From positions 72,267 to 136,266 of the forward strand of contig JBNPEG010000048.1 in assembly GCA_051117555.1 (NCBI GenBank): a stretch of DNA of 64,000 nucleotides. Reading direction: 5' to 3'. Source of the DNA: Elainellaceae cyanobacterium. GTDB taxonomy: Bacteria; Cyanobacteriota; Cyanobacteriia; CAZCXK01. This document shows positions 1-64,000 of this stretch, one piece after another. A program made the translations under genes and the position numbers. The notes under the pieces were generated by a model. The model did not search any database. It was not told where the DNA came from and was given only the letters and a program-made list of their open reading frames with translations. How positions within the stretch are numbered: position 1 is the stretch's first letter; each line of letters begins with the position of its first letter.

Positions 1-379
1 GCTCCCAAAATACAAGTTAAAAGGACATTTTATTCCTCGTTCTTAGTCAATCAGATTGGCCTGTTGTTTAGCGACATCCTAAAGAGGCATTTTAGAGATA
101 GTTAAAGTCGCTCTTAAGAGGTATTAATGTCGTGTTAACCGAACTTAAAGCCAATAAACTTTAAGAAGGATTTCAAAGAAATGTCATGCTATTTATGCTA
201 TTCCAATATGATTCTTAGCTTAGAAAAAAATCACGCTTTTTATAATATTTGCAATACGTCTAAAGATACATTTTTCTACTAATCATTTCGTTCTGTCTTG
301 TGACAGATAGATTTTAGGAACCCCTACTGCTAATCTGAATATTGAGAAAGTACGCTTCAACACAACAAGGTGGAATATT

Positions 380-562
380 ATGGGTTTAGAAGATAGAGCG
401 GACGCTGTAAAGAAAAATATTGAGGGTAAGGTTCAGGAGGTGGCTGGAGAAGTCACCGGTGATCCAAAGGATCGCGTTGAGGGACAAGCTAAGCAGGCTG
501 AAGCTGAAGCTCAGCATACTGTTGAGAATGTCAAAGACGAAGTTAAGAAAAAGATTGATTAA
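380..562 (+). CDS. CsbD family stress protein
   Basis: 60 aa, EGKVQEVAGEVTGD..EGQAKQ pattern; GGTGG RBS; paralog at 41137. Confidence 0.9.
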   Translation: MGLEDRADAVKKNIEGKVQEVAGEVTGDPKDRVEGQAKQAEAEAQHTVENVKDEVKKKID

Positions 563-588
563 TTAAAGCTGCATCTTTGCCTATTGAA

Positions 589-620
589 AGGGGATTGGAT
601 TCACCGCAATTCAATCCCCA
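589..620 (+). terminator. Putative intrinsic terminator after csbD
   Basis: GGGATTGGATT..AATTCAATCCCC hairpin followed by T-rich tract. Confidence 0.55.
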
Positions 621-706
621 CTGATATTTTTATGATTCTTCTGAAGCTTTATTTCTAAAGTGGTGTAGTCCAAGTATCAATAAACAGTATTGCAGAGATG
701 CTCTGA

Positions 707-807
707 TACCAATTCTTCGAAGTAAGGCTACCCATGAACAGGCTAGAACCCTTGCAAGGCCGGTGGCCGTCAATCCAAAATCGCAAATCCAAAATTGAGA
801 ATTGGTA
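707..807 (+). mobile_element. MITE family A copy 1
   Basis: TIR TACCAATTCT/AGAATTGGTA, flanked by TGA on both sides, CAAAATC-type heptamers inside; near-identical to 42628-42728. Confidence 0.85.
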
Positions 808-820
808 TGAGAGGTTTCTG

Positions 821-922
821 CTAGTTGACTGACAGAACTTTTTATAGCGGCAATTGTAGACGCATAGCGTCTTCGTTAGAAGAAACAACCGCCAGCCTCC
901 GAAGCGTTTGTCAGTCAATCAG
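821..922. mobile_element. Small MITE-like element (TTGACTGACA ends)
   Basis: Inverted ends CTAGTTGACTGACAG / TTTGTCAGTCAATCAG. Confidence 0.55.
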
Positions 923-928
923 GAGGTC

Positions 929-1143
929 TATGTTGCCTGAGCGACTAAAATAATTTGATGGAGACGTTTTCCTGCAGAATGCTACGCGAACGCGCTGTAT
1001 GTCGCTTGCGAAATATGGGTTCCAAGTCCTGCTAATTGCTTGAGTCCGTGGGAGTCTGCGAATGCGCACGTTTTCGGGCGTGGTTTACCCTTCGAGACGC
1101 CACAACGCATCTAAAACCACTACACCTGTTTCAAAACACCCTC
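929..1143. mobile_element. Degenerate copy of MITE family C
   Basis: Shares TGTTGCCTkAGCGACTAAA, TGTCGCTTGCGAAA, GAGTCCG and the terminal AAAACAyCCTC with the reverse complement of 23338-23532. Confidence 0.6.
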
Positions 1144-2416
1144 ACAACTGATGTCTGAGCAACAAACTGCATTGGCCTAAGAAACGATGCCAGAGCGGTC
1201 GTTGCTGCCATCGTTGACGAGTAATCGCCTGACTTCTAGAAAACGCTAACTCAAAAAACTGCTCTATCTTTTGAACTAGCCCTGCGTCTTTAGTTGATAA
1301 GTTGAGTTCATCATTGTGAAAAAAGCTGCGCGAATCAAAATTTGCGCTCCCAAAGCTTATCCAACTGTCGTCAATCAGAATTGTTTTACTGTGCAACATG
1401 CTAGGTTGATACTCAAAAATTTGAATTCCTGCTTCTAACAAGTCTCGATACATCTCTCTTGATGCGTAATAGACGTAGGATTTATCTGTGCAGGCACTCA
1501 TCGTTAAGAGTCTTACATCTACGCCCTTTTTTTTGCAGTGCAATAGTCCCTTGCGAAAGTCATCATTTGGCAACAAATATGGACTCGCTAACCAGAGTCG
1601 CGTTTGGGCTGAATAGGTCAGAGTTTGTAATAGGGAACGAACAGACGAATCTCGTAGAGTGGGGTCTTCTCCTGATGTAATGAGGGTATCAGAATCATGG
1701 TTGGTAAATGCCTTAAAGGTTTTTCCTTCAAGATCGATGACCCCTCCGGCATCCAGCCAATGTTGCAGAAAAATGCCTTCTAGGAAGGCAGCCGTCTCAC
1801 CTTCAAAACATACTTCGAAATCTAGCCAGGGCATCCCTTCCTTTGAGGCTTCTTTGCCGTCCCACATATCAGAAACGCCTGCACCGCCAATGAGAACTTT
1901 GACCTGATCGATGAGTAGTAATTTGCGATGGGTGCGATCAAGGTAGTCAAAGGGCGATCGCCAATCAAACGGATTGAAGAACCGCACTTCGATGCCAGCA
2001 CTCCGCAAGCGTTTCCAATAGCTATTTGGAATTGATTTGGTGCCGTAATGATCAACAACAAGCTGGATGTTAACACCTGCCTCGGCTTGTTCGATGAGTG
2101 CATCTGCGAAGTCTGATGCTCGTCTGCCGGGTGTCATGATAAAAGTCTCAAACTGAATTGAGCGTCGAGCTTGACGAATTGCAGTCAAGCGAGCGTTAAA
2201 GATGGCATCAGCTTCTAACCAAAACCCGGTAATTCGACCCTGCGTTCTAAATGAGTCTGATAGGCTTGCTAAGGTCAGCGTAAATCCTTCATCAGCAGGA
2301 TTGGGAAGGCGTTGCAGGCTATAGGAACGGCGACGACGAAAGAAACCCTGCGCATACAGGGTGAGAAAGCAACTGATACCTGCAATCAAGGCGATAGTAG
2401 CAATCAGCGTTAGCAT
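1142..2416 (-). CDS. Phospholipase D family / cardiolipin synthase-like
   Basis: Two HKD motifs (HRKLLLID, HSKTILID..GSANFD), N-terminal TM. Confidence 0.9.
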   Translation of the reverse strand: MLTLIATIALIAGISCFLTLYAQGFFRRRRSYSLQRLPNPADEGFTLTLASLSDSFRTQGRITGFWLEADAIFNARLTAIRQARRSIQFETFIMTPGRRASDFADALIEQAEAGVNIQLVVDHYGTKSIPNSYWKRLRSAGIEVRFFNPFDWRSPFDYLDRTHRKLLLIDQVKVLIGGAGVSDMWDGKEASKEGMPWLDFEVCFEGETAAFLEGIFLQHWLDAGGVIDLEGKTFKAFTNHDSDTLITSGEDPTLRDSSVRSLLQTLTYSAQTRLWLASPYLLPNDDFRKGLLHCKKKGVDVRLLTMSACTDKSYVYYASREMYRDLLEAGIQIFEYQPSMLHSKTILIDDSWISFGSANFDSRSFFHNDELNLSTKDAGLVQKIEQFFELAFSRSQAITRQRWQQRPLWHRFLGQCSLLLRHQL

Positions 2417-2567
2417 AAAATTCTTCCAGAGTAGAATTCATTGTTAACTCAAATATCTAATTTGAGCCTAATATAATGAACTCTATTACTAACGTGTATT
2501 GCATCACGCTAATGATGGACGTGACGTTGAGCGCAGATCCAGCGGCGTTTACCAGAAAGCCCACAGG

Positions 2568-3179
2568 TTAAGATGAGGGGCGATCGCCCAGGGTTAATAA
2601 TCGCAGCAACATCAGCCCTGTCAGAACACCGTAAGCGGCCCACCCCAGCCCGGCGACGATCCCGACCAGGATGCTCGGTAAGGAGTAACAAATCGCAGCA
2701 CAGACGGCGGCACTGGTTCCACCTTTCACGGCTCCGGCGATCGCACTGGCTACAATCCAGAGGCCAACGGTTCGAGCTGGAGACTGCGTGTGTTGTCTGA
2801 GTACCAATCCTTGGGCGATCGCCATGCCTGATATCGGAATTGGCCCCGTGACAATATTGAGCCAGAAAACCTCCCACAGCCCCAGGTGATTCCAGAGAGT
2901 TTCTACAATCGGGCGATAAAAGGAACCGCTTAGAGTCAAAATCAGGCTACCGGCAATCCAGCCGATGGTGCTGGTAAGGGGCCACCACTGAACACGCTGC
3001 ATCACCTGGCGCAGAACAACCCATTGCAGGCTACCCACAATCGCCCCAGCCCAAAAAAGGGTGGCGGCAAACTGCATCCCGTTCTCTTCCAGAAACCCCA
3101 CGATAAATCCGCCGAGGAGGGTAGCGAGAACCCATCTCAGCAGAAATCGACTTCGGTGTAACGAGGTTTCTTTCTGCAT
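2568..3179 (-). CDS. Hypothetical multi-pass membrane protein
   Basis: 203 aa hydrophobic ORF with repeated W..W/GAIVG..QW..LR segments. Confidence 0.75.
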   Translation of the reverse strand: MQKETSLHRSRFLLRWVLATLLGGFIVGFLEENGMQFAATLFWAGAIVGSLQWVVLRQVMQRVQWWPLTSTIGWIAGSLILTLSGSFYRPIVETLWNHLGLWEVFWLNIVTGPIPISGMAIAQGLVLRQHTQSPARTVGLWIVASAIAGAVKGGTSAAVCAAICYSLPSILVGIVAGLGWAAYGVLTGLMLLRLLTLGDRPSS

Positions 3180-3387
3180 GGCAATGTTACGCAGTCATGA
3201 TATCAATATACCGGGGCAAAAGAATGCCCAAGCCCTCACTATTCTATGATTTAGCTAGTCATTAGGGAGGCGATCGCTATTCCACACCTATGATAGTGGA
3301 GAAATGCGATCGCGTTAGGGTGAGAACCGGATGCTGTTTAAATTACTCTAAACAACATCAACCTACTCGTGAGATGGGGTTACAAAA

Positions 3388-4086
3388 ATGCAAACGACTC
3401 AAGAGGTTGCTCTGATTATTGGAGCGGGAGAGGGTCTTAGTGCGTCTTTGGCCCGCTTGTTTGCTCAAGAAGGAATGAAAATTGGATTAGTTGCTCGTGA
3501 CATCGATAAACTAGAAGCGCTCTGTAACGAACTAGGAGCAGAACGGTTCAGTTGTGATGCTTCTCAAACAGATGAAGTTCGGCAGTTATTTGATGAGGTA
3601 GATTCTCGTCTGGGTTCACCAGATGTTGTAGTCTATAACCCCAGCTATCGAACCCGTAGTGCCTTCATTGATCTCAATGCTACCGATGTAGAGAAGGCAT
3701 TGGCAGTTACTGCGTTTGGTGGATTTTTGGTAGGACAGCAGGCATCCAAGCGAATGGTGCAAAGAGGGCACGGTACCATTTTGTTTACCGGAGCGTCTGC
3801 CAGTGTGAAAGGATACCCAAAGTCTGCAACCTTTGCGATGGGTAAATTTGCGCTAAGAGGGTTGGTGCAGAGTATGGCGCGAGAACTCGCTCCCCAAAAC
3901 ATTCACGTTGCCCACTTCGTCATTGATGGTGCCATTCTTCCACCCGGACACGAAAACCCGCCTGATAATCCCGATAGTTTTCTTGATCCCGATGCGATCG
4001 CCCAAAATTATCTGCATGTCTTGCGCCAGCATCGAAGCGCCTGGACGTGGGAAGTAGAATTGCGTCCTTGGGTTGAGCGGTTCTAA
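3388..4086 (+). CDS. SDR family oxidoreductase
   Basis: GAGEGLSA Rossmann motif, TGASASVKG, FAMGKFALR. Confidence 0.9.
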   Translation: MQTTQEVALIIGAGEGLSASLARLFAQEGMKIGLVARDIDKLEALCNELGAERFSCDASQTDEVRQLFDEVDSRLGSPDVVVYNPSYRTRSAFIDLNATDVEKALAVTAFGGFLVGQQASKRMVQRGHGTILFTGASASVKGYPKSATFAMGKFALRGLVQSMARELAPQNIHVAHFVIDGAILPPGHENPPDNPDSFLDPDAIAQNYLHVLRQHRSAWTWEVELRPWVERF

Positions 4087-4115
4087 ACCCTCCTTCCCAA
4101 AATGCTGACTATTTC

Positions 4116-4814
4116 CTAGTATGCGCCGCGGCAGGTTATTACAGCACGAATTGTCTTAAGGATTAATAGGATGTCATAGACGACAGACCAGTTCTTTTGG
4201 TAGGCAATATCCATTTGCACCATGTGCTCAAAATCTGACTCTTGAGAGCGACCGTTTGCCTGCCATTCACCCGTAATTCCTGGTTTGACTGATAAGCGCT
4301 GATAGTGGTGGCTCTCGTAATTCTCGACCTCGTCGAGGGTCGGGGGGCGAGTCCCAACCAGGCTCATATCACCCTTCAGCACGTTCCAAAATTGAGGGAA
4401 TTCATCTAGACTCGTCTTTCGCAAAAAACGACCGACACGAGTTACGCGCGGATCATTCTTGCTCTTAAAAATATTGCCCTTTGCCTCATTCGGAACCAAG
4501 TGCTTGAGTCGCTCCGCGCCAACCACCATTGACCTAAACTTCCACATTCTAAACGTCTGTCCGTTTAGCCCACAACGAAGCTGGATGTAGAAGAGAGGTC
4601 CTGGATTATCGAACTGGTTGGCGATCGCCACGATGATTGTGACCGGAATCGTAATCATCAGCCCAATTAGAGCACCCACGACATCTATGATGCGCTTAGA
4701 CTTACTCGTTACAGACGGATGTATGCTGCCTGAGAAGGCAAGAGTTCTATCAAAATCCGCCAACATAGAAGAATGAATTGCTGTAGTTGCAGAAAAATCA
4801 GAGGTCGTAATCAT
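4116..4814 (-). CDS. Bacterial sugar transferase (priming glycosyltransferase)
   Basis: KFRSM, DPRVTRVG.FLRKTSLDE.PQFWNVLKGDMSLVG.RP, KPGITG; start placed at ATG 4814 behind AGGAG. Confidence 0.9.
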   Translation of the reverse strand: MITTSDFSATTAIHSSMLADFDRTLAFSGSIHPSVTSKSKRIIDVVGALIGLMITIPVTIIVAIANQFDNPGPLFYIQLRCGLNGQTFRMWKFRSMVVGAERLKHLVPNEAKGNIFKSKNDPRVTRVGRFLRKTSLDEFPQFWNVLKGDMSLVGTRPPTLDEVENYESHHYQRLSVKPGITGEWQANGRSQESDFEHMVQMDIAYQKNWSVVYDILLILKTIRAVITCRGAY

Positions 4815-5174
4815 GATTTGACACTTACTCCTAATATCAGTCAAATCAACAGGGGGAAATCAACAAGGCAAGTCAAGAAGACAAATCAACAAGAGGGGGC
4901 GGCTTTCTGCAAATATACGGGTAAGCAAAGCAGCAACGATAGGGAAATTGCGGAGATTCGTTCAATCTTTGAACTCGGCACCTGTTTTATGAAGCTCCCG
5001 ATAAAGTTCTGAGACCAGACTCCAAACCCCATCCGTTCAAGCCATTGCTCTAGTTTATTTCAGGTTCATATCTGCTTTATCCGCAATTTCATTGATAAAG
5101 TTTCAGCAGAAATACGGAAATGCATCGTCCATCCAAGACAAAAGCCAGGTGCGATTTTACACCTGGCTGTCTTA

Positions 5175-5280
5175 TACCCATTCTCGATTTTGGATTTTGG
5201 ATTTTAGATTGGCGGGCAAAAGCGCTGAAAAAGTCCCAACCCTGCCTGTTTATCTGTGGCCTTTGTTTAAAGAATTGGTA
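5175..5280 (-). mobile_element. MITE family A copy 2 (inverted, diverged)
   Basis: TACCCATTCT...AGAATTGGTA flanked by TTA/TTA; GATTTTG heptamers. Confidence 0.8.
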
Positions 5281-5297
5281 TTAAGCTGGCAAAGAAA

Positions 5298-6506
5298 TTA
5301 GCTCTGATTGGGAAATGGTTCCGGTTGAGCGACAACAGTTTGGGCTTGCCCATTCCGCTTCAATTCGAGGTTCAAATCGTTGCCAATCGGGCTGTCAGAT
5401 ACGAGTGCCTGAACCTCTTCGGACGTCGATACAGTCTGACCATTAATGGTCTGGATTACATCACCGCTTTTCAAGCCTGCTTTCGCGGCGGGTGAATTGC
5501 GAGCAACGCCAACGATTAATACTCCCCTGTCTTCGCTGATATTCAAACCGCTGTTTGGGGTGTTGTTAATCTGCTGGATAAGTTCTGGAGTGAGCGTTGC
5601 CATTTGAATGCCCAAATAGGGGTGGTCTACGCGCCCAGTGGCAATGAGCTGACTGGCAATATCTTGAACCGTATTAATTGGAATGGCGAATCCGATACCC
5701 TGAGCGCCTTGAATGATAGCGGTATTGACCCCAATCACCTCCCCGCGCTCGTTAAGCAGGGGGCCTCCTGAATTGCCTGGATTAATGGCCGTATCAGTCT
5801 GGATGAAGTCCACTCGTTTGTCGGGTACGCCTACTTCACCGCCAGTACGCCCGGTCGCGCTGATGATTCCAGCCGTGACCGTATTATCTAAGCCCAGCGG
5901 GTTGCCAATGGCGATCGCCCACTGCCCTGGACGAATCTGATTTGAGTCGCTGAGGGTCACCGTCGGCAACTCATTGGCCTCAATTTGTACGACGGCAATG
6001 TCGGTAATGGGATCAGCCCCTAAAACCGTTCCTGCGAATGAACGACCATCTTTAAGCGTTACGTCAACGGTGTCTGCCCCGGCTACCACATGGGCATTCG
6101 TGATGATATGTCCGTCGCGATCCATCACAAACCCCGAACCCACACCCCGCTGAATGCTTTCTGACGGCGCATTGGGAATCTGTGACCCAAAAAATCGGCG
6201 GAGGAACGGATCAAATTCGGGCGTTTGCACGGCCACCGTTCTGGATGCGTCAATTCTGACGACGGCTGGACCAGCCTGATCAACAACCTTGCTGATGAAG
6301 TCAGAATTCGTAGCTGGGGCGACGCTCGACGGGGCTGCCTGCGCTATGGACGTTTGCCCCTGAACAGCGTCAGAAACTGCCGAATCAACACGAGAATTAA
6401 TTCCCCCGGTCAAATAGTTACCTGTTGTTGCAATTCCGGCGCCGACCAGAGCAAATGAAAGATAGGTTAATGATTTTTTCCAACTATTTAGGCTATGGTA
6501 TGTCAA
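5298..6506 (-). CDS. HtrA/HhoA-HhoB family serine protease with PDZ domain
   Basis: TNAHVV, DIAVV, GNSGGPL triad motifs and C-terminal PDZ; likely TTG start at 6506 after AGGGAG (ORF track extends to 6710). Confidence 0.92.
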   Translation of the reverse strand: MTYHSLNSWKKSLTYLSFALVGAGIATTGNYLTGGINSRVDSAVSDAVQGQTSIAQAAPSSVAPATNSDFISKVVDQAGPAVVRIDASRTVAVQTPEFDPFLRRFFGSQIPNAPSESIQRGVGSGFVMDRDGHIITNAHVVAGADTVDVTLKDGRSFAGTVLGADPITDIAVVQIEANELPTVTLSDSNQIRPGQWAIAIGNPLGLDNTVTAGIISATGRTGGEVGVPDKRVDFIQTDTAINPGNSGGPLLNERGEVIGVNTAIIQGAQGIGFAIPINTVQDIASQLIATGRVDHPYLGIQMATLTPELIQQINNTPNSGLNISEDRGVLIVGVARNSPAAKAGLKSGDVIQTINGQTVSTSEEVQALVSDSPIGNDLNLELKRNGQAQTVVAQPEPFPNQS

Positions 6507-6846
6507 CTTTATTCGGCTCCCTGTATTCAGTATTTTGCAAATCAATGTTTGGCAAATCATGACGTTTGTGCTGCACTGCGGTTTAGCCGAACGCAGAAAG
6601 CTCCTCTCACCGCGAAAGCACGTCAATTTACCCATTATGTTTAAGATAAAGAACCGAAATGACGCTGTTATGACTCCGATATGACAGCTTAACGACGATT
6701 TAACCAACAAGTAGATCTACTCATCAAGAGAGAGAGGCATCTCTCCCTTTTGTCGGGTGGTTTGTGATCGGCAAGTTGTTAACTTTTATAAAGAAGGCAT
6801 GAAACACAGTCTTTTTTGACGATGAGAACGCATTAGGAGGTTCTCT

Positions 6847-7320
6847 ATGACTTACTTAACCGATGATGCTGTAAAGCAGCCACTAGAAGCATTTCGAGGC
6901 TTCGAGGTTGACACTCAGTTAGCCCTGCTTTGGTATGCCTATGAAGAAATTAAGGGCAGTCTGACTCCCTCCCCTACCAACGATGTTGAAGGAGTTGCAT
7001 CAGCAGTTTTCGATCGCATTAAGGCGATGTCGAAAGAGAATCAACTGCAAGCTCAGCGCGATATTGCTAGCAAGGCAAATACCGAAATCAGCCGCGAATA
7101 CGGCGTGTTGAGCCCACCTGCAAAGCTTGAAGTCTGGCTGCTGCTTGCACAAGGCATTGAGAATGGCACCATCATTGATGTGCCTTCTGATTATCAAGCT
7201 CCGTCAGAAGCGAATGAATTTTTGAATCAGTTCAAGAATTTAGATTTTGAGCAGCAAATCAACTTCATCCGCAATGCGGTTACAAGTTTGGGCTTAGATG
7301 TTAGTCAAACTCCTGTGTAA
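6847..7320 (+). CDS. Orange carotenoid protein N-terminal domain protein (helical carotenoid protein)
   Basis: QLALLWYAY, QLQAQRDI...TEISREYG.LS, LDFEQQINFIRNAV; AGGAGG RBS. Confidence 0.88.
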   Translation: MTYLTDDAVKQPLEAFRGFEVDTQLALLWYAYEEIKGSLTPSPTNDVEGVASAVFDRIKAMSKENQLQAQRDIASKANTEISREYGVLSPPAKLEVWLLLAQGIENGTIIDVPSDYQAPSEANEFLNQFKNLDFEQQINFIRNAVTSLGLDVSQTPV

Positions 7321-7343
7321 GGCGATCGCCCTTCACACCGATA

Positions 7344-7451
7344 AGATGGCATCGAGAACATAGATAACTGTTAATACTCGATGCTATCTAGAAGCCAAGG
7401 TGCTAGATTCAAAGAACATTGCTAGATAGCAACGTCTTGAATCTAGCACCT
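7344..7451. terminator. Two tandem long hairpins
   Basis: AGATGGCATCGAG/CTCGATGCTATCT (7344-7389) and AGGTGCTAGATTCAA/TTGAATCTAGCACCT (7398-7451). Confidence 0.55.
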
Positions 7452-7499
7452 ATTTGAGTTGATACAAGCCGTTGGTTTACGCTCGGAAGTTGTCTCATT

Positions 7500-8297
7500 A
7501 TGCTACTCCGCACCATCCCCGGAGGACGAATCTGCATCACTCAGCCTGCTCATGCGTGGGTATCGGGGCAGCTAGCGCGGGCGTGGGGCAACACCGATCA
7601 AACTGGCACATTTTCTCCATGGAGAGATGTGTGCCTTGCAGCCGAACAGCATGATATTGGCTGGCTGTCGTGGGAGGCCACCCCTCAACTCAATCCCGAA
7701 ACGGGGTATCCGTATCACTTTACGGAGCTTCCAATCCCGACTCACATGGGGATTTGGTCAGATGCTAAACGGCTCTCCCTATCGTTGGGTCGATACGTAT
7801 CGCTTTTGGTGTCGCTGCATGGAACGGGACTCTATGAGCGGTTTACGAGTTGGCAGCAGTCGAGCGATCGCCACCTAGTTGAAAAATTTTTACATGACGA
7901 GAAAGCCTATCAACATGAGCTAGTGGGCTTACTCAAAACAGACGTCTACTATGAATCCTCTGTCTCTCGGTCGGTGATTGAGCGCAACCGTCAGTTGATT
8001 GCCACGTGGGACTGGCTTTCTATTCTTATGTGCATTGGGTTTGAGGGCTCTAAACAGGTGCCCGACGTGCCCATGACCGAGGGCGTTCAAACCTTGACGC
8101 TAACGTCGATTCCATCTAGCTCGAAGTCAGATGCCGAGTTCATTACAGTAACTCCCTGGGTATTTCAGGATGACTCGGTTAGCCTCAAGGTTGAAGGACG
8201 AGTTCTCTACGAGGCTCAATCTAGCGACGCAGCAATGCGGCAGGCTTTAGATGAAGCATCATGGGCAACGCTTAATATCGTGCTAACACCTGGCTAG
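7500..8297 (+). CDS. DUF3891 family protein
   Basis: ITQPAHAWVSGQLARAWG, AAEQHDIGW, LLVSLH. Confidence 0.8.
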   Translation: MLLRTIPGGRICITQPAHAWVSGQLARAWGNTDQTGTFSPWRDVCLAAEQHDIGWLSWEATPQLNPETGYPYHFTELPIPTHMGIWSDAKRLSLSLGRYVSLLVSLHGTGLYERFTSWQQSSDRHLVEKFLHDEKAYQHELVGLLKTDVYYESSVSRSVIERNRQLIATWDWLSILMCIGFEGSKQVPDVPMTEGVQTLTLTSIPSSSKSDAEFITVTPWVFQDDSVSLKVEGRVLYEAQSSDAAMRQALDEASWATLNIVLTPG

Positions 8298-8315
8298 ATC
8301 CTGATTAAATCCTGA

Positions 8316-9422
8316 CTAAATAAGGCGATCGCCCGTTTGCGGATCAAACACAAAGGCGCGGTCTAAATCAATGACCAAATGGAGGCGATCGCCTACCCGC
8401 ACTGACGTATCCGGTGGTAATTGCACATTCATAAGAGATGGGTTTTGATTCATTTCACCTGGCACCTTCGCGCGAATCAAAATCTCTTTGCCAAGCGGTT
8501 CTACCAAAATGACATCTACCATGAGCTGCCCGGTTCTACCCTGAGCAGCGAGTTGGAGATGTTCGGGACGAATCCCTACATGAATCGGGCGATCGGTATA
8601 GGGCTTTAAGCACTCCCAAAATCTATCTGGGCAGGGAATCGATTGCCCTTCAAGCACTAACATTTTGTAAAACATCGTGTCGCGATATACGCCTGACAAG
8701 AGATTCATAGGCGGGCTTCCCAAAAACGTTGCCACCATTTGATTAGCAGGGTGAGCATAGACCTCCTGTGGCGGCCCAATCTGCTGGATGCGCCCTTGAT
8801 CAATCACAACAATTTGGTCGGCAAGGGTCATTGCCTCAATCTGGTCGTGGGTCACATAAATGGTTGTAATTCCTACTGTTTGGTGAAGCTGCTTGAGTTC
8901 AGCGCGGGTTTCTTCTCGCAACTGGGCATCTAAATTGGACAGAGGCTCATCTAATAGAAACACCTGGGGCTGGCGGGCGATCGCCCGCCCCAAGGCCACT
9001 CGCTGCTGCTGCCCACCGGATAGTTGTCCAGGCTTTCGGTGGAGCAACTGATCGATATTGAGCGATTTGGCAACCAGCGTGATGCGATCGTCAATGGTTT
9101 TGCGATCGGCCTGCCGCATTCGCAAGCCAAAGGCAAGATTTTGAGCAACGGTCATGTGGGGATAGAGCGCATAATTTTGAAACACCATCGATACATCACG
9201 CTGGCGAGCTGGAATAGTGTTGACGAGGCGATCGCCGATGTAAAGATTGCCAGAAGTTGCCCGATCTAGACCTGCAATGGTGCGAAGAATCGTAGACTTA
9301 CCGCAGCCTGACGGCCCCACTAAGACCCAAAATTCTCCATCGGGGACGCCGAAGGTAATGTCATCAACAGCGATTGTTGTCCCAAATGAGCGTGTAATAT
9401 GTTCGAGATAAACCTTTGCCAC
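8316..9422 (-). CDS. Sugar ABC transporter ATP-binding protein (MalK/UgpC type)
   Basis: GPSGCGKS, VFQNYALYPHM, LSGGQ, DEPLSNLD, TOBE-like C-terminus. Confidence 0.92.
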   Translation of the reverse strand: MAKVYLEHITRSFGTTIAVDDITFGVPDGEFWVLVGPSGCGKSTILRTIAGLDRATSGNLYIGDRLVNTIPARQRDVSMVFQNYALYPHMTVAQNLAFGLRMRQADRKTIDDRITLVAKSLNIDQLLHRKPGQLSGGQQQRVALGRAIARQPQVFLLDEPLSNLDAQLREETRAELKQLHQTVGITTIYVTHDQIEAMTLADQIVVIDQGRIQQIGPPQEVYAHPANQMVATFLGSPPMNLLSGVYRDTMFYKMLVLEGQSIPCPDRFWECLKPYTDRPIHVGIRPEHLQLAAQGRTGQLMVDVILVEPLGKEILIRAKVPGEMNQNPSLMNVQLPPDTSVRVGDRLHLVIDLDRAFVFDPQTGDRLI

Positions 9423-9490
9423 GCGATGATGTTAATAGGGTTGCCATTGGTTAGATTACAGAATTCTGCTGAATTCGAGAACAATTACCT

Positions 9491-10504
9491 ATGCATTCAG
9501 GTCAAATTCGATTAAACAAAGCCACGCGGGAATGGGTCATCTATGCTCCGTCTCGTCGTCAGCGTCCCCGTGATTTTCAAGCGAGCAGCAAACAGGGAAA
9601 GCCTCTCACCAATCAGGTCGAGTCGTGCCCGTTTTGCCCTCAAAATGAACACCAACTGCCGTCCATCATTGCGGAGCTGCCCGACTCAAAACCGTGGCAA
9701 ACCCGCGTAGTGCCCAATAAATATCCGGCTTTAACGCCTGATGTCCATATCCATCGTGCCGAGGTTGGCATGTATCTTACCATGCCGAGCTATGGGCAGC
9801 ACGAGGTAATCATTGAAAGCCCTGACCATCATAAAGATATTGCCACCATGTCGATTGAGGAGGTTGAAATTTTGATCGAAACCTATCATCAGCGCTATCT
9901 AGATCTGATGCAGGTACACCAAAACATGATGGTGATTTTGTTTCGCAATCATGGCGATCGCGCGGGAGCCTCTCTAAGCCATCCCCATTCTCAAATTATT
10001 GTGACCGGGATGGTTCCCCATCATATTCGCTGGCGAGAATCTGAAGCGCAGCGCTATTTTGACGACTGGGGGCAATGCGTCTATTGCGACATCATGACCT
10101 TTGAACAGCAGGATGAGACACGCATTATTTTTGAAAACTCGTCGTTTCTAGCGTTTGTGCCCTACGCTGCCGAGGTACCCTTTGAAATTTGGATTATGCC
10201 CAAACAGCATCAAGCCGATTTTGGCAGCATCACGCCTGTCGAAAAATCTGACTTTGCTCGCATCTTACAGCAGGTCTTGGCTACGCTGGGGGAGAGGCTA
10301 CACAACCCAGACTACAATTACATTATCAATACTGCGGCTCGCTATAAGGCAGGAGAACCTCAACTCCACTGGTATTGCCAGATCCGTCCCCGGTTGACGA
10401 CGACCGCGGGGTTTGAAATTGGCTCAGGTATCAGTATTAATCCATCACTCCCTGAAATCGATGCAGAATTTTTGCTGCAACCTCTCGATTCTCTCGCCGA
10501 TTAG
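9491..10504 (+). CDS. galT: Galactose-1-phosphate uridylyltransferase
   Basis: CPFCP, NKYPAL, GASLSHPHSQ catalytic HPH motif. Confidence 0.88.
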   Translation: MHSGQIRLNKATREWVIYAPSRRQRPRDFQASSKQGKPLTNQVESCPFCPQNEHQLPSIIAELPDSKPWQTRVVPNKYPALTPDVHIHRAEVGMYLTMPSYGQHEVIIESPDHHKDIATMSIEEVEILIETYHQRYLDLMQVHQNMMVILFRNHGDRAGASLSHPHSQIIVTGMVPHHIRWRESEAQRYFDDWGQCVYCDIMTFEQQDETRIIFENSSFLAFVPYAAEVPFEIWIMPKQHQADFGSITPVEKSDFARILQQVLATLGERLHNPDYNYIINTAARYKAGEPQLHWYCQIRPRLTTTAGFEIGSGISINPSLPEIDAEFLLQPLDSLAD

Positions 10505-10613
10505 CGCAAATCGTTAACTTTGCTCACTGAGCACATCTCAGGCTTATGGCTCCTCGGTATGCTGATGAAAGAGAACTACATTCCTCCTATTTTCTGCCTC
10601 CTTATAGAAGTCT

Positions 10614-12419
10614 GTGAGTCAATCTATTCTTGAAATCCGAGATTTATCAGTTGAGTTTCCTACCCGCACCGAGACGGTAAATGCCGTCAAGCATGTTTCG
10701 TTTTCCCTATATTCGGGTGAAACACTAGGCATTGTTGGAGAATCAGGATCGGGTAAATCGGTGACCTCTCTTGCGGCAATGGGGCTGCTTCCTCACACCG
10801 CTCGCGTTACGGGAGACATCTTGTTTCGAGATGCTGAGCTTCCGGGCAATAGTTGGCTGAATCTACTGACGCTTCCACCCGAGCAAAAGCGAAAATATCG
10901 CGGCGGCAAACTGGCGATGATCTTTCAAGAACCGCTGACGTCGCTCAATCCTGTGTTGACCTGTGGGCATCAGGTGGTAGAGGCAATTTTGCTGCACCAA
11001 GACGTTGACCCCAAAGAAGCCTCCCGAACGGCGATCGCCCTCTTTGATGAAGTGCAGCTACCAAACCCGTCTTCCATGATGGATCGCTACCCCCATCAGC
11101 TTTCGGGCGGGCAGCAGCAGCGCGTCATGATTGCCATCGCCCTAGCTGGAAATCCGGCAATTCTCATCGCAGATGAACCGACGACTGCTCTGGATGTCAC
11201 CATTCAAGCCACAATCCTAGACTTATTGCGAGACCTGCGCGATCGCCGGGGCATGTCCGTTATTTTCATCACTCACGACATGGGCGTGATTGCCGAAATC
11301 GCCGATCGGGTCATGGTTATGTATCAAGGCAGTGCCGTTGAAACGGCTCAAGTCTATGACCTGTTTGCCCATCCTCAGCACCCCTACACCCAAGGGTTGT
11401 TAAACTGTCGCCCTCGTCCCAATCAGCGACTTCAGCGCTTGCCTACCGTATCTGATTTCATGACCGTCACCCCAACCGCTGACGGAAACCTCGAAATCAT
11501 TTCAAAACTTCATACGCCCGATGAGAAAGATGCGCTGCTGGTAGAAGTAACGGAGCAAGCGGTGCGCGATCGCTACGAATCGCTCCAGCAGCAGGCGCCA
11601 TTGCTATCGGTTCGTCACCTTACCAAAGAATTTCCAGTTCGCAGGGGATGGTTTGCGCAGAAACTATCTCTCAAAGCGGTCGATGACGTTAGCTTTGATG
11701 TTTATCCAGGTGAAACATTGGGGCTCGTAGGTGAATCAGGATGCGGTAAATCAACCCTGAGTCGGTGCTTGCTGCGCCTCATTGAGCCCACATCCGGCGA
11801 GATCAACTTTGATGGTCATTCAATCTTGCAAATGGGCGATCGCCCCCTGCGCTCTTTGCGCCGCTTTATGCAAATCATCTTCCAAAACCCCTATGGGTCA
11901 CTAGACGGACGGCAAACAGTGGGGGCTGCCCTGATAGAGCCGATGGTCATCCACAATTTAGAAAACTCAAACGCCGATCGCCGCGCCAAAGCCATTGATT
12001 TGCTAGAACGAGTGGGCTTAGGAGCAGATGCGCTGTCTCGGATGCCCCACGAATTTTCAGGGGGGCAGCGTCAGCGCATTTGTATCGCCCGTGCCCTTGC
12101 CTGCGAGCCTCGCTTTATTATCTGTGATGAGTCAGTCTCCGCATTGGATGTCTCAGTGCAGGCCCAGGTGCTCAACTTACTCAAAGACTTGCAGAAAGAG
12201 TTTGGGCTGACCTACATCTTTATTTCTCATGATTTAAGCGTTGTGAAATTCGCAAGCGATCGCATCATGGTGATGAACCAAGGGCGCATTGAGGAAATTG
12301 GTCCGGCGGATGAGATTTATAATCATCCTCAGCAAGAGTACACGCGCAAACTAATCCAAGCCATCCCCGATGCCAAGCTCGACGACATTCAAGCCCGCCA
12401 GCGCGTGCGGAGCACCTGA
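10614..12419 (+). CDS. Di/oligopeptide ABC transporter ATP-binding protein (fused double NBD)
   Basis: Two GESG.GKS Walker A motifs, [21 protein letters not shown]. Confidence 0.92.
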
Positions 12420-12439
12420 TGTGTCCCGATTCTTGAGTC

Positions 12440-13339
12440 TTACTCCATACGGCTCACGGTCGGGTTTGCATCGCCTTGTTCAGTCAGATAGTCAAGCTCG
12501 GTTAAAAATGCCCGCAGCGCGGTTGGAAAGTCAGGATGGCGCCCAATCACGTTACCCTGGTCATTCAGAATCTCGAGCCCCCAGTCAGACGCGCGATCGT
12601 ATCGAGCCAACATGAGCTCCCAGCCGCTTTCATATTCGTCTAACAAAATTTTCTGAGCCACATATCCGGCTAAAATCCCATTTACTTCATACCCCTCTGA
12701 CTCGGCAGACTCCAAGGTTTGAAACATGCTCCAAGCGCGCGATCGCACGATTTGTTCGTAGGTGTGGGTCATATCGCGAAATTCCCCATCTTGAAAGGTC
12801 AGAATCACGGATGGAGGATACGACCCCGCATAGGAACTAAATGCATAAAGAAACGCATTGTCATAGGTTGAAAACTCTTGCAACCCGTCTTCATCGAGAT
12901 CCCGAAACGTTCCACCCCCTCCGTCTAACATGTCGAGCTGAATGTCCTCAAACTGACTATCTCGCCAGGTATATACGGTAAACGAGGTACAGCAATGGGC
13001 TCCTCCGGTATAGGTTTCGACGATTACTTCCGGCATTCCATTCTGGTCTAAGTCTCGAAGGCTCACGCCACCTCGATAAAAGGTGGATTGAGAGGCTTCT
13101 AGTTGCACAGTATCGTCATAGTAAATTTCATAGTGCAGATTCTCTAGTTCGTCGCTTTCGTTAGGCGGTTGATAGCTGACCGACACTCGAATCGCGCTCT
13201 CACTCATGTTTCGATTCTCAAAGGCTTCGGTATCTTGATCTAAGGTAATACGCAGATCTGAGTCCGCCAGGGCTGGAGGAGAGATCACTAGGGCGATCGC
13301 ACTACAGAATGAGAATACAGACTGGCTAAAAAATTTCAT
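12440..13339 (-). CDS. Secreted hypothetical protein with FG-GAP/VCBS-like Ca-binding loops
   Basis: Signal peptide (PALA), DLDQNGMPE, DLDEDGLQE, TGGAHCC. Confidence 0.75.
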   Translation of the reverse strand: MKFFSQSVFSFCSAIALVISPPALADSDLRITLDQDTEAFENRNMSESAIRVSVSYQPPNESDELENLHYEIYYDDTVQLEASQSTFYRGGVSLRDLDQNGMPEVIVETYTGGAHCCTSFTVYTWRDSQFEDIQLDMLDGGGGTFRDLDEDGLQEFSTYDNAFLYAFSSYAGSYPPSVILTFQDGEFRDMTHTYEQIVRSRAWSMFQTLESAESEGYEVNGILAGYVAQKILLDEYESGWELMLARYDRASDWGLEILNDQGNVIGRHPDFPTALRAFLTELDYLTEQGDANPTVSRME

Positions 13340-13397
13340 CACGTTCCTTGATTTATCGTCCTCATCGGAGGAATGATCACGCAGCAAACGGCATTAC

Positions 13398-13892
13398 CTA
13401 TCCCAAACGAGACAAAATCAGAATATTAGTAACACCCAACGTTTCTAGAGAAATCCAACCGATAAACACCCCATATGCACCCAACAACAACCAGCATTCA
13501 CCGCGAGTCAGGGTGAGACAAGTCCGCATCATTGTAAACAGCAGAATGGTTGCCAGGGTCAATACCCCCATCATAGGAGCAGCGATCGCAAAATCAATGA
13601 TTGATGCTCCGGCAATCAAAACACCTGCCGGAATCGCCACCAGCAAATCAAAAATATTGCTTCCCCAAACAGTTGCCATGCTGACGATTGATTTCCCTTG
13701 GCGGGCGGCTCGAATACTGACAAATGCATCTGGGAGGCTAGTTGCCGCCGCAATCACGGTCAATCCCCACAGAAAAGAAGGGGTTCCCAAAACATCACCC
13801 AATCCAATTGCAGCACGAAGCAATCCTTCTACGCTACCGACAATAATTCCAAGGCTAGCGCATAGCCGCATCCATTCCCGACCCACAACATC
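13398..13892 (-). pseudogene. C-terminal half of sodium:calcium (CaCA) antiporter
   Basis: Only the alpha-2 repeat (IAAATSLPD..GSNIFDLL); in-frame stop just upstream; abuts the stop of the preceding gene. Confidence 0.7.
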
Positions 13893-14509
13893 TAGTCAGC
13901 AAAATACACTCCCCAGATTGAGTAGCTGCCTTGCTGCATGTCATTTTCATTCTCATAGAAGGCAACTTCTACGTCTGGGGTTCCTTCACCTTGCTCCGCC
14001 GAGTCAAGCATAAGCCCTACAACGGAATAGGACGTGCCATCTAAGACAAGTGGCTGATCAAGACTTAACAGATATTCATAATCGGTTTGAGATATGACTG
14101 TATAGGGTGTTGACCCTATATCACTCCACCTGATTTCGTCAGGCGTTACTGTCATTTCTCCAAACGCAAATAGGCTCTCCGATAGAGGCTGCCATTGTCT
14201 TAACATCTGGTCTGGCAATGATTGACCAGACGAGGTAGGTGGGCTTGGAGGAGGAGAAGGGCTTTGAGCAAGGGGAGCCGCACTTTCAGATGATGGAGTT
14301 GATTCAGAGGATGGAGTTGATTCAGAGGATGGAGAAGACTGAGTTGCCTGAGGCACCGGTTCCACTGGGGATGGACTATCAGCAATCGACGACGAGTCAG
14401 GCGATGTGCGACACCCTACGCTGAGCGTGAGCACTGCCCACGTCCCGCATACCCATGCTCCATTTAAAGTGAAGCGTCTCAGCAATTGTTGGAATGAATC
14501 GGGAAACAT
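13892..14509 (-). CDS. Hypothetical lipoprotein
   Basis: LTLSVGC lipobox-like site, Ser/Pro linker with 18-bp SSESTP repeats, acidic globular C-terminus. Confidence 0.7.
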   Translation of the reverse strand: MFPDSFQQLLRRFTLNGAWVCGTWAVLTLSVGCRTSPDSSSIADSPSPVEPVPQATQSSPSSESTPSSESTPSSESAAPLAQSPSPPPSPPTSSGQSLPDQMLRQWQPLSESLFAFGEMTVTPDEIRWSDIGSTPYTVISQTDYEYLLSLDQPLVLDGTSYSVVGLMLDSAEQGEGTPDVEVAFYENENDMQQGSYSIWGVYFAD

Positions 14510-14566
14510 CGTACTGACAAACCATCCATAGTTGCAATTCAAAACATAGCTAATCGGCTTACATTT

Positions 14567-14691
14567 GGGGCTTACGGATTCCAGTCCCAAATTTTAGGTG
14601 ACAGGTTTAGCGCGTCGGCGCGTTGAAAAGCACCCGTCTTCGGCTATTGCTAAGACCATTCACCTATTGAATCGGTAACTGCGTAAGCCCC
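14567..14691. mobile_element. MITE-like element (GGGGCTTACG ends)
   Basis: GGGGCTTACGGATT / ACTGCGTAAGCCCC inverted ends; no clear TSD. Confidence 0.5.
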
Positions 14692-14714
14692 GTCCTCTTA
14701 GTAATTACGACTGA

Positions 14715-15005
14715 TTACCGATTCCGGTTTGGTTCGCCGCTGAAGGGTTGAGTTCCTGTTGTCGGATAATTGTCGTGTTCTGGGCTGAAAATTTCGAGCA
14801 CCGCTTCAGCCAGAGTTCTAAAGAAGCCTGGCTGCTGCTTTAACTCATCAATGGCATCTTCGACATGGTCAGGAGAAAACTGAAATCCCTCTTTTTGCCC
14901 TAAGCCAACTAGTTCATCTTTACTGGTGACGGATTGAAGCTCGCGTTTTAGCTGCTCATCCTCCGCTGCCTTGGTGAAGAATTGAAGTACCTTCTCTTTG
15001 GACAT
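14715..15005 (-). CDS. Nif11-like leader peptide family protein
   Basis: MSKEKVLQFF..AAEDEQLKRELQ...ELVGLGQKEGFQFS. Confidence 0.8.
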   Translation of the reverse strand: MSKEKVLQFFTKAAEDEQLKRELQSVTSKDELVGLGQKEGFQFSPDHVEDAIDELKQQPGFFRTLAEAVLEIFSPEHDNYPTTGTQPFSGEPNRNR

Positions 15006-15225
15006 AGTTATCCACCCGTATCTTAAGCTACAAATTTGCGTCCTGTAGTTCTAGGATATCTTCTCTAGCTCTAGATACTGCAATCAATTCGTTAAGACAA
15101 GGTACAGAGAAACATAGAGGAACATAGATGCATGGATGGTAAGAGGGATATAGCAAACTCCTGCTATGGAAGAGTCCAAAGCAGGTATCCGCTATACTCA
15201 AAGCCGTCGTGGGTCAATTGAGCGT

Positions 15226-15939
15226 TTATGAGATTCGGCTTGCATCTGCCACTTCTTTCGACACACTATATAGCCCGGTCTTTCCGCGATACCACTTTTT
15301 GTTTCTTAGGCCTACCGATAACACGTTGGATAGGCGATCGCGCGCACTGGTGCGGGCAGGCTTGGGAATATCATCCACGAAGATGGCATCAATAATGCTG
15401 GGCACTTCTACCACTTCCTTGGGATGGTCTTGAAGCACCGCTAATACAGCTTGTGGCAATGAGCGATCGCTATATTCTTTGCGAACATAGGGTTGCCAGT
15501 CGCTCGACTTCTTGCTCTTAGCGCTCGATTTTTGAGAGGTTGTTGCACTCTTTGTCGATGGTTTCGCAGCGGATTTAGGAGCTTTGGACGCTTTACTCTG
15601 ACGTGCAGAGCTTTGACGTTTCGGTGATTTATCGTCAGATGCAGAATCTTCTTCTTTAAGGGTAGACGGTTTATCTACTGACTTGGCAGCAGCTTCAGGA
15701 GATTCAGAAACAAACCCATTCACTGCAGATGATACCGCTTCATCGAGCGGAACCCCGGATGAAACTGGCTCACCGGACGACGAAAACATGTGAATTACGG
15801 TTTGCAGGCTTTTCCGCTTTTCTTGAATAGCTTCGAGTTGAGCCGCTAGCTGGACTTCCTGAGAAGCAAGCTCGGTGTCCACCTCTAAAAGTTTGGTCTC
15901 CATGGGCTCGGACGGGGATTGAACAGAAGATTTCGGCAT
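15226..15939 (-). CDS. Hypothetical protein: coiled coil, Lys/Ser-rich linker, winged-helix-like C-terminus
   Basis: 237 aa ORF with GAGG RBS; domain layout read from composition. Confidence 0.75.
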   Translation of the reverse strand: MPKSSVQSPSEPMETKLLEVDTELASQEVQLAAQLEAIQEKRKSLQTVIHMFSSSGEPVSSGVPLDEAVSSAVNGFVSESPEAAAKSVDKPSTLKEEDSASDDKSPKRQSSARQSKASKAPKSAAKPSTKSATTSQKSSAKSKKSSDWQPYVRKEYSDRSLPQAVLAVLQDHPKEVVEVPSIIDAIFVDDIPKPARTSARDRLSNVLSVGLRNKKWYRGKTGLYSVSKEVADASRIS

Positions 15940-17132
15940 AAAACTACCTCAACTATGAAAAGATACAGAGTTTAATTCGAAGAAACTGTAAACCATTACG
16001 CTATGCGAGCAAAAATACTCTGCAATGATTTTGCAATGATTTATATCGTCATGTATCACGGATGCTGTGATTTTCAAGCAAGCTGAACATTTTTAGGTTG
16101 TATCGCAACATATTAGCAAACATTTCATGAAGCGATCGCTCTTTAATATTAGTAGATTTAGAACGACTTTGAATACATTTTGACAAGAATTACGCTTAAT
16201 AATGGAGTGACGCTGTTAAGTTAATAGCTTCCCTAAGACAGTCCTTTCCCTGTCATACATTGCCTCCAACTCACGCATACACGATTACGTCTTAGATTCT
16301 ATGGAGTCTAAGATTTTCCCTATGCTGTCAGAATATTGATCTTTCCTTTCTAAAATCCTGCATACCAGGGTCGCTTATGTCAGGATTTAGCTAAATATAT
16401 TAACTGATTACATAAATAGCTATCTCGTTTAAGAATAGACCGTCCAATCATTAGTGGTTGTCTCCATCTACCAACGTGAGAAGAGTCTATCCAAGACCAG
16501 AACAATTAACACCGTCAGTGGTATTGAAACGTCGATCTGCTAAAAATCTACTAACCATTTGTGACGGCAAACAATAACCATAATTTATGATTACTTAGTG
16601 ATTGATGCTATCTCAGCTAATCTAACTGCTTCCGAATAATGCCAGAACTATCAGGATTAGTTATTCTGCTTGCGATTTCATTGTTGTACTTTCATCTACT
16701 TGGATTTCGAGAAAGCAAATATGAATACCAATCATCCCTGACGCGGTAGCGTCATCCTCAAGGATGAAAGGGAGTATAACGTATTAACCTGGCAATCATG
16801 GTTCTTGCAGATCTAAAGCCGGGTTTTGCTTGCGCTCAATATTTGAAAATGATGGATTGAGTAGAGTCAACATGTCGTCTCAATCTATGCTTGTTCTTTT
16901 ATGACCTAGCAGGAGGGTGATAGCATGGGCGCTTTATGGGAGTGCGACTTGACTCGAGCGTGTGCTGCTGCGATCGGGAGTCAACAGTATGTTGGCAAGG
17001 GCGATCGCCTACTTTCACCGCTCTAATTGCTAGAATCAGACCCGTCACTCTGGGAGCATTGAGATGAGAGATTGGTAGAGCGTGTAGCGGCAAGAAGAAT
17101 ATTAGAGGTGGATTAAGAAGCACAAGCAGTCT

Positions 17133-17321
17133 TTATGATGGGTTCGATGGCTCGACAGCTTCAGGTCGAGCCATCCAGGGCTTGTCTCTTACAGATATGT
17201 TCTGGTCAATGATCCCTACTGGAATTTCTAATTTGCAGCTCTTGCAAAACCAACATATCTGCTGATTGCGAATATGGCGAAGGAGTATGTCTCCGCAGCA
17301 CGGACAAAAATTGCATGCCAT
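17133..17321 (-). CDS. Small Zn-ribbon protein
   Basis: CPCCGDILLRHIR....WFCKSC; ATG at 17321. Confidence 0.7.
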   Translation of the reverse strand: MACNFCPCCGDILLRHIRNQQICWFCKSCKLEIPVGIIDQNISVRDKPWMARPEAVEPSNPS

Positions 17322-17439
17322 GTCTGACGTTTGAGTAAGGTAAAAATTGAATCGATTCAATTTTGCTAAGACTGAGAGACTCTCAAATATACTCAGCGTG
17401 CTAACGCTCAATCGTTGCTGTAGTATCCGATCTCATTTA

Positions 17440-17455
17440 GTTCGGTCATGCCCAC
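17440..17455 (+). promoter_or_regulatory. K-box-like heat-shock element upstream of hsp20
   Basis: GTTCGG-TCAT-GCCCAC versus cyanobacterial K-box GTTCGG-NNAN-CCNNAC (1 mismatch). Confidence 0.55.
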
Positions 17456-17532
17456 CGACTCCCAAACAAACAAAGATTAAGCTGTGAATAGTTAAAGATT
17501 CAACCTAAATTTCCACGATTGGAGGACTAATC

Positions 17533-17973
17533 ATGGTTATTATTCACCGGGCTCCGTTACGAGAAATGGACAATTTGCATCATGAGATGAATCAACTCTT
17601 GGATGATGTTTTTATGCCTTCGACACACAAAGGTAATGCCTCCTCTATTGTGCCCGCCGTCGAAATGGAAGAAACATCCGATGCGATTCTTTTAAAAGCA
17701 GAAATTCCGGGTGTTGATGCGAACGATTTAGACATTCAGGTCACGGCTGATTCTGTTCTGATTCGAGGCGATCGCAAGTCTGAAACTCGCCCAGATCAGC
17801 GCCACTCAACTCGCAGCGAATTCCGCTACGGCACTTTTCATAGAGTGATTCCACTGTCGGTTCGTATCAACAATCAGAAAGTAAATGCAGATTACAAAAA
17901 CGGTATTTTGAGCCTACACTTGCCGAAAGCCGAGGATGAAAAAAATAAGGTTTTCAAGGTAAGTTTGGCCTAG
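17533..17973 (+). CDS. hspA: Hsp20/alpha-crystallin small heat shock protein
   Basis: VPAVEM, AEIPG, RSEFRYGTFHRVIPL, ADYKNGILSLHLPK; GGAGG RBS. Confidence 0.9.
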   Translation: MVIIHRAPLREMDNLHHEMNQLLDDVFMPSTHKGNASSIVPAVEMEETSDAILLKAEIPGVDANDLDIQVTADSVLIRGDRKSETRPDQRHSTRSEFRYGTFHRVIPLSVRINNQKVNADYKNGILSLHLPKAEDEKNKVFKVSLA

Positions 17974-18068
17974 GGTTGCCTGTTGAGTAGTCATCGGCAT
18001 TAGTAGGCGATCGAGTTCCGTACGTGTGCTAAAGTAGCATATTCGCTTCTGGTACATCTAGGAGCGAA

Positions 18069-18221
18069 TATGGCAATCCCAAATGATTTGTAAAAATCCC
18101 CAGGACGCCAACGCTTGTCCGATGCATCGCATCAGCGTCTCGTTTCTCCTGATGGAGAGGCGTTGCCAATGCGGGCAAGATGCCCGCACTCCCATTTCAT
18201 GAATGATTTAGGGTTGCTATA
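18069..18221. mobile_element. MITE with TA flanks (IS630/Tc1-like) carrying REP-like hairpin
   Basis: TA-TGGCAATCCCAAATGATTTG ... ATGAATGATTTAGGGTTGCTA-TA; internal GCGGGCAAGATGCCCGCACT. Confidence 0.75.
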
Positions 18222-18677
18222 GGGAGGGCGATCGCCTTTCACCCCTCTAGCAATATATTATATTCTCTGATAACGAATATTTCAAGACTAGCAAAGATCG
18301 TTATAACCCAGTGATATAAGGTATTTAACGCCTATAATCTAACCTACGAACGTTGCAAACTTCAGAATTTTTCTCTACTCTATCAATAGAGGTAGATTGC
18401 TTAGTCCTGTCATTGGTAGTGGCACTAAGGCAATAAGTTGAGCAGTCAGAAAAGCTTTAATTGGACGTTTATTGACTTGAATAGTCATTTTACTACCGAA
18501 GGATTAGCGTGCAAACGCACAGTTTTTAGATGCGTTGCACTCGCAAGGAGTTGCCTGTGTTGTGTAACTTCTTGCTTCATGCAGTTTTAGTAAAAGCTTT
18601 GAAGATCGTGCCTAGCCCTACCTTATTTGGAGTGTCATCTGTTGGCACTAATGTCGCATTGAGAAAGAGGCAATAGA

Positions 18678-18878
18678 ATGCGCTCTCGTTATCCTAGACG
18701 AAATTCGTTTCGCTCTCGACTAAATAAATGCATCACCGCAAGTCTTGCTGTCATAGCGGTTACGCTTTGGATTCTTGCAAATTCTTCGACAAATGCTGCG
18801 ATTGAGCAAGATCCAAGCTCAGATGTATTCTACGCAGACCTGACTGTAGCATCCGATGTGGTGCAATCTCTGCGATGA
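18678..18878 (+). CDS. Small hypothetical protein with single TM/signal segment
   Basis: 66 aa, basic N-terminus plus hydrophobic stretch, GAGG RBS. Confidence 0.45.
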   Translation: MRSRYPRRNSFRSRLNKCITASLAVIAVTLWILANSSTNAAIEQDPSSDVFYADLTVASDVVQSLR

Positions 18879-19635
18879 TGAGATATTAGTCGCTAGATTA
18901 GCGTGACTCAGAGTAAAGGCGATCGCACTACTCTGTTAACTAACTGAGACAGACGTGGAAAATTCAGATATACAGGCTGAAACTCCATTGTCTGTCTTTG
19001 ATTGATATAATTCTCTAGTCAGAGATAGATGGCAATGGGCACTCTTGGAGCGTTTAGCCTGTAACCTACGCTTCAGTCTTAGCCTGAGTATACTAGCGTC
19101 GAACCATTGACTCGAATTGACGTTATAGCCAACTATACATTCCCTCACGATCGGAAAAATAGTAGGCATAATTTATATACCGAAGCATCTCAAAATTTTG
19201 ACCCAGGCTGGAATTGTTACTCGCCAGCAACAGGGAGTTTGTGGTTACTATCAAATTTAGAATCCGTTTGTATTCGAACTGTGTGAACTAGTTTGTGATG
19301 CCCTTATCTATTCAAATTGAGCAGCAAAACAAGCGCCTTGAGCAGCTAGGAGCGATCCGCCAGAATCGCTGAGAATTCTATGCTTGAGTTCATTATTGAG
19401 AAGGGACGTGGAGTGCTACGTCCCTTTTCGATGAGATTCAGCGGAAAAGTTTGGTGAGGGGTTGCCTTACGAATCGTCACGCTGTGAATTTTCTTGTAAG
19501 AATTTACCTCATCTACATTATTGAATCTGATCAAGCGGTAGTTGAAGCTTGGAAAAGAGTGATGATCGTGGAAAGCAATTTAGCATGTATAGCGGTAACT
19601 CATTCTATCCATTATCATCCCCTGCCATTGCCATA

Positions 19636-22600
19636 CTATTCATTATCATCATGGCCGATCACGGCACTCCGATCGAGCAATAGGAGGTTCCGCAACTGGT
19701 CAGTATCAAAGTCAGTGAGCCAGTTCTCGCCTGTGCCAACTACCTGTTCTGACAGGGCTTTCTTACTCTCAATCAGCTCGTGAATCCGTTCTTCTAAGGT
19801 GCCAGTGCAAACAAACTTGTGAACCTGCACATTGCGAGTTTGCCCAATGCGAAAGACTCGGTCTGTTGCTTGATTTTCCACTGCCGGATTCCACCACCGA
19901 TCGAAATGAAACACATGATTAGCACGAGTTAAATTAAGCCCGACCCCTCCTGCTTTGAGCGACAAGATAAAAATTCGGGGGCCTTGCGGATCGTTTTGGA
20001 AGCGATCAACCATGTCTTCGCGCTGTTTCTTAGACGTGCTGCCATAGAGAAATAGCGCTTCACGCTCAAACTGGCGTTCGAGGTAGGCTTTCAGCAGCTT
20101 GCCCCATTCTGCAAATTGGGTAAACACCAAGGCGCGATCGCCCTCTGAGATGACTTCCTCCAGCATTTCTTCAAGTCTTTGAAGCTTTCCAGATGCGAGT
20201 TTAAACGCTGATGGGTTTGACGCTGGATCGATAGATGCTGAGCGCTTGCGAGATTTTTTGGGCGCGTCACTGCTCGCGTCATCCATCAGAGCGGGATGGT
20301 TGCAAATTTGTTTGAGCTTCACAAGCAGTGCCAAAATCATGCCGCGTCGCTGGATACCTTCGGCGGATTCAATGGCGGCAAGAGATTGATCGACCCGTTT
20401 TTGGTAGAGCGCTGCTTGGTCAGCTGATAAGCCACAAAATACGGTCATTTCTTGCTTGTCAGGCAAATCTTTGATGATATCTCGATCGGTTTTTAAGCGT
20501 CGCAAAATAAATGGCTGGACGAGCGATCGCAACGTTTGCAGCGAATCCGTATCGCCATAGCGCTCAATTGGTACTGCAAAGCGCCTCTGGAAAAAGTTGC
20601 GAGGTCCTAGATAGCCAGGATTGAGGAAATCAAGAATCGACCACAGTTCAGACAGGCGGTTTTCAATAGGAGTTCCGGTTAGAGCAATGCGAAACTGGGC
20701 GTCGAGCTCTCGCACTGCTTGAGACTGCTTTGCATCCGGGTTTTTAATATTCTGGGCTTCATCGAGCACTATCCCTTGCCATGAAACACTCCTGAGATCC
20801 TTGATATCTCGATAGGCGAGCGCATAGCTGGTGACGACCAAATCCTGATCGTTAACCGTTTTCGCAAATGCCTTACCTTGCGATCGCTTGTCGCCATGAT
20901 GGACGACGACCTTCAAACTCGGACCAAACCGCTTTACTTCTCGCTCCCAGTTACCCAAGACTGACGTGGGGCACACCAGCAGCGTGGGGTGCTCAAGATT
21001 GTCATGTTCTTGCAAATGAAGCAAGAGCGCAATTAATTGAATGGTTTTACCCAGTCCCATATCGTCTGCCAGGCACGCGCCCAGACCCCACTGCTCAAGA
21101 AACGCCAGCCATGATACGCCGCGTAGCTGGTAGGGGCGTAACTCACCCTGAAAACTATCAGGTACTGCAATCGGCTCGATGCTCTCATTGCCTGTGGTCA
21201 AGGTTTGGATGAGTTCTTCGAGCGTTCCCGATGCTTCAAAGTCAACGACGGGTAATTTCTCAATCGTCTGCGTGTCACCCGTACTGATTCGCAGGGCATC
21301 TTCTAATGACAGTGTCATCTGGTCTTTGCGTGCCGCAAAAAATGACTGGGCAGCTTTGATATCTTGCGATCGCAGTTCGACCCATTCACCGTTAATTTCG
21401 ACCAGCGGGGTATTCATGGCCACCAGGCGATCAAATTCGGTTTTCGAAAGGCGCTGACCGCCGATGGTGAGCTCCCACTTAAAGTTGAGCAAGCTCTGTA
21501 AGCCGAGTTGTTGCCGCTTGCCCCGCCTCGGCGGCTCAGCCCGAACGCTCAGCCCGAGTCGACTCGCCAGCCCATTTGGATTCGAAAGACTCGGCGGTAA
21601 GATCACACCAAAACCGCTATCTTGAAGTAACCAAGCCACCGACTTGATAAATTCGTAGACTTGGGTGGGGGTGAGCAAACACGAACGAGGCTGCTGGTTT
21701 TGAAGGCTGGGTTCGATGAGTGGATACAGACGCGTTGCAAGCCCTAGCCCCGCTAAGAGCGTTTCTTGAGGTTGTTGAATAGTGCGTCCAGCATAGATGA
21801 GTCGCTCAACGGGATTATTCCAAATAGTCTCGGCATTCACCAAAAAATTGGGGTCATCATTGGCTTGTAGGCAATATTCCAGCGTCCAATTCGTCTCACC
21901 GGCCTCTGGGGGATGTAAATGGAATCCGGTGCGAAAGCGGGAGATTTGTTGGGTAAGCTGCCGTTCTATGGGAGTTAGCCAGGTGGTTAAAGCCCCTTCC
22001 AGGCGATCGCCCCGTTCTGGTTCAGCCGCTAAAATCGGTTGACTGCCTAACGATTGCAGCCATTCTCGCAATGGCAAATCCTTGGGAAGCTGAGTGGCAG
22101 GCATCGGCACAGCACTCGCAACCGACCGCACCTGAGCATCGATCGTATTGTTGAGAAAACTAAACAGCAAATCTTTGGCGTGCTGAAACCGTTGCTCGTC
22201 ATCGATAATTTGATGGGCAATTTGGTCGGCAAACATAGACACCCCAGCAGCGTCTTTCGAATCAGCACCGGCGTTTGAATGGTTGGATATGCCGTCCGAA
22301 CGTACATCGCCAGATGAGCCATTCGTCGTATCTGATGCTGGAGTGCTTGCATCGGTAGGAACATTATCGGCGGCTGGATCTGAGATCTCTGATTGCTCTA
22401 GAGAATGAGTATTATTTTCATTATCTGCATACACATTATCTGCATACATTTGACACGCCGCGGGCATATGGCTGATAAAGTGCCGCAACCGCATTTGATC
22501 GGTGCCGCTATCCAGCAGGGCCTGCCAGCGCGTAAATCGAGTATTGTCAGCGCGACGGGCGAGTAGTGGCAAAAACTTAGACCGCGATAGGAGGTCTAGC

Positions 22601-23193
22601 ATCCAACGGGCGACATGCGACCAAAACCGCAACTCTGGAGAAAACCGAGACTCGTTTGCATCGACAGAACCCAGCGGCAGCGAATGCAACAGTTGAATCG
22701 CTTCAGATGGCGAGAGGCAGAGTCCTGAAATGGACCAAGCATGGAGGGTTAGGTCGGTGGCAGCAGACGACTTACCCTGCAAGACTGCATCGACTGTAGT
22801 AGATGCAGAATGCTGAGGCACTGCCGCAAGGGTTTTGCGCTTAGCAAGGGGCACACGGTAGGTCGGGAAGGCTGCTGTAACAGTATGCCAATGCGCCAAA
22901 TATGGCTTAGCTTGAGGATCTAGAATCTCCTCTAGACCGCCTAGATTGTGATCCTGGTGGAGCGATCGCAAAAATTTAGCGAGTTCTTCAGCCTCCATGA
23001 CAAATGGATGAGGCATTGTCGAGCCATTGGGCACCCAATCATTCGGCTCGACTCTGCGCCAGGTTTCTCCCCAGATAAAGAAGCGTCCGCCGAGCAGATG
23101 GGTTCGGTGAGAGCCATCGTGGTGTTTGCGTTGATGAAGGGGAAGGATATGGGCTTGACGGTGAATCAGCCAGCTACCGTGTAAAATCGCCAT
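19636..23193 (-). CDS. SNF2-family helicase
   Basis: LADDMGLGKT, DEAQNIKN, LTGTPIEN, SLKAGGVGLNL, WWNPAVENQATDR. Confidence 0.95.
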   Translation of the reverse strand: MAILHGSWLIHRQAHILPLHQRKHHDGSHRTHLLGGRFFIWGETWRRVEPNDWVPNGSTMPHPFVMEAEELAKFLRSLHQDHNLGGLEEILDPQAKPYLAHWHTVTAAFPTYRVPLAKRKTLAAVPQHSASTTVDAVLQGKSSAATDLTLHAWSISGLCLSPSEAIQLLHSLPLGSVDANESRFSPELRFWSHVARWMLDLLSRSKFLPLLARRADNTRFTRWQALLDSGTDQMRLRHFISHMPAACQMYADNVYADNENNTHSLEQSEISDPAADNVPTDASTPASDTTNGSSGDVRSDGISNHSNAGADSKDAAGVSMFADQIAHQIIDDEQRFQHAKDLLFSFLNNTIDAQVRSVASAVPMPATQLPKDLPLREWLQSLGSQPILAAEPERGDRLEGALTTWLTPIERQLTQQISRFRTGFHLHPPEAGETNWTLEYCLQANDDPNFLVNAETIWNNPVERLIYAGRTIQQPQETLLAGLGLATRLYPLIEPSLQNQQPRSCLLTPTQVYEFIKSVAWLLQDSGFGVILPPSLSNPNGLASRLGLSVRAEPPRRGKRQQLGLQSLLNFKWELTIGGQRLSKTEFDRLVAMNTPLVEINGEWVELRSQDIKAAQSFFAARKDQMTLSLEDALRISTGDTQTIEKLPVVDFEASGTLEELIQTLTTGNESIEPIAVPDSFQGELRPYQLRGVSWLAFLEQWGLGACLADDMGLGKTIQLIALLLHLQEHDNLEHPTLLVCPTSVLGNWEREVKRFGPSLKVVVHHGDKRSQGKAFAKTVNDQDLVVTSYALAYRDIKDLRSVSWQGIVLDEAQNIKNPDAKQSQAVRELDAQFRIALTGTPIENRLSELWSILDFLNPGYLGPRNFFQRRFAVPIERYGDTDSLQTLRSLVQPFILRRLKTDRDIIKDLPDKQEMTVFCGLSADQAALYQKRVDQSLAAIESAEGIQRRGMILALLVKLKQICNHPALMDDASSDAPKKSRKRSASIDPASNPSAFKLASGKLQRLEEMLEEVISEGDRALVFTQFAEWGKLLKAYLERQFEREALFLYGSTSKKQREDMVDRFQNDPQGPRIFILSLKAGGVGLNLTRANHVFHFDRWWNPAVENQATDRVFRIGQTRNVQVHKFVCTGTLEERIHELIESKKALSEQVVGTGENWLTDFDTDQLRNLLLLDRSAVIGHDDNE

Positions 23194-23337
23194 GCAAACT
23201 CAAAATCTCTAAAATTCTGCCATCGTTGAATGCTGAAACTAAATGCTGAAACTAGATGAATCTTGCATTAGGACATAGACATTATCATTCAACTACCATT
23301 CGACATGATTCAACTTTCTAGGTGTGAAAAGTATTGA

Positions 23338-23532
23338 GAGGATGTTTTAAAAGGGGCCGGCGGTTAAAACCGCGCCTATACAAACAAAGTCCGCCGCAGC
23401 GGACTCCAGCAAAACCAACGGTTTTTTGTCCGTGTAGCCTGCGTTTCGCAAGCGACATGTAACGCGAAGCGTCTCTGTCAAGAGAACTTTAGTCGCTAAG
23501 GCAACAAAAAATAGGACTTTTAAAACATCCTC
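23338..23532. mobile_element. MITE family C (IS5/IS1031-like ends)
   Basis: Perfect 16-bp TIR GAGGATGTTTTAAAAG/CTTTTAAAACATCCTC with TGA duplication on both sides. Confidence 0.85.
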
Positions 23533-23776
23533 TGAATAGCAGGATGCGGCACGATGAGAATAATTATGTTGAGGATAATTCATTATGGAAATGATAAAAC
23601 CGCTATAAACCTGAATCATGGTCAGGCTATTTCATTTATAGTGCTTAGCGTCAGAGCGATCGCCAGGAAAAACGTTAGGATTTGAGCTAAATGTGGTTTA
23701 CCTGCGACATTTGAATCATTGTACAACTTCAAACCTGGCATCATGTGGACATCACGATCAGAAAGGAGATCTCCCC

Positions 23777-24484
23777 TTGGTTCCCTTAAATGATGACAAC
23801 CCAACGCGGACAACCCCTTACGTCACCATTGCCCTAATTATCATTAACGTGCTGATTTTTTTCTACGAAATTCAGTTGAGTCCGCCTCAGCTAGAGCAGT
23901 TTTTTAGAACCTGGGCTGTCGTACCAGAGCGGTTAACGGCCAGTTTTCAGGGTGAAGCGTCCGCGTTAATTTGGATTACGCTAATCACGTCGCAATTTCT
24001 TCATGGCGGGATTTTGCACTTAGGCGGCAACATGCTTTATGTATGGATTTTTGGCAACAATATCGAAGATAAGCTCGGTCGCGCTAAATATTTAATCTTT
24101 TACCTTGCCTGTGGAATTTTAGCCTCACTGGCACAGTGGGTGTTTTCACAAAATTCTCAAATCCCATCATTAGGAGCAAGTGGGGCGATCGCCGGCGTAA
24201 TGGGAGCCTACATTATTCGTTTTCCAAAGGCTCGCATCTTGACGTTGTTTCCGATTTTCTTCTATATCACGGTACTGCGAGTGCCTGCCTACGTGTTTTT
24301 GGGGATTTGGTTTGTGCAGCAAGCGTTTTATGGAGTTGCAAGTCTCAATGTGCCATCAACAGTCGGCATGGAGAGCGGCGGCGTGGCTTATTGGGCGCAT
24401 GCCGGTGGGTTTGTTTTTGGCGCGCTGTTAGGTCCTGTTTTTGGCTTATTCAGCGATTCAAATAACCGCAATCGCTACCGTTAG
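23777..24484 (+). CDS. Rhomboid family intramembrane serine protease
   Basis: FLHGG..HLGGNM, GASGAIAG, AYWAHAGG; TTG start after AAGGAG. Confidence 0.92.
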   Translation: MVPLNDDNPTRTTPYVTIALIIINVLIFFYEIQLSPPQLEQFFRTWAVVPERLTASFQGEASALIWITLITSQFLHGGILHLGGNMLYVWIFGNNIEDKLGRAKYLIFYLACGILASLAQWVFSQNSQIPSLGASGAIAGVMGAYIIRFPKARILTLFPIFFYITVLRVPAYVFLGIWFVQQAFYGVASLNVPSTVGMESGGVAYWAHAGGFVFGALLGPVFGLFSDSNNRNRYR

Positions 24485-24526
24485 GCAACTTTTTAGGCAA
24501 CTTTATTGAATGCATCGTCATTGAAT

Positions 24527-26743
24527 TTATCGTCGACGTCTGGGCAAATTTCGGGGCGAATCCTTAGGTTTCGAGGGGCTGGCAACTTGCCCACCTGATG
24601 AATTTTCACGCCAAAACGTGGTTGCGACGTCTTGCTGTTTTTGCACATGATATGAGCGATACACCACAATGATGCCTCCTGCCAGCACCAGGGCGATCGC
24701 TGGAGCGGCAATAGGCACCCAGCCTTCGGCGGTAAAGATAACGAAGCTAGCCCCCAACAGCACTGCGAGCATCGTGACGCCCCCTAAACTGAGAACAGCA
24801 GGATGGCGCAACCACCAAGCAATGCCGCCGCCAACGACAGCCCAACCGACAATCCAAAGGATTTTTCCCCATTCAGACCAGTACCAAAATAGGGCATCTT
24901 CGTTTAGCACGGCGCTCAAAATGTGACTGACCATCTGACCATGAATCACGACTCCTGGCATTTGATGGCTTTGTTCTCGACCCGCTGTAAAAGGCGTATA
25001 GAATAAATCTTTGCTGCTCGGGGCAACCGTGCCAATGATGACGATTTTGTCTGTTACCCAGTCAGGCTCGAGTTGCCCGTTGAGAACATCCATCAGTGAG
25101 ACTTGCTGAGCAAGGCGATCAGAGGTGCGATAGTTGAGTAAGATTTGATACCCTGCCGCATCGGCATCTCGATATCCGCCGGATGTTTCGGTCAGAGGGG
25201 GGAATGAGGTTGAACCGATTTGAATGTGTTTGGGCTGCTCAGGGTCAGGCTGCAATTCTAATTCAGGATTTTCTGCCCTCAAGTATTGCAGGGCAAGCCG
25301 CAACGAAAAGGCGTGAAAGACCTTACCGCCTGATTCTGCAAACATCAGATTCCGCCGGACGACGCCGTCTGGATCAATGGGCAAGTCACTAAAGCCGACT
25401 CGCTGACTCGGAATAGTGCTAGGGGGTGGAATGTGGTCGGCAGCCGTATCGCCAAGCTTGGTGATAGCGACAACCTCGTGGGCTTGGAGCTGATTTAGCA
25501 ACGCGTCATGCCCCGGATTTTGCGGCAAGTCACGGTGCAAGTCGAGCCCGATCGCCCTGGGCTGATATTGGGCGATCGCCTCAATTGCGTCTGCAATCGA
25601 TTGGTCAGAGGGAGTGGCTCGCTGGAGTGCTTGCAAATCGGCTTCGGTAATGCCCACAATCAGCAGTCGAGGATCAGGGCTGCGATCGCCCCGCAACCTC
25701 ATCATGCGGTCATACATGGTCAGTTCTAAGGGTTCGAGCCCCCCCACCTGCCGAATGCCTAATACCAACCCAGCAACTGCAAGAGTGGCGATCGCAATGC
25801 TCATGACGCCGCCCCGCATCCCTTGCCACCACGGTAGACGCTTATTGATTTGAGCGGAGTGATCAGGGTCAAAGCCTGACAGCAGAGCCGAGTCAGGAAT
25901 TTCGGTTAATTCGGTTGGGAGTTGAGAAAGGCGTTCGAGCGCCTCCAACACATCTGCCACTGACGGATAGCGCTGACTGAAGTGATAGCGCACCATCTTA
26001 TCAAGTACCAACCCCAGTCCCATGCTGACGGCCGCATAATCACGCCACAAAATTTCGCCAGTATCAGGGTCGGTAGGCAACTGAAAGGGCTGCATTCCTG
26101 TCAAAGCTTGAATAGCCGTCACACCGAGCGCATAAATGTCGCTGCAAAACCGAGGTTTGCCCGCAAGCTGCTCGCTCGGCGTGTAGCCCTCCGTGCCGAT
26201 GCCTACGGTAAGCCGAGTCTGCTCCATACCAGTGAGAATTTGAGAGCGGATTTGCTTCACGGCTCCGAAATCAATCAGCACAAATTTATGATCGCAATGC
26301 CGCCGGATCAGGTTTTCAGGCTTAATATCACGGTGGATCACCCGATGCTGATGGACAAAGTCTAAAATCTGAAGCACGTCTTTAAGCATGGCGATCGCAT
26401 CGGCTTCGCTCATACGGGTGACGCGGTAGAGTTCATCGCCAAGAGGCGTCCCGTCGATAAACTCTTGCACCAAATAAAATTCTTGATTGTCTTCAAACGA
26501 ATCTAGAAACTGAGGAATTTGGTCGTGTTGCCCTAATTTTTCCAACGTTTCAACTTCAGTTTCAAACAGTCGGCGAGCCACTTTAAGAAACTTTGTATCT
26601 TGGCTAGCCGGTTTAAACTGCTTGACGACGCATTGGGCCTGTTCAGACTGCTGGACATCCTCGGCTAAATACGTTTGCCCAAATCCACCAGCGCCCAGTA
26701 CATTGATAATTTTGTAGCGACCCTTGAGTAAGGTTCCTTGCAT
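24527..26743 (-). CDS. Ser/Thr protein kinase with CHASE2 sensor domain
   Basis: GAGGFG, HRDIKPEN, DFG; CHASE2 motifs (DPRLLIVGITE, DPDGVVRR, MPGVVIHG) and 3 TMs. Confidence 0.92.
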   Translation of the reverse strand: MQGTLLKGRYKIINVLGAGGFGQTYLAEDVQQSEQAQCVVKQFKPASQDTKFLKVARRLFETEVETLEKLGQHDQIPQFLDSFEDNQEFYLVQEFIDGTPLGDELYRVTRMSEADAIAMLKDVLQILDFVHQHRVIHRDIKPENLIRRHCDHKFVLIDFGAVKQIRSQILTGMEQTRLTVGIGTEGYTPSEQLAGKPRFCSDIYALGVTAIQALTGMQPFQLPTDPDTGEILWRDYAAVSMGLGLVLDKMVRYHFSQRYPSVADVLEALERLSQLPTELTEIPDSALLSGFDPDHSAQINKRLPWWQGMRGGVMSIAIATLAVAGLVLGIRQVGGLEPLELTMYDRMMRLRGDRSPDPRLLIVGITEADLQALQRATPSDQSIADAIEAIAQYQPRAIGLDLHRDLPQNPGHDALLNQLQAHEVVAITKLGDTAADHIPPPSTIPSQRVGFSDLPIDPDGVVRRNLMFAESGGKVFHAFSLRLALQYLRAENPELELQPDPEQPKHIQIGSTSFPPLTETSGGYRDADAAGYQILLNYRTSDRLAQQVSLMDVLNGQLEPDWVTDKIVIIGTVAPSSKDLFYTPFTAGREQSHQMPGVVIHGQMVSHILSAVLNEDALFWYWSEWGKILWIVGWAVVGGGIAWWLRHPAVLSLGGVTMLAVLLGASFVIFTAEGWVPIAAPAIALVLAGGIIVVYRSYHVQKQQDVATTFWRENSSGGQVASPSKPKDSPRNLPRRRR

Positions 26744-26825
26744 GGTATTTTGACATGCGGCGCATTCTGATTTTTACACACAATCTCTACGGCATTACAT
26801 GAATCGATCGGATTAGCAACACACC

Positions 26826-27686
26826 ATGATTACAGGCACAACCCAACTCCTTGGAGTAATTGGATATCCTATTCAGCACTCATTGTCTCCAGTGATGCAC
26901 AACGCCGCGATCGCCCATATCGGAGCAAACTATGTCTATCTGCCGTTTCAAGTCCACCCTGATGATTTGGAGCGAGCGATCGCGGGCTTTACCGCAGTCG
27001 GGTTGATGGGGTTCAACATTACCATTCCCCATAAGCAACGTATCATGCCCTGTTTATCCGAGATGTCGTCAACGGCTCAAGCCATTGGAGCGGTCAATAC
27101 GGTTTGGAGAACTCCACAAGGCTGGGCGGGCACCAATACCGATGTGGAAGGATTTCTAGCCCCGCTGCCCCAGCGTACAGACTGGTCACAGGCGATCGCC
27201 GTCGTCTTGGGCAATGGCGGAGCCGCGAGAGCCGTTGTGGCTGGATGCGCCAGCTTGGGATGTGCTGAGATTTGCGTCGTCGGTCGCAACATGGAAAAGC
27301 TAAACGCCTTCCGCACAAGCTGGACTGATTCGTCCCTCTCGGTCAATCTATCGATATATCCATGGGATGCTCTGCCCGCGTTGCTCTCCAACTGCACATT
27401 GCTTGTCAATACAACCCCGTTAGGAATGCACCCCCGGACGAATGAGTCTCCGGTGAGCCCATCAGACTTAGAACGGTTGCCCCCTGATGCGATCGCCTAT
27501 GATTTAATCTACACCCCTAATCCGACCCTCTTTTTACAATATGCTCAGGCGCGAAACCTCGTGGCAATCGATGGGGTAGACATGCTAGTCCAACAGGGAG
27601 CAGCCGCATTAAGGATTTGGCTCAACCAGCCTGTGCCCGTGGATGTAATGCATCAGTCTCTCAGAGAGCAGTTAGCGTTGGGCTAA
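26826..27686 (+). CDS. aroE: Shikimate dehydrogenase
   Basis: HSLSPVMHN, GFNITIPHK, GAVNT, NTD, GNGGAARA, DLIY. Confidence 0.95.
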   Translation: MITGTTQLLGVIGYPIQHSLSPVMHNAAIAHIGANYVYLPFQVHPDDLERAIAGFTAVGLMGFNITIPHKQRIMPCLSEMSSTAQAIGAVNTVWRTPQGWAGTNTDVEGFLAPLPQRTDWSQAIAVVLGNGGAARAVVAGCASLGCAEICVVGRNMEKLNAFRTSWTDSSLSVNLSIYPWDALPALLSNCTLLVNTTPLGMHPRTNESPVSPSDLERLPPDAIAYDLIYTPNPTLFLQYAQARNLVAIDGVDMLVQQGAAALRIWLNQPVPVDVMHQSLREQLALG

Positions 27687-27699
27687 GTAGGTCAGCATC

Positions 27700-27822
27700 A
27701 TTCCTCACTCTAGCCGTCTCTCGAATTGGCAGAGAGAGCAGGTAACTGAACCAAGATCTCCCGCTCCTGGTCTGGGAGCGGGATTGGGGATGAGGATTCC
27801 AAACGTTTATCAGTTAATCAGG
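27700..27822. repeat. Degenerate REP-like palindromic repeat between convergent aroE and glpX
   Basis: CCTCACTCTAGCCGTCTCTC..GAGAG and CTCCCGCTCC..GGGAGCGGGA..GGGGATGAGG; ends in TTTATCAGTTAATCAG, similar to the right end of 821-922. Confidence 0.45.
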
Positions 27823-27891
27823 AATGGGCTCTAATACCCGTTGGGACATAACTCCAGAAGCCGTCATGCATGCAATCAGCATCGCTCGCCC

Positions 27892-28929
27892 TTATCGAAG
27901 CTGGATATACTTGGGTTCATTAAACATGTGAACCGTATCCACAAATCGGGCCGTGCGCGATTGATTCGAAATGACTAGACTCTGAGTGCGAGCGCCGCCG
28001 CCAAAGAAGCGAACGCCTTCCATCAGGGTACCGGCAGTAATCCCACAGGCGGCGAATAGGAGAGTCTTTCCAGAAGCTAGTTCGTTTGAGTTGTAAACCT
28101 TGTCTGGGTCATTGATGTTCATCGATTGCAGCCGCTCGATATTTTTCTCTTTGCTCTCCCCGATCAGGCCAGTCTTTACAGTCTCTGGGTCGTAAACTAA
28201 CTGACCTTGGAAGTGCCCGCCGAGGCATTCCATGGCGGCAGCGGAAATGACGCCTTCTGGAGCTGCACCGATGCCCATCAGAGCGTGGGTGTTTGTTCCG
28301 GCGAAGGCACACGAAATAGCAGCCGAAACGTCACCATCCGAAATTAGGCGAACTCTAGCGCCTGCGTCCCGAATTTCTTTGATGAGGTCAGTATGGCGAT
28401 CGCGTTTCATGACGACGACCACAAGTTCTTCGATGGAGCGATTGAGGCAATCGGAGAGAATCTTGAGGTTTTCGGTCGCTGATTTGTTGATATCGACATG
28501 ACCCCGAGCAAGCGGAGGAGCCGCCAGTTTCTTCATGTAAAAGTCTGGGGCTGCAAACAATCCACCTTTTTCAGCGATCGCCAATACTGCCATTGACCCC
28601 GGCTGCCCATAGGCTACGAGGTTGGTTCCCTCGCAAGGGTCGACTGCAATATCAATTTCGACCAACTCGTCAGGGTTGCAATAATCTTGCGCGTCAGTGC
28701 GGGTACAAATGCCCACCTCTTCACCAATAAATAGCATCGGTGCATCGTCACGTTCGCCTTCACCAATGACGATTCGACCCCGCATATGGATTTTGTTCAT
28801 CCGTTCCCGCATGGCTTCAACTGCCACGTGGTCAGCCGTATTCTTATCGCCTTTCCCCATCCAGCGTGCTGAGGCGATTGCGGCCTGTTCAACTACTTCG
28901 ATAATTTCTAATCCTAGTGTACTCTCCAC
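27892..28929 (-). CDS. glpX: Class II fructose-1,6-/sedoheptulose-1,7-bisphosphatase
   Basis: [33 protein letters not shown]. Confidence 0.97.
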
Positions 28930-29184
28930 CAGTGAGCCCTCCCAACTATTGATACTGCGTCGTTTTGCGGATTTTGTATTGCTCTAAAAGTCTATCAGAC
29001 GAGGGGATCTCCTCTAAATAATCTGTCTCATCAGTCTATCTAGCTCGTGTATCTATCTAGCTCGTATATCTATCTCGGCATGATGTCGCCTGACACCTGT
29101 GAGTCCTACTCACATCTCACTCCGCACCAGCCACTCCACACCAGTGTCTCGTTATCGGTGCATTCTGTGAAGCGACTATAACAC

Positions 29185-30378
29185 TTAAATAGAAAACCCC
29201 ATCTGGTTAAGCCCCTCCTGCAAGCGCTTTGCCTCACGTGGGTTGAGATGCTGATAGTGAAGATTAATGGCTGTCCGAAATGCCGCTAACCCTTCGGGCA
29301 TTTTGCCTAATTTAAACCATACGACGCCCAAGTTTTGGTGGGCATCAGGATGGGTGGGGTCAAGGCGAATAGCAGTTTGATAATGGGCGATCGCCTCTGA
29401 AAACTGTCCTAGAGCTTTGAGCGTCATTCCTAGGTTGTAATGTCCGATGGCAAATGTCGGATCGATCGTAATAACTTTCTCAAATAAAACTTTTGCGCCC
29501 GTGAGATCACTAGACAGTTGACGCAAGCATCCTAGATTGCTGTAAGCACCCAGCTTGAGACGAGGCAAAATAGGCTGCTGAATCGCTCGTTCATACGCGT
29601 GTGCAGCTTGCGCGAGGTGCCCCATGCGGCTGTAGGCAATACCGAGATGATAATAAAGCTCGTAATAGACAGGCGGCTCTAACGCATCAGACTTTAAGCC
29701 GCGTTCGAGTAGCTCAATCCCATTGTGCGCTCGTCCTAGCTGCACATAAAGCGCCCCCAATTTGCTGCACACATACGGATCGCCCGGGTGTTCGACTAAA
29801 AATCGTTCCATCGTGAACCGAGCAGTGTCGAGCTTGTTGCGGCTGGCGATCGCCCCGGGTGCATAACCATCGTGCAAGATGGCCACATCAGGAATCTGGA
29901 TGACCTGCCAATCCGCTTCCTGCTGCAAGATTTTAGCCACGCTATCGTCGATCATGGCGTGATACGGACGATCAAACCGAATGTCAGGATGATTGCGAAA
30001 CAATCGGGACACCAGAGAATAGGGAGACTGGGTTGCTCCAATTTCTTGCCGGACGAGAGTTACGACTAATGCCTGTTGATTTTCGATGGTCTGGCGTAAG
30101 GTGTCACCGATCCCTTCAGCGAGGCGTTCATCGGCATCGAGTACCAAAATCCAGTCACCAGTGGCGTGGGTGAGTGATGCGTTGCGAGCCTCGGCAAAAT
30201 TGTTAGTCCAGACAAAATGATGAACCTGAGCACCTGCTGCTTGGGCGATCGCCACGGTTTCATCTGTGGAACCTGTATCGAGGACAATCATTTCATCCAC
30301 ACTGCCTTGAACGCTAGCCAAGCAGCGAGGCAATGTTTTCGCCTCGTTTTTGACAATCATGCACAGGCTCAAATTCAT
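29185..30378 (-). CDS. Glycosyltransferase family 2 with TPR repeats
   Basis: LSLCMIVKNE, DTGSTD, LDADE; C-terminal TPRs. Confidence 0.9.
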   Translation of the reverse strand: MNLSLCMIVKNEAKTLPRCLASVQGSVDEMIVLDTGSTDETVAIAQAAGAQVHHFVWTNNFAEARNASLTHATGDWILVLDADERLAEGIGDTLRQTIENQQALVVTLVRQEIGATQSPYSLVSRLFRNHPDIRFDRPYHAMIDDSVAKILQQEADWQVIQIPDVAILHDGYAPGAIASRNKLDTARFTMERFLVEHPGDPYVCSKLGALYVQLGRAHNGIELLERGLKSDALEPPVYYELYYHLGIAYSRMGHLAQAAHAYERAIQQPILPRLKLGAYSNLGCLRQLSSDLTGAKVLFEKVITIDPTFAIGHYNLGMTLKALGQFSEAIAHYQTAIRLDPTHPDAHQNLGVVWFKLGKMPEGLAAFRTAINLHYQHLNPREAKRLQEGLNQMGFSI

Positions 30379-30544
30379 GGTGCTCGCCCTACTTCAGCTA
30401 TCCAGTTCTAGGCTGATTCTAATTCTCGTGAGCCAGAGTGTTCCAATTAATCTTCCCATGGAATGCAGCATGGAATACAACGTCGAGTTAGCCATCTCTG
30501 AATCTGAAGCGAAGAGAATTTGTCGAGAAAATGTAGGTAGACCC

Positions 30545-30621
30545 CCCAAAGCGAAACGGACAGTTAGAGCCCCCGAACTGTCCGCCTCGCTATTGGGATG
30601 GGCTGGGCAATGCTCAGCCCA
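30545..30621. ncRNA. Candidate structured RNA (two hairpins)
   Basis: ~21-bp stem CCCAAAGCGAAACGGACAGTT/AACTGTCCGCCTCGCTATTGGG plus TGGGCTG/CAGCCCA stem in an intergenic region. Confidence 0.35.
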
Positions 30622-30737
30622 CATAATCAAAACTAACGGGTGTAAGACGTCTTTGGGCAAAGTCAAGATGAAGAATTGGCGAAATAAATAAGAAAATATT
30701 TTACAAATGTTCTAGGACAAGCGCCGCTTTTATCTTA

Positions 30738-30767
30738 ATAAAAAAAAGGAAGCTTTAGCTTCCTTTC
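30738..30767 (-). terminator. Intrinsic terminator of STAS-sugar transferase
   Basis: AAGGAAGCT-AA-AGCTTCCTT followed by a T run on the minus strand. Confidence 0.8.
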
Positions 30768-30814
30768 TAATAGCATTTGAAATTGAATCAAATTACATCC
30801 AATCATTCAGGTAT

Positions 30815-31864
30815 CTATGACCCTCCTGCTTTTTTACTGAACACAATAAAAATGGTTTTCAGAATCAACTTAATGTCATACAGGAGACTCCAGTTTTTCT
30901 GATAATTCAGGTCAAGTTTAATCACATCTTCAAAATTTTTAACCGTAGATCGACCGTTCACCTGCCATTCACCTGTCATACCAGGCTTCACATCGAGTCG
31001 CTGCCACTGGGGGATTTCATATTTATCAATTTCATCAGGAGTGGGGGGGCGAGTGCCCACTAAACTCATTTCACCCTTCAAGACATTCCAGAATTGAGGT
31101 AATTCATCAAGACTCGTCTTCCGCAAAAACCGACCGACTCGTGTAATTCTTGGGTCTTTTTTTATTTTGAAGATAGCGCCTTCAGCCTCATTTTGAGCTT
31201 CCAATTCGGCCTTTAATTCTTCAGCATTAGTCACCATCGATCGAAACTTCCACATTTTGAAGCTTCCCCCCATCCAGGAACATCGAATTTGCCCGAATAA
31301 AATGGGCCCCGGATCATCGAGCTGAATGGCGATCGCAATTGGAATAAATAAAATTGCAGTGATTCCTAGACCCACAAGCGCCCCGAGGATGTCAACCGCT
31401 CGTTTTGCCTTTGAATTTACAGAGGGATGAGTCGTAGGCAGAGTGGGCTTTTTCTGTCGGAAGCGATCCTTCGGGGATTGCAACGTTCCCGTCAAACCGT
31501 CTCCTACGTTGGTTTGCCGAATCGTAAATACTGTATCTAAACTGGCTGTTGTCAGTGCCAACATAGGCTGCAATGACACGTTAAGCAAAATGAGCTCAAG
31601 ATCATGCTGCCGAGCCGTCTCCCTGATTTTGGCGAGAGCTCCAAGGCCGCTGCTGTCCATAAAATGAGTTTGATTAAAGTCGAGTTCAGCTCGAACTAAG
31701 TTTGGGTTGCTCTGACAAATCTGCTGGAACGCTTGCCTGAAGTCAACGGCTTCTAACACCGTGAGCACAGAAGGCACTGTTATCAGACCGACTCGATCAA
31801 GAATTTCGACCTGATAGCCTCCATATTCTGATTTATTAATTTCTGATCTGCTAATCATAGTCAA
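30815..31864 (-). CDS. STAS (anti-sigma antagonist) domain-sugar transferase fusion
   Basis: FMDSSGLGAL STAS motif plus complete Bac_transf domain. Confidence 0.9.
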   Translation of the reverse strand: MTMISRSEINKSEYGGYQVEILDRVGLITVPSVLTVLEAVDFRQAFQQICQSNPNLVRAELDFNQTHFMDSSGLGALAKIRETARQHDLELILLNVSLQPMLALTTASLDTVFTIRQTNVGDGLTGTLQSPKDRFRQKKPTLPTTHPSVNSKAKRAVDILGALVGLGITAILFIPIAIAIQLDDPGPILFGQIRCSWMGGSFKMWKFRSMVTNAEELKAELEAQNEAEGAIFKIKKDPRITRVGRFLRKTSLDELPQFWNVLKGEMSLVGTRPPTPDEIDKYEIPQWQRLDVKPGMTGEWQVNGRSTVKNFEDVIKLDLNYQKNWSLLYDIKLILKTIFIVFSKKAGGS

Positions 31865-32044
31865 CCTAGCTCAATTAATGAATTCTGATGAGGCCGGCTG
31901 CCGGATACATTTTGGAAATCTTTTCTTACTCAGAAAGCTCAAACCAGATTTGGAGCGTGTCCTAATTATCAAGGTTTCCCAGAGAAAAAATTGCATTGAT
32001 CCTGACGCATGGTCTCCTCACTTTTAATACCGTGACGATGACGA

Positions 32045-32677
32045 TTAGGACCCCGTTTTGAGCCGCGTGGTTGGTTCCATGCACAACTCTTTAAGTTGAA
32101 TCGTTGCATTTGCAACTGCCACGCGTTCGCCCGTTGGCACAGGCATGTTAGCGTCCGCGCGAATCGGTCGAGTTTCACCAGAGACAAAGGTTGAACTTGT
32201 CAAGTCACTGGGTAGAAAACCATCATCATTGGGTAGAGAAAAGAGCAGGCGTAGTGTCCAATCGGGCGATCCCCACGACGAATGGAAATTTGTATCGATT
32301 CGCAGAAAAATGCACGCCGGTCTAACAACTGCAATGACCTGACGATTAAGAGAGGCTGAGCTAGCCGATGGATGTTTAACGGATGACATGGTTCCAACCA
32401 GGCGATCGCGCGCATCGAAAAATTTGAAGATCCAGTTACTCAACTCATATCGGCCAAAATTAGGTAAGAAAGGCACCTGGTCGACGGCTTGTCGATTGTA
32501 GGAGAAGGTTCCTAAAAACCGTCCCCCTGATAGACAGGGTTCTCCGACCGAATTCATAAATCGCCCTGCTAGGTCAAAGGTCAATTCTTCCGGTTCAGAG
32601 GGAGAAGACTGGGAAATTACGTTTAAACGAGAGGCTGGAGTTGCTACGGTCGTATTCTGAGTAGAGATATGGGTCAT
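32045..32677 (-). CDS. Hypothetical beta-rich protein
   Basis: 210 aa ORF, GAGGA RBS. Confidence 0.65.
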   Translation of the reverse strand: MTHISTQNTTVATPASRLNVISQSSPSEPEELTFDLAGRFMNSVGEPCLSGGRFLGTFSYNRQAVDQVPFLPNFGRYELSNWIFKFFDARDRLVGTMSSVKHPSASSASLNRQVIAVVRPACIFLRIDTNFHSSWGSPDWTLRLLFSLPNDDGFLPSDLTSSTFVSGETRPIRADANMPVPTGERVAVANATIQLKELCMEPTTRLKTGS

Positions 32678-33718
32678 GGAGTGATCCTCGAACTCAGTCG
32701 AATTTGGCTAGAGATAAAAAAAGGCGAAATGTAGACGGCAGACTGGATACACAAAAAATGAATGGAAGCATGGAATGAGGACTAGTAAGCCTCATCTCCA
32801 TGACGTCAATGCATGTCAATCGATGGGTTGACAACACAATATTGATGGTCAGCAAACGTGCAGAATATGCCAGTCGACGTCCATCGGGAATCTCCTCCTA
32901 ATGAATTTGATCCCAGATATCCATAGCCAGATATCCATAGACGTTTGCAGTGATTCAAAAGAGCTTGTCAAAAAAGAATTTTAAGAATTAGGTGATGACT
33001 CTGGATTACAAAAGACTGCAACTGACTTTTTGTAATATTTACAGCGGGTGTGTGGCTAGGGATTTCACGGAACTTCAATCAAAAAATAAGATTAGATCCT
33101 ACGTAAATTTACGAGTAAAACTACTGAGTCCTTGATATATCTGGCTTGGGTGCTGATTTCTGTAATGGAGCATCCGTAAAGAAATGACAAAGCCTAGCCA
33201 GTGTCCGTCCAAGAGGGGATTTAGCTTTTAGGACAATTAAAAGTGCATAGTCTTGGTTAACTGACAGAGCGTGCAGTTATCAAGCAACGAGTATCAATTC
33301 GTCGTTGTAATCCTAAGAAGACAAACTTTTGTGTAAGAAGTCAGCCCATCTCAAAGAGAGGACGCCAAAGGATTGATAGACTTTGAAAGGTAGATTTAAG
33401 AATCTACAAAATCTGAATCGGTCATGAGCTTGCCTAATAGTCCCGCGATCGCTGACTAGCTCCTGTATCAAGGATATTGCGATTCAAATCAGCCTTGGGA
33501 TATACCACGATACTTCCGAGATAGACATTTACATTGCGAAAATTTGATTAATTTTTCTTAGCGTGTTGTGAATGCCTTCGATGGTAAGCATGGATAGAGT
33601 GAGTTTATTCACCGTTCGACCGGTCTAATTGAGATAGATCTGGGTTGTAACAGAACACTTGAAATTTTTTACAAATCGTCTTGTTCGGCACGCACGATAG
33701 CAAAATTTGGGAGGAGAC

Positions 33719-35011
33719 ATGAATATCGCCGTTGTAGGTCTAAGTCATAAAACTGCACCTGTAGACATTCGAGAAAAGCTTAGTATCCCAACTCCACAGG
33801 TTGAGGCGGCGATCGCCCAACTCAAAAGCTACCCTCATATTGAAGAAGTCACCATCTTAAGCACCTGCAACCGTTTAGAACTCTATGCCGTCACCCGCGA
33901 AACCGAACACGGCATTCGTGAGATTGGGCAATTTTTGGCTGAGTATGGCAAACTTCCGCTTTACGAGCTACGCCCCTATTTGTTTACCCTGCTGCACCAT
34001 GATGCCGTCATGCATCTGATGCGGGTGGCGGCAGGGCTTGATAGTTTGGTGCTAGGTGAGGGGCAAATTTTGTCTCAGGTGAAGCACACCCACAAAATTG
34101 GACAACAACACAACGGGATTGGGCGCATTCTCAATCGGCTATTTAAGCAAGCTATTACGGCGGGTAAGCGGGTGCGGACTGAAACCAGCATCGGAACCGG
34201 AGCAGTGTCAATCAGCTCTGCTGCCGTTGAGCTAGCGCAGGTCAAAGTCGACAATTTAGCAGACTGCCGAGTTGCTATTTTGGGCGCAGGCAAGATGGCG
34301 CGTCTTCTGGTTCAGCACTTGATTTCAAAAGGTGCCAGTCAAATTTCGATTGTGAATCGTTCGCTCAAGAGCGCTCAAGAACTGGCTCAGCAGTTTAAAG
34401 GAGTCGACCTCAAGGTGCACCTCTTAGCGGATATAGGACAGGTTGTTGCGGAGTCCCATCTCGTATTCACGAGCACGGGCGCAACCGAGCCCTTGTTGAA
34501 CCGCTCAAAGCTAGAGCAAATTTTGGCACCCAATCAGCCGTTGATGATTTTTGACATCGCCGTGCCGCGTAACGTCGATGCTGATGCCAATGATTTAGAT
34601 CATGTGCAGTCGTTTAATGTAGATGATCTCAAGGCTGTCGTGGCTCAAAATCAAGAAAGTCGTCGGCAGATGGCAATGGAAGCCGAAGAACTTCTCGAAG
34701 AAGAGGTTGATGCCTTTGAAGTCTGGTGGCGATCGCTCGAAACCGTGTCTACAATCAGCAGCCTGCGCGATAAGGTCGAAACCATTCGAGAACAGGAACT
34801 AGAGAAAGCGCTTTCCCGGTTGGGGTCTGAGTTTGCTGAAAAGCATCAAGAAATTATCGAAGCGCTGACTCGCGGCATTGTCAACAAGATTTTGCACGAC
34901 CCCATGGTGCAGCTTCGGGCTCAACAAGACATCGAAGCTCGCCGACACGCCATGCAGACGCTCCATCTGTTGTTTAATCTAGAGACCGTATCAAACCAAA
35001 AGTATAGCTAG
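33719..35011 (+). CDS. hemA: Glutamyl-tRNA reductase
   Basis: [36 protein letters not shown]. Confidence 0.97.
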
Positions 35012-35074
35012 CAAACAACAAACACGACGGCAGCCGTATGATGAGAACCGTTAGCCTAGAGATATCTTGATTGA

Positions 35075-38000
35075 GTGGGCGATTCTCTCATGGTCACAAA
35101 CACGCCGTCGTCACAGCCATCATCTGAGCGTAAGCGCATCCACTATTTGCGGTGGATTGTGATTGTCATTGGGGCGATCGCCCTTGGTGATATCGCCACA
35201 ACGCTACTTGCAGAGGGCTTTTGGTTTCAGGAAGTCGATTTTCTGAGAGTCTTTCAAATTCGGCTGAAAACGCAGGGTGGACTTGTATTGGTTGGGTTTG
35301 GCATCAGTGCGGGCGTGCTGCTATTTAATCAAGCCATCGCCCGCAAGCTAGCCTGGTCAGGTGCTGATGGCGCCAACGCGCCTCCGTTACCCGCTCGCAT
35401 GGGGATTATTCGATTACTGCCCCTCTCGTTTGGGCTGAGTTTGATATTGGGCATGATGGTGATTTATTACGGACAAATTGCCATCAGCCACTGGCACCCC
35501 AACCTGAGCCTCTATCAAGCCTCTTCGACCATTCCGGCAAATTTTCGCCCTGCGTCTATTCTGCAAATTGGACAAACGCTCCAAGATCGGCCATGGCAGT
35601 TGGGCGTACTAATTGCTTCAGCGATCGCGCTGCTGATTTATCCTCAATTTTTGCTTCGGGCGACCGCCGTTCTCATGAGTGTCGGGTTCGGGCTAGTCAT
35701 GTCAGAACAGTGGGATAAGCTCCTGCTGTTTCTTTCCCCAACTTCCTTCGAAAATTCTGACCCGCTATTTGGTAACGACATTAGTTTCTATATCTTTCAA
35801 CTGCCCATTTGGGAAGTCTTAAATTTCTGGCTGATTGGGCTAGCGGTTTGGATATTGGCATCCGTCAGCTTGATCTATCTACTCTCTGGCAATAGTTTGA
35901 GCCAAGGGCAATTTCCAGGATTTTCTCCCGATCAACAGCGCCACCTCCACGGGCTAGGAGGCGGGCTGATGCTAATCGTGGCATTAAGCTACTGGCTCGA
36001 TCGCTACGAGCTGCTGTATTCTCCCCAAGGTGTAACCTTTGGTGCGAGCTATACCAATGTCGTTGCCCAACTACCTGCCTATTCCATACTCAGTATTGCC
36101 GCACTGATCATCGGCATCATTTTGATTTGGCGAGCTATCGTCTGGAAACGTTTCCGGAGATTTGGCCAAACAGGCGATCGCCCCCCATCTCGATCATCAC
36201 GCACTGATTTAACAACTCATCAGAACGCTGCCTATCGCTCTCCACAATCTCGGCCAATCCCATCATCCGCGTCGTCTCAGACTCGCAATCTTGATAGGTC
36301 GTCACCGTCTCAGGGCGGCGCGACACAAACGACGCTCCGTAAGTCGAGTTATGAGAATCGGAGGCAACTAAACGGGGATGCGAATGGGCGATCGGGAAAT
36401 GGGCGAACTCGTGTAGTCTCAACGTCTCCTGAGTCTGCCCCATTTGCTGGGTCAGCGCCCCCGTTAAGACCTGTCGTCAGTGTACTCACCGCCTATGTGA
36501 TTGCAGCGGCGATCGCCGGATTAGTTTTACCGGCACTGGTTCAGCGCATCATCGTTCAGCCCAATGAACTGGAGCGAGAACGCCCCTACATCGAACATTC
36601 GATCGCGCTCACTCGCGACGCCTTCGACCTAAGTAATATTGAGGTTGAGACGTTTAATCCACAAATGGCGCTCACCTACGAAGAACTTCAACAAAATGAC
36701 CTCACCGTCAACAATATCCGGCTTTGGGATACGCGTCCTCTCCTCGAAACCAATCGCCAACTGCAACGCATCCGCCTATATTATGAATTTCCAGATGCAG
36801 ATATTGATCGATATACTCTCAGGTCATCCGCCGACAGCGAGCCCGAACGACGACAGGTTTTAATTGCTGCCCGAGAGCTAGACTATAGCGCCGTGCCTGA
36901 AGAGGCAAAAACCTGGGTCAACCGCCATCTGATTTATACTCACGGATACGGCTTTACTCTAAGTCCGGTAAATACGGCGGGGCCAGGAGGGCTGCCCGAC
37001 TACTTTATTCGCGGCATTGAACATGTGGCGAGTAGCGACGCTATTCAAGAGAGCATCCCCGTCGGGCAACCCCGCATCTATTATGGCGAGATGACAGACA
37101 ACTATGTGATGACCCGCACCCGCGTGCGAGAGCTTGACTTTCCTAGCGGAAGCGACAACGTCTACAACTCCTATGACGGCGCCGGGGGGATTTCGATTGG
37201 TGCGTATTGGCGACGGTTGCTGTTTGCCAAACACCTAAAAGACTGGCGAATGTTATTCACTGAAGACTTTACGCCTGATACTCGATTCTTGTTTCGCCGC
37301 ACTATTGCCGACCGAGTCAAGGCGATCGCCCCATTTCTGCGATATGACACTGACCCCTATTTGGTCGTCGCTGATACCGGGCAATCTCGCAATCGTAGTG
37401 GTTCAAATAATTATCTATATTGGATTATTGACGCCTATATCACGAGCGATCGCTATCCCTACTCAGACCCCAATGAAAACGACTTCAACTACATTCGCAA
37501 TTCTGTCAAAGTCTTAGTAGATGCCTATCACGGATCAGTGACGTTTTACGTGGCCGACCCGAGCGATCCGATCATTCAAAGCTGGAACAAAATTTTCCCG
37601 AATATGCTGCGTCCGCTCAGCGACATGCCCGACACGCTGCGGGAACACATTCGCTATCCTCAAGATTATTATCAGGTGCAGTCTGATCAGCTCATGACCT
37701 ATCACATGACTGATCCACAAGTGTTTTATAACCGGGAAGACAAGTGGCGAGCACCTAGCGAAATCTATGCTAGCGAGCAGCAGCAGGTCAAACCCTACTA
37801 TCTTCTAATGAGGTTGCCGAATGCGGAGACGGGCGAATTTATTTTGCTGCGACCGTTTACCCCCGCTCAACGACGAAATTTGATTGCCTGGCTAGCCGCT
37901 CGATCCGATGGACAGCAGTATGGCACGATGCTGCTTTATAGTTTCCCGAAACAAGAGCTGGTTTATGGGCCTGAGCAAATCGAAGCCCGCATAAACCAAG

Positions 38001-38389
38001 ACCCGATCATCTCTCAACAAATTTCGCTGTGGAATCGGCAAGGTTCACGGGCAATTCAAGGCAATTTGCTCGTCATCCCCATTGAGCAATCGCTGCTTTA
38101 TGTTGAACCCCTCTATCTAGAGGCCGAACAAAATCGGCTGCCCACCCTCGTCCGCGTGATTGTGGCGTATGAAAATCGCATCGCGATGGCTCCATCACTC
38201 AGTGAAGCGCTAAGAGGCGTGTTTCAAGCAGAAGGAGATAATACAACGACGATCATTCGTCCGGTTGAGGAGGAGTTAATCGCGCCGTTGAACCAGCCAC
38301 CCGGTACGGAGACTCCTGAAACGGAGGGCGGAACAGTAGATGGGACGCTAGAGAATCAGGTTGAAGGAGAGATACCAAGTCCGCAGTAA
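35075..38389 (+). CDS. UPF0182 family membrane protein
   Basis: [47 protein letters not shown]. Confidence 0.92.
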
Positions 38390-38397
38390 AGAATTTA

Positions 38398-38538
38398 TAC
38401 TAATCCTCGGAAGTCTGGCGCAGATCCAGGTAGGGACGGTTTGCGTAGCGCCCGCGACATCCGAAAAACGTGCTAGCTAGCGTCTCCTTTAGAGAAACCG
38501 CCCCTGCGAAAGCTAAAATATGCCGGAAAGGATTAATG
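38398..38538. mobile_element. Degenerate family-A-related MITE with internal REP
   Basis: TTA-TACTAATCCTCGGAAG left end, AGGATTAAT right end; internal GTAGGGACGGTTT..AAACCGCCCCT. Confidence 0.5.
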
Positions 38539-39753
38539 CTATGTGGCCAGTCCCCACGTCCCGTTTAGACTAATTTCTTCACAAAATTGTCGAATCTCAT
38601 TCGTAGATGTTTCAAGCAGATTTTGGGCTTCAATAGTTAATGATTGATATCCTTCTGCGATTTCTTCTCCAAAGCCACCAGCTTCGAGATGGCGAATGAG
38701 AGATTGAATGATTGGTGTGGCGACGCTGATGCCAAAAAGGGCATTAAATCCTGCGACGACGACAGGTGCAGATAGCAAAATCGTTAATTCGGGAAATAAT
38801 GCTAAGACTGCTATCAAGATTAGGAAGAAGATGGGAGCCATAATTCCAGCACTAATAGCAGCTTCAAAGATGCGATCACGGTATTCATCAATTGAAATAT
38901 CCCCTCGGTACAGATCGAGAGAATAGGAGACTGCGGTGACGACAGCTTGAGTCAAAATAGCTGTGCCAGTCGCTGCAATACCGAGTTTGGCGATCGCTGC
39001 TGAGTTTTTGAGAATTGAATCAACTGCGTTGTAGACGCGGATATAGATCTGTTCTCCGCCTGTCATGGTGCGCGCACCACGACGAATATTATCAGCACCA
39101 ATTTCCCAGACAACATTATTGGCACCGTTGCCACCACCTTGAGAGTGAGGTTTAACATGACTTCCATGCTTGTCGGATAGAAATTCGCGAATGGTGCGCT
39201 CATTGGCTCCAAGTTTGGACGTCCCTGGAATCTTGTCAAATAGTCCCATCATGTCAGCACTGGAGCGAGGCGTATCATCTATACGAACGCCTGCTGTACG
39301 GAGACGAAGGGCAAGCTTGGGCATCTCTTTTGCTAATTCTTCGACCGTTCGAGGCAAATCTTTGAGTGAGTTGGCGATCGCCACTCCAGAGGCACTCATC
39401 CCAATAACATTTATTTGAGCATCTTCAATCGCTTTGCTGAGGGCATTTAAGCTATATTCAGTGGTTTGTTTCGACTGTTCTTTTAGGTGCTCGATGGTGG
39501 TAAATCCTGATGCTGTGACATCTGAGGTTGTGAGCTTGAGAGTGTCAACCGTCTGATTTACAGTATTAACGCCTTGCTGAATGGCATCATCAGAAGCCTC
39601 TTTGAAATTTTCAATCGCTGTCATTCCAGACGCAGCAATTGCAGCAGTTGTGTTCTTCGTATTTTCGACTGCATGATCGATCGTCTTGGCAGTTTCCTCA
39701 GCTTGTTGCGCAAGTGCCTCTGCCAACCATTTAGCGTGCTCTGAAAGATTCAT
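38539..39753 (-). CDS. Hypothetical protein with HNH-like motif and C-terminal TM helices
   Basis: Helical N-terminus, SHVKPHSQGG..ANN..E...N..RG, hydrophobic C-terminal helices; GGGAG RBS. Confidence 0.75.
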   Translation of the reverse strand: MNLSEHAKWLAEALAQQAEETAKTIDHAVENTKNTTAAIAASGMTAIENFKEASDDAIQQGVNTVNQTVDTLKLTTSDVTASGFTTIEHLKEQSKQTTEYSLNALSKAIEDAQINVIGMSASGVAIANSLKDLPRTVEELAKEMPKLALRLRTAGVRIDDTPRSSADMMGLFDKIPGTSKLGANERTIREFLSDKHGSHVKPHSQGGGNGANNVVWEIGADNIRRGARTMTGGEQIYIRVYNAVDSILKNSAAIAKLGIAATGTAILTQAVVTAVSYSLDLYRGDISIDEYRDRIFEAAISAGIMAPIFFLILIAVLALFPELTILLSAPVVVAGFNALFGISVATPIIQSLIRHLEAGGFGEEIAEGYQSLTIEAQNLLETSTNEIRQFCEEISLNGTWGLAT

Positions 39754-40061
39754 TAAGTAATGCTCCCAGCAAAATTGAGTTGAAGATGATTGTGGACTAA
39801 TCGATTAGGTGATGCTGATTCAGCAAATTAACCTGTCTAGATTCAGCATTCCCGATTAATCAGAAGCACTCGCGCCATCCTCCAAACCTTTCATTTGGGG
39901 GTCTAATGCTTCGCAATATCTATCTCTGACTCAAACGGAAAAGGAACCATGAATGCGTGGCTGAAACCAATATACTTAATGCCGATGGCGATCGCACTTC
40001 GAGACCATCAAATCAGGATTAATTTCACCAAAATTTAATCGAAAACTCTCTGTTGCTTAGC

Positions 40062-40148
40062 TCAACTCTTGAATTCTTTATCGCGCTCTTCCTCATCCAA
40101 ATCAGGATCTTTAAAGCTTATGGCAAGCTTGAAGCATTCGTCTAACAT
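40062..40148 (-). pseudogene. 28-aa N-terminal gene remnant
   Basis: MLDECFKLAISFKDPDLDEEERDKEFKS*, resembling the start of a cyanobacterial 'F.DPDLD.EE' small-protein family. Confidence 0.35.
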
Positions 40149-40234
40149 TGTGCACTCTGGGACTTGAAACTAGTGAACAGAACGGTAGATCGACTGAGTT
40201 GAATATCGGAGAGCGATCGCCATCCAAGACACGA

Positions 40235-40507
40235 AATCGTCAATGTGGCACATCACAATTTTAAAGTGCCATATGCAAACGTCGTTGCGAGTCGTGTAAA
40301 CGTCAATGTGGCACATACAAACGTCAATGTGGCACATGCAAACGTCGTTACGAGTCCTGCAAACGTCAATGTGGCACATACAAACGTCAATGTGGCACAT
40401 GCAAACGTCGTTATGAGTCCTGCAAACGTTAATGTGGCACATACAAACGTCAATGTGGCACATGCAAACGTCGTTGCGAGAGCTGCAAACATTAATGTGA
40501 CCCAGGA
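40235..40507. repeat. 21-bp tandem array (13 units) with 63-bp higher-order period
   Basis: Units AAACGTCAATGTGGCACATrC x2 alternating with AAACGTCGTTryGAGTCCTGC. Confidence 0.95.
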
Positions 40508-40581
40508 ACATTTCAACTGGGTTCAGAGATTACTTCACGGTGTTCGCAATGACTTTATGCTAATTGACTGCTTGCAACTTT

Positions 40582-40773
40582 CTACTGCTTTCTGTCAGTA
40601 TGAAGTAAGCCAGCCTTTCCCCACATATCATCGCTGTAATCTTGGAAAAAGATCATGACCGCTTCTGGGGGTACTCCGTAGGCTTCTTGAAACGCTTCGG
40701 TGATTTGCTTGACCAATAGCTTCCGTTGCTCAATCGTGCGTCCGGGGGATTGCTGAATCGTGATCACAGGCAT
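40582..40773 (-). CDS. 4-oxalocrotonate tautomerase family protein
   Basis: M-P start (catalytic Pro1), GRTIEQRK.LVKQITEA, WGKAG. Confidence 0.88.
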   Translation of the reverse strand: MPVITIQQSPGRTIEQRKLLVKQITEAFQEAYGVPPEAVMIFFQDYSDDMWGKAGLLHTDRKQ

Positions 40774-41136
40774 AGGTTCAATCTCTAATTTCACTGAGGG
40801 TATCGTAGCGGATTAGTGAGTTGTTATATCAAACGGCAGACAGTGGACGATAGTAATCTGGCAATCATGGCACAATTTCAAACTATGTATAAACAAAAGT
40901 TGCCGGGTTAATAAATTACTTGCTAATGCCTTACTTCAGTCATTTGAGTTGTTCTAACACATCTTTCACGTGCTATATCTGAATCAATTACAGCAACCCC
41001 AAAAAGCCAACCATAAATCCCCTCTCATCCTAATGAGAGAATGGAAGGGTGGCAGTGATTACTTCATTAGAGGGATGCTTTAAGCCCATAACTTTGTTAA
41101 TTTGAAAATAGAACAAAGCAATTGGATCTGAAACAT

Positions 41137-41319
41137 ATGGGTATTGAAGATAAAGTAAAAGCAACTGCCAAGAATCTTGAAGGAAAAGCTCAAGAAGCGA
41201 TTGGCGAAGCGAAAGGCGATCCTCAAGAGCGGATGGAAGGTCAAGCAAAGCAAGCTGAGGCTCAGGCTCGTCACACCGCAGAAGATGTGAAAGACGAAGT
41301 GAAGAAGCGAACTGACTAG
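41137..41319 (+). CDS. CsbD family stress protein
   Basis: KNLEGKAQEAIGE.KGD..EGQAKQ. Confidence 0.9.
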   Translation: MGIEDKVKATAKNLEGKAQEAIGEAKGDPQERMEGQAKQAEAQARHTAEDVKDEVKKRTD

Positions 41320-41359
41320 AGTTAGCATTCGCCGATAACAATTTGACTTAATTTTGAGT

Positions 41360-41390
41360 AGGGACATGCATTGCCATGTCCCTTATTTTA
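41360..41390 (+). terminator. Intrinsic terminator after csbD-2
   Basis: AGGGACATG-CATTGC-CATGTCCCT-TATTTT. Confidence 0.7.
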
Positions 41391-41435
41391 TAGAATCTTT
41401 GATTCAAGACTGATAGACTTTAGACCTGTGAGTCA

Positions 41436-42527
41436 ATGCGATCGCCACCCATGAGTTACTTCCGCCCCAATATCGACGCAATGGCAGGCTATGTTCCAGG
41501 AGAACAGCCTGCGCCAGGTACTAAAATCCTCAAGCTCAACACCAATGAAAATCCATATCCGCCCTCTCCCCATGCGATGAACGTATTGCACGAGATTAGT
41601 GGCGAACTGCTGCGTCGATATCCTCATCCCATGGCACGGTCGTTTCAAGATGCGGCGAGTCAAGCGTTAGGGGTTCCTCCAGATTGGATCTTGGTCGGCA
41701 ATGGCAGTGATGATCTGTTAACTATGCTGATGCGAGCCTGCACCGAACCAGGTCGGCGCGTGGTCTATCCCATGCCCACCTACGTGCTCTATCAAACCTT
41801 GGCAAATATTCAAGATGCTGACATTGTTGAAGTTCCCTTTCCTGATGACTACACGTTGCCTGTCAACGCGTTGGTGAATGCAGAAGGCGCAGTCACATTT
41901 GTCGCATCTCCTAATAGCCCATCGGGCACTGGCATGCCAATCGAGCTGCTCGACAAACTTGCTGCTCAACTGTCTGGGATATTGGTGATTGACGAGGCAT
42001 ATGCTGACTTTGCTGACGCTACTGCACTAGACCTCGTGCACGCCTATGACAATGTGATTGTATTGAGAACGCTTTCTAAGGGCTATTCGTTAGCAGGATT
42101 GCGGCTCGGATTTGGCATCGCTAATCCTAGGTTGTTATCGGGGTTGATCAAGGTCAAAGACAGCTACAACGTGGATGCGATCGCCTGTTTAGTCGGTGCC
42201 GCTGCGATCGCCGATCAGACGTATAAAACAGCAATGGCGCAGAAGGTGATTGCAGAACGTCAGGCGATGGCAAATCAGTTTGCTCAGCTAGGGTTCTACG
42301 TCTTTCCCTCGCAGGCCAACTTTTTGTTAGTCCAGCCTCCTGAGCATATTCGCCACGACGGGGCTCCGACAGTAGCCGCATTTCTCTATCAAGAATTGAA
42401 GCAGCGAGGTATCCTCGTCCGCTATTTTAAGCAGCCGCGATTATCAAATAAGCTGCGCGTTACGGTCGGAACGCCGGAGCAAAATGCCCTCCTCTTTCAA
42501 TTGCTGGGTGACATCCTTACGTCATAA
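41436..42527 (+). CDS. hisC: Histidinol-phosphate aminotransferase
   Basis: KLNTNENPY, GNGSDD, PNSP, DEAY, RTLSKGYSLAGLRLG. Confidence 0.93.
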   Translation: MRSPPMSYFRPNIDAMAGYVPGEQPAPGTKILKLNTNENPYPPSPHAMNVLHEISGELLRRYPHPMARSFQDAASQALGVPPDWILVGNGSDDLLTMLMRACTEPGRRVVYPMPTYVLYQTLANIQDADIVEVPFPDDYTLPVNALVNAEGAVTFVASPNSPSGTGMPIELLDKLAAQLSGILVIDEAYADFADATALDLVHAYDNVIVLRTLSKGYSLAGLRLGFGIANPRLLSGLIKVKDSYNVDAIACLVGAAAIADQTYKTAMAQKVIAERQAMANQFAQLGFYVFPSQANFLLVQPPEHIRHDGAPTVAAFLYQELKQRGILVRYFKQPRLSNKLRVTVGTPEQNALLFQLLGDILTS

Positions 42528-42627
42528 CCCGCTGTTCGACGATATCATCAGCGCCAATATTCATTGGATTGCAGACCTAGTACCCCGCCCCTGATTATCA
42601 TGCCCCGATTATGTAATGGGCGACTAA

Positions 42628-42728
42628 TACCAATTCTTCAAAGTAAGACTACAGATGAACAGGCCAGAACCCTTATAAGGCTGGTTGCCGTCAATCCAAA
42701 ATCGCAAATCCAAAATCGAGAATTGGCA
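42628..42728 (+). mobile_element. MITE family A copy 3
   Basis: TACCAATTCT...AGAATTGGCA flanked by TAA/TAA. Confidence 0.85.
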
Positions 42729-42734
42729 TAACCT

Positions 42735-44105
42735 ATGCGGCGATCGCTTGCCCGACTCAGAGCATTGAGTGCATTCAGAGCGCTGCCCGCCTCTGATTTA
42801 GGGCACTCTCTTGCGAAAGGCGCCGGAATTGCTCTGCTTGCACAAGTTTTAGGAGTCGGTATCGGCTATGGGACTCAGCTTTTGCTAACTCGGTGGATGG
42901 GCGCTAGCGGCTACGGAGCATACGACTTTTCTATTACATTAGGGAATTTTCTTGCCTTTCTAGCCGGATTTGGATTACCCAAAGTGCTGTTGCGGTTCAT
43001 TCCGGTATATATCATCACGCAAGACTGGAACCGCTTGCAGGGCATCATCTGGGGAAGCTGGTGGCAAACCTGCATCAATGGATTATTGCTTGCCGCTGTG
43101 GGTACGGTGTGTGTACACTGGCTCGATGCTCAAATTGGCGTTTCCTATGCCGTCTTGATCATCGCAGGACTATGGACGGTGCCCCTACAAGCTCTGATGA
43201 ATTTGCATGTTGAAATGAGTCGGGGGATTGAGCGCATCGGGCTCGCCTATATGCCGTGGTTAGTGGCGTGGCCGCTTTTGCTGCTCGTGGGGGCGATCGC
43301 CTGGCGGCAAACCGGGCAGGTTTTAACGGGTATCTCAGCGATCGCGCTTTCGATGGGAGCATTGGCGATCGCCATCGGTATTCAGCTCTGGCGGTTTCGC
43401 CACCACGTCTCGACTCAACTTCGCAGCGTTTCCCCAACTTTTGATATTCGTCTATGGTTGATGACGGCATTGCCCCTAATCTTCATCGATGGTTCGTCTG
43501 TGATTTTGAACCAAACCGATATCCTCATGCTGGGGTCATTATCAGGCACCCAAGCCGTCGGAATCTACAGTGCAGCGCTGAAAACAGCAAGCTGGGTGAG
43601 CGTAGTCCTGGTTGCAGTCAATGCGATCGCGGCTCCTAATTTTGCCAAGCTGTATGCCCAAGGCGATCGGCAGATGTTGCAGAAAGTTGTTTCGACCGTT
43701 GCGTATTGGATTTTTATTCCAGCCTTCATCCTGACCCTCGGACTGATCGTCTTTGCGGTGCCGATTTTGCAATGGTTTGGAGACGAGTTTGAAGTCGCAC
43801 GCTGGTCGCTGATCGCGTTGGCAATCGGGCAGTTAGTTAATGTAGGGTCTGGCTCAGTGGGCTATTTGATGATGATGACGGGGCACCAAAATCAAATGGC
43901 GCAAGTGTTTGCAGCAAGCGCTGTCGTGAATTTGGTGCTGAATGCGATCGCCATTCCCCACATCGGTATCTTGGGAGCATCATTAGCGACGGCCTTTTCA
44001 ATGTCGCTATGGAACCTCTGGCTATATGCTCTGGTGGTAAAACACGTTGGGGTTCGTCCTTCAATCTGGGCAGCATTGCGACGCCGTGCAAATCTGTCAA
44101 CGTAG
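42735..44105 (+). CDS. Oligosaccharide flippase (Wzx/MOP family)
   Basis: Multi-TM; LTRWMGASGYG, TDILMLG..AVGIYSAA, LNAIAIPHIGILGASLAT. Confidence 0.88.
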   Translation: MRRSLARLRALSAFRALPASDLGHSLAKGAGIALLAQVLGVGIGYGTQLLLTRWMGASGYGAYDFSITLGNFLAFLAGFGLPKVLLRFIPVYIITQDWNRLQGIIWGSWWQTCINGLLLAAVGTVCVHWLDAQIGVSYAVLIIAGLWTVPLQALMNLHVEMSRGIERIGLAYMPWLVAWPLLLLVGAIAWRQTGQVLTGISAIALSMGALAIAIGIQLWRFRHHVSTQLRSVSPTFDIRLWLMTALPLIFIDGSSVILNQTDILMLGSLSGTQAVGIYSAALKTASWVSVVLVAVNAIAAPNFAKLYAQGDRQMLQKVVSTVAYWIFIPAFILTLGLIVFAVPILQWFGDEFEVARWSLIALAIGQLVNVGSGSVGYLMMMTGHQNQMAQVFAASAVVNLVLNAIAIPHIGILGASLATAFSMSLWNLWLYALVVKHVGVRPSIWAALRRRANLST

Positions 44106-44291
44106 CAGACAAACGACGTATAGCCCTACCGTCTTAGATTTGTGGCTTAGAACGCAGCGAGGGGATTCTACCCACGTTCAACGTCCTAATATTACAGCGC
44201 AAGGTCGTGTATCACTGCTGCTGGATAGCTTCAGATCAGGGTAAAAAGAGCTAACCATTACCAAAACAGCGGACGTTTCATACCCATAGTG

Positions 44292-44370
44292 TGAGCGTCT
44301 CGATCACCGCGGGCAAGATGCCTTTCACTGGATGAGCGTCTCGATCACCGCGGGCAAGATGCCCGCACTG
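44292..44370. repeat. 41-bp tandem REP-like duplication
   Basis: TGAGCGTCTCGATCACCGCGGGCAAGATGCC x2; same hairpin as inside the 18069 MITE. Confidence 0.8.
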
Positions 44371-44765
44371 TCAATGATTGGCTTATTTCTGTCCAGTCAA
44401 GCGTAAATATACGCAAAACCCGGATGCGCTCAATCAGATTTGCATCAGATTTGCATATATTCACGCTTGACAAAATCATCAATTAAATTTTCTTGAAACC
44501 GCGATTAAGCGTGGTTGAAAATGTTGAACTATACTCTTAAAAATGTGCTTTATTTGTATAGCAACAGGTCATTTTCTAGGCGTTAATTTTTTTGCAAATA
44601 GCTCTCTATTTGTGCATAATTTGATTGGGCATTTGATATTAAAATTTGCTCTGAAAATAGATTTTCAGCCCTGGAATGCTGAGGCTTCAGCATAAACGGG
44701 TGGTATTAAATTGAAATATTTGTGGTGCTAATTTATCGAGTCTCGAATCGAGATGAAAAAGTCAT

Positions 44766-47700
44766 ATGTCAATTTTCTCCACTCTTGCAAAGTGCAGCGA
44801 TATCTGCATTCACGAATGGTTTGAGGTCAACGCCGCCGAGACTCCCGATGCGATCGCCCTTGTCTTTGAAAACACCCATCTGACTTATCAAGAGCTCAAT
44901 CAGCGTGCAAATTGTCTAGCTCACTATTTACGCCGATTAAATGTTGGTCCAGACGTATTAGTTGGTTTGCATTTTGAGCGATCGCTCGAAATGATGATCG
45001 GGTTACTTGCCATCTTTAAAGCTGGGGGTGCCTATGTGCCCTTTGACCCTGCTTATCCTGACGAACGATTAGCGCTGATGCTGAGTGATTCTCAGATTTC
45101 TGTCATGCTCAGCCAGCAGCATCCTGCATCGTGGTTTTCGACGTGTTCTATCCCCGTAGTTTGTTTAGAAACTGATTGGGACACTATTATTCAGGAACCT
45201 GCCCAAAATCCTGAACCACTGGCAACACCTGATAATCTGGCGTATGTCATTTACACATCGGGTTCAACCGGAACGCCCAAAGGCGTGATGATTGAACATG
45301 CATCATTAGTCAATTTTGTGCGAGATGCGGGTGATGCGTATGGTATTGTGGCGAGCGATCGCATCCTGCAATTCTCATCCATTAATTTTGATCAAGCGAC
45401 AGAAGAAATCTTCATCACCCTCGCGCGGGGGGCGACGCTTGTACTGCGTACCCCCGACATGATGCATTCGGTTCCTTCATTTTTCAAGGCGTGCGATGAC
45501 TTTGAGCTAACGGTTTTAGATCTTCCTACTGCTTTCTGGCACAAACTCTGTGGTGGACTCTCAACAGCCCGCTTTCCAGAAACGGTGCGGCTAATGCTCA
45601 TTGGAGGGGAACGGGCGCTACCTCGATGGTTCAATATCTGGAAGACCTATGTGAGCCCAGAGGTGAAACTAATTAATACCTATGGCCCGACCGAATCAAC
45701 TATCGTTGCCACCTGGTGCAATTTAGTTGGAGAAAACGCCGTTCACATTGATAACGATGTGATTCCCATCGGAAAACCGCTCCCAAATGTTCAAACCTAT
45801 GTTCTTGATGTGGACATGCAACCGGTTCGAGTGGGTGAAATAGGTGAGCTCTACATCGGGGGGACAGGGCTGGCACGCGGCTATCTCAATCGTCCTCAAT
45901 TGACGGCAGAACGGTTTGTGTATGTCAGCATCAATGGCAACTCTCCCGTTCGAGTCTACAAGACAGGCGATTTAGTGCAATATCGCCCAGATGGTCATTT
46001 AGAATTCCTTGATCGGAGCGATCGCCAAGAAAAAATTCGCGGTTTTCGCGTCGAGTTGCGAGAAATTGAAACCGTGCTTGCTCAACATACTGCGGTGCAA
46101 CAAGCCGTTGTCGTGGCTAGAGATGATGCCTCAGGAGACAAACATCTCATTGCCTATGTCATCCAAGATTTGCATGATAGGAAACACCTAGATGGCGCTA
46201 ATCGCTCTCAACTCGAAGCAGAACAAATCAACCAATGGCGGTTCATTCACAATGACGACCATTTGAATCCTGCTAAATCAGGATGGGATAACACATTTAA
46301 TATCAGCGGATGGGTTAGTACCTATACAAATTCTCTCATTCCTGACCGTGAGATGCATGAGTGGGTTGATAACACGGTCGAGCGAATTCTGGCACTTCAG
46401 CCCCGACAGGTTTTAGAAATTGGCTGTGGTACAGGTCTACTTCTCTTTCGCATTGCGCCGTTCTGCACCCACTATGTAGGCACTGATTTCTCAGAGGCTG
46501 CGTTGAAGTATATCAACCAGCAGCTCAACCAGTCTTCGATAAACCTGCCCCAGGTCGTCCTTGAAAAACGAATTGCAGATAACTTTGAAGGACTAACCCC
46601 TCAATCATTTGATACCCTCATCATCAACTCGGTTATTCAATATTTTCCAAGTATTGACTATCTCCTCAGCGTCATTAAACAGGCCGTCGAGGTTGTGAAA
46701 CCCGGAGGCATGATCTTTATTGGAGATATTCGCAACTATGCATTGCAAGAAGTATTTGCTGCCTCAGTCGAGATGTTTCAGGCACCGAGTGACCTGCCAA
46801 TCGATGCCCTTTGCGATCGCATCCAAAAAAGGCTCGATTTGGAAGGTGAACTCACGGTAGATCCTCAATTTTTTACGGCCCTTCAACATCATCTACCTCA
46901 AATCACCCACGTCCAAGTGGTGTTGAAGCGTGGGACGTTTGAGAATGAACTGACTCAGTTTCGATATGATGCCATCTTGCACATTAGTTCTGAATCAACC
47001 ACGCTGGTCGAATATCCTTCGTTGGATTGGCAACAGCAACGATTCACGGTTACAGCATTACGTCAACGCTTGGTGGACACGTGCCCATTAGTCTTAAGCA
47101 TTCACAATGTCCCGAATGCAAGAGTCCTGCCTGCGGTTAGAGCATTGCAATTGCTCAACCAGTCTCCCCGCCCAACCACAGTAGAAGAATTGCGGCAAGC
47201 TCACGCACAGATCGATCAGTCCGAGGGTGTAGACCCAGAAGAGGTGTGGAAACTCTCTCAAGATTTGCCCTACGACATGACCGTAAACTGGTTAAAAGGG
47301 GCAGCCGATGGGCATTACGATATTTTGCTCAAACGGCGATCGCCCACTTCTGAGCCTAGCCCGTTACCCATCGAATTAGTTCACCCCTACACTGTTCGCT
47401 TACACGAGTCTTGGCAATCCTATGCCAATAATCCACTCAAAGAAAAAGCAGCACACCAGCTTTCTCGACAGCTTCGTTCCTATTTGCAGCAGCGGCTACC
47501 TGACTACATGGTGCCTTCGGCATTCGTGGCGATCGCCTCTCTGCCACTCACCCCAAACGGCAAAGTCGATATAAAAGCTCTGCCTTCACCAAGCAATATT
47601 CGACCCAGATTAGATGGCAGAGTTGTCCCACCAAACACTCCACTAGAGCGAGAACTTGCAGTTATTTGGTCAACTGTTTTAGACATTGAAGAGATTGGAA

Positions 47701-49085
47701 TTACGGATGATTTTTTTGAGTTGGGGGGCAACTCGCTTCGCCTAATGGATCTCATGTCTCAAGTTGAGCAGACCTGTCAAATCGCACTATCCCTCGATGA
47801 GTTCTTTAAGGCGCCTACGATCAGCGGTCTGGCTCAGCAGATTCAGCAAACCGATGCTCTTACTAGTTCTGCCCTGCACAACCGAGTAACGGTGCAAGAG
47901 CTACTCGTCGAAGCAACTCTCGATTTCACAATCAATACTCCGGTTGCCGATCAAACCCGCTGGACTCATCCCCAGTCAATTCTCCTCACGGGAGCAACAG
48001 GCTTTATTGGGATGTCTATCCTTTTCGAACTCTTAAATAAGACAGACGCAACGATTTACTGTCTGATTCGTGCTCAAAACCTGACGGACGCGTATCAAAA
48101 GCTCCGCCAAATTTCTACAAAATACCAACTTGATTCAACCCAGTTCTATCCTCGCATTGTTCCCGTTATTGGCAATCTCACCCAACCTCTACTCGGATTA
48201 TCCAGAGACAAGTTTCAAGCATTAGCAGCCACCGTTGATGTGATTTATCACGGTGCCGCTAACGTCAACCTGGTTCTTCCCTATGCGGCTCTAAAGGCCG
48301 TTAATGTTGTGGGAACAAAATCTATCTTGTCATTTGCGAACCATGTCAAACTCAAACCCGTCCATTTCATGTCGACATTAGATGTCTTTGAGGCACGAAT
48401 GGCAATGAGTAACACGACTATTTTTGAACATGATGCGATCGCCCCCACCGCCTCGATTGCGCGAGACTATCAAATCACTGGGGGCTATGCTCAAAGCAAA
48501 TGGGTTGCCGAACAGCTCGTCTCCCAGGCAGGACAGGCGGGGTTGCCAGTTTGCATTTATCGACTGGGAATGATTAGCGGCAACCAACACACCGGAATTT
48601 GCAATGTAGGAGATTTGTTATGTCGATTGCTCAAAAGTTTTATTGAACTCAAGGCGGCTCCCCAAATTGACTTGAATCTTGATATGACTCCAGTTGATTA
48701 CGTCAGCCAGGCGACCGTTCATTTGTCTCGACAGCTCACATCGTTTGGTCAATCCTTTCATCTCGTTAATCCGACCCCCGTCCCACTCGACCAAATCCTT
48801 CAACAAATGAATAATTTGGGCTATGCTATCAAGCGGGTGCCCTATGAGCGATGGGAAGTCATGATTCAGGAGACTCGCAATGCACTTGGCCCCTTAGCCA
48901 CTACGATAACCGACCCAATCCAAGAGCATCAGATCAGTCGATTAGAGGGCTGGCTCGCAGGGAGCCAACTATTCGATTGTCAGCAGACGCTCTCGGCGCT
49001 AAATGGCAGTAGAATCATATGCCCTACCGTTGATAATGCTTTGTTGCATAAGTATATTTCCAATATCGTCGGAACCTATGCCTAA
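44766..49085 (+). CDS. Monomodular NRPS-like enzyme: adenylation, embedded methyltransferase, PCP, thioester reductase
   Basis: YVIYTSGSTGTPKG, NTYGPTE, GELYIGG.GLARGY, YKTGD; MT VLEIGCGTG; PLTPNGKVD; PCP FFELGGNSL; R TGATGFIG, GYAQSKWVAE; no C domain. Confidence 0.93.
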   Translation: MSIFSTLAKCSDICIHEWFEVNAAETPDAIALVFENTHLTYQELNQRANCLAHYLRRLNVGPDVLVGLHFERSLEMMIGLLAIFKAGGAYVPFDPAYPDERLALMLSDSQISVMLSQQHPASWFSTCSIPVVCLETDWDTIIQEPAQNPEPLATPDNLAYVIYTSGSTGTPKGVMIEHASLVNFVRDAGDAYGIVASDRILQFSSINFDQATEEIFITLARGATLVLRTPDMMHSVPSFFKACDDFELTVLDLPTAFWHKLCGGLSTARFPETVRLMLIGGERALPRWFNIWKTYVSPEVKLINTYGPTESTIVATWCNLVGENAVHIDNDVIPIGKPLPNVQTYVLDVDMQPVRVGEIGELYIGGTGLARGYLNRPQLTAERFVYVSINGNSPVRVYKTGDLVQYRPDGHLEFLDRSDRQEKIRGFRVELREIETVLAQHTAVQQAVVVARDDASGDKHLIAYVIQDLHDRKHLDGANRSQLEAEQINQWRFIHNDDHLNPAKSGWDNTFNISGWVSTYTNSLIPDREMHEWVDNTVERILALQPRQVLEIGCGTGLLLFRIAPFCTHYVGTDFSEAALKYINQQLNQSSINLPQVVLEKRIADNFEGLTPQSFDTLIINSVIQYFPSIDYLLSVIKQAVEVVKPGGMIFIGDIRNYALQEVFAASVEMFQAPSDLPIDALCDRIQKRLDLEGELTVDPQFFTALQHHLPQITHVQVVLKRGTFENELTQFRYDAILHISSESTTLVEYPSLDWQQQRFTVTALRQRLVDTCPLVLSIHNVPNARVLPAVRALQLLNQSPRPTTVEELRQAHAQIDQSEGVDPEEVWKLSQDLPYDMTVNWLKGAADGHYDILLKRRSPTSEPSPLPIELVHPYTVRLHESWQSYANNPLKEKAAHQLSRQLRSYLQQRLPDYMVPSAFVAIASLPLTPNGKVDIKALPSPSNIRPRLDGRVVPPNTPLERELAVIWSTVLDIEEIGITDDFFELGGNSLRLMDLMSQVEQTCQIALSLDEFFKAPTISGLAQQIQQTDALTSSALHNRVTVQELLVEATLDFTINTPVADQTRWTHPQSILLTGATGFIGMSILFELLNKTDATIYCLIRAQNLTDAYQKLRQISTKYQLDSTQFYPRIVPVIGNLTQPLLGLSRDKFQALAATVDVIYHGAANVNLVLPYAALKAVNVVGTKSILSFANHVKLKPVHFMSTLDVFEARMAMSNTTIFEHDAIAPTASIARDYQITGGYAQSKWVAEQLVSQAGQAGLPVCIYRLGMISGNQHTGICNVGDLLCRLLKSFIELKAAPQIDLNLDMTPVDYVSQATVHLSRQLTSFGQSFHLVNPTPVPLDQILQQMNNLGYAIKRVPYERWEVMIQETRNALGPLATTITDPIQEHQISRLEGWLAGSQLFDCQQTLSALNGSRIICPTVDNALLHKYISNIVGTYA

Positions 49086-49235
49086 GATTGGATGGTGCTG
49101 ATATGTCTAATCATTGTTAACAATGTTCTCGGTCGGGGCATCTTGTGTACAAGACCATGAATTTTTCTCTGTTCCATATACTTTAAGGAACAAAAGTTAT
49201 CTCAGCCCCACCGTCTTGATTCAAAGTCCCAAGCG

Positions 49236-52097
49236 ATGATGATCCCTAGAAGTAAACGCCATCCGCATTCTAAAGGAATTCCCTTAAGCTTTGTCTTGGT
49301 CGTGCCATTTGTGTTACAGATTTTTGCCACGGTAGGAATCGTAGGCTATTTGTCCTTTAAAAATGGACAAGAAGCGGTCAATCGCCTAGCCATGCGCCTC
49401 AGTTCTGAAGTGGGCGATCGCGTCGAGCAACATCTTGATAATTATCTAGAACTTCCTCATAAGCTGGCCCAAATCGATGTAGATGCTCTAGAAAACGGAA
49501 TACTCGACATCCGCAACTTTCAAACCAATGGACGCTATTTCTGGAAGCAAGCAAGCATCTACAAAAACATTGCCTTTGTGGGCTACTATCTCGAAACCGG
49601 AGAAGGAGTTGCGGCTCAACGCTGGCCCCCTGAATCTGGCGTTTCTATCGTTGAACATTCGCTAGTCACTGGCAAAGATTATAACTACGCAACTGACTCT
49701 CAGGGCAATCGAACCACGCTAATAGATGCAACCGAATATTACGCGCCAGAAGATGATTGGTATATCGATGCCGTCAAGGCAGGCAGACAAACTTGGAGCA
49801 GTATCTATACCGCAGATGGGTTTGAGGGCTATGTCGCGGCTTCCGCAGTTCGTCCCATTTATAGTCAGGACAACAAATTGCTGGGTGCTCTTAGCGTCGA
49901 TTTGCTTCTCAGTGATATTAGTGACTTCCTCTATACGTTAGATATTAGCCCAAACGGAAAGGTCTTTATCATTGAGCGAGATGGGTTACTCATTGGCAAT
50001 TCGAGTCTCAATGCAACGTACGATATTGTTAATGGCGAAACTCAGAGGCTTACGGCTCTAAATAGCTCTGACAGCTACATTCGAGCAACTGCACAGTATC
50101 TAGAGCAGCAGTTTGGTGGTTTTGAGGCAATCGAAACCCAGCAGATTTTAGAATTCTCTCTCAATAACGAGCGGCAATTCGTTCAGGTTTCTCCTTGGCA
50201 AGATGAATACGGGCTAGATTGGCTAGTCATTGTCACCATTCCTGAATCTGATTTCATGGCTCAGATTAATGCAAATACCCAGACAACTATTCTTCTCTGC
50301 GTGGGGGCATTGTTCATCGCAACCGGATTAGGAATCCTAACAGCCCGCCGGATTACCCGCCCCGTCTCTACTCTGAGTCGGGCAAGTCAGGCAATTGCGA
50401 GCGGTGATTTAAACCAAAACCTTCAAGAAAAGGGCATTCGAGAACTGCGCATTTTGTCTCAATCATTTAATCGAATGGCGCAGCAGCTCAGAGATTCCTT
50501 CGATCACTTAGAAAATCGAGTCGTGCAGCGCACCTCTGAACTTGCCGAAGCAACACAAGTAGCAGAGAAGGCTAAGGAAGCGGCACTGGTTGCCAACCAA
50601 GCCAAAAGTGAATTTTTAGCGAATATGAGTCATGAGCTGAGAACTCCTCTCAGTGGAATTTTGGGGTATGCCCAAATTCTCCAGCGTTCAACGAGCCTGA
50701 GTGAACAGGAGTTACGAGGAATCACCACTATTCAAAACTGTGGCGCTCATTTACTAACACTAATCAATGATGTTCTCGACCTTTCCAAAATCGAAGCCAG
50801 GAAAATGGAGCTCTATCCGACTGATTTCCATTTTCCGTCTTTCCTGGAAGGAATCGCTGATATTTTTCGACTTCGCGCGATCGAAAAAAATATTCAGTTT
50901 ATATTTAGCCCTTCACCCGATCTACCGATGGGGATTTATGCTGATGAAAAGCGATTACGGCAAGTCTTGATCAATCTCCTAGGTAATGCAATAAAGTTCA
51001 CAGAGGGGGGTAAGGTCCACTTTAGGGTTGAGGTTATTCAGAAGTATCCAACGGGCGATCGCATAAAAGAAAATCATTCAGAACTAAATAATTCATTTGA
51101 CCGATCACCCCAAATCTTCAAAATTCGTTTCCAAGTTGAAGACACTGGCATCGGAATGAATCCCGAACAACTTGAGAAAATTTTCTTGCCATTCGAACAG
51201 GTTGGCACTGATAGACATAGTGCCGAAGGAACTGGGCTAGGATTAGCGATTAGTCAAAAAATCGCTCAATCGATGGAAAGTAAAATCCAAGTGAAAAGCC
51301 AGCCAGGAAAGGGAAGCATATTTTGGATGGAGATAAGCTTACCCGAAGCTGCCGATTGGATGCAATTCAATGCTATAAAAGAACCCAATAAAATAATCAA
51401 ATATCACGGCGAGCAGCGACGGATTCTTGTAGTCGATGACAATAAAGAAAATCGTCAGGTTATCAGTGAGTTGCTAACATCAACTGGGTTTAGGGTAGAG
51501 GAAGCAGTTGATGGCAAAGAAGGTTTAGAGGTGATGTCATCATTTCACCCTGACTTACTGATTCTAGATCTGGCAATGCCGAATATCAATGGCTTTGACA
51601 TGATGCAAATATTACGCAAGTCAGAGGAATTTAAAGATATACCGATCTTAATTTCTTCCGCACATGTTTCTCCTCAAGATCAGCTAAAAAGTCATCAGTG
51701 GGGGGCGACTGATTTTCTTCCCAAACCGGTACAGTCAGACGAGCTTTTCCAGAAGTTACAACACTATCTAAATTTAGAATGGATTTATGAAACCACATCG
51801 CCTAATAGTGGCGATGCACTAAATGAGCAGTTTAATTGCGCGTCGGTCTTTAATACAGGTATCGGCTTTCAACACGCCAATGATTGCAACTTTAATATGA
51901 TTATCCCGTCGGATGATGTGATCGAATATCTATATAACTTGGCAAAGATGGGAAATCTAAATAGAATCCTTGAGCAAACAGAGAAATTAGAAACTACAGA
52001 CAAAAAATTTAGCTCCTTTGCTGTTCAGTTGCGTCGTTTTGCAGAAGAATTTCAAGAAAAAGAGCTATTAGAGTTTATCAGCCAATACCGACGGTAA
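49236..52097 (+). CDS. Hybrid sensor histidine kinase (dCache-HAMP-HisKA-HATPase-REC)
   Basis: 2 TMs, [36 protein letters not shown]. Confidence 0.93.
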
Positions 52098-52103
52098 ACA
52101 ATC

Positions 52104-53417
52104 GTGGATTTTCAACCCCAAAAATCAAACACGCTTCTGGTTGTCGATGATAATCCCGATAACTTAAGAGTCCTTTCTCAATTTTTAGGTCAGTCAGATT
52201 ATGAAGTTCTAGTTGCACGAGATGGGGAAACTGCCATTCGACGAGCGGAATATGCGTCTCCTCAGTTAATCTTATTAGACGTCATGATGTCGGGCATTGA
52301 TGGGTTTGAAACGTGTCGTCGGCTCAAGTCAAATCCGGCAACTCAACATATTCCGGTTATTTTTGTGACGGCTCTTTCTGAAACGGTAGATCGAGTTAAG
52401 GGGCTGTCGTTAGGAGCAGTTGATTTTATTACTAAGCCTTTCCAGCATGATGAGATTTTAGCAAGGATTCATGTACATTTAAGGCTTCGTCAATTAAATC
52501 ATGCCCTCGAAGAAAAAAATTCTCTTTTGCAAAATGAAATCATCAAGCGTGCCAAAGCTCAGGCTTCGCTTAGGCAAGCACTTGAAGATCTTAAATATGC
52601 TCAGGCGCAGATTGTTCAGAGCGAGAAAATGTCGAGCTTAGGTCGAATGGTAGCTGGAATCGCCCATGAAATTAATAATCCAGTTCACGTGGTTCAGGGT
52701 AATCTTTTCCATATCAATTCATATGTCCACAACTTGCTAGACCTGCTGCATCTTTATAAAAAGATGTGTTCGTCACCTGAAATTGAGGAAAAGGCGAAAA
52801 GTATTGATCTGGACTTTATCTTGGAAGATCTACCTCAAGTATTTAGATCAATGGAAATAGCAGGACAACGGATCACCGATATTGTTCAGAATTTGAAGAG
52901 GTTCTCTCATTTAGACCAATCTGAAAAGAAGCTTGCAAATCTCCATAGTGGGTTAGATGATACATTATTTCTGCTAAGAAGCCGCTTGAAATCTTATGAT
53001 ACCCGCCGCGAGATTCAGGTGATTAAAGAATATGGTGCGCTGCCGGATATTGAGTGTTATCCAGGGCTACTCAATCAAGTGTTTATGAACATTCTCGATA
53101 ATGCTATTAGTGCACTAAGAACACAGGAGAATAAAACAGGTCATAAAGATAGCTTATTTTATCCCCAGATTAGGATTCGAACCGATGTTCAAGAGGGATG
53201 GGTAATTATTCGAATTCGTGACAACGGCACTGGAATCAACTCAGATATTCAATCGAAGCTGTTTGATCCCTTCTTTACTACGAAGCCTGTCGGAGAAGGA
53301 ACAGGACTTGGACTATCAGTGAGCTATCAGATCATCGTCGAAAAGCACCAAGGACAATTAAAATGTCACTCTTTTCCGGATGAAGGGACAGAATTTGTCA
53401 TTGAAATTCCGATGTGA
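52104..53417 (+). CDS. Hybrid REC-histidine kinase
   Basis: N-terminal REC (VDD, LDVMM, KP), AHEINNP, DPFFTTKPVGEGTGLGL; 6 bp after the upstream kinase. Confidence 0.92.
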   Translation: MDFQPQKSNTLLVVDDNPDNLRVLSQFLGQSDYEVLVARDGETAIRRAEYASPQLILLDVMMSGIDGFETCRRLKSNPATQHIPVIFVTALSETVDRVKGLSLGAVDFITKPFQHDEILARIHVHLRLRQLNHALEEKNSLLQNEIIKRAKAQASLRQALEDLKYAQAQIVQSEKMSSLGRMVAGIAHEINNPVHVVQGNLFHINSYVHNLLDLLHLYKKMCSSPEIEEKAKSIDLDFILEDLPQVFRSMEIAGQRITDIVQNLKRFSHLDQSEKKLANLHSGLDDTLFLLRSRLKSYDTRREIQVIKEYGALPDIECYPGLLNQVFMNILDNAISALRTQENKTGHKDSLFYPQIRIRTDVQEGWVIIRIRDNGTGINSDIQSKLFDPFFTTKPVGEGTGLGLSVSYQIIVEKHQGQLKCHSFPDEGTEFVIEIPM

Positions 53418-53568
53418 TGGTGTCCAGTCATCAAGACGATGTATCTCGTATTCCTAAATTATATGAAACATCGTTCCTTTTTTAATTTCCCTCTTTGAAA
53501 TTAATTGTTTTCCAATGGATGTAGTGTGAGTAGTATTAATCAAGTCGTTAGTCTCTCTCAACCGACGT

Positions 53569-54144
53569 ATGCCAAATCGTAGATGTGTGGTCAGAACTGG
53601 CGGTAGTTTAATCATTCTTGTAGGGCTGTCGCTGATGGGGTGTCAGTCGAGCGATCGCCCCGAGGTGCAGTTATCGGAATCGGTGAAATCCATGAATTTA
53701 GAGAGCGCTGCGTTTTCTCAGGAGGAAATGATTCCCCCCAAATATACCTGCGATGGCCAAGACATATCTCCGCCGTTGAGTTGGGATACACCGCCCGACG
53801 GAACTGAAAGTCTAGCTCTGATTGCCGATGATCCAGATGCCCCGTCGGGTACGTTTGTGCATTGGGTACTCTACAATATGTCGCCTGATGTTCAACAACT
53901 GCCAGAAGGTGCAACCGATTCAATAGGTTCGACGGGCGGAGTTCAGGGCAAGAGCGATTTCGGTAAGCAGGGGTATGGAGGACCCTGCCCACCCGGAGGG
54001 ACTCACCGCTATTTCTTTAAGCTTTATGCGCTTGATACCAAGCTAGACCTGGAACCCGGCGCAACGAAAGCCGATGTTGTTGAGGCAATGGAAGGTCATA
54101 TTTTGGCAAATGCAGAATTAATGGCTCGCTATAGCCGTCAGTGA
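53569..54144 (+). CDS. YbhB/YbcL family (PEBP/Raf kinase inhibitor-like) protein
   Basis: YTCDG.DISPPL, DDPDAP, HWV, YGGPCPP, HRYFF. Confidence 0.92.
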   Translation: MPNRRCVVRTGGSLIILVGLSLMGCQSSDRPEVQLSESVKSMNLESAAFSQEEMIPPKYTCDGQDISPPLSWDTPPDGTESLALIADDPDAPSGTFVHWVLYNMSPDVQQLPEGATDSIGSTGGVQGKSDFGKQGYGGPCPPGGTHRYFFKLYALDTKLDLEPGATKADVVEAMEGHILANAELMARYSRQ

Positions 54145-54197
54145 TTCATCAGTGATTCCGATGGCATGATAGAGGCTAGTTTAATGAGCCTGCTCCG

Positions 54198-55385
54198 ATG
54201 CATAAATTTATTTGGTTAGTTTCAGGTCAGACGATTTCGTTGCGCCGGTGGATCGCGGGTGGCGCGATCGCCCTGTGGGTCTTTTTATCAGGATGCTCTC
54301 TGCCTCGGGTGAGTGCAGAAGAGAGAATTTTTCTGACTGTGTCGCTGGATTTTTTAGACGCCTACGAACTGCCTAACGTCGAGTTTGAAGACACTCCCGT
54401 TCGGGGACTTTCGGGTATTACTTACGACCGAGCGCGCGATCGCATCTATGCGGTGTCAGATGATCGGGGCGATCGCGCGCCTGCTCGGTTTTATACGCTA
54501 ACGTTCACAGTCGGTCAAACAGAGGATAATCGTCCGTGTATCGACGGAGTTGAGGTGGAAACCGTCACCTTTCTGCTCAACGAAATGGGGGACACCTTTG
54601 CACCTGGCACAGTCGATCCAGAAGGCATCGCAGTGTCACCTCGGCAATCTGTGTTTATTTCTAGCGAAGGCGTCGCTGATGATGGGATTCCACCGTTTAT
54701 TGACGAATTTGATCTAGAAACCGGGCAATGGAAAAGTCGATTGCCCGTTCCGGAGCGCTATCTTCCCCGCACCGTAGATGACCAAGCTCAAGGGGTGAGA
54801 GATAACCGAGGCTTCGAAGCCTTGACTCTAAAAGCAGCAGGGTTTCGATCGGGTGAGCCGTTTCGGGTGTTTTCTGCGATTGAAGAACCCCTCCAACAAG
54901 ATCCGCTTCCAGAGGAGGATGGGCAGTCGTCTCCGGGGCGAATCCTGCATTACGTCGTTGGAGACGAGCGATCGCTCTTGATTGCAGAACATTTATATCC
55001 GATTGACCCAGAGCCTCCCGGTGCCGTCATCAATGGGCTAGTCGAACTGGTTGCCCTTGACCTAGGCGGGCATTTTTTGAGTCTAGAGCGATCGTTTGGC
55101 ATCTTTGGCAATGGAGCCCGCATCTTTCAGCTCGCCATGGGGGGAGCCACTGACACCTCTGGAATGACCCAATTTGGAACAAACCTAGGCCGCATTCAAC
55201 CCGTTCAAAAACGACTATTGCTTGATCTCACTGATTTGGATATTTCCCTTGATAATCTAGAAGGGATGACCCTCGGCCCTCGCCTTCCTGACGGAACACA
55301 AAGTGTGGTGCTGGTGAGTGACGATAATTTTAACGAAACACAAGTGACTCAGTTTTTGTTGTTCAGACTTCAGGGTGTACAGTAG
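54198..55385 (+). CDS. Esterase-like activity of phytase family protein
   Basis: Lipobox, GLSGITYD, VSDD, DPEGI, N.GFEAL, DNLEG, VSDDNF. Confidence 0.88.
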   Translation: MHKFIWLVSGQTISLRRWIAGGAIALWVFLSGCSLPRVSAEERIFLTVSLDFLDAYELPNVEFEDTPVRGLSGITYDRARDRIYAVSDDRGDRAPARFYTLTFTVGQTEDNRPCIDGVEVETVTFLLNEMGDTFAPGTVDPEGIAVSPRQSVFISSEGVADDGIPPFIDEFDLETGQWKSRLPVPERYLPRTVDDQAQGVRDNRGFEALTLKAAGFRSGEPFRVFSAIEEPLQQDPLPEEDGQSSPGRILHYVVGDERSLLIAEHLYPIDPEPPGAVINGLVELVALDLGGHFLSLERSFGIFGNGARIFQLAMGGATDTSGMTQFGTNLGRIQPVQKRLLLDLTDLDISLDNLEGMTLGPRLPDGTQSVVLVSDDNFNETQVTQFLLFRLQGVQ

Positions 55386-55604
55386 AACACCTGTCTGGGA
55401 CTTGTCCCGGCCTGAAACGTTCCTTGTTATGATAAATCCTTGTTGATCGGATTAATTATTTAATGCTTTGCATCATTCAGAGCCCGGAGAGTCGCATTTG
55501 AGCGGCTGTTTTGATTAGTGATTTAACTAATCGGGAGTCGGGTGAGGGATGGGTGTTCAATAACAATTTGGCTTTAAACTGGCTTTCAATAGGCGTTATC
55601 TCTT

Positions 55605-57485
55605 ATGCAACCTCCTATTTCTCTCGGAGCTGTTCTGCAAAATCGCTATCGTGTCCTGAGTATCTTAGGTCAGGGCGGATTTGGGCGAACGTATCTCGCT
55701 GAAGATCAGGGGCGTTTTAACGAACTGTGTGCGCTAAAAGAATTCATTCCCAGTCAGACTAGCGATTTTGCGATTGAGAAATCGAGAGAACTGTTTCAAC
55801 GAGAAGCAGCTATTTTATATCAAATCCAACATCCGCAGGTTCCTCAGTTTCGAGCGACTTTTGAAGAAGATCAGCGACTATTTCTTGTCCAAGATTATGT
55901 CGAGGGCAAAACATACCGAGATTTGCTGAATGAACGGCAGCTTCACGGCATGGCATTTAATCAAGCAGAAGTCATCCAACTGATTCGTCAACTGCTACCC
56001 GTGCTTGCCCATATCCACAGCAAAGGCATTATTCATCGAGATATTACACCTGACAATATTATTCTTAGACAGCGCGATCAGCTTCCCGTTTTGATTGATT
56101 TTGGCGTCGTCAAAGATATTGCCAAGATTGTGACTCAGGTTCAAAGTTCGACGGCTCGTCAGTCAACCACGGTGGGAAAGTTGGGGTATGCGCCCAGTGA
56201 GCAAATGCAAACCGGACGAGCCTATCCCAGCAGTGATTTTTATGCGCTGGCAGTGACATCGGTGGTGCTGCTGACGGGGAAAGAGCCACAAGACCTCTAC
56301 GATGACTCTCTGCTTACGTGGCACTGGCAACAATGGGCACGGGTGAGTCCTGCGTTTGCACAGGTGCTCAATCGCATGCTGAGCTATCGCCCTGGCGATC
56401 GCTACCAAACTGCCAGTGAGGTAGAGCAAGCCCTGCAACAGATCACTCATGCACCAATGCCGCCTCCAGCGACTCAGACTCAGCCCCACGGCAGCGATAC
56501 CGTGTCTCGAATGCAAACCATCGCCGTGGGGCGACGACCCGAGCCAACCGGATATAGCGGCTATGCTCCTCCGCCTAGCCGTCCTCAGCGCGCGGGGCCA
56601 ACGATTCCGCGTCCCAATGAGCAATCTGTGTGGGATAACCCGTGGGCTGTGTTCGCGATTGGCACTGGATTGGCGATCGTGACGGGGGTAACAGCCTGGG
56701 CAATTATCACAGCTATTTTGGATGCGCCTCCTGAGACTCCCATTGCTAGCCCAACTCCATCGCCGACTGAAGCGACCCCCTCACCCACCCCGACGAGGGG
56801 CGATCGCCCCGTTGAATATCAGCAGCAGTTGAATCTTGCGCCTGGTAGCAGCACGACGACCGAAGGCAATTTGCAAGCTGGAGAAACGATTAACTATATA
56901 ATCGCCGCTGAGGAAGGAGAAACGCTTAGCGCCTATGTCGAAAGCGAGGGAGTTTTGTTGACGGTGCTAGCTCCCGATGGGGAGCCTGTGGATAATCGAG
57001 CTGAACGCGTTTCGCTGTGGGAAGGCACCGTGTCTGCTACAGGCGACTACACAGTTCAACTGAGCCCAGTCCGGGGGTTATCCCAAAGTGACTACCAATT
57101 AAATGTAGCGCTAGAGCCTGCCCCAGAACCGTCTCCGTCTCCAACGCCGTCACCAAGCCCCACACCCGTTGAGCCAGAAATCGAAACTCGACGGCTAAAT
57201 GTTCCGGTTGGAGAGTCGCCGATTGAAGTGTCAGGCAGAGCTAGCGGAGACCTCATTCGCCGTTACTTGATCACAGCTCAAGAAGATCAGGTTCTGAGTG
57301 TTGAATTATTAGAAGGTCCTGTGAGTTTAAATATTCGCTATCCTGACGGAGACTTGATTGAAGATGCCAGTCGAGTCGTATTTTGGCAGGCTCAGTTGCC
57401 GGAGAGTGGTGATTATCAAGTTGATGTGATCGCAACTCAACCGTCTAACTTTACGCTAGAAGTTAGCGTTGAAAATGTGGAGTAA
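55605..57485 (+). CDS. Transmembrane Ser/Thr protein kinase with two C-terminal PPC-like domains
   Basis: GQGGFG, HRDITPDN, DFG; TM; Pro/Ser linkers; repeated Y...A..G..LS/GDY.V domains. Confidence 0.9.
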   Translation: MQPPISLGAVLQNRYRVLSILGQGGFGRTYLAEDQGRFNELCALKEFIPSQTSDFAIEKSRELFQREAAILYQIQHPQVPQFRATFEEDQRLFLVQDYVEGKTYRDLLNERQLHGMAFNQAEVIQLIRQLLPVLAHIHSKGIIHRDITPDNIILRQRDQLPVLIDFGVVKDIAKIVTQVQSSTARQSTTVGKLGYAPSEQMQTGRAYPSSDFYALAVTSVVLLTGKEPQDLYDDSLLTWHWQQWARVSPAFAQVLNRMLSYRPGDRYQTASEVEQALQQITHAPMPPPATQTQPHGSDTVSRMQTIAVGRRPEPTGYSGYAPPPSRPQRAGPTIPRPNEQSVWDNPWAVFAIGTGLAIVTGVTAWAIITAILDAPPETPIASPTPSPTEATPSPTPTRGDRPVEYQQQLNLAPGSSTTTEGNLQAGETINYIIAAEEGETLSAYVESEGVLLTVLAPDGEPVDNRAERVSLWEGTVSATGDYTVQLSPVRGLSQSDYQLNVALEPAPEPSPSPTPSPSPTPVEPEIETRRLNVPVGESPIEVSGRASGDLIRRYLITAQEDQVLSVELLEGPVSLNIRYPDGDLIEDASRVVFWQAQLPESGDYQVDVIATQPSNFTLEVSVENVE

Positions 57486-57488
57486 GCG

Positions 57489-58196
57489 TTGAATACCGTA
57501 TTCATCACCGGAACTGATCATGCCGTGGGGAAAACCGTTGTGCTCTCGGCACTGGCTGCCTACTGGACGATATACTGCGCGGATCGAAGTCTCGGCATCT
57601 TGAAACCGATTCAAACGGGAGCGGGCGATCGCGAATTTTATACTCGACTCTTTTCTCTCGATCAATCGATTCAAGACATTAACCCGATTTATTTTGAAGC
57701 CCCTCTGCCCCCTCCAATTGCGGCTAAGCGAGAAGGACGTCGCGTTGAGTTAGACATCGCGTGGCAGCAGTTAAATTCGCTTCAACAGCAGCGAGACTGG
57801 GTATTCATGGAGGCGTGGGGTGGATTAGGCTCTCCGCTGACCTCCGAAACAACGGTGGCCGATCTGGCCTGGGATTGGCGATTACCGACGGTCTTGGTGG
57901 TGCCAGTTAGGGCAGGGGCAATTGGACAGGCGATCGCCCATGTTGCGCTTGCACGTCAGTGTCGGCTTCATCTCAGAGGCATTGTTCTCAACTGCATCGA
58001 GCCTGAGTCTGAACAGCATCAAGCCGATTGGGCACCGATCAAACTGATTCAATCGCTGACTCAGACGCCGGTAATTGGGTGCATTCCCCACGTCGCAGAT
58101 CCAAGCAATATTCAAACCCTAGCGGCGATCGCCTCGAATCTGGACATCGAGCGCCTCATCCCAAACGTGATGTCTGCGATGACGAGTGCCCGCTAG
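57489..58196 (+). CDS. bioD: Dethiobiotin synthase
   Basis: FITGTD..VGKT, KPIQTG, GGLGSP, RGIVLN. Confidence 0.85.
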   Translation: MNTVFITGTDHAVGKTVVLSALAAYWTIYCADRSLGILKPIQTGAGDREFYTRLFSLDQSIQDINPIYFEAPLPPPIAAKREGRRVELDIAWQQLNSLQQQRDWVFMEAWGGLGSPLTSETTVADLAWDWRLPTVLVVPVRAGAIGQAIAHVALARQCRLHLRGIVLNCIEPESEQHQADWAPIKLIQSLTQTPVIGCIPHVADPSNIQTLAAIASNLDIERLIPNVMSAMTSAR

Positions 58197-58445
58197 TAAT
58201 GCCCCGCAAGACCTGGAGCAAGACTGGGAAACGGACATTCCGTGATCCCGTGATACTGAATTCTGACCCCACTATCTGGAATGCTGGAGATTAGACTCAT
58301 CGAAGGATATCCATGAAATGGCCTATCTCATATTCGTAATGATCTCATACTCTTAATGGATAGAGGTGCGAGACTCAGCCGATAGAATAGGGCATCCTCG
58401 ATAATCAGCCTGTTCGATTTTAGTATTCACAGCAATAAAAGCACT

Positions 58446-59657
58446 ATGGTATCAACTCCTGTTAAAATGTCGGTCGATTCATCTCAGATTCGACCTGAAA
58501 TTAGAACCTTACAACCTCGTCTTAGTGAGTGGCGACGTAGACTCCATCAGCGTCCTGAATTAGGCTTTCAAGAACATCTCACATCCCAGTTTGTGGCTCA
58601 AAAACTCAGTGAATGGGGCATCGATCATCAAACTGGGATTGCGAAAACTGGAATCACAGCCGTCATATCCGGTAATCAGCCGGGGCCTGTTTTGGCAATC
58701 CGTGCCGATATGGATGCATTGCCTATTCAAGAGGCCAATGACGTACCCTATCGGTCACAACATGATGGGGTGATGCACGCGTGCGGTCATGATGGGCATA
58801 CGGCGATCGCCCTAGGGACTGCCTATTTTCTTTCTCAACATCGAAATTTTCCAGGAACGGTCAAGTTTATCTTTCAACCTGCTGAAGAAGGTCCGGGGGG
58901 TGCAAAGCCTATGATTGAGGCAGGTGTGCTCAAAAATCCAGATGTGGACGCCATTATTGGGTTACACCTATGGAATAATCTTCCGCTCGGCGCGGTTGGG
59001 GTGCGGAGCGGAGCGCTGATGGCCGCCGTCGAACTCTTTGACTGCACGATTCAGGGAAAGGGCGGGCACGGTGCCATGCCGCATCAGACTATCGATTCTA
59101 TCTTGGTTAGTGCTCACATTGTCACAGCCTTACAGAGCATCGTGGCGCGTAATCTCGACCCGGTTAAATCAGGGGTCGTAACGGTAGGTAAACTTCATGC
59201 AGGTGATGCCTTTAATGTGATTGCTGATACGGCTCAGTTTGGCGGTACGGTCCGTTATTTTGACCCAGCACTCGATGGTTTCTTTAAAGAGCGCGTTGAG
59301 CGCGTCATTGCCGGTATCTGCGAAAGCCACGGCGCGCACTATATGCTCGACTATTGGCAATTCTATCCACCGACGATCAATCATCCTGACATGGCGAATT
59401 TGGTACGCTCAGTCGCCGAGCAAGTGGTTGAGACACCCGCAGGGGTTGTTCCCGAATGTCAGACGATGGGAGGTGAAGATATGTCATTCTTCTTACAAGA
59501 AGTTCCGGGATGCTATTTCTTTTTAGGCTCTGCCAATGCCGATCGAGGACTTGCCTATCCCCACCATCATCCCCGGTTTGATTTTGACGAAACAGCCTTG
59601 GGCACGGGGGTTGAGATGTTTGTCCGCTGTGTCGAGCGCTTTATGCAGCAGCGGTAA
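58446..59657 (+). CDS. M20 family amidohydrolase
   Basis: RADMDAL, MHACGHD, FQPAEE, GGHGAMPH, GGEDM, HHHP. Confidence 0.92.
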   Translation: MVSTPVKMSVDSSQIRPEIRTLQPRLSEWRRRLHQRPELGFQEHLTSQFVAQKLSEWGIDHQTGIAKTGITAVISGNQPGPVLAIRADMDALPIQEANDVPYRSQHDGVMHACGHDGHTAIALGTAYFLSQHRNFPGTVKFIFQPAEEGPGGAKPMIEAGVLKNPDVDAIIGLHLWNNLPLGAVGVRSGALMAAVELFDCTIQGKGGHGAMPHQTIDSILVSAHIVTALQSIVARNLDPVKSGVVTVGKLHAGDAFNVIADTAQFGGTVRYFDPALDGFFKERVERVIAGICESHGAHYMLDYWQFYPPTINHPDMANLVRSVAEQVVETPAGVVPECQTMGGEDMSFFLQEVPGCYFFLGSANADRGLAYPHHHPRFDFDETALGTGVEMFVRCVERFMQQR

Positions 59658-59826
59658 TCGTAGCAGACCGACACGAAGTTTAGTCAAGACTGCATTTAAT
59701 CAAGAATTTAGAGAGCATGGTGTTTTAAGATAAGGGGCGATCGCGGTCTGGCATTCAATCAACAGCGATTGTGCATAACGGGCGATCGCCCCATCCCATC
59801 TTCTTTCTAGCTGCATTTGGCTCAAC

Positions 59827-60492
59827 GTGATGACGTACCGTAATCCCTATCGAACCCCACCAGACGACGCTCCATCCAGTTCAGATCCGGATGAATTAGG
59901 TCGCCTACTTGACTTGATGCCTGCTTCAGGACGAATGACCTGTAAATTGGTCAGTCGCCCGGAGCAGCGGGACGTGATTAACGCTCAGTTTCCGGTGCCG
60001 TGGAATCAAAATCGGCTGATTGCGATTAACTTTAATCTATGGAATCAGCTTCCCCGACCTCAGCGAGATCTGCTCTTTTTGCGAACGGTTAGCTGGGTCA
60101 TCGGAATCCGCTGGCTCAAATTCGACCTCTATCAAGGGGGAGTCGTAGTAGGTCTGCTCGGCACGTTGGTGGAGCTATTTCAGGGCGATGCAATGGGCGT
60201 GCTTGCTGCCGGAGGATTGACAGCATTAGCAGGCACTCAAATTTGGCGCAAAACTCGCAGTGCTCAAACCGAATTAGAGGCTGATGAAGCTGCCATTCGC
60301 ATTGCTCAGCGGCGGAGCTACACCGAAGTCGATGCCGCCCGCCACCTCCAGGCCGCAATTGAGGCAGTGGCTCGTCTCGAGGGTCGCCCTAGCCTAAGTT
60401 TTACAGAATTGCTGAGAAATCAAAACCTCAGGGCGATCGCTGGCTTGTCGCCTATGGGCGTTCCGCAAAACGTGAGGAATCAAGAAGGCTGA
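59827..60492 (+). CDS. DUF3318 family protein
   Basis: RLLDLMPASGRM, RDLLFLR, ELEADE, ELLRNQNLR. Confidence 0.8.
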   Translation: MMTYRNPYRTPPDDAPSSSDPDELGRLLDLMPASGRMTCKLVSRPEQRDVINAQFPVPWNQNRLIAINFNLWNQLPRPQRDLLFLRTVSWVIGIRWLKFDLYQGGVVVGLLGTLVELFQGDAMGVLAAGGLTALAGTQIWRKTRSAQTELEADEAAIRIAQRRSYTEVDAARHLQAAIEAVARLEGRPSLSFTELLRNQNLRAIAGLSPMGVPQNVRNQEG

Positions 60493-60511
60493 TAGCGGAT
60501 AGCTAAACAAC

Positions 60512-61237
60512 TTAAAACCGACTTCCTAAAAGCCGTTGCCTCATCCCTTCTGCAATTTTCTGGCCTAAATATTCTGGAATCAAGTTCTCGTTCGGTCCAA
60601 GCAAATATAGAATGAGGCGCGTTCTCCCACGCCAAACAAGCAAATTTGCGTTAACAACAAGCAAATCTTCTTGCCAAATAGCATACATAACCTTGTAAAA
60701 CAGCCCAGGTTGGTTGTCGGCTTCAATCAGCAAAGCGGGTAGATGAAACACGGGGTCAACATAAAACTCTGTTTCAACCTGTTCTAGCCCTGCATCTAGA
60801 TTAAATTCGACTGCCAGCATTTCCTCAACTTCAAATCGACCCGCTAAGGCTTCCCGAATCGCACGACATACATTGTCTGATGTTTTTTCAGTCAGCGCCT
60901 TGCCTCCCCGCGACACCACCAGCTTGATAAAAACCAGCATGGGAGGATAAATCTGCCCGTATAAACTCAGGCTATGAATGGTTAGCCCATAGGCTGCTAA
61001 TACGCCAAAAATATCGCTAAGCAAAAACGATTGATTACGGTAAGCAAAATGAAGCGCGCTTTTGTTTCCTTCGGGCTTTAGCTCGATGACCACTTGACGA
61101 CTCTTATAGAGCTGATAGGCTAGCCGCAGATTTTGCAACTGAATCTCACTACTGACAAATTGCTCATAAAATTGAGGAAACGCCCGATTGAAACGTTTCA
61201 GCAGATCCAGCGTTGATGACTTTAAACCCGGCGCCAT
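60512..61237 (-). CDS. Conserved hypothetical protein with two ACT-like domains
   Basis: NQSFLLSDIFGVLAAYGLTIHS and ADNQPGLFYKVMYAI ACT-type segments. Confidence 0.75.
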   Translation of the reverse strand: MAPGLKSSTLDLLKRFNRAFPQFYEQFVSSEIQLQNLRLAYQLYKSRQVVIELKPEGNKSALHFAYRNQSFLLSDIFGVLAAYGLTIHSLSLYGQIYPPMLVFIKLVVSRGGKALTEKTSDNVCRAIREALAGRFEVEEMLAVEFNLDAGLEQVETEFYVDPVFHLPALLIEADNQPGLFYKVMYAIWQEDLLVVNANLLVWRGRTRLILYLLGPNENLIPEYLGQKIAEGMRQRLLGSRF

Positions 61238-61602
61238 ATGTTGAGATAACACGAATTTATCAAGCTACAGAATTGGATACGGCGGAAAAATACACTGTTT
61301 ATTAAATAACCCCTAATGTTACGCAAATCTCCACTATAGATCTCTTGATTACATTTCTCTGATTACCCATTCCTAAATCTTGGCATCTCAGATATTTCAA
61401 CGACACCAGCGCACAGAGAGTCTCGCTGATAGCTGATCATTAATGGATTTACCAAAAGCCTAGTCTAGCAGTAGCTTACGCCTATCACACCGTCCTGAAA
61501 ACTTTTGCTTCCCATGTAAGCAATCCCAGATGGATTGTGAGCGATTTTAGGATCGCTATCTTTAATAAGAAGTCTGCAATCTGCAATCATCGTACAGACT
61601 CT

Positions 61603-61648
61603 AAAAAAGCGCACAGACCACAGCTCTAACTAGAGCTATGGTCTGCAC
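61603..61648 (-). terminator. Intrinsic terminator of psaX
   Basis: CAGACCATAGCTCT-AGTT-AGAGCTGTGGTCTG then TTTTTT on the minus strand. Confidence 0.75.
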
Positions 61649-61681
61649 ATTTCAAATCCATTTGGAGTCAGAGCTTAAGAT

Positions 61682-61804
61682 TTATGGATTGATGATGTGG
61701 AAATACATTGCAGCCACTAAGAAATTAATGGCTAGAAAAATGCCCAATCCAATCAAGACATTGGAAGTGCGAGGCGTTATCCGCCCTGAGGTATTGTCTG
61801 CCAT
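61682..61804 (-). CDS. psaX: Photosystem I subunit PsaX
   Basis: 40 aa MADNTSGRITPRTSNVLIGLGIFLAINFLVAAMYFHIINP; LAINFLVAA.YFHII signature; AAGGA RBS; below the ORF-track cutoff. Confidence 0.85.
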   Translation of the reverse strand: MADNTSGRITPRTSNVLIGLGIFLAINFLVAAMYFHIINP

Positions 61805-62382
61805 ATGTAATAATATTCCTTCACTTACGACATTATAAAACTGTTATGTTCATAGTCGAATTAAATCGCTGATTCTGCATCGACCTTCAGGCTTATCCTG
61901 GTGGCTTGCGTAAATTTATCGCGGCAAAGGATTTTTTGCCATGACAAACTATGGCTTCGCACACATGTTCATGAATTGAGAAAATCTTAGAGGGGACTAC
62001 GAACGGTAGCGCTTCGCAAACGACGGGTAAGCGATCGCACAGGGTTTTGAAAAAAAGCGTTCTGCGAGACTGACCAGTCGTGTTCGTGTGGCCTGCGTTT
62101 ACAAGCGACACTTAGCGCGATCGCACAGCGTTCCGAAGCAACGGAGCTTTGTCAGGAGGACGGTAGTAGCAAGGGCAATAAAGAGTCAAGACTTCTAGAG
62201 TCTCCTCTACCGCCCCGCTATACGCTTAAACACCTAAAATTGAATCAGAACCAACCATCAGAATCCCTAAATTGACCTCAAAAATTGATCCAATTATCTG
62301 GTCTAATTTTGATGGGGAAGATTGAATGAGAATATACTAACTAGTACCGCTGTCAACTTGTCATTCACGTCAGTAAGCCTGC

Positions 62383-62904
62383 ATGGGTTTTTGGAAAAGT
62401 CTATTCAATACCTCAGATACAGTGACCGCGCCCCAAACTGGCAAAATTGAGGGGTATGCCGCTCAAGACCCTGCAAATGGCGACGGTTCTCGTATTTTCT
62501 TTAGCACTGATCGAGAGATCGACCTCTACGATCTAGAGGAGTTATGCGATGCCGTCGGTTGGTCGCGTCGTCCTTTACGAAAAGTTAAAAAAGCAATCCA
62601 ACATAGTTTTCTAGTGGTGTCGATGTGGGAGCAGCGTGGCGCTCAGCGTCGTCTCATCGGGTTTTCGCGAGCCACATCGGATCATGCGTTTAATGCCACG
62701 ATTTGGGATGTTGTGGTGCATCCCGATTTTCAGAGTCGAGGCTTGGGAAAGGCATTGATGCGGCAAGTGATTAAAAAGCTGCGAAGTGAAGATATCAGCA
62801 ACATTACCCTGTTTGCTGACCCCCACGTTATAGATTTTTACCGTAGTTTGGGCTTTATGCCCGATCCGGAGGGCATAAAGGGGATGTTTTGGTATCCTGA
62901 TTAG
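62383..62904 (+). CDS. GNAT N-acetyltransferase (Ycf52-like)
   Basis: [41 protein letters not shown]. Confidence 0.9.
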
Positions 62905-63334
62905 CAATCCATCGGGCTTGCTGAATCCATAGAGACACTTGGTCGAGGGAGGGGCACAGATCTTGGCGTTGCATAGTGGCAACCTGGAGCTTCAAAACCT
63001 GTCGGTGAAGTCTAGGTAGCGAGGTTTGAGCCAGCAACCGAGTTGAACTGACACCGGCATGAAGCACCAAACCGCAATACTGACACCCCACGCTAGGGAC
63101 TCGGGCGAGGTCTGATAGTGCTGACCACTTAGCCACATGTTGCGGATGGACACGGAGCTGAACCGCTAAATTTTGGCGTTGGGCAGGAGTCTGAGTTCGC
63201 TGTAAAAGTTGGCAGGTCGTGTTGATGCCGATTTGAACAAGCTGTTGTTGATGGTCAGCATTTAAGCCCGGCAGATTGAGAATATCCCAATTGCTGGATG
63301 AGAGTGCTTTTGAGTCTGAAGGTCGGGCAGCCAT
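62855..63334 (-). CDS. DUF4332 (helix-hairpin-helix) protein
   Basis: LPGL...[30 protein letters not shown]. Confidence 0.8.
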
Positions 63335-63408
63335 GGGAATCAGTGGTAATAAAATAAAGGCGGATAAAGCAGTCAGCAAGCTATACTGCTATAGTATTGA
63401 ATAATATC

Positions 63409-63482
63409 CGGGATGTAGCGCAGCTTGGTAGCGCGCCTGCTTTGGGAGCAGGATGTCGCAGGTTCGAATCCTGTCATCCCGA
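63409..63482 (+). tRNA. trnP: tRNA-Pro(TGG)
   Basis: Acceptor CGGGATG/CATCCCG, anticodon arm CCTGC-TTTGGGA-GCAGG, GGTTCGAATCC T-arm. Confidence 0.97.
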
Positions 63483-63877
63483 TTTAAGCAGAATCGACAA
63501 TTTAACTTATGGCCATTGTGCCCCCGATGCCGGAGGCTTATGTGGAATGAGGAAAATTATGGGAGGTTCGCACGCCAAAAATTAGCAGCCAAGGTGAATA
63601 AGCTCTAGGGCGATCGCACCAGTACAGCCTTTACTCGTCAAAAAATGCTGTTTCGGATGATCAATCTCTCCATCCGCAATCTTCAAACAACTTAACCTTG
63701 GCTGAAACCAATATGCTTCAAATTTCGCGCCATAGCCCAGAATCGAGGCAATATAACAGAAGTCTTCTGCAAGTTCAGCATCTTTCATGATGCTTTTCAT
63801 AGCCCATCCACTTTCAACGGTCGGTGTGCATGGGCGTTGTTAGCTTGCGTCTGCTACTTGTGAATAGGGATTGCTTA

Positions 63878-64000
63878 TACCAATTCCCGGAAGACATGCA
63901 CTAAATTAGGAATTGATGATGATCTTGAGTACATCTGATGGCGAACAAGTTTGTGGTCACGATTGAGGAAAGTTTGGATGCGATCAAGCAGCGACTGAAG
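63878..64000 (+). mobile_element. Left end of an IS (truncated by window); transposase-like ORF starts at 63938
   Basis: TTA-TACCAATTCCCGGAAG end, then MANKFVVTIEESLDAIKQRLK.., like the N-termini of cyanobacterial IS630-type HTH transposases. Confidence 0.6.

Follow-up and report, generated by a model that had tools for sequence, protein, structure and literature searches.

A conserved cyanobacterial gene module joins a stand-alone A-MT-T-R enzyme to a Cache hybrid kinase and a REC-kinase: a possible signal synthase and receptor

Organization of the locus

The locus lies within a stretch of 64,000 nucleotides (the window) from an Elainellaceae cyanobacterium; the host is a soil cyanobacterium. 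It consists of three genes read from the same strand, whose coordinates are reported in Table 1 together with those of the domains discussed below. ORF calls and Pfam assignments agree with the arrangement originally predicted, namely an A-(N-MT)-T-R enzyme, 150 bp, a dCache-HAMP hybrid kinase, 6 bp and a REC-kinase.

Table 1. Genes, domains and intergenic gap at the locus, in window coordinates
Feature	Position	Strand	Details
NRPS-like enzyme gene	44766-49085	+	1439 aa; ORF call
A domain, N-terminal part to interruption	44820..46193	+	residues 19-476
MT inserted in A domain	46203..47465	+	about residues 480-900; SAM motif LEIGCGTG at 550
Thiolation (carrier) domain	47652..47840	+	PF00550 residues 963-1025; GGNS serine motif at 987
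Terminal thioester reductase domain	47979..49073	+	residues 1072-1436; TGATGFIG at 1075, YAQSK at 1241
Gap enzyme/hybrid kinase	49086..49235	.	150 nt
Hybrid sensor kinase gene	49236-52097	+	953 aa; 150-nt gap from enzyme gene
Sensor dCache_1 domain	49356..50279	+	HMMER alignment to PctA 5ltx
REC-HisKA-HATPase kinase gene	52104-53417	+	437 aa, GTG start; 6-nt gap from hybrid kinase

Compared with its flanks, the kinase pair is rich in AT and poor in HIP1 sites, as had also been noticed at the outset. Its GC content is 0.426, with 2 HIP1 sites in 4182 nt (0.48/kb), while the enzyme gene has a GC content of 0.477 and 1.85 HIP1 sites per kb, and the flanks 0.485-0.508 and about 1.96 per kb. The orthologous kinases and the NNMT-like gene of two relatives, G002 and L025, show the same AT-rich trend, so that AT-richness is a trait of the kinase and NNMT-like genes and not of the window alone. 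A terminator scan found no terminator-like site in the gap between enzyme and hybrid kinase, and the gap has no Rfam match.

Domain architecture and specificity of the enzyme

The A domain is matched by PF00501 at residues 19-374 and by TIGR01733 at residues 40-449 (436 bits against an NCBIfam cut-off of 317), and D209 and K933, the A10 lysine, occupy code positions 235 and 517, as expected of an adenylation domain. Its C-terminal part is split: the PF13193 (AMP-binding_C) match at residues 433-476 is truncated, covering positions 1-47 of the 76 of the profile, and Pfam methyltransferase families match at 522-665 (a methyltransferase domain being assigned at 550-650), between this segment and K933, which makes the A domain an interrupted one. 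The best solved relative of the 430-aa insert, over its residues 14-319, is 5wmm (E 1.7e-50), which we take to be TioS A4a-M4-A4b, an interrupted A domain with an N-methyltransferase. The region that follows is a carrier domain, and a PPTase gene (PF01648) is found elsewhere in the host genome. The last domain is a terminal reductase: it scores 322 bits against TIGR01746 (cut-off 213), matches Pfam NAD_binding_4 at residues 1074-1316, and has MxaA (4u7w, E 4.2e-83) as its best solved relative. The catalytic motifs of the MT, T and R domains are all intact (Table 1). No Condensation domain (PF00668) is found among the 15 Pfam families of the enzyme or in the 12 neighbouring proteins scanned.

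A Lys2-type alpha-aminoadipate reductase was considered and rejected, as TIGR03443 gives 481 bits against an equivalog cut-off of 1030 and the additional methyltransferase is foreign to that family. Orthologues of the enzyme were found at 85%, 70% and 52% identity. Stand-alone length and the A-MT-T-R domain set recur in 103 of the best 120 database clusters, from genera such as Leptolyngbya, Leptothoe, Merismopedia, Nostoc, Scytonema, Calothrix and Chroococcidiopsis, all annotated only generically. An embedded methyltransferase, first thought unusual in this format, is therefore common in cyanobacteria.

The sequence yields DQEDIGTIVK as specificity-conferring code, and the pattern D[AQHT]EDIG[TAG][VI][VI]K is found in 13 enzymes out of 13 of the type. 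We assume this code to be lysine-type, from general background and context; text searches of the literature for it returned no match. As far as the letters of the code can tell, it would suit a basic side chain. MxcG is the best NCBIfam match overall, A domain included, with 805 bits, well under the equivalog cut-off of 2300 bits.

The kinases and the sensor domain

The hybrid kinase is made up of a first transmembrane segment, an extracytoplasmic dCache_1 domain (about residues 41-348), a second transmembrane segment, and HAMP (368-420), HisKA (456-521), HATPase (570-703) and REC (730-841) domains. In its AF2 model (pLDDT 87), the sensor has a long N-terminal helix and two PAS-like modules. 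Foldseek matches to dCache ligand-binding domains reach an E of 1.6e-13, the fold search not discriminating among them. Pfam, model and Foldseek results together identify the protein as a dCache_1 hybrid histidine kinase. In the downstream REC-kinase, Pfam detects REC, HisKA (partial) and HATPase_c, and both the receiver Asp context (LLDVMM) and the H-box (AHEINNP) are present. Only 3 proteins of the host genome carry this type of sensor, which is found in 125 of 401 genomes.

The HMMER alignment pairs PctA residues Y121, R126, W128, Y129, Y144 and D173 with window residues Y169, D173, W175, Y176, Y191 and D222. The roles of these pocket residues, including the binding of the ligand carboxylate by PctA R126, follow PMC10589655. 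A table of 28 sensors was compiled, comprising 11 linked to the enzyme (see below) and 17 unlinked paralogues. W128, Y129, Y144 and D173 are kept in 11/11 linked sensors, and the Y121 position holds Tyr or Phe, while only one of the 17 unlinked sensors has an aromatic residue there. Assignment to the universal amino-acid sensors, dCache_1AA, was rejected, since in place of the carboxylate-binding Arg the window has Asp173 and every linked sensor an Asp. An acidic residue at the R126 position is also found in 12 of the 17 unlinked paralogues; being common to the whole paralogue family, it is no specific mark of the linked kinases. As regards the amine sensors, dCache_1AM, the residues common to the AA and AM motifs are kept, the full AM_motif being set out only in a figure of PMC10589655.

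Conservation of the module

Thirteen genomes were found to encode a lysine-type stand-alone A-MT-T-R enzyme, and in 11 of them (the window genome, G002, G425, G426, G473, G456, G461, G458, G465, G459 and G470) an orthologous Cache kinase lies downstream, with 0-2 accessory genes between. The REC-kinase comes after the Cache kinase in 8 of the 9 linked loci having downstream sequence. Flanks are otherwise unrelated, and adjacency persists down to 52% enzyme identity. Within the order of G425, represented by 173 genomes, the enzyme (E<=1e-250) occurs in 10; these are also precisely the genomes with the sensor orthogroup (E<=1e-110), and the other 163 have neither. In the tree, all 11 linked sensor domains group in a single clade (SH-aLRT 100), apart from 18 unlinked paralogues, i.e. 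the 17 nearest and a more distant one from the host genome. Scores of the nearest unlinked paralogues do not exceed 401 bits, while the three linked relatives in the same comparison reach 510-627 bits, and none of these paralogues adjoins such an enzyme.

The linkage on which the original prediction depended is thus strongly conserved among the enzyme homologues: the module exists, and there is good support for a functional link between its enzyme and its kinases. Conservation extends across distant cyanobacteria, and adjacency exceeds chance, given 3 proteins with this type of sensor in the host genome and recurrence amid differing flanks. As in quorum-sensing cassettes, the genes for the putative synthase and receptor are co-located and co-inherited. 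Neither an exporter nor a DNA-binding regulator is conserved in the module across the loci compared. The sensor orthogroup was never met in a genome devoid of the enzyme; in G475 the two are apart, the enzyme gene being truncated and located elsewhere, while a methyltransferase gene still travels with the kinases.

A sister clade of enzymes, with Gly or Ala codes and including one A-T-R protein with a Pro-like code and no methyltransferase, is paired with a different Cache kinase in 4 genomes. The best solved sequence relatives of its sensor include the amine receptors 3lib, PacA and McpX, while the best ones for the window sensor are a purine receptor and receptors for amino acids, none being an amine receptor.

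Accessory genes and predicted product

The original statement that no other NRPS/PKS or tailoring genes occur nearby holds for the window. It does not hold for the relatives, which carry tailoring genes at the position of the 150-nt gap, either a methyltransferase of the NNMT/PNMT/TEMT family or a pair formed by a HalD-like and a SET methyltransferase gene. The lack of tailoring genes is peculiar to the window genome and to G465, and is not a trait of the module; in an alignment with G002, no remnant of accessory genes could be recognised in the window gap. The sensors of the window and of G465 are nevertheless close to those of relatives having the methyltransferase. This leaves two options, that the added methyl groups play no part in recognition or that sensor and product are only loosely matched. 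A SET gene, of lysine methyltransferase fold, adjoins the enzyme gene in 3 genomes and is fused to it in cluster P0006, and a homologue of the HalD/BesD family, which acts on free Lys/Orn, adjoins it in 2 genomes.

The predicted product would be an N-methylated amine, which fits the 5wmm-like methyltransferase, the MxaA-like reductase, the basic code and the accompanying or fused amine and lysine methyltransferases. From the similarity to 5wmm and from N-MT motifs, we infer that the alpha-nitrogen would be the methylation site, rather than O, S or C. The MxaA terminal reductase, to go by the title of Barajas 2015 (cited in PMC8024701), reportedly serves primary-alcohol production.

Interpretation

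In the best reading, these three genes make the simplest version of a conserved module made up of a small-amine synthase and a dedicated two-kinase sensor. Nα-methyl-lysinol or the matching aldehyde may be made by the enzyme, sensed by the periplasmic Cache domain and relayed via the REC-kinase, a scheme for and against which we see equal weight. The A domain would load L-lysine or a close basic analogue on the carrier domain, the embedded methyltransferase would methylate the alpha-amine of the loaded substrate, and the MxaA-like reductase would release Nα-methyl-lysinal, probably reduced on to Nα-methyl-lysinol. In the relatives, the NNMT-like or SET enzyme, neither of which the window genome has, might add further N-methyl groups. 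The compound would then reach the periplasm and bind the membrane-distal dCache pocket, which retains the amino-group-binding residues of amino-acid sensors and has an Asp in place of their carboxylate-binding Arg; binding would alter the activity of the hybrid kinase, and through the REC-kinase that of an unlinked output. From gene content we infer a kinase that would sense the product as a quorum-sensing-like signal, with ligand binding, export and output presumed likewise. Given its persistence in distantly related cyanobacteria, this set of genes may constitute a chemical signalling system that is new to the literature; no description of the module was found in the literature searched.

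The kinases may instead be a dedicated pathway regulator and not a product receptor, a view that is the chief alternative and is possible, if on the unlikely side. They would sense another periplasmic cue (such as an external amine, a diamine like cadaverine, stress or the precursor) and turn the enzyme operon on or off. The N-methylated lysine derivative would then have a role other than signalling, for instance as osmolyte, polyamine-like compound, allelochemical or building block. A cluster-situated regulator accounts equally for linkage and co-occurrence, and it fits an asymmetry in the data: the sensor orthogroup never occurs without the enzyme, but the enzyme does occur without the kinase. 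In G003 no member of the kinase orthogroup is found anywhere in the genome (best score 267 bits). Downstream of the Gly-type enzyme come a choline-kinase-like phosphotransferase and an EamA transporter in G420, and a free C domain, an SDR and an SMR pump in G044; both contexts belong to metabolism and not to signalling. It follows that the product serves some purpose for which this receptor is not required. On the other hand, the type of sensor shifts with the substrate class (Lys versus Gly/Ala/Pro), as would not be expected if the cue had nothing to do with the product. The kinase genes also follow the biosynthetic genes, in a module without a DNA-binding regulator, and a pocket like that of amino-acid sensors but lacking the Arg for the carboxylate is suited to a reduced amino acid.

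Feedback or self-protection, with no cell-to-cell signalling, is improbable in our estimate. The kinase would here monitor how much of the cell's own reactive amino aldehyde or amine is present in the periplasm or outside, and limit synthesis or induce tolerance, instead of measuring population density. Alpha-amino aldehydes are indeed reactive, the module has no conserved exporter, and the genomic data behind the signalling scheme apply here too, genomics being unable to tell the two apart; however, the lysine-type loci show no conserved tolerance or efflux gene.

That enzyme and kinases are functionally unrelated and co-inherited through adjacency alone is disfavoured and very improbable: pairs of Cache kinase and REC-kinase are a common cyanobacterial cassette in many contexts, as the frequency of the sensor type shows, and GC and HIP1 content differ between the kinase genes and the enzyme gene, but against this stand adjacency at 52% identity amid wholly different flanks, complete co-occurrence (10/10 against 0/163) in one order, a single clade of linked sensors, a second enzyme clade with its own sensor type, and the methyltransferase that stays with the kinases in G475.

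Significance

Returning to the signalling scheme, a broader proposal can be made, which we hold tentatively and with more doubt than confidence. Filamentous and other non-unicellular cyanobacteria might possess a family of amino-alcohol (or amino-aldehyde) autoinducers, each made by a one-protein A-(N-MT)-T-R synthase and perceived by a matched pair of Cache hybrid kinase and REC-kinase. The signal would be an N-alkylated 2-amino alcohol derived from Lys, Gly, Ala or Pro, optionally further methylated, and substrate and sensor would diversify together in a pherotype-like manner. To our knowledge, few cell-to-cell signals are defined in cyanobacteria, and most Cache-domain sensors have no known ligand. 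If true, the proposal would add a new chemical language to bacterial cell-to-cell signalling, with the first dedicated synthase-receptor pair of its kind in cyanobacteria, and would point to a compound class for the native autoinducer of Vibrio CqsR.

The gene set is compact and conserved, and in it the enzyme predicts the ligand class of the neighbouring sensor, which makes the question directly testable. The module is widespread, as judged from the many genera in the best 120 database clusters, and its varied codes and accessory methyltransferases form a natural series for studying the divergence of signals and receptors. Even if the kinases are only pathway regulators, the enzyme family, with its predicted N-methyl amino alcohols from Lys or Gly and its SET fusions, would represent uncharacterised chemistry.

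Comparison with known systems

Reductive release is shared with MxcG (myxochelin), MxaA (myxalamid) and Lys2, which differ in having condensation domains or belonging to assembly lines, and in lacking an embedded methyltransferase. In TioS, as here, the methyltransferase is inserted late in the A domain, ahead of the A10 lysine, but TioS belongs to a multi-module NRPS and does not release its product through a reductase. The Pseudomonas virulence factor (pvf) cluster encodes PvfC, a stand-alone NRPS-like A-T-R enzyme with reductive release; this enzyme is proteobacterial, has no embedded methyltransferase and works with other Pvf enzymes, and the pvf cluster is not known to include a Cache kinase pair. 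The amino-acid-derived product of PvfC serves as a signal, according to the abstract of PMC10194917. The window enzyme resembles PvfC in being stand-alone and NRPS-like, in reductive release and, by analogy, in a putative signal role of its product.

Regarding gene organization, the closest parallels are cassettes in which signal-making genes adjoin the gene for the detecting histidine kinase and are inherited with it as a unit, such as cqsA-cqsS (Vibrio CAI-1), lqsA-lqsS (Legionella), agrBDCA and comQXPA. The likeness lies in the enzyme-kinase set kept in 11 of 13 lysine-type genomes, here known from the genes alone, and, for the co-located agr and com cassettes, in kinases that lie downstream of the synthase. 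Neither the enzymes nor the receptors of those cassettes are related to the present ones: CqsA is PLP-dependent, CqsS detects its signal within the membrane, and the agr and com signals are peptides, while an NRPS-like A-MT-T-R synthase and a periplasmic dCache receptor are predicted here. Moreover, the present module has no cognate DNA-binding response regulator.

The sensor has the fold of the dCache_1AA and dCache_1AM sensors and keeps the residues common to both classes, at PctA W128, Y129, Y144 and D173 (PMC10589655); with respect to dCache_1AM, it is the sister Gly/Ala/Pro-type sensors, not the window sensor, that have amine receptors as best solved relatives. A functional counterpart may be CqsR of Vibrio cholerae (PDB 9NIA and others). 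Similarity of CqsR to the window sensor was found neither among 15 sequence matches at E<=1 nor among the Foldseek matches listed. The accessible part of PMC12410723 describes CqsR as a hybrid histidine kinase for which no native autoinducer has yet been reported, and mentions no adjacent synthase. According to the same part, its periplasmic Cache domain binds 2-amino alcohols (ethanolamine, L-alaninol and serinol), with an Asp essential for binding of the amine and hydroxyl groups. This ligand class, as given there, is the compound class expected from an A-T-R enzyme.

Organization and composition of the module

ORF calling placed three open reading frames at exactly the positions of the original prediction, and domain searches bore out the proposed architecture, in which a condensation-less enzyme is followed by a Cache hybrid kinase and a REC-kinase (see the table of features). 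The methyltransferase of the enzyme interrupts the adenylation domain short of its end, and no condensation domain was detected by the domain search of the protein. Inspection of the catalytic motifs revealed that all of them are intact, and a phosphopantetheinyl transferase gene is encoded in the same genome. The gap between enzyme and Cache kinase genes measures 150 nt, that between the two kinase genes 6 nt. An identity of the enzyme with Lys2 or carboxylic acid reductases was ruled out, the scores being far under the cut-offs.

The kinase pair had also been described as AT-richer and poorer in HIP1 sites than its flanks. The values agree: GC is 0.426 and HIP1 density 0.48 sites/kb in the pair, against 0.477-0.508 and about 1.9/kb in the enzyme gene and flanks. 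The same contrast recurs in orthologous loci, and is therefore a trait of these genes, not peculiar to the window.

Features of the window and of related loci. Window features are given in window coordinates, the others by locus; strand and size are reported where available.
Feature	Location	Strand	Size	Description
A-MT-T-R enzyme gene	44766-49085	+	1439 aa	AMP-binding, methyltransferase, carrier and terminal thioester reductase domains
Hybrid kinase gene	49236-52097	+		dCache_1-HAMP-HisKA-HATPase-REC
REC-kinase gene	52104-53417	+		REC-HisKA-HATPase
Direct repeat	44292-44322 / 44333-44363		31 nt	Perfect, 41-nt spacing
Inverted repeat	44396-44417 / 44450-44471		22 nt	Just downstream of the direct repeat
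ORF	38539-39753	-	404 aa	Without Pfam or NCBIfam family
ORF	40170-40511	-	113 aa	Without Pfam or NCBIfam family
HalD/BesD-family gene, G459	L125:7846-8580			Between enzyme and SET genes
HalD/BesD-family gene, G470	L126:5192-5959			Between enzyme and SET genes
Enzyme locus, G420	L061:8010-14163			Then APH/choline-kinase-like phosphotransferase and EamA transporter; IS elements upstream
Enzyme locus, G044	L064:5110-13699			Then free condensation-like domain, SDR and SMR pump; methyltransferase upstream
A-T-R locus, G219	L217:5231-12627			REC-kinase, MT-less A-T-R (1018 aa) and second-type Cache hybrid kinase in a row

Searches of the 150-nt gap found no terminator, and promoter-like sites were no commoner there than in shuffled sequences; no riboswitch or other RNA family matched between 43900 and 53700 at E<=1. 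The direct repeat, which could be a regulator binding site or a local duplication, lies within the 660 nt that precede the enzyme gene. A 22-nt core of it, used as search string, occurs genome-wide in just these two copies, and the repeat is absent from the 218 other loci searched, those of relatives included. A conserved regulator site was thus ruled out, the upstream repeats being unique to the window's genome.

The hisC-like and MATE/flippase-like genes upstream were rejected as members of the module, since tblastn found no homologues of them in 19 other loci. After the module, genes for a PEBP/YbhB-family protein, a phytase-like esterase and a Ser/Thr protein kinase (53569-57485) are syntenic in the relative G002 only and are outside the conserved module.

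Predicted substrate and product

The ten positions of the specificity code were taken from conserved anchors on an alignment. The window's enzyme has the code DQEDIGTIVK, and all 13 genomes of the linkage set described below fit the pattern D[AQHT]EDIG[TAG][VI][VI]K, which we take to be a lysine code; judging by the sequence, the acidic residues at positions 239 and 278 would suit a basic side chain. The code was not found in a search of literature text. Lysine is further supported by the best NCBIfam match, which is MxcG-like, and by SET and HalD-family neighbours in relatives.

The nearest solved relative of the methyltransferase insert is 5wmm (E 1.7e-50), presumably an interrupted A domain with N-methylating activity, from TioS, and that of the R domain is MxaA-R (E 4.2e-83), the myxalamid terminal reductase, reportedly studied for the production of primary alcohols. 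Together, the code and these relatives point to Nα-methyl-lysinal as the predicted product, which would probably be reduced on to Nα-methyl-lysinol, with extra N-methylation in relatives. It is likely that the product is a lysine-derived N-methyl amino alcohol or aldehyde.

Linkage of enzyme and Cache kinase

The linkage set draws on 13 genomes whose stand-alone orthologue shares the domain architecture and carries a lysine-like code: that of the window, G002 (85%), G003 (70%), G425 and G426 (52%) and eight others of G425's order. A fourteenth orthologue, from G001, was excluded because it lies on a 2857-nt contig.

The conserved linkage that the original prediction leads one to expect among homologues was found when searched for: in 11 of the 13 genomes the next kinase gene downstream of the enzyme is orthologous to the Cache kinase gene of the window, with zero, one or two accessory genes in between. 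Of the 9 linked loci with continuing sequence, 8 then have a REC-kinase, the contigs of the other two linked loci ending; in G470 an unrelated ORF comes next. The genes flanking the module are unrelated from lineage to lineage. That the module is real and conserved can be held with high confidence.

One of the two exceptions is G003, which lacks a Cache kinase orthologue genome-wide, its best sensor match scoring 267 bits. In the other, G475, the module is split (L124/L129), with enzyme and kinases on separate contigs: the enzyme gene is truncated at its 3' end, leaving a 1396-aa ORF which matches residues 1-1330, and an NNMT-like gene, the Cache kinase and the REC-kinase lie together on the other contig.

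Accessory genes

A methyltransferase of the NNMT/PNMT/TEMT family, rare in the phylum (3/401 genomes), is found in 8 of the 13 genomes, and a HalD-family protein together with a SET-domain protein in two; in G003 the accessory gene is SET only. The window and G465 have no accessory gene between enzyme and kinase. Neither the NNMT family nor SET was found in the window's own genome, which is 100% complete, and no remnant of a methyltransferase gene could be aligned in its 150-nt gap. In the database cluster P0006 (1586 aa, 55% identity) an A-MT-T-R enzyme is fused to a SET domain (PF00856), a Rosetta-stone link to the SET methyltransferase that adjoins the enzyme in G003, G459 and G470.

HalD/BesD-family enzymes act on free lysine and ornithine (PMC10041140). 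HMMER alignment of the L125 protein with Halogenase D (7u6h) revealed Gln and Gln/Arg at both iron-binding histidine positions. Given these replacements, the protein may lack halogenase activity; it could be a homologue that binds lysine but is inactive, or could perform different chemistry.

In G465 (L123), the enzyme is sister to that of G456 (L120; SH-aLRT 100) and the sensor groups with those of G459 and G470. This conflict, along with the absent NNMT-like gene, suggests recombination inside the module.

Distribution of the sensor type

The sensor type is a large family of cyanobacterial paralogues; of 401 genomes sampled, 125 contain it, and a first look gave up to about 25 candidates in a single genome. 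With the window's sensor as reference, scores are 510-627 bits for the three linked relatives compared and at most 401 for the best unlinked paralogues. The 11 linked sensors form a single clade (SH-aLRT 100) in a tree with 18 unlinked ones. Six of the unlinked kinases, the nearest ones, were inspected: the gene after each encodes either a REC-kinase or a REC-GGDEF-EAL protein, and none has an A-MT-T-R enzyme beside it. Of the 173 genomes in G425's order, 10 have the sensor orthogroup (E<=1e-110), and they are precisely the 10 that carry the enzyme; these genomes are related, so that the counts are not independent events, and copies of the enzyme may be missed, as just 2-3 NRPS candidates per genome were scored.

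The nearest unlinked paralogue of the kinase pair, in G191 (L098:4174-6920), adjoins genes for a terpene synthase and a cytochrome P450 in divergent orientation; this may be another small-molecule pathway beside such a kinase cassette.

A parallel module in the sister clade

A second clade of the enzyme family, sister to the lysine-type enzymes (SH-aLRT 100), has codes that we read as glycine in G193, G556, G420 and G044 and as alanine in G209. In G193, G209 and G556 the genes after each enzyme encode a Cache hybrid kinase of another, divergent kind and one or two REC-kinases. The orthogroup of this second sensor (>=431 bits) has three members in a 396-genome sample, in G193, G209 and G219. 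The A-T-R enzyme of G219 has the code DVQFTGHVVK, presumably proline-like. Reduction of N-methylglycine, N-methylalanine or proline yields secondary-amine amino alcohols in each case. The best solved sequence relatives of the second sensor are 3li8/3lib, PacA and McpX, of which 3lib, PacA and McpX are treated as amine receptors (PMC10589655).

Lysine-type and Gly/Ala/Pro-type enzymes are thus accompanied by different sensors, i.e. substrate class and sensor type change together, which is the strongest indirect argument for a sensor reading the product. The glycine-code A-MT-T-R enzymes of G420 and G044 have no accompanying kinases; their contexts are metabolic and hint at N-methylethanolamine-type metabolism.

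The sensor pocket and its ligand

The AlphaFold model of the Cache kinase (pLDDT 87) has a dCache fold. Foldseek matched it to receptors for amino acids, amines, purines and other ligands alike; as these matches do not discriminate, naming a ligand class by fold search was rejected.

In a HMMER alignment, PctA residues Y121, R126, W128, Y129, Y144 and D173 correspond to Y169, D173, W175, Y176, Y191 and D222 of the window's sensor. In PctA, R126 binds the carboxylate of the ligand (PMC10589655). Asp occupies the R126 position in 11/11 linked sensors, and the W128, Y129, Y144 and D173 positions are kept. Acidic residues occur there in 12/17 unlinked paralogues too, and hence are not specific to linked sensors at the R126 position. 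The Y121 position is Tyr in 10 and Phe in one of the 11, and aromatic in 1/17 unlinked paralogues. With Asp for R126 and the other residues kept, the pocket resembles an amino-acid site without the place for the carboxylate, and by these residues would suit a reduced amino acid.

Sensing of the enzyme's product by the Cache kinase is the best single reading, and we give it about an even chance. The main rival, in which the kinases are a dedicated regulator of the pathway sensing another cue, is less likely; the joint change of substrate class and sensor type favours product sensing.

Spread and comparison with known systems

Many cyanobacterial genera are represented among the 120 best-scoring database clusters of the enzyme; 103 are of stand-alone length, and all are generically named. 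A metagenome scan with a five-sequence enzyme alignment gave 75 loci, and in none was a member of the family accompanied by a sensor, NNMT or SET gene; one of the two patterns used was a generic NRPS motif, which made the scan uninformative. No description of the module was found in literature searches by domain string and for NRPS-like enzymes with kinases in cyanobacteria, in a collection with few subscription journals.

The order of synthase beside receptor recalls cqsA-cqsS, agr and com, which are co-located synthase-receptor cassettes. The Cache domain of CqsR binds ethanolamine, L-alaninol and serinol, its native autoinducer being unknown (PMC12410723); these ligands are like the amino-alcohol class predicted for the module. 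No sequence similarity between CqsR and the window's sensor was detected. Stand-alone A-T-R enzymes making a signal are described for the pvf cluster (PMC10194917) and for a diatom tryptophanol synthase; the window's enzyme is likewise a stand-alone A-T-R, with an embedded methyltransferase.
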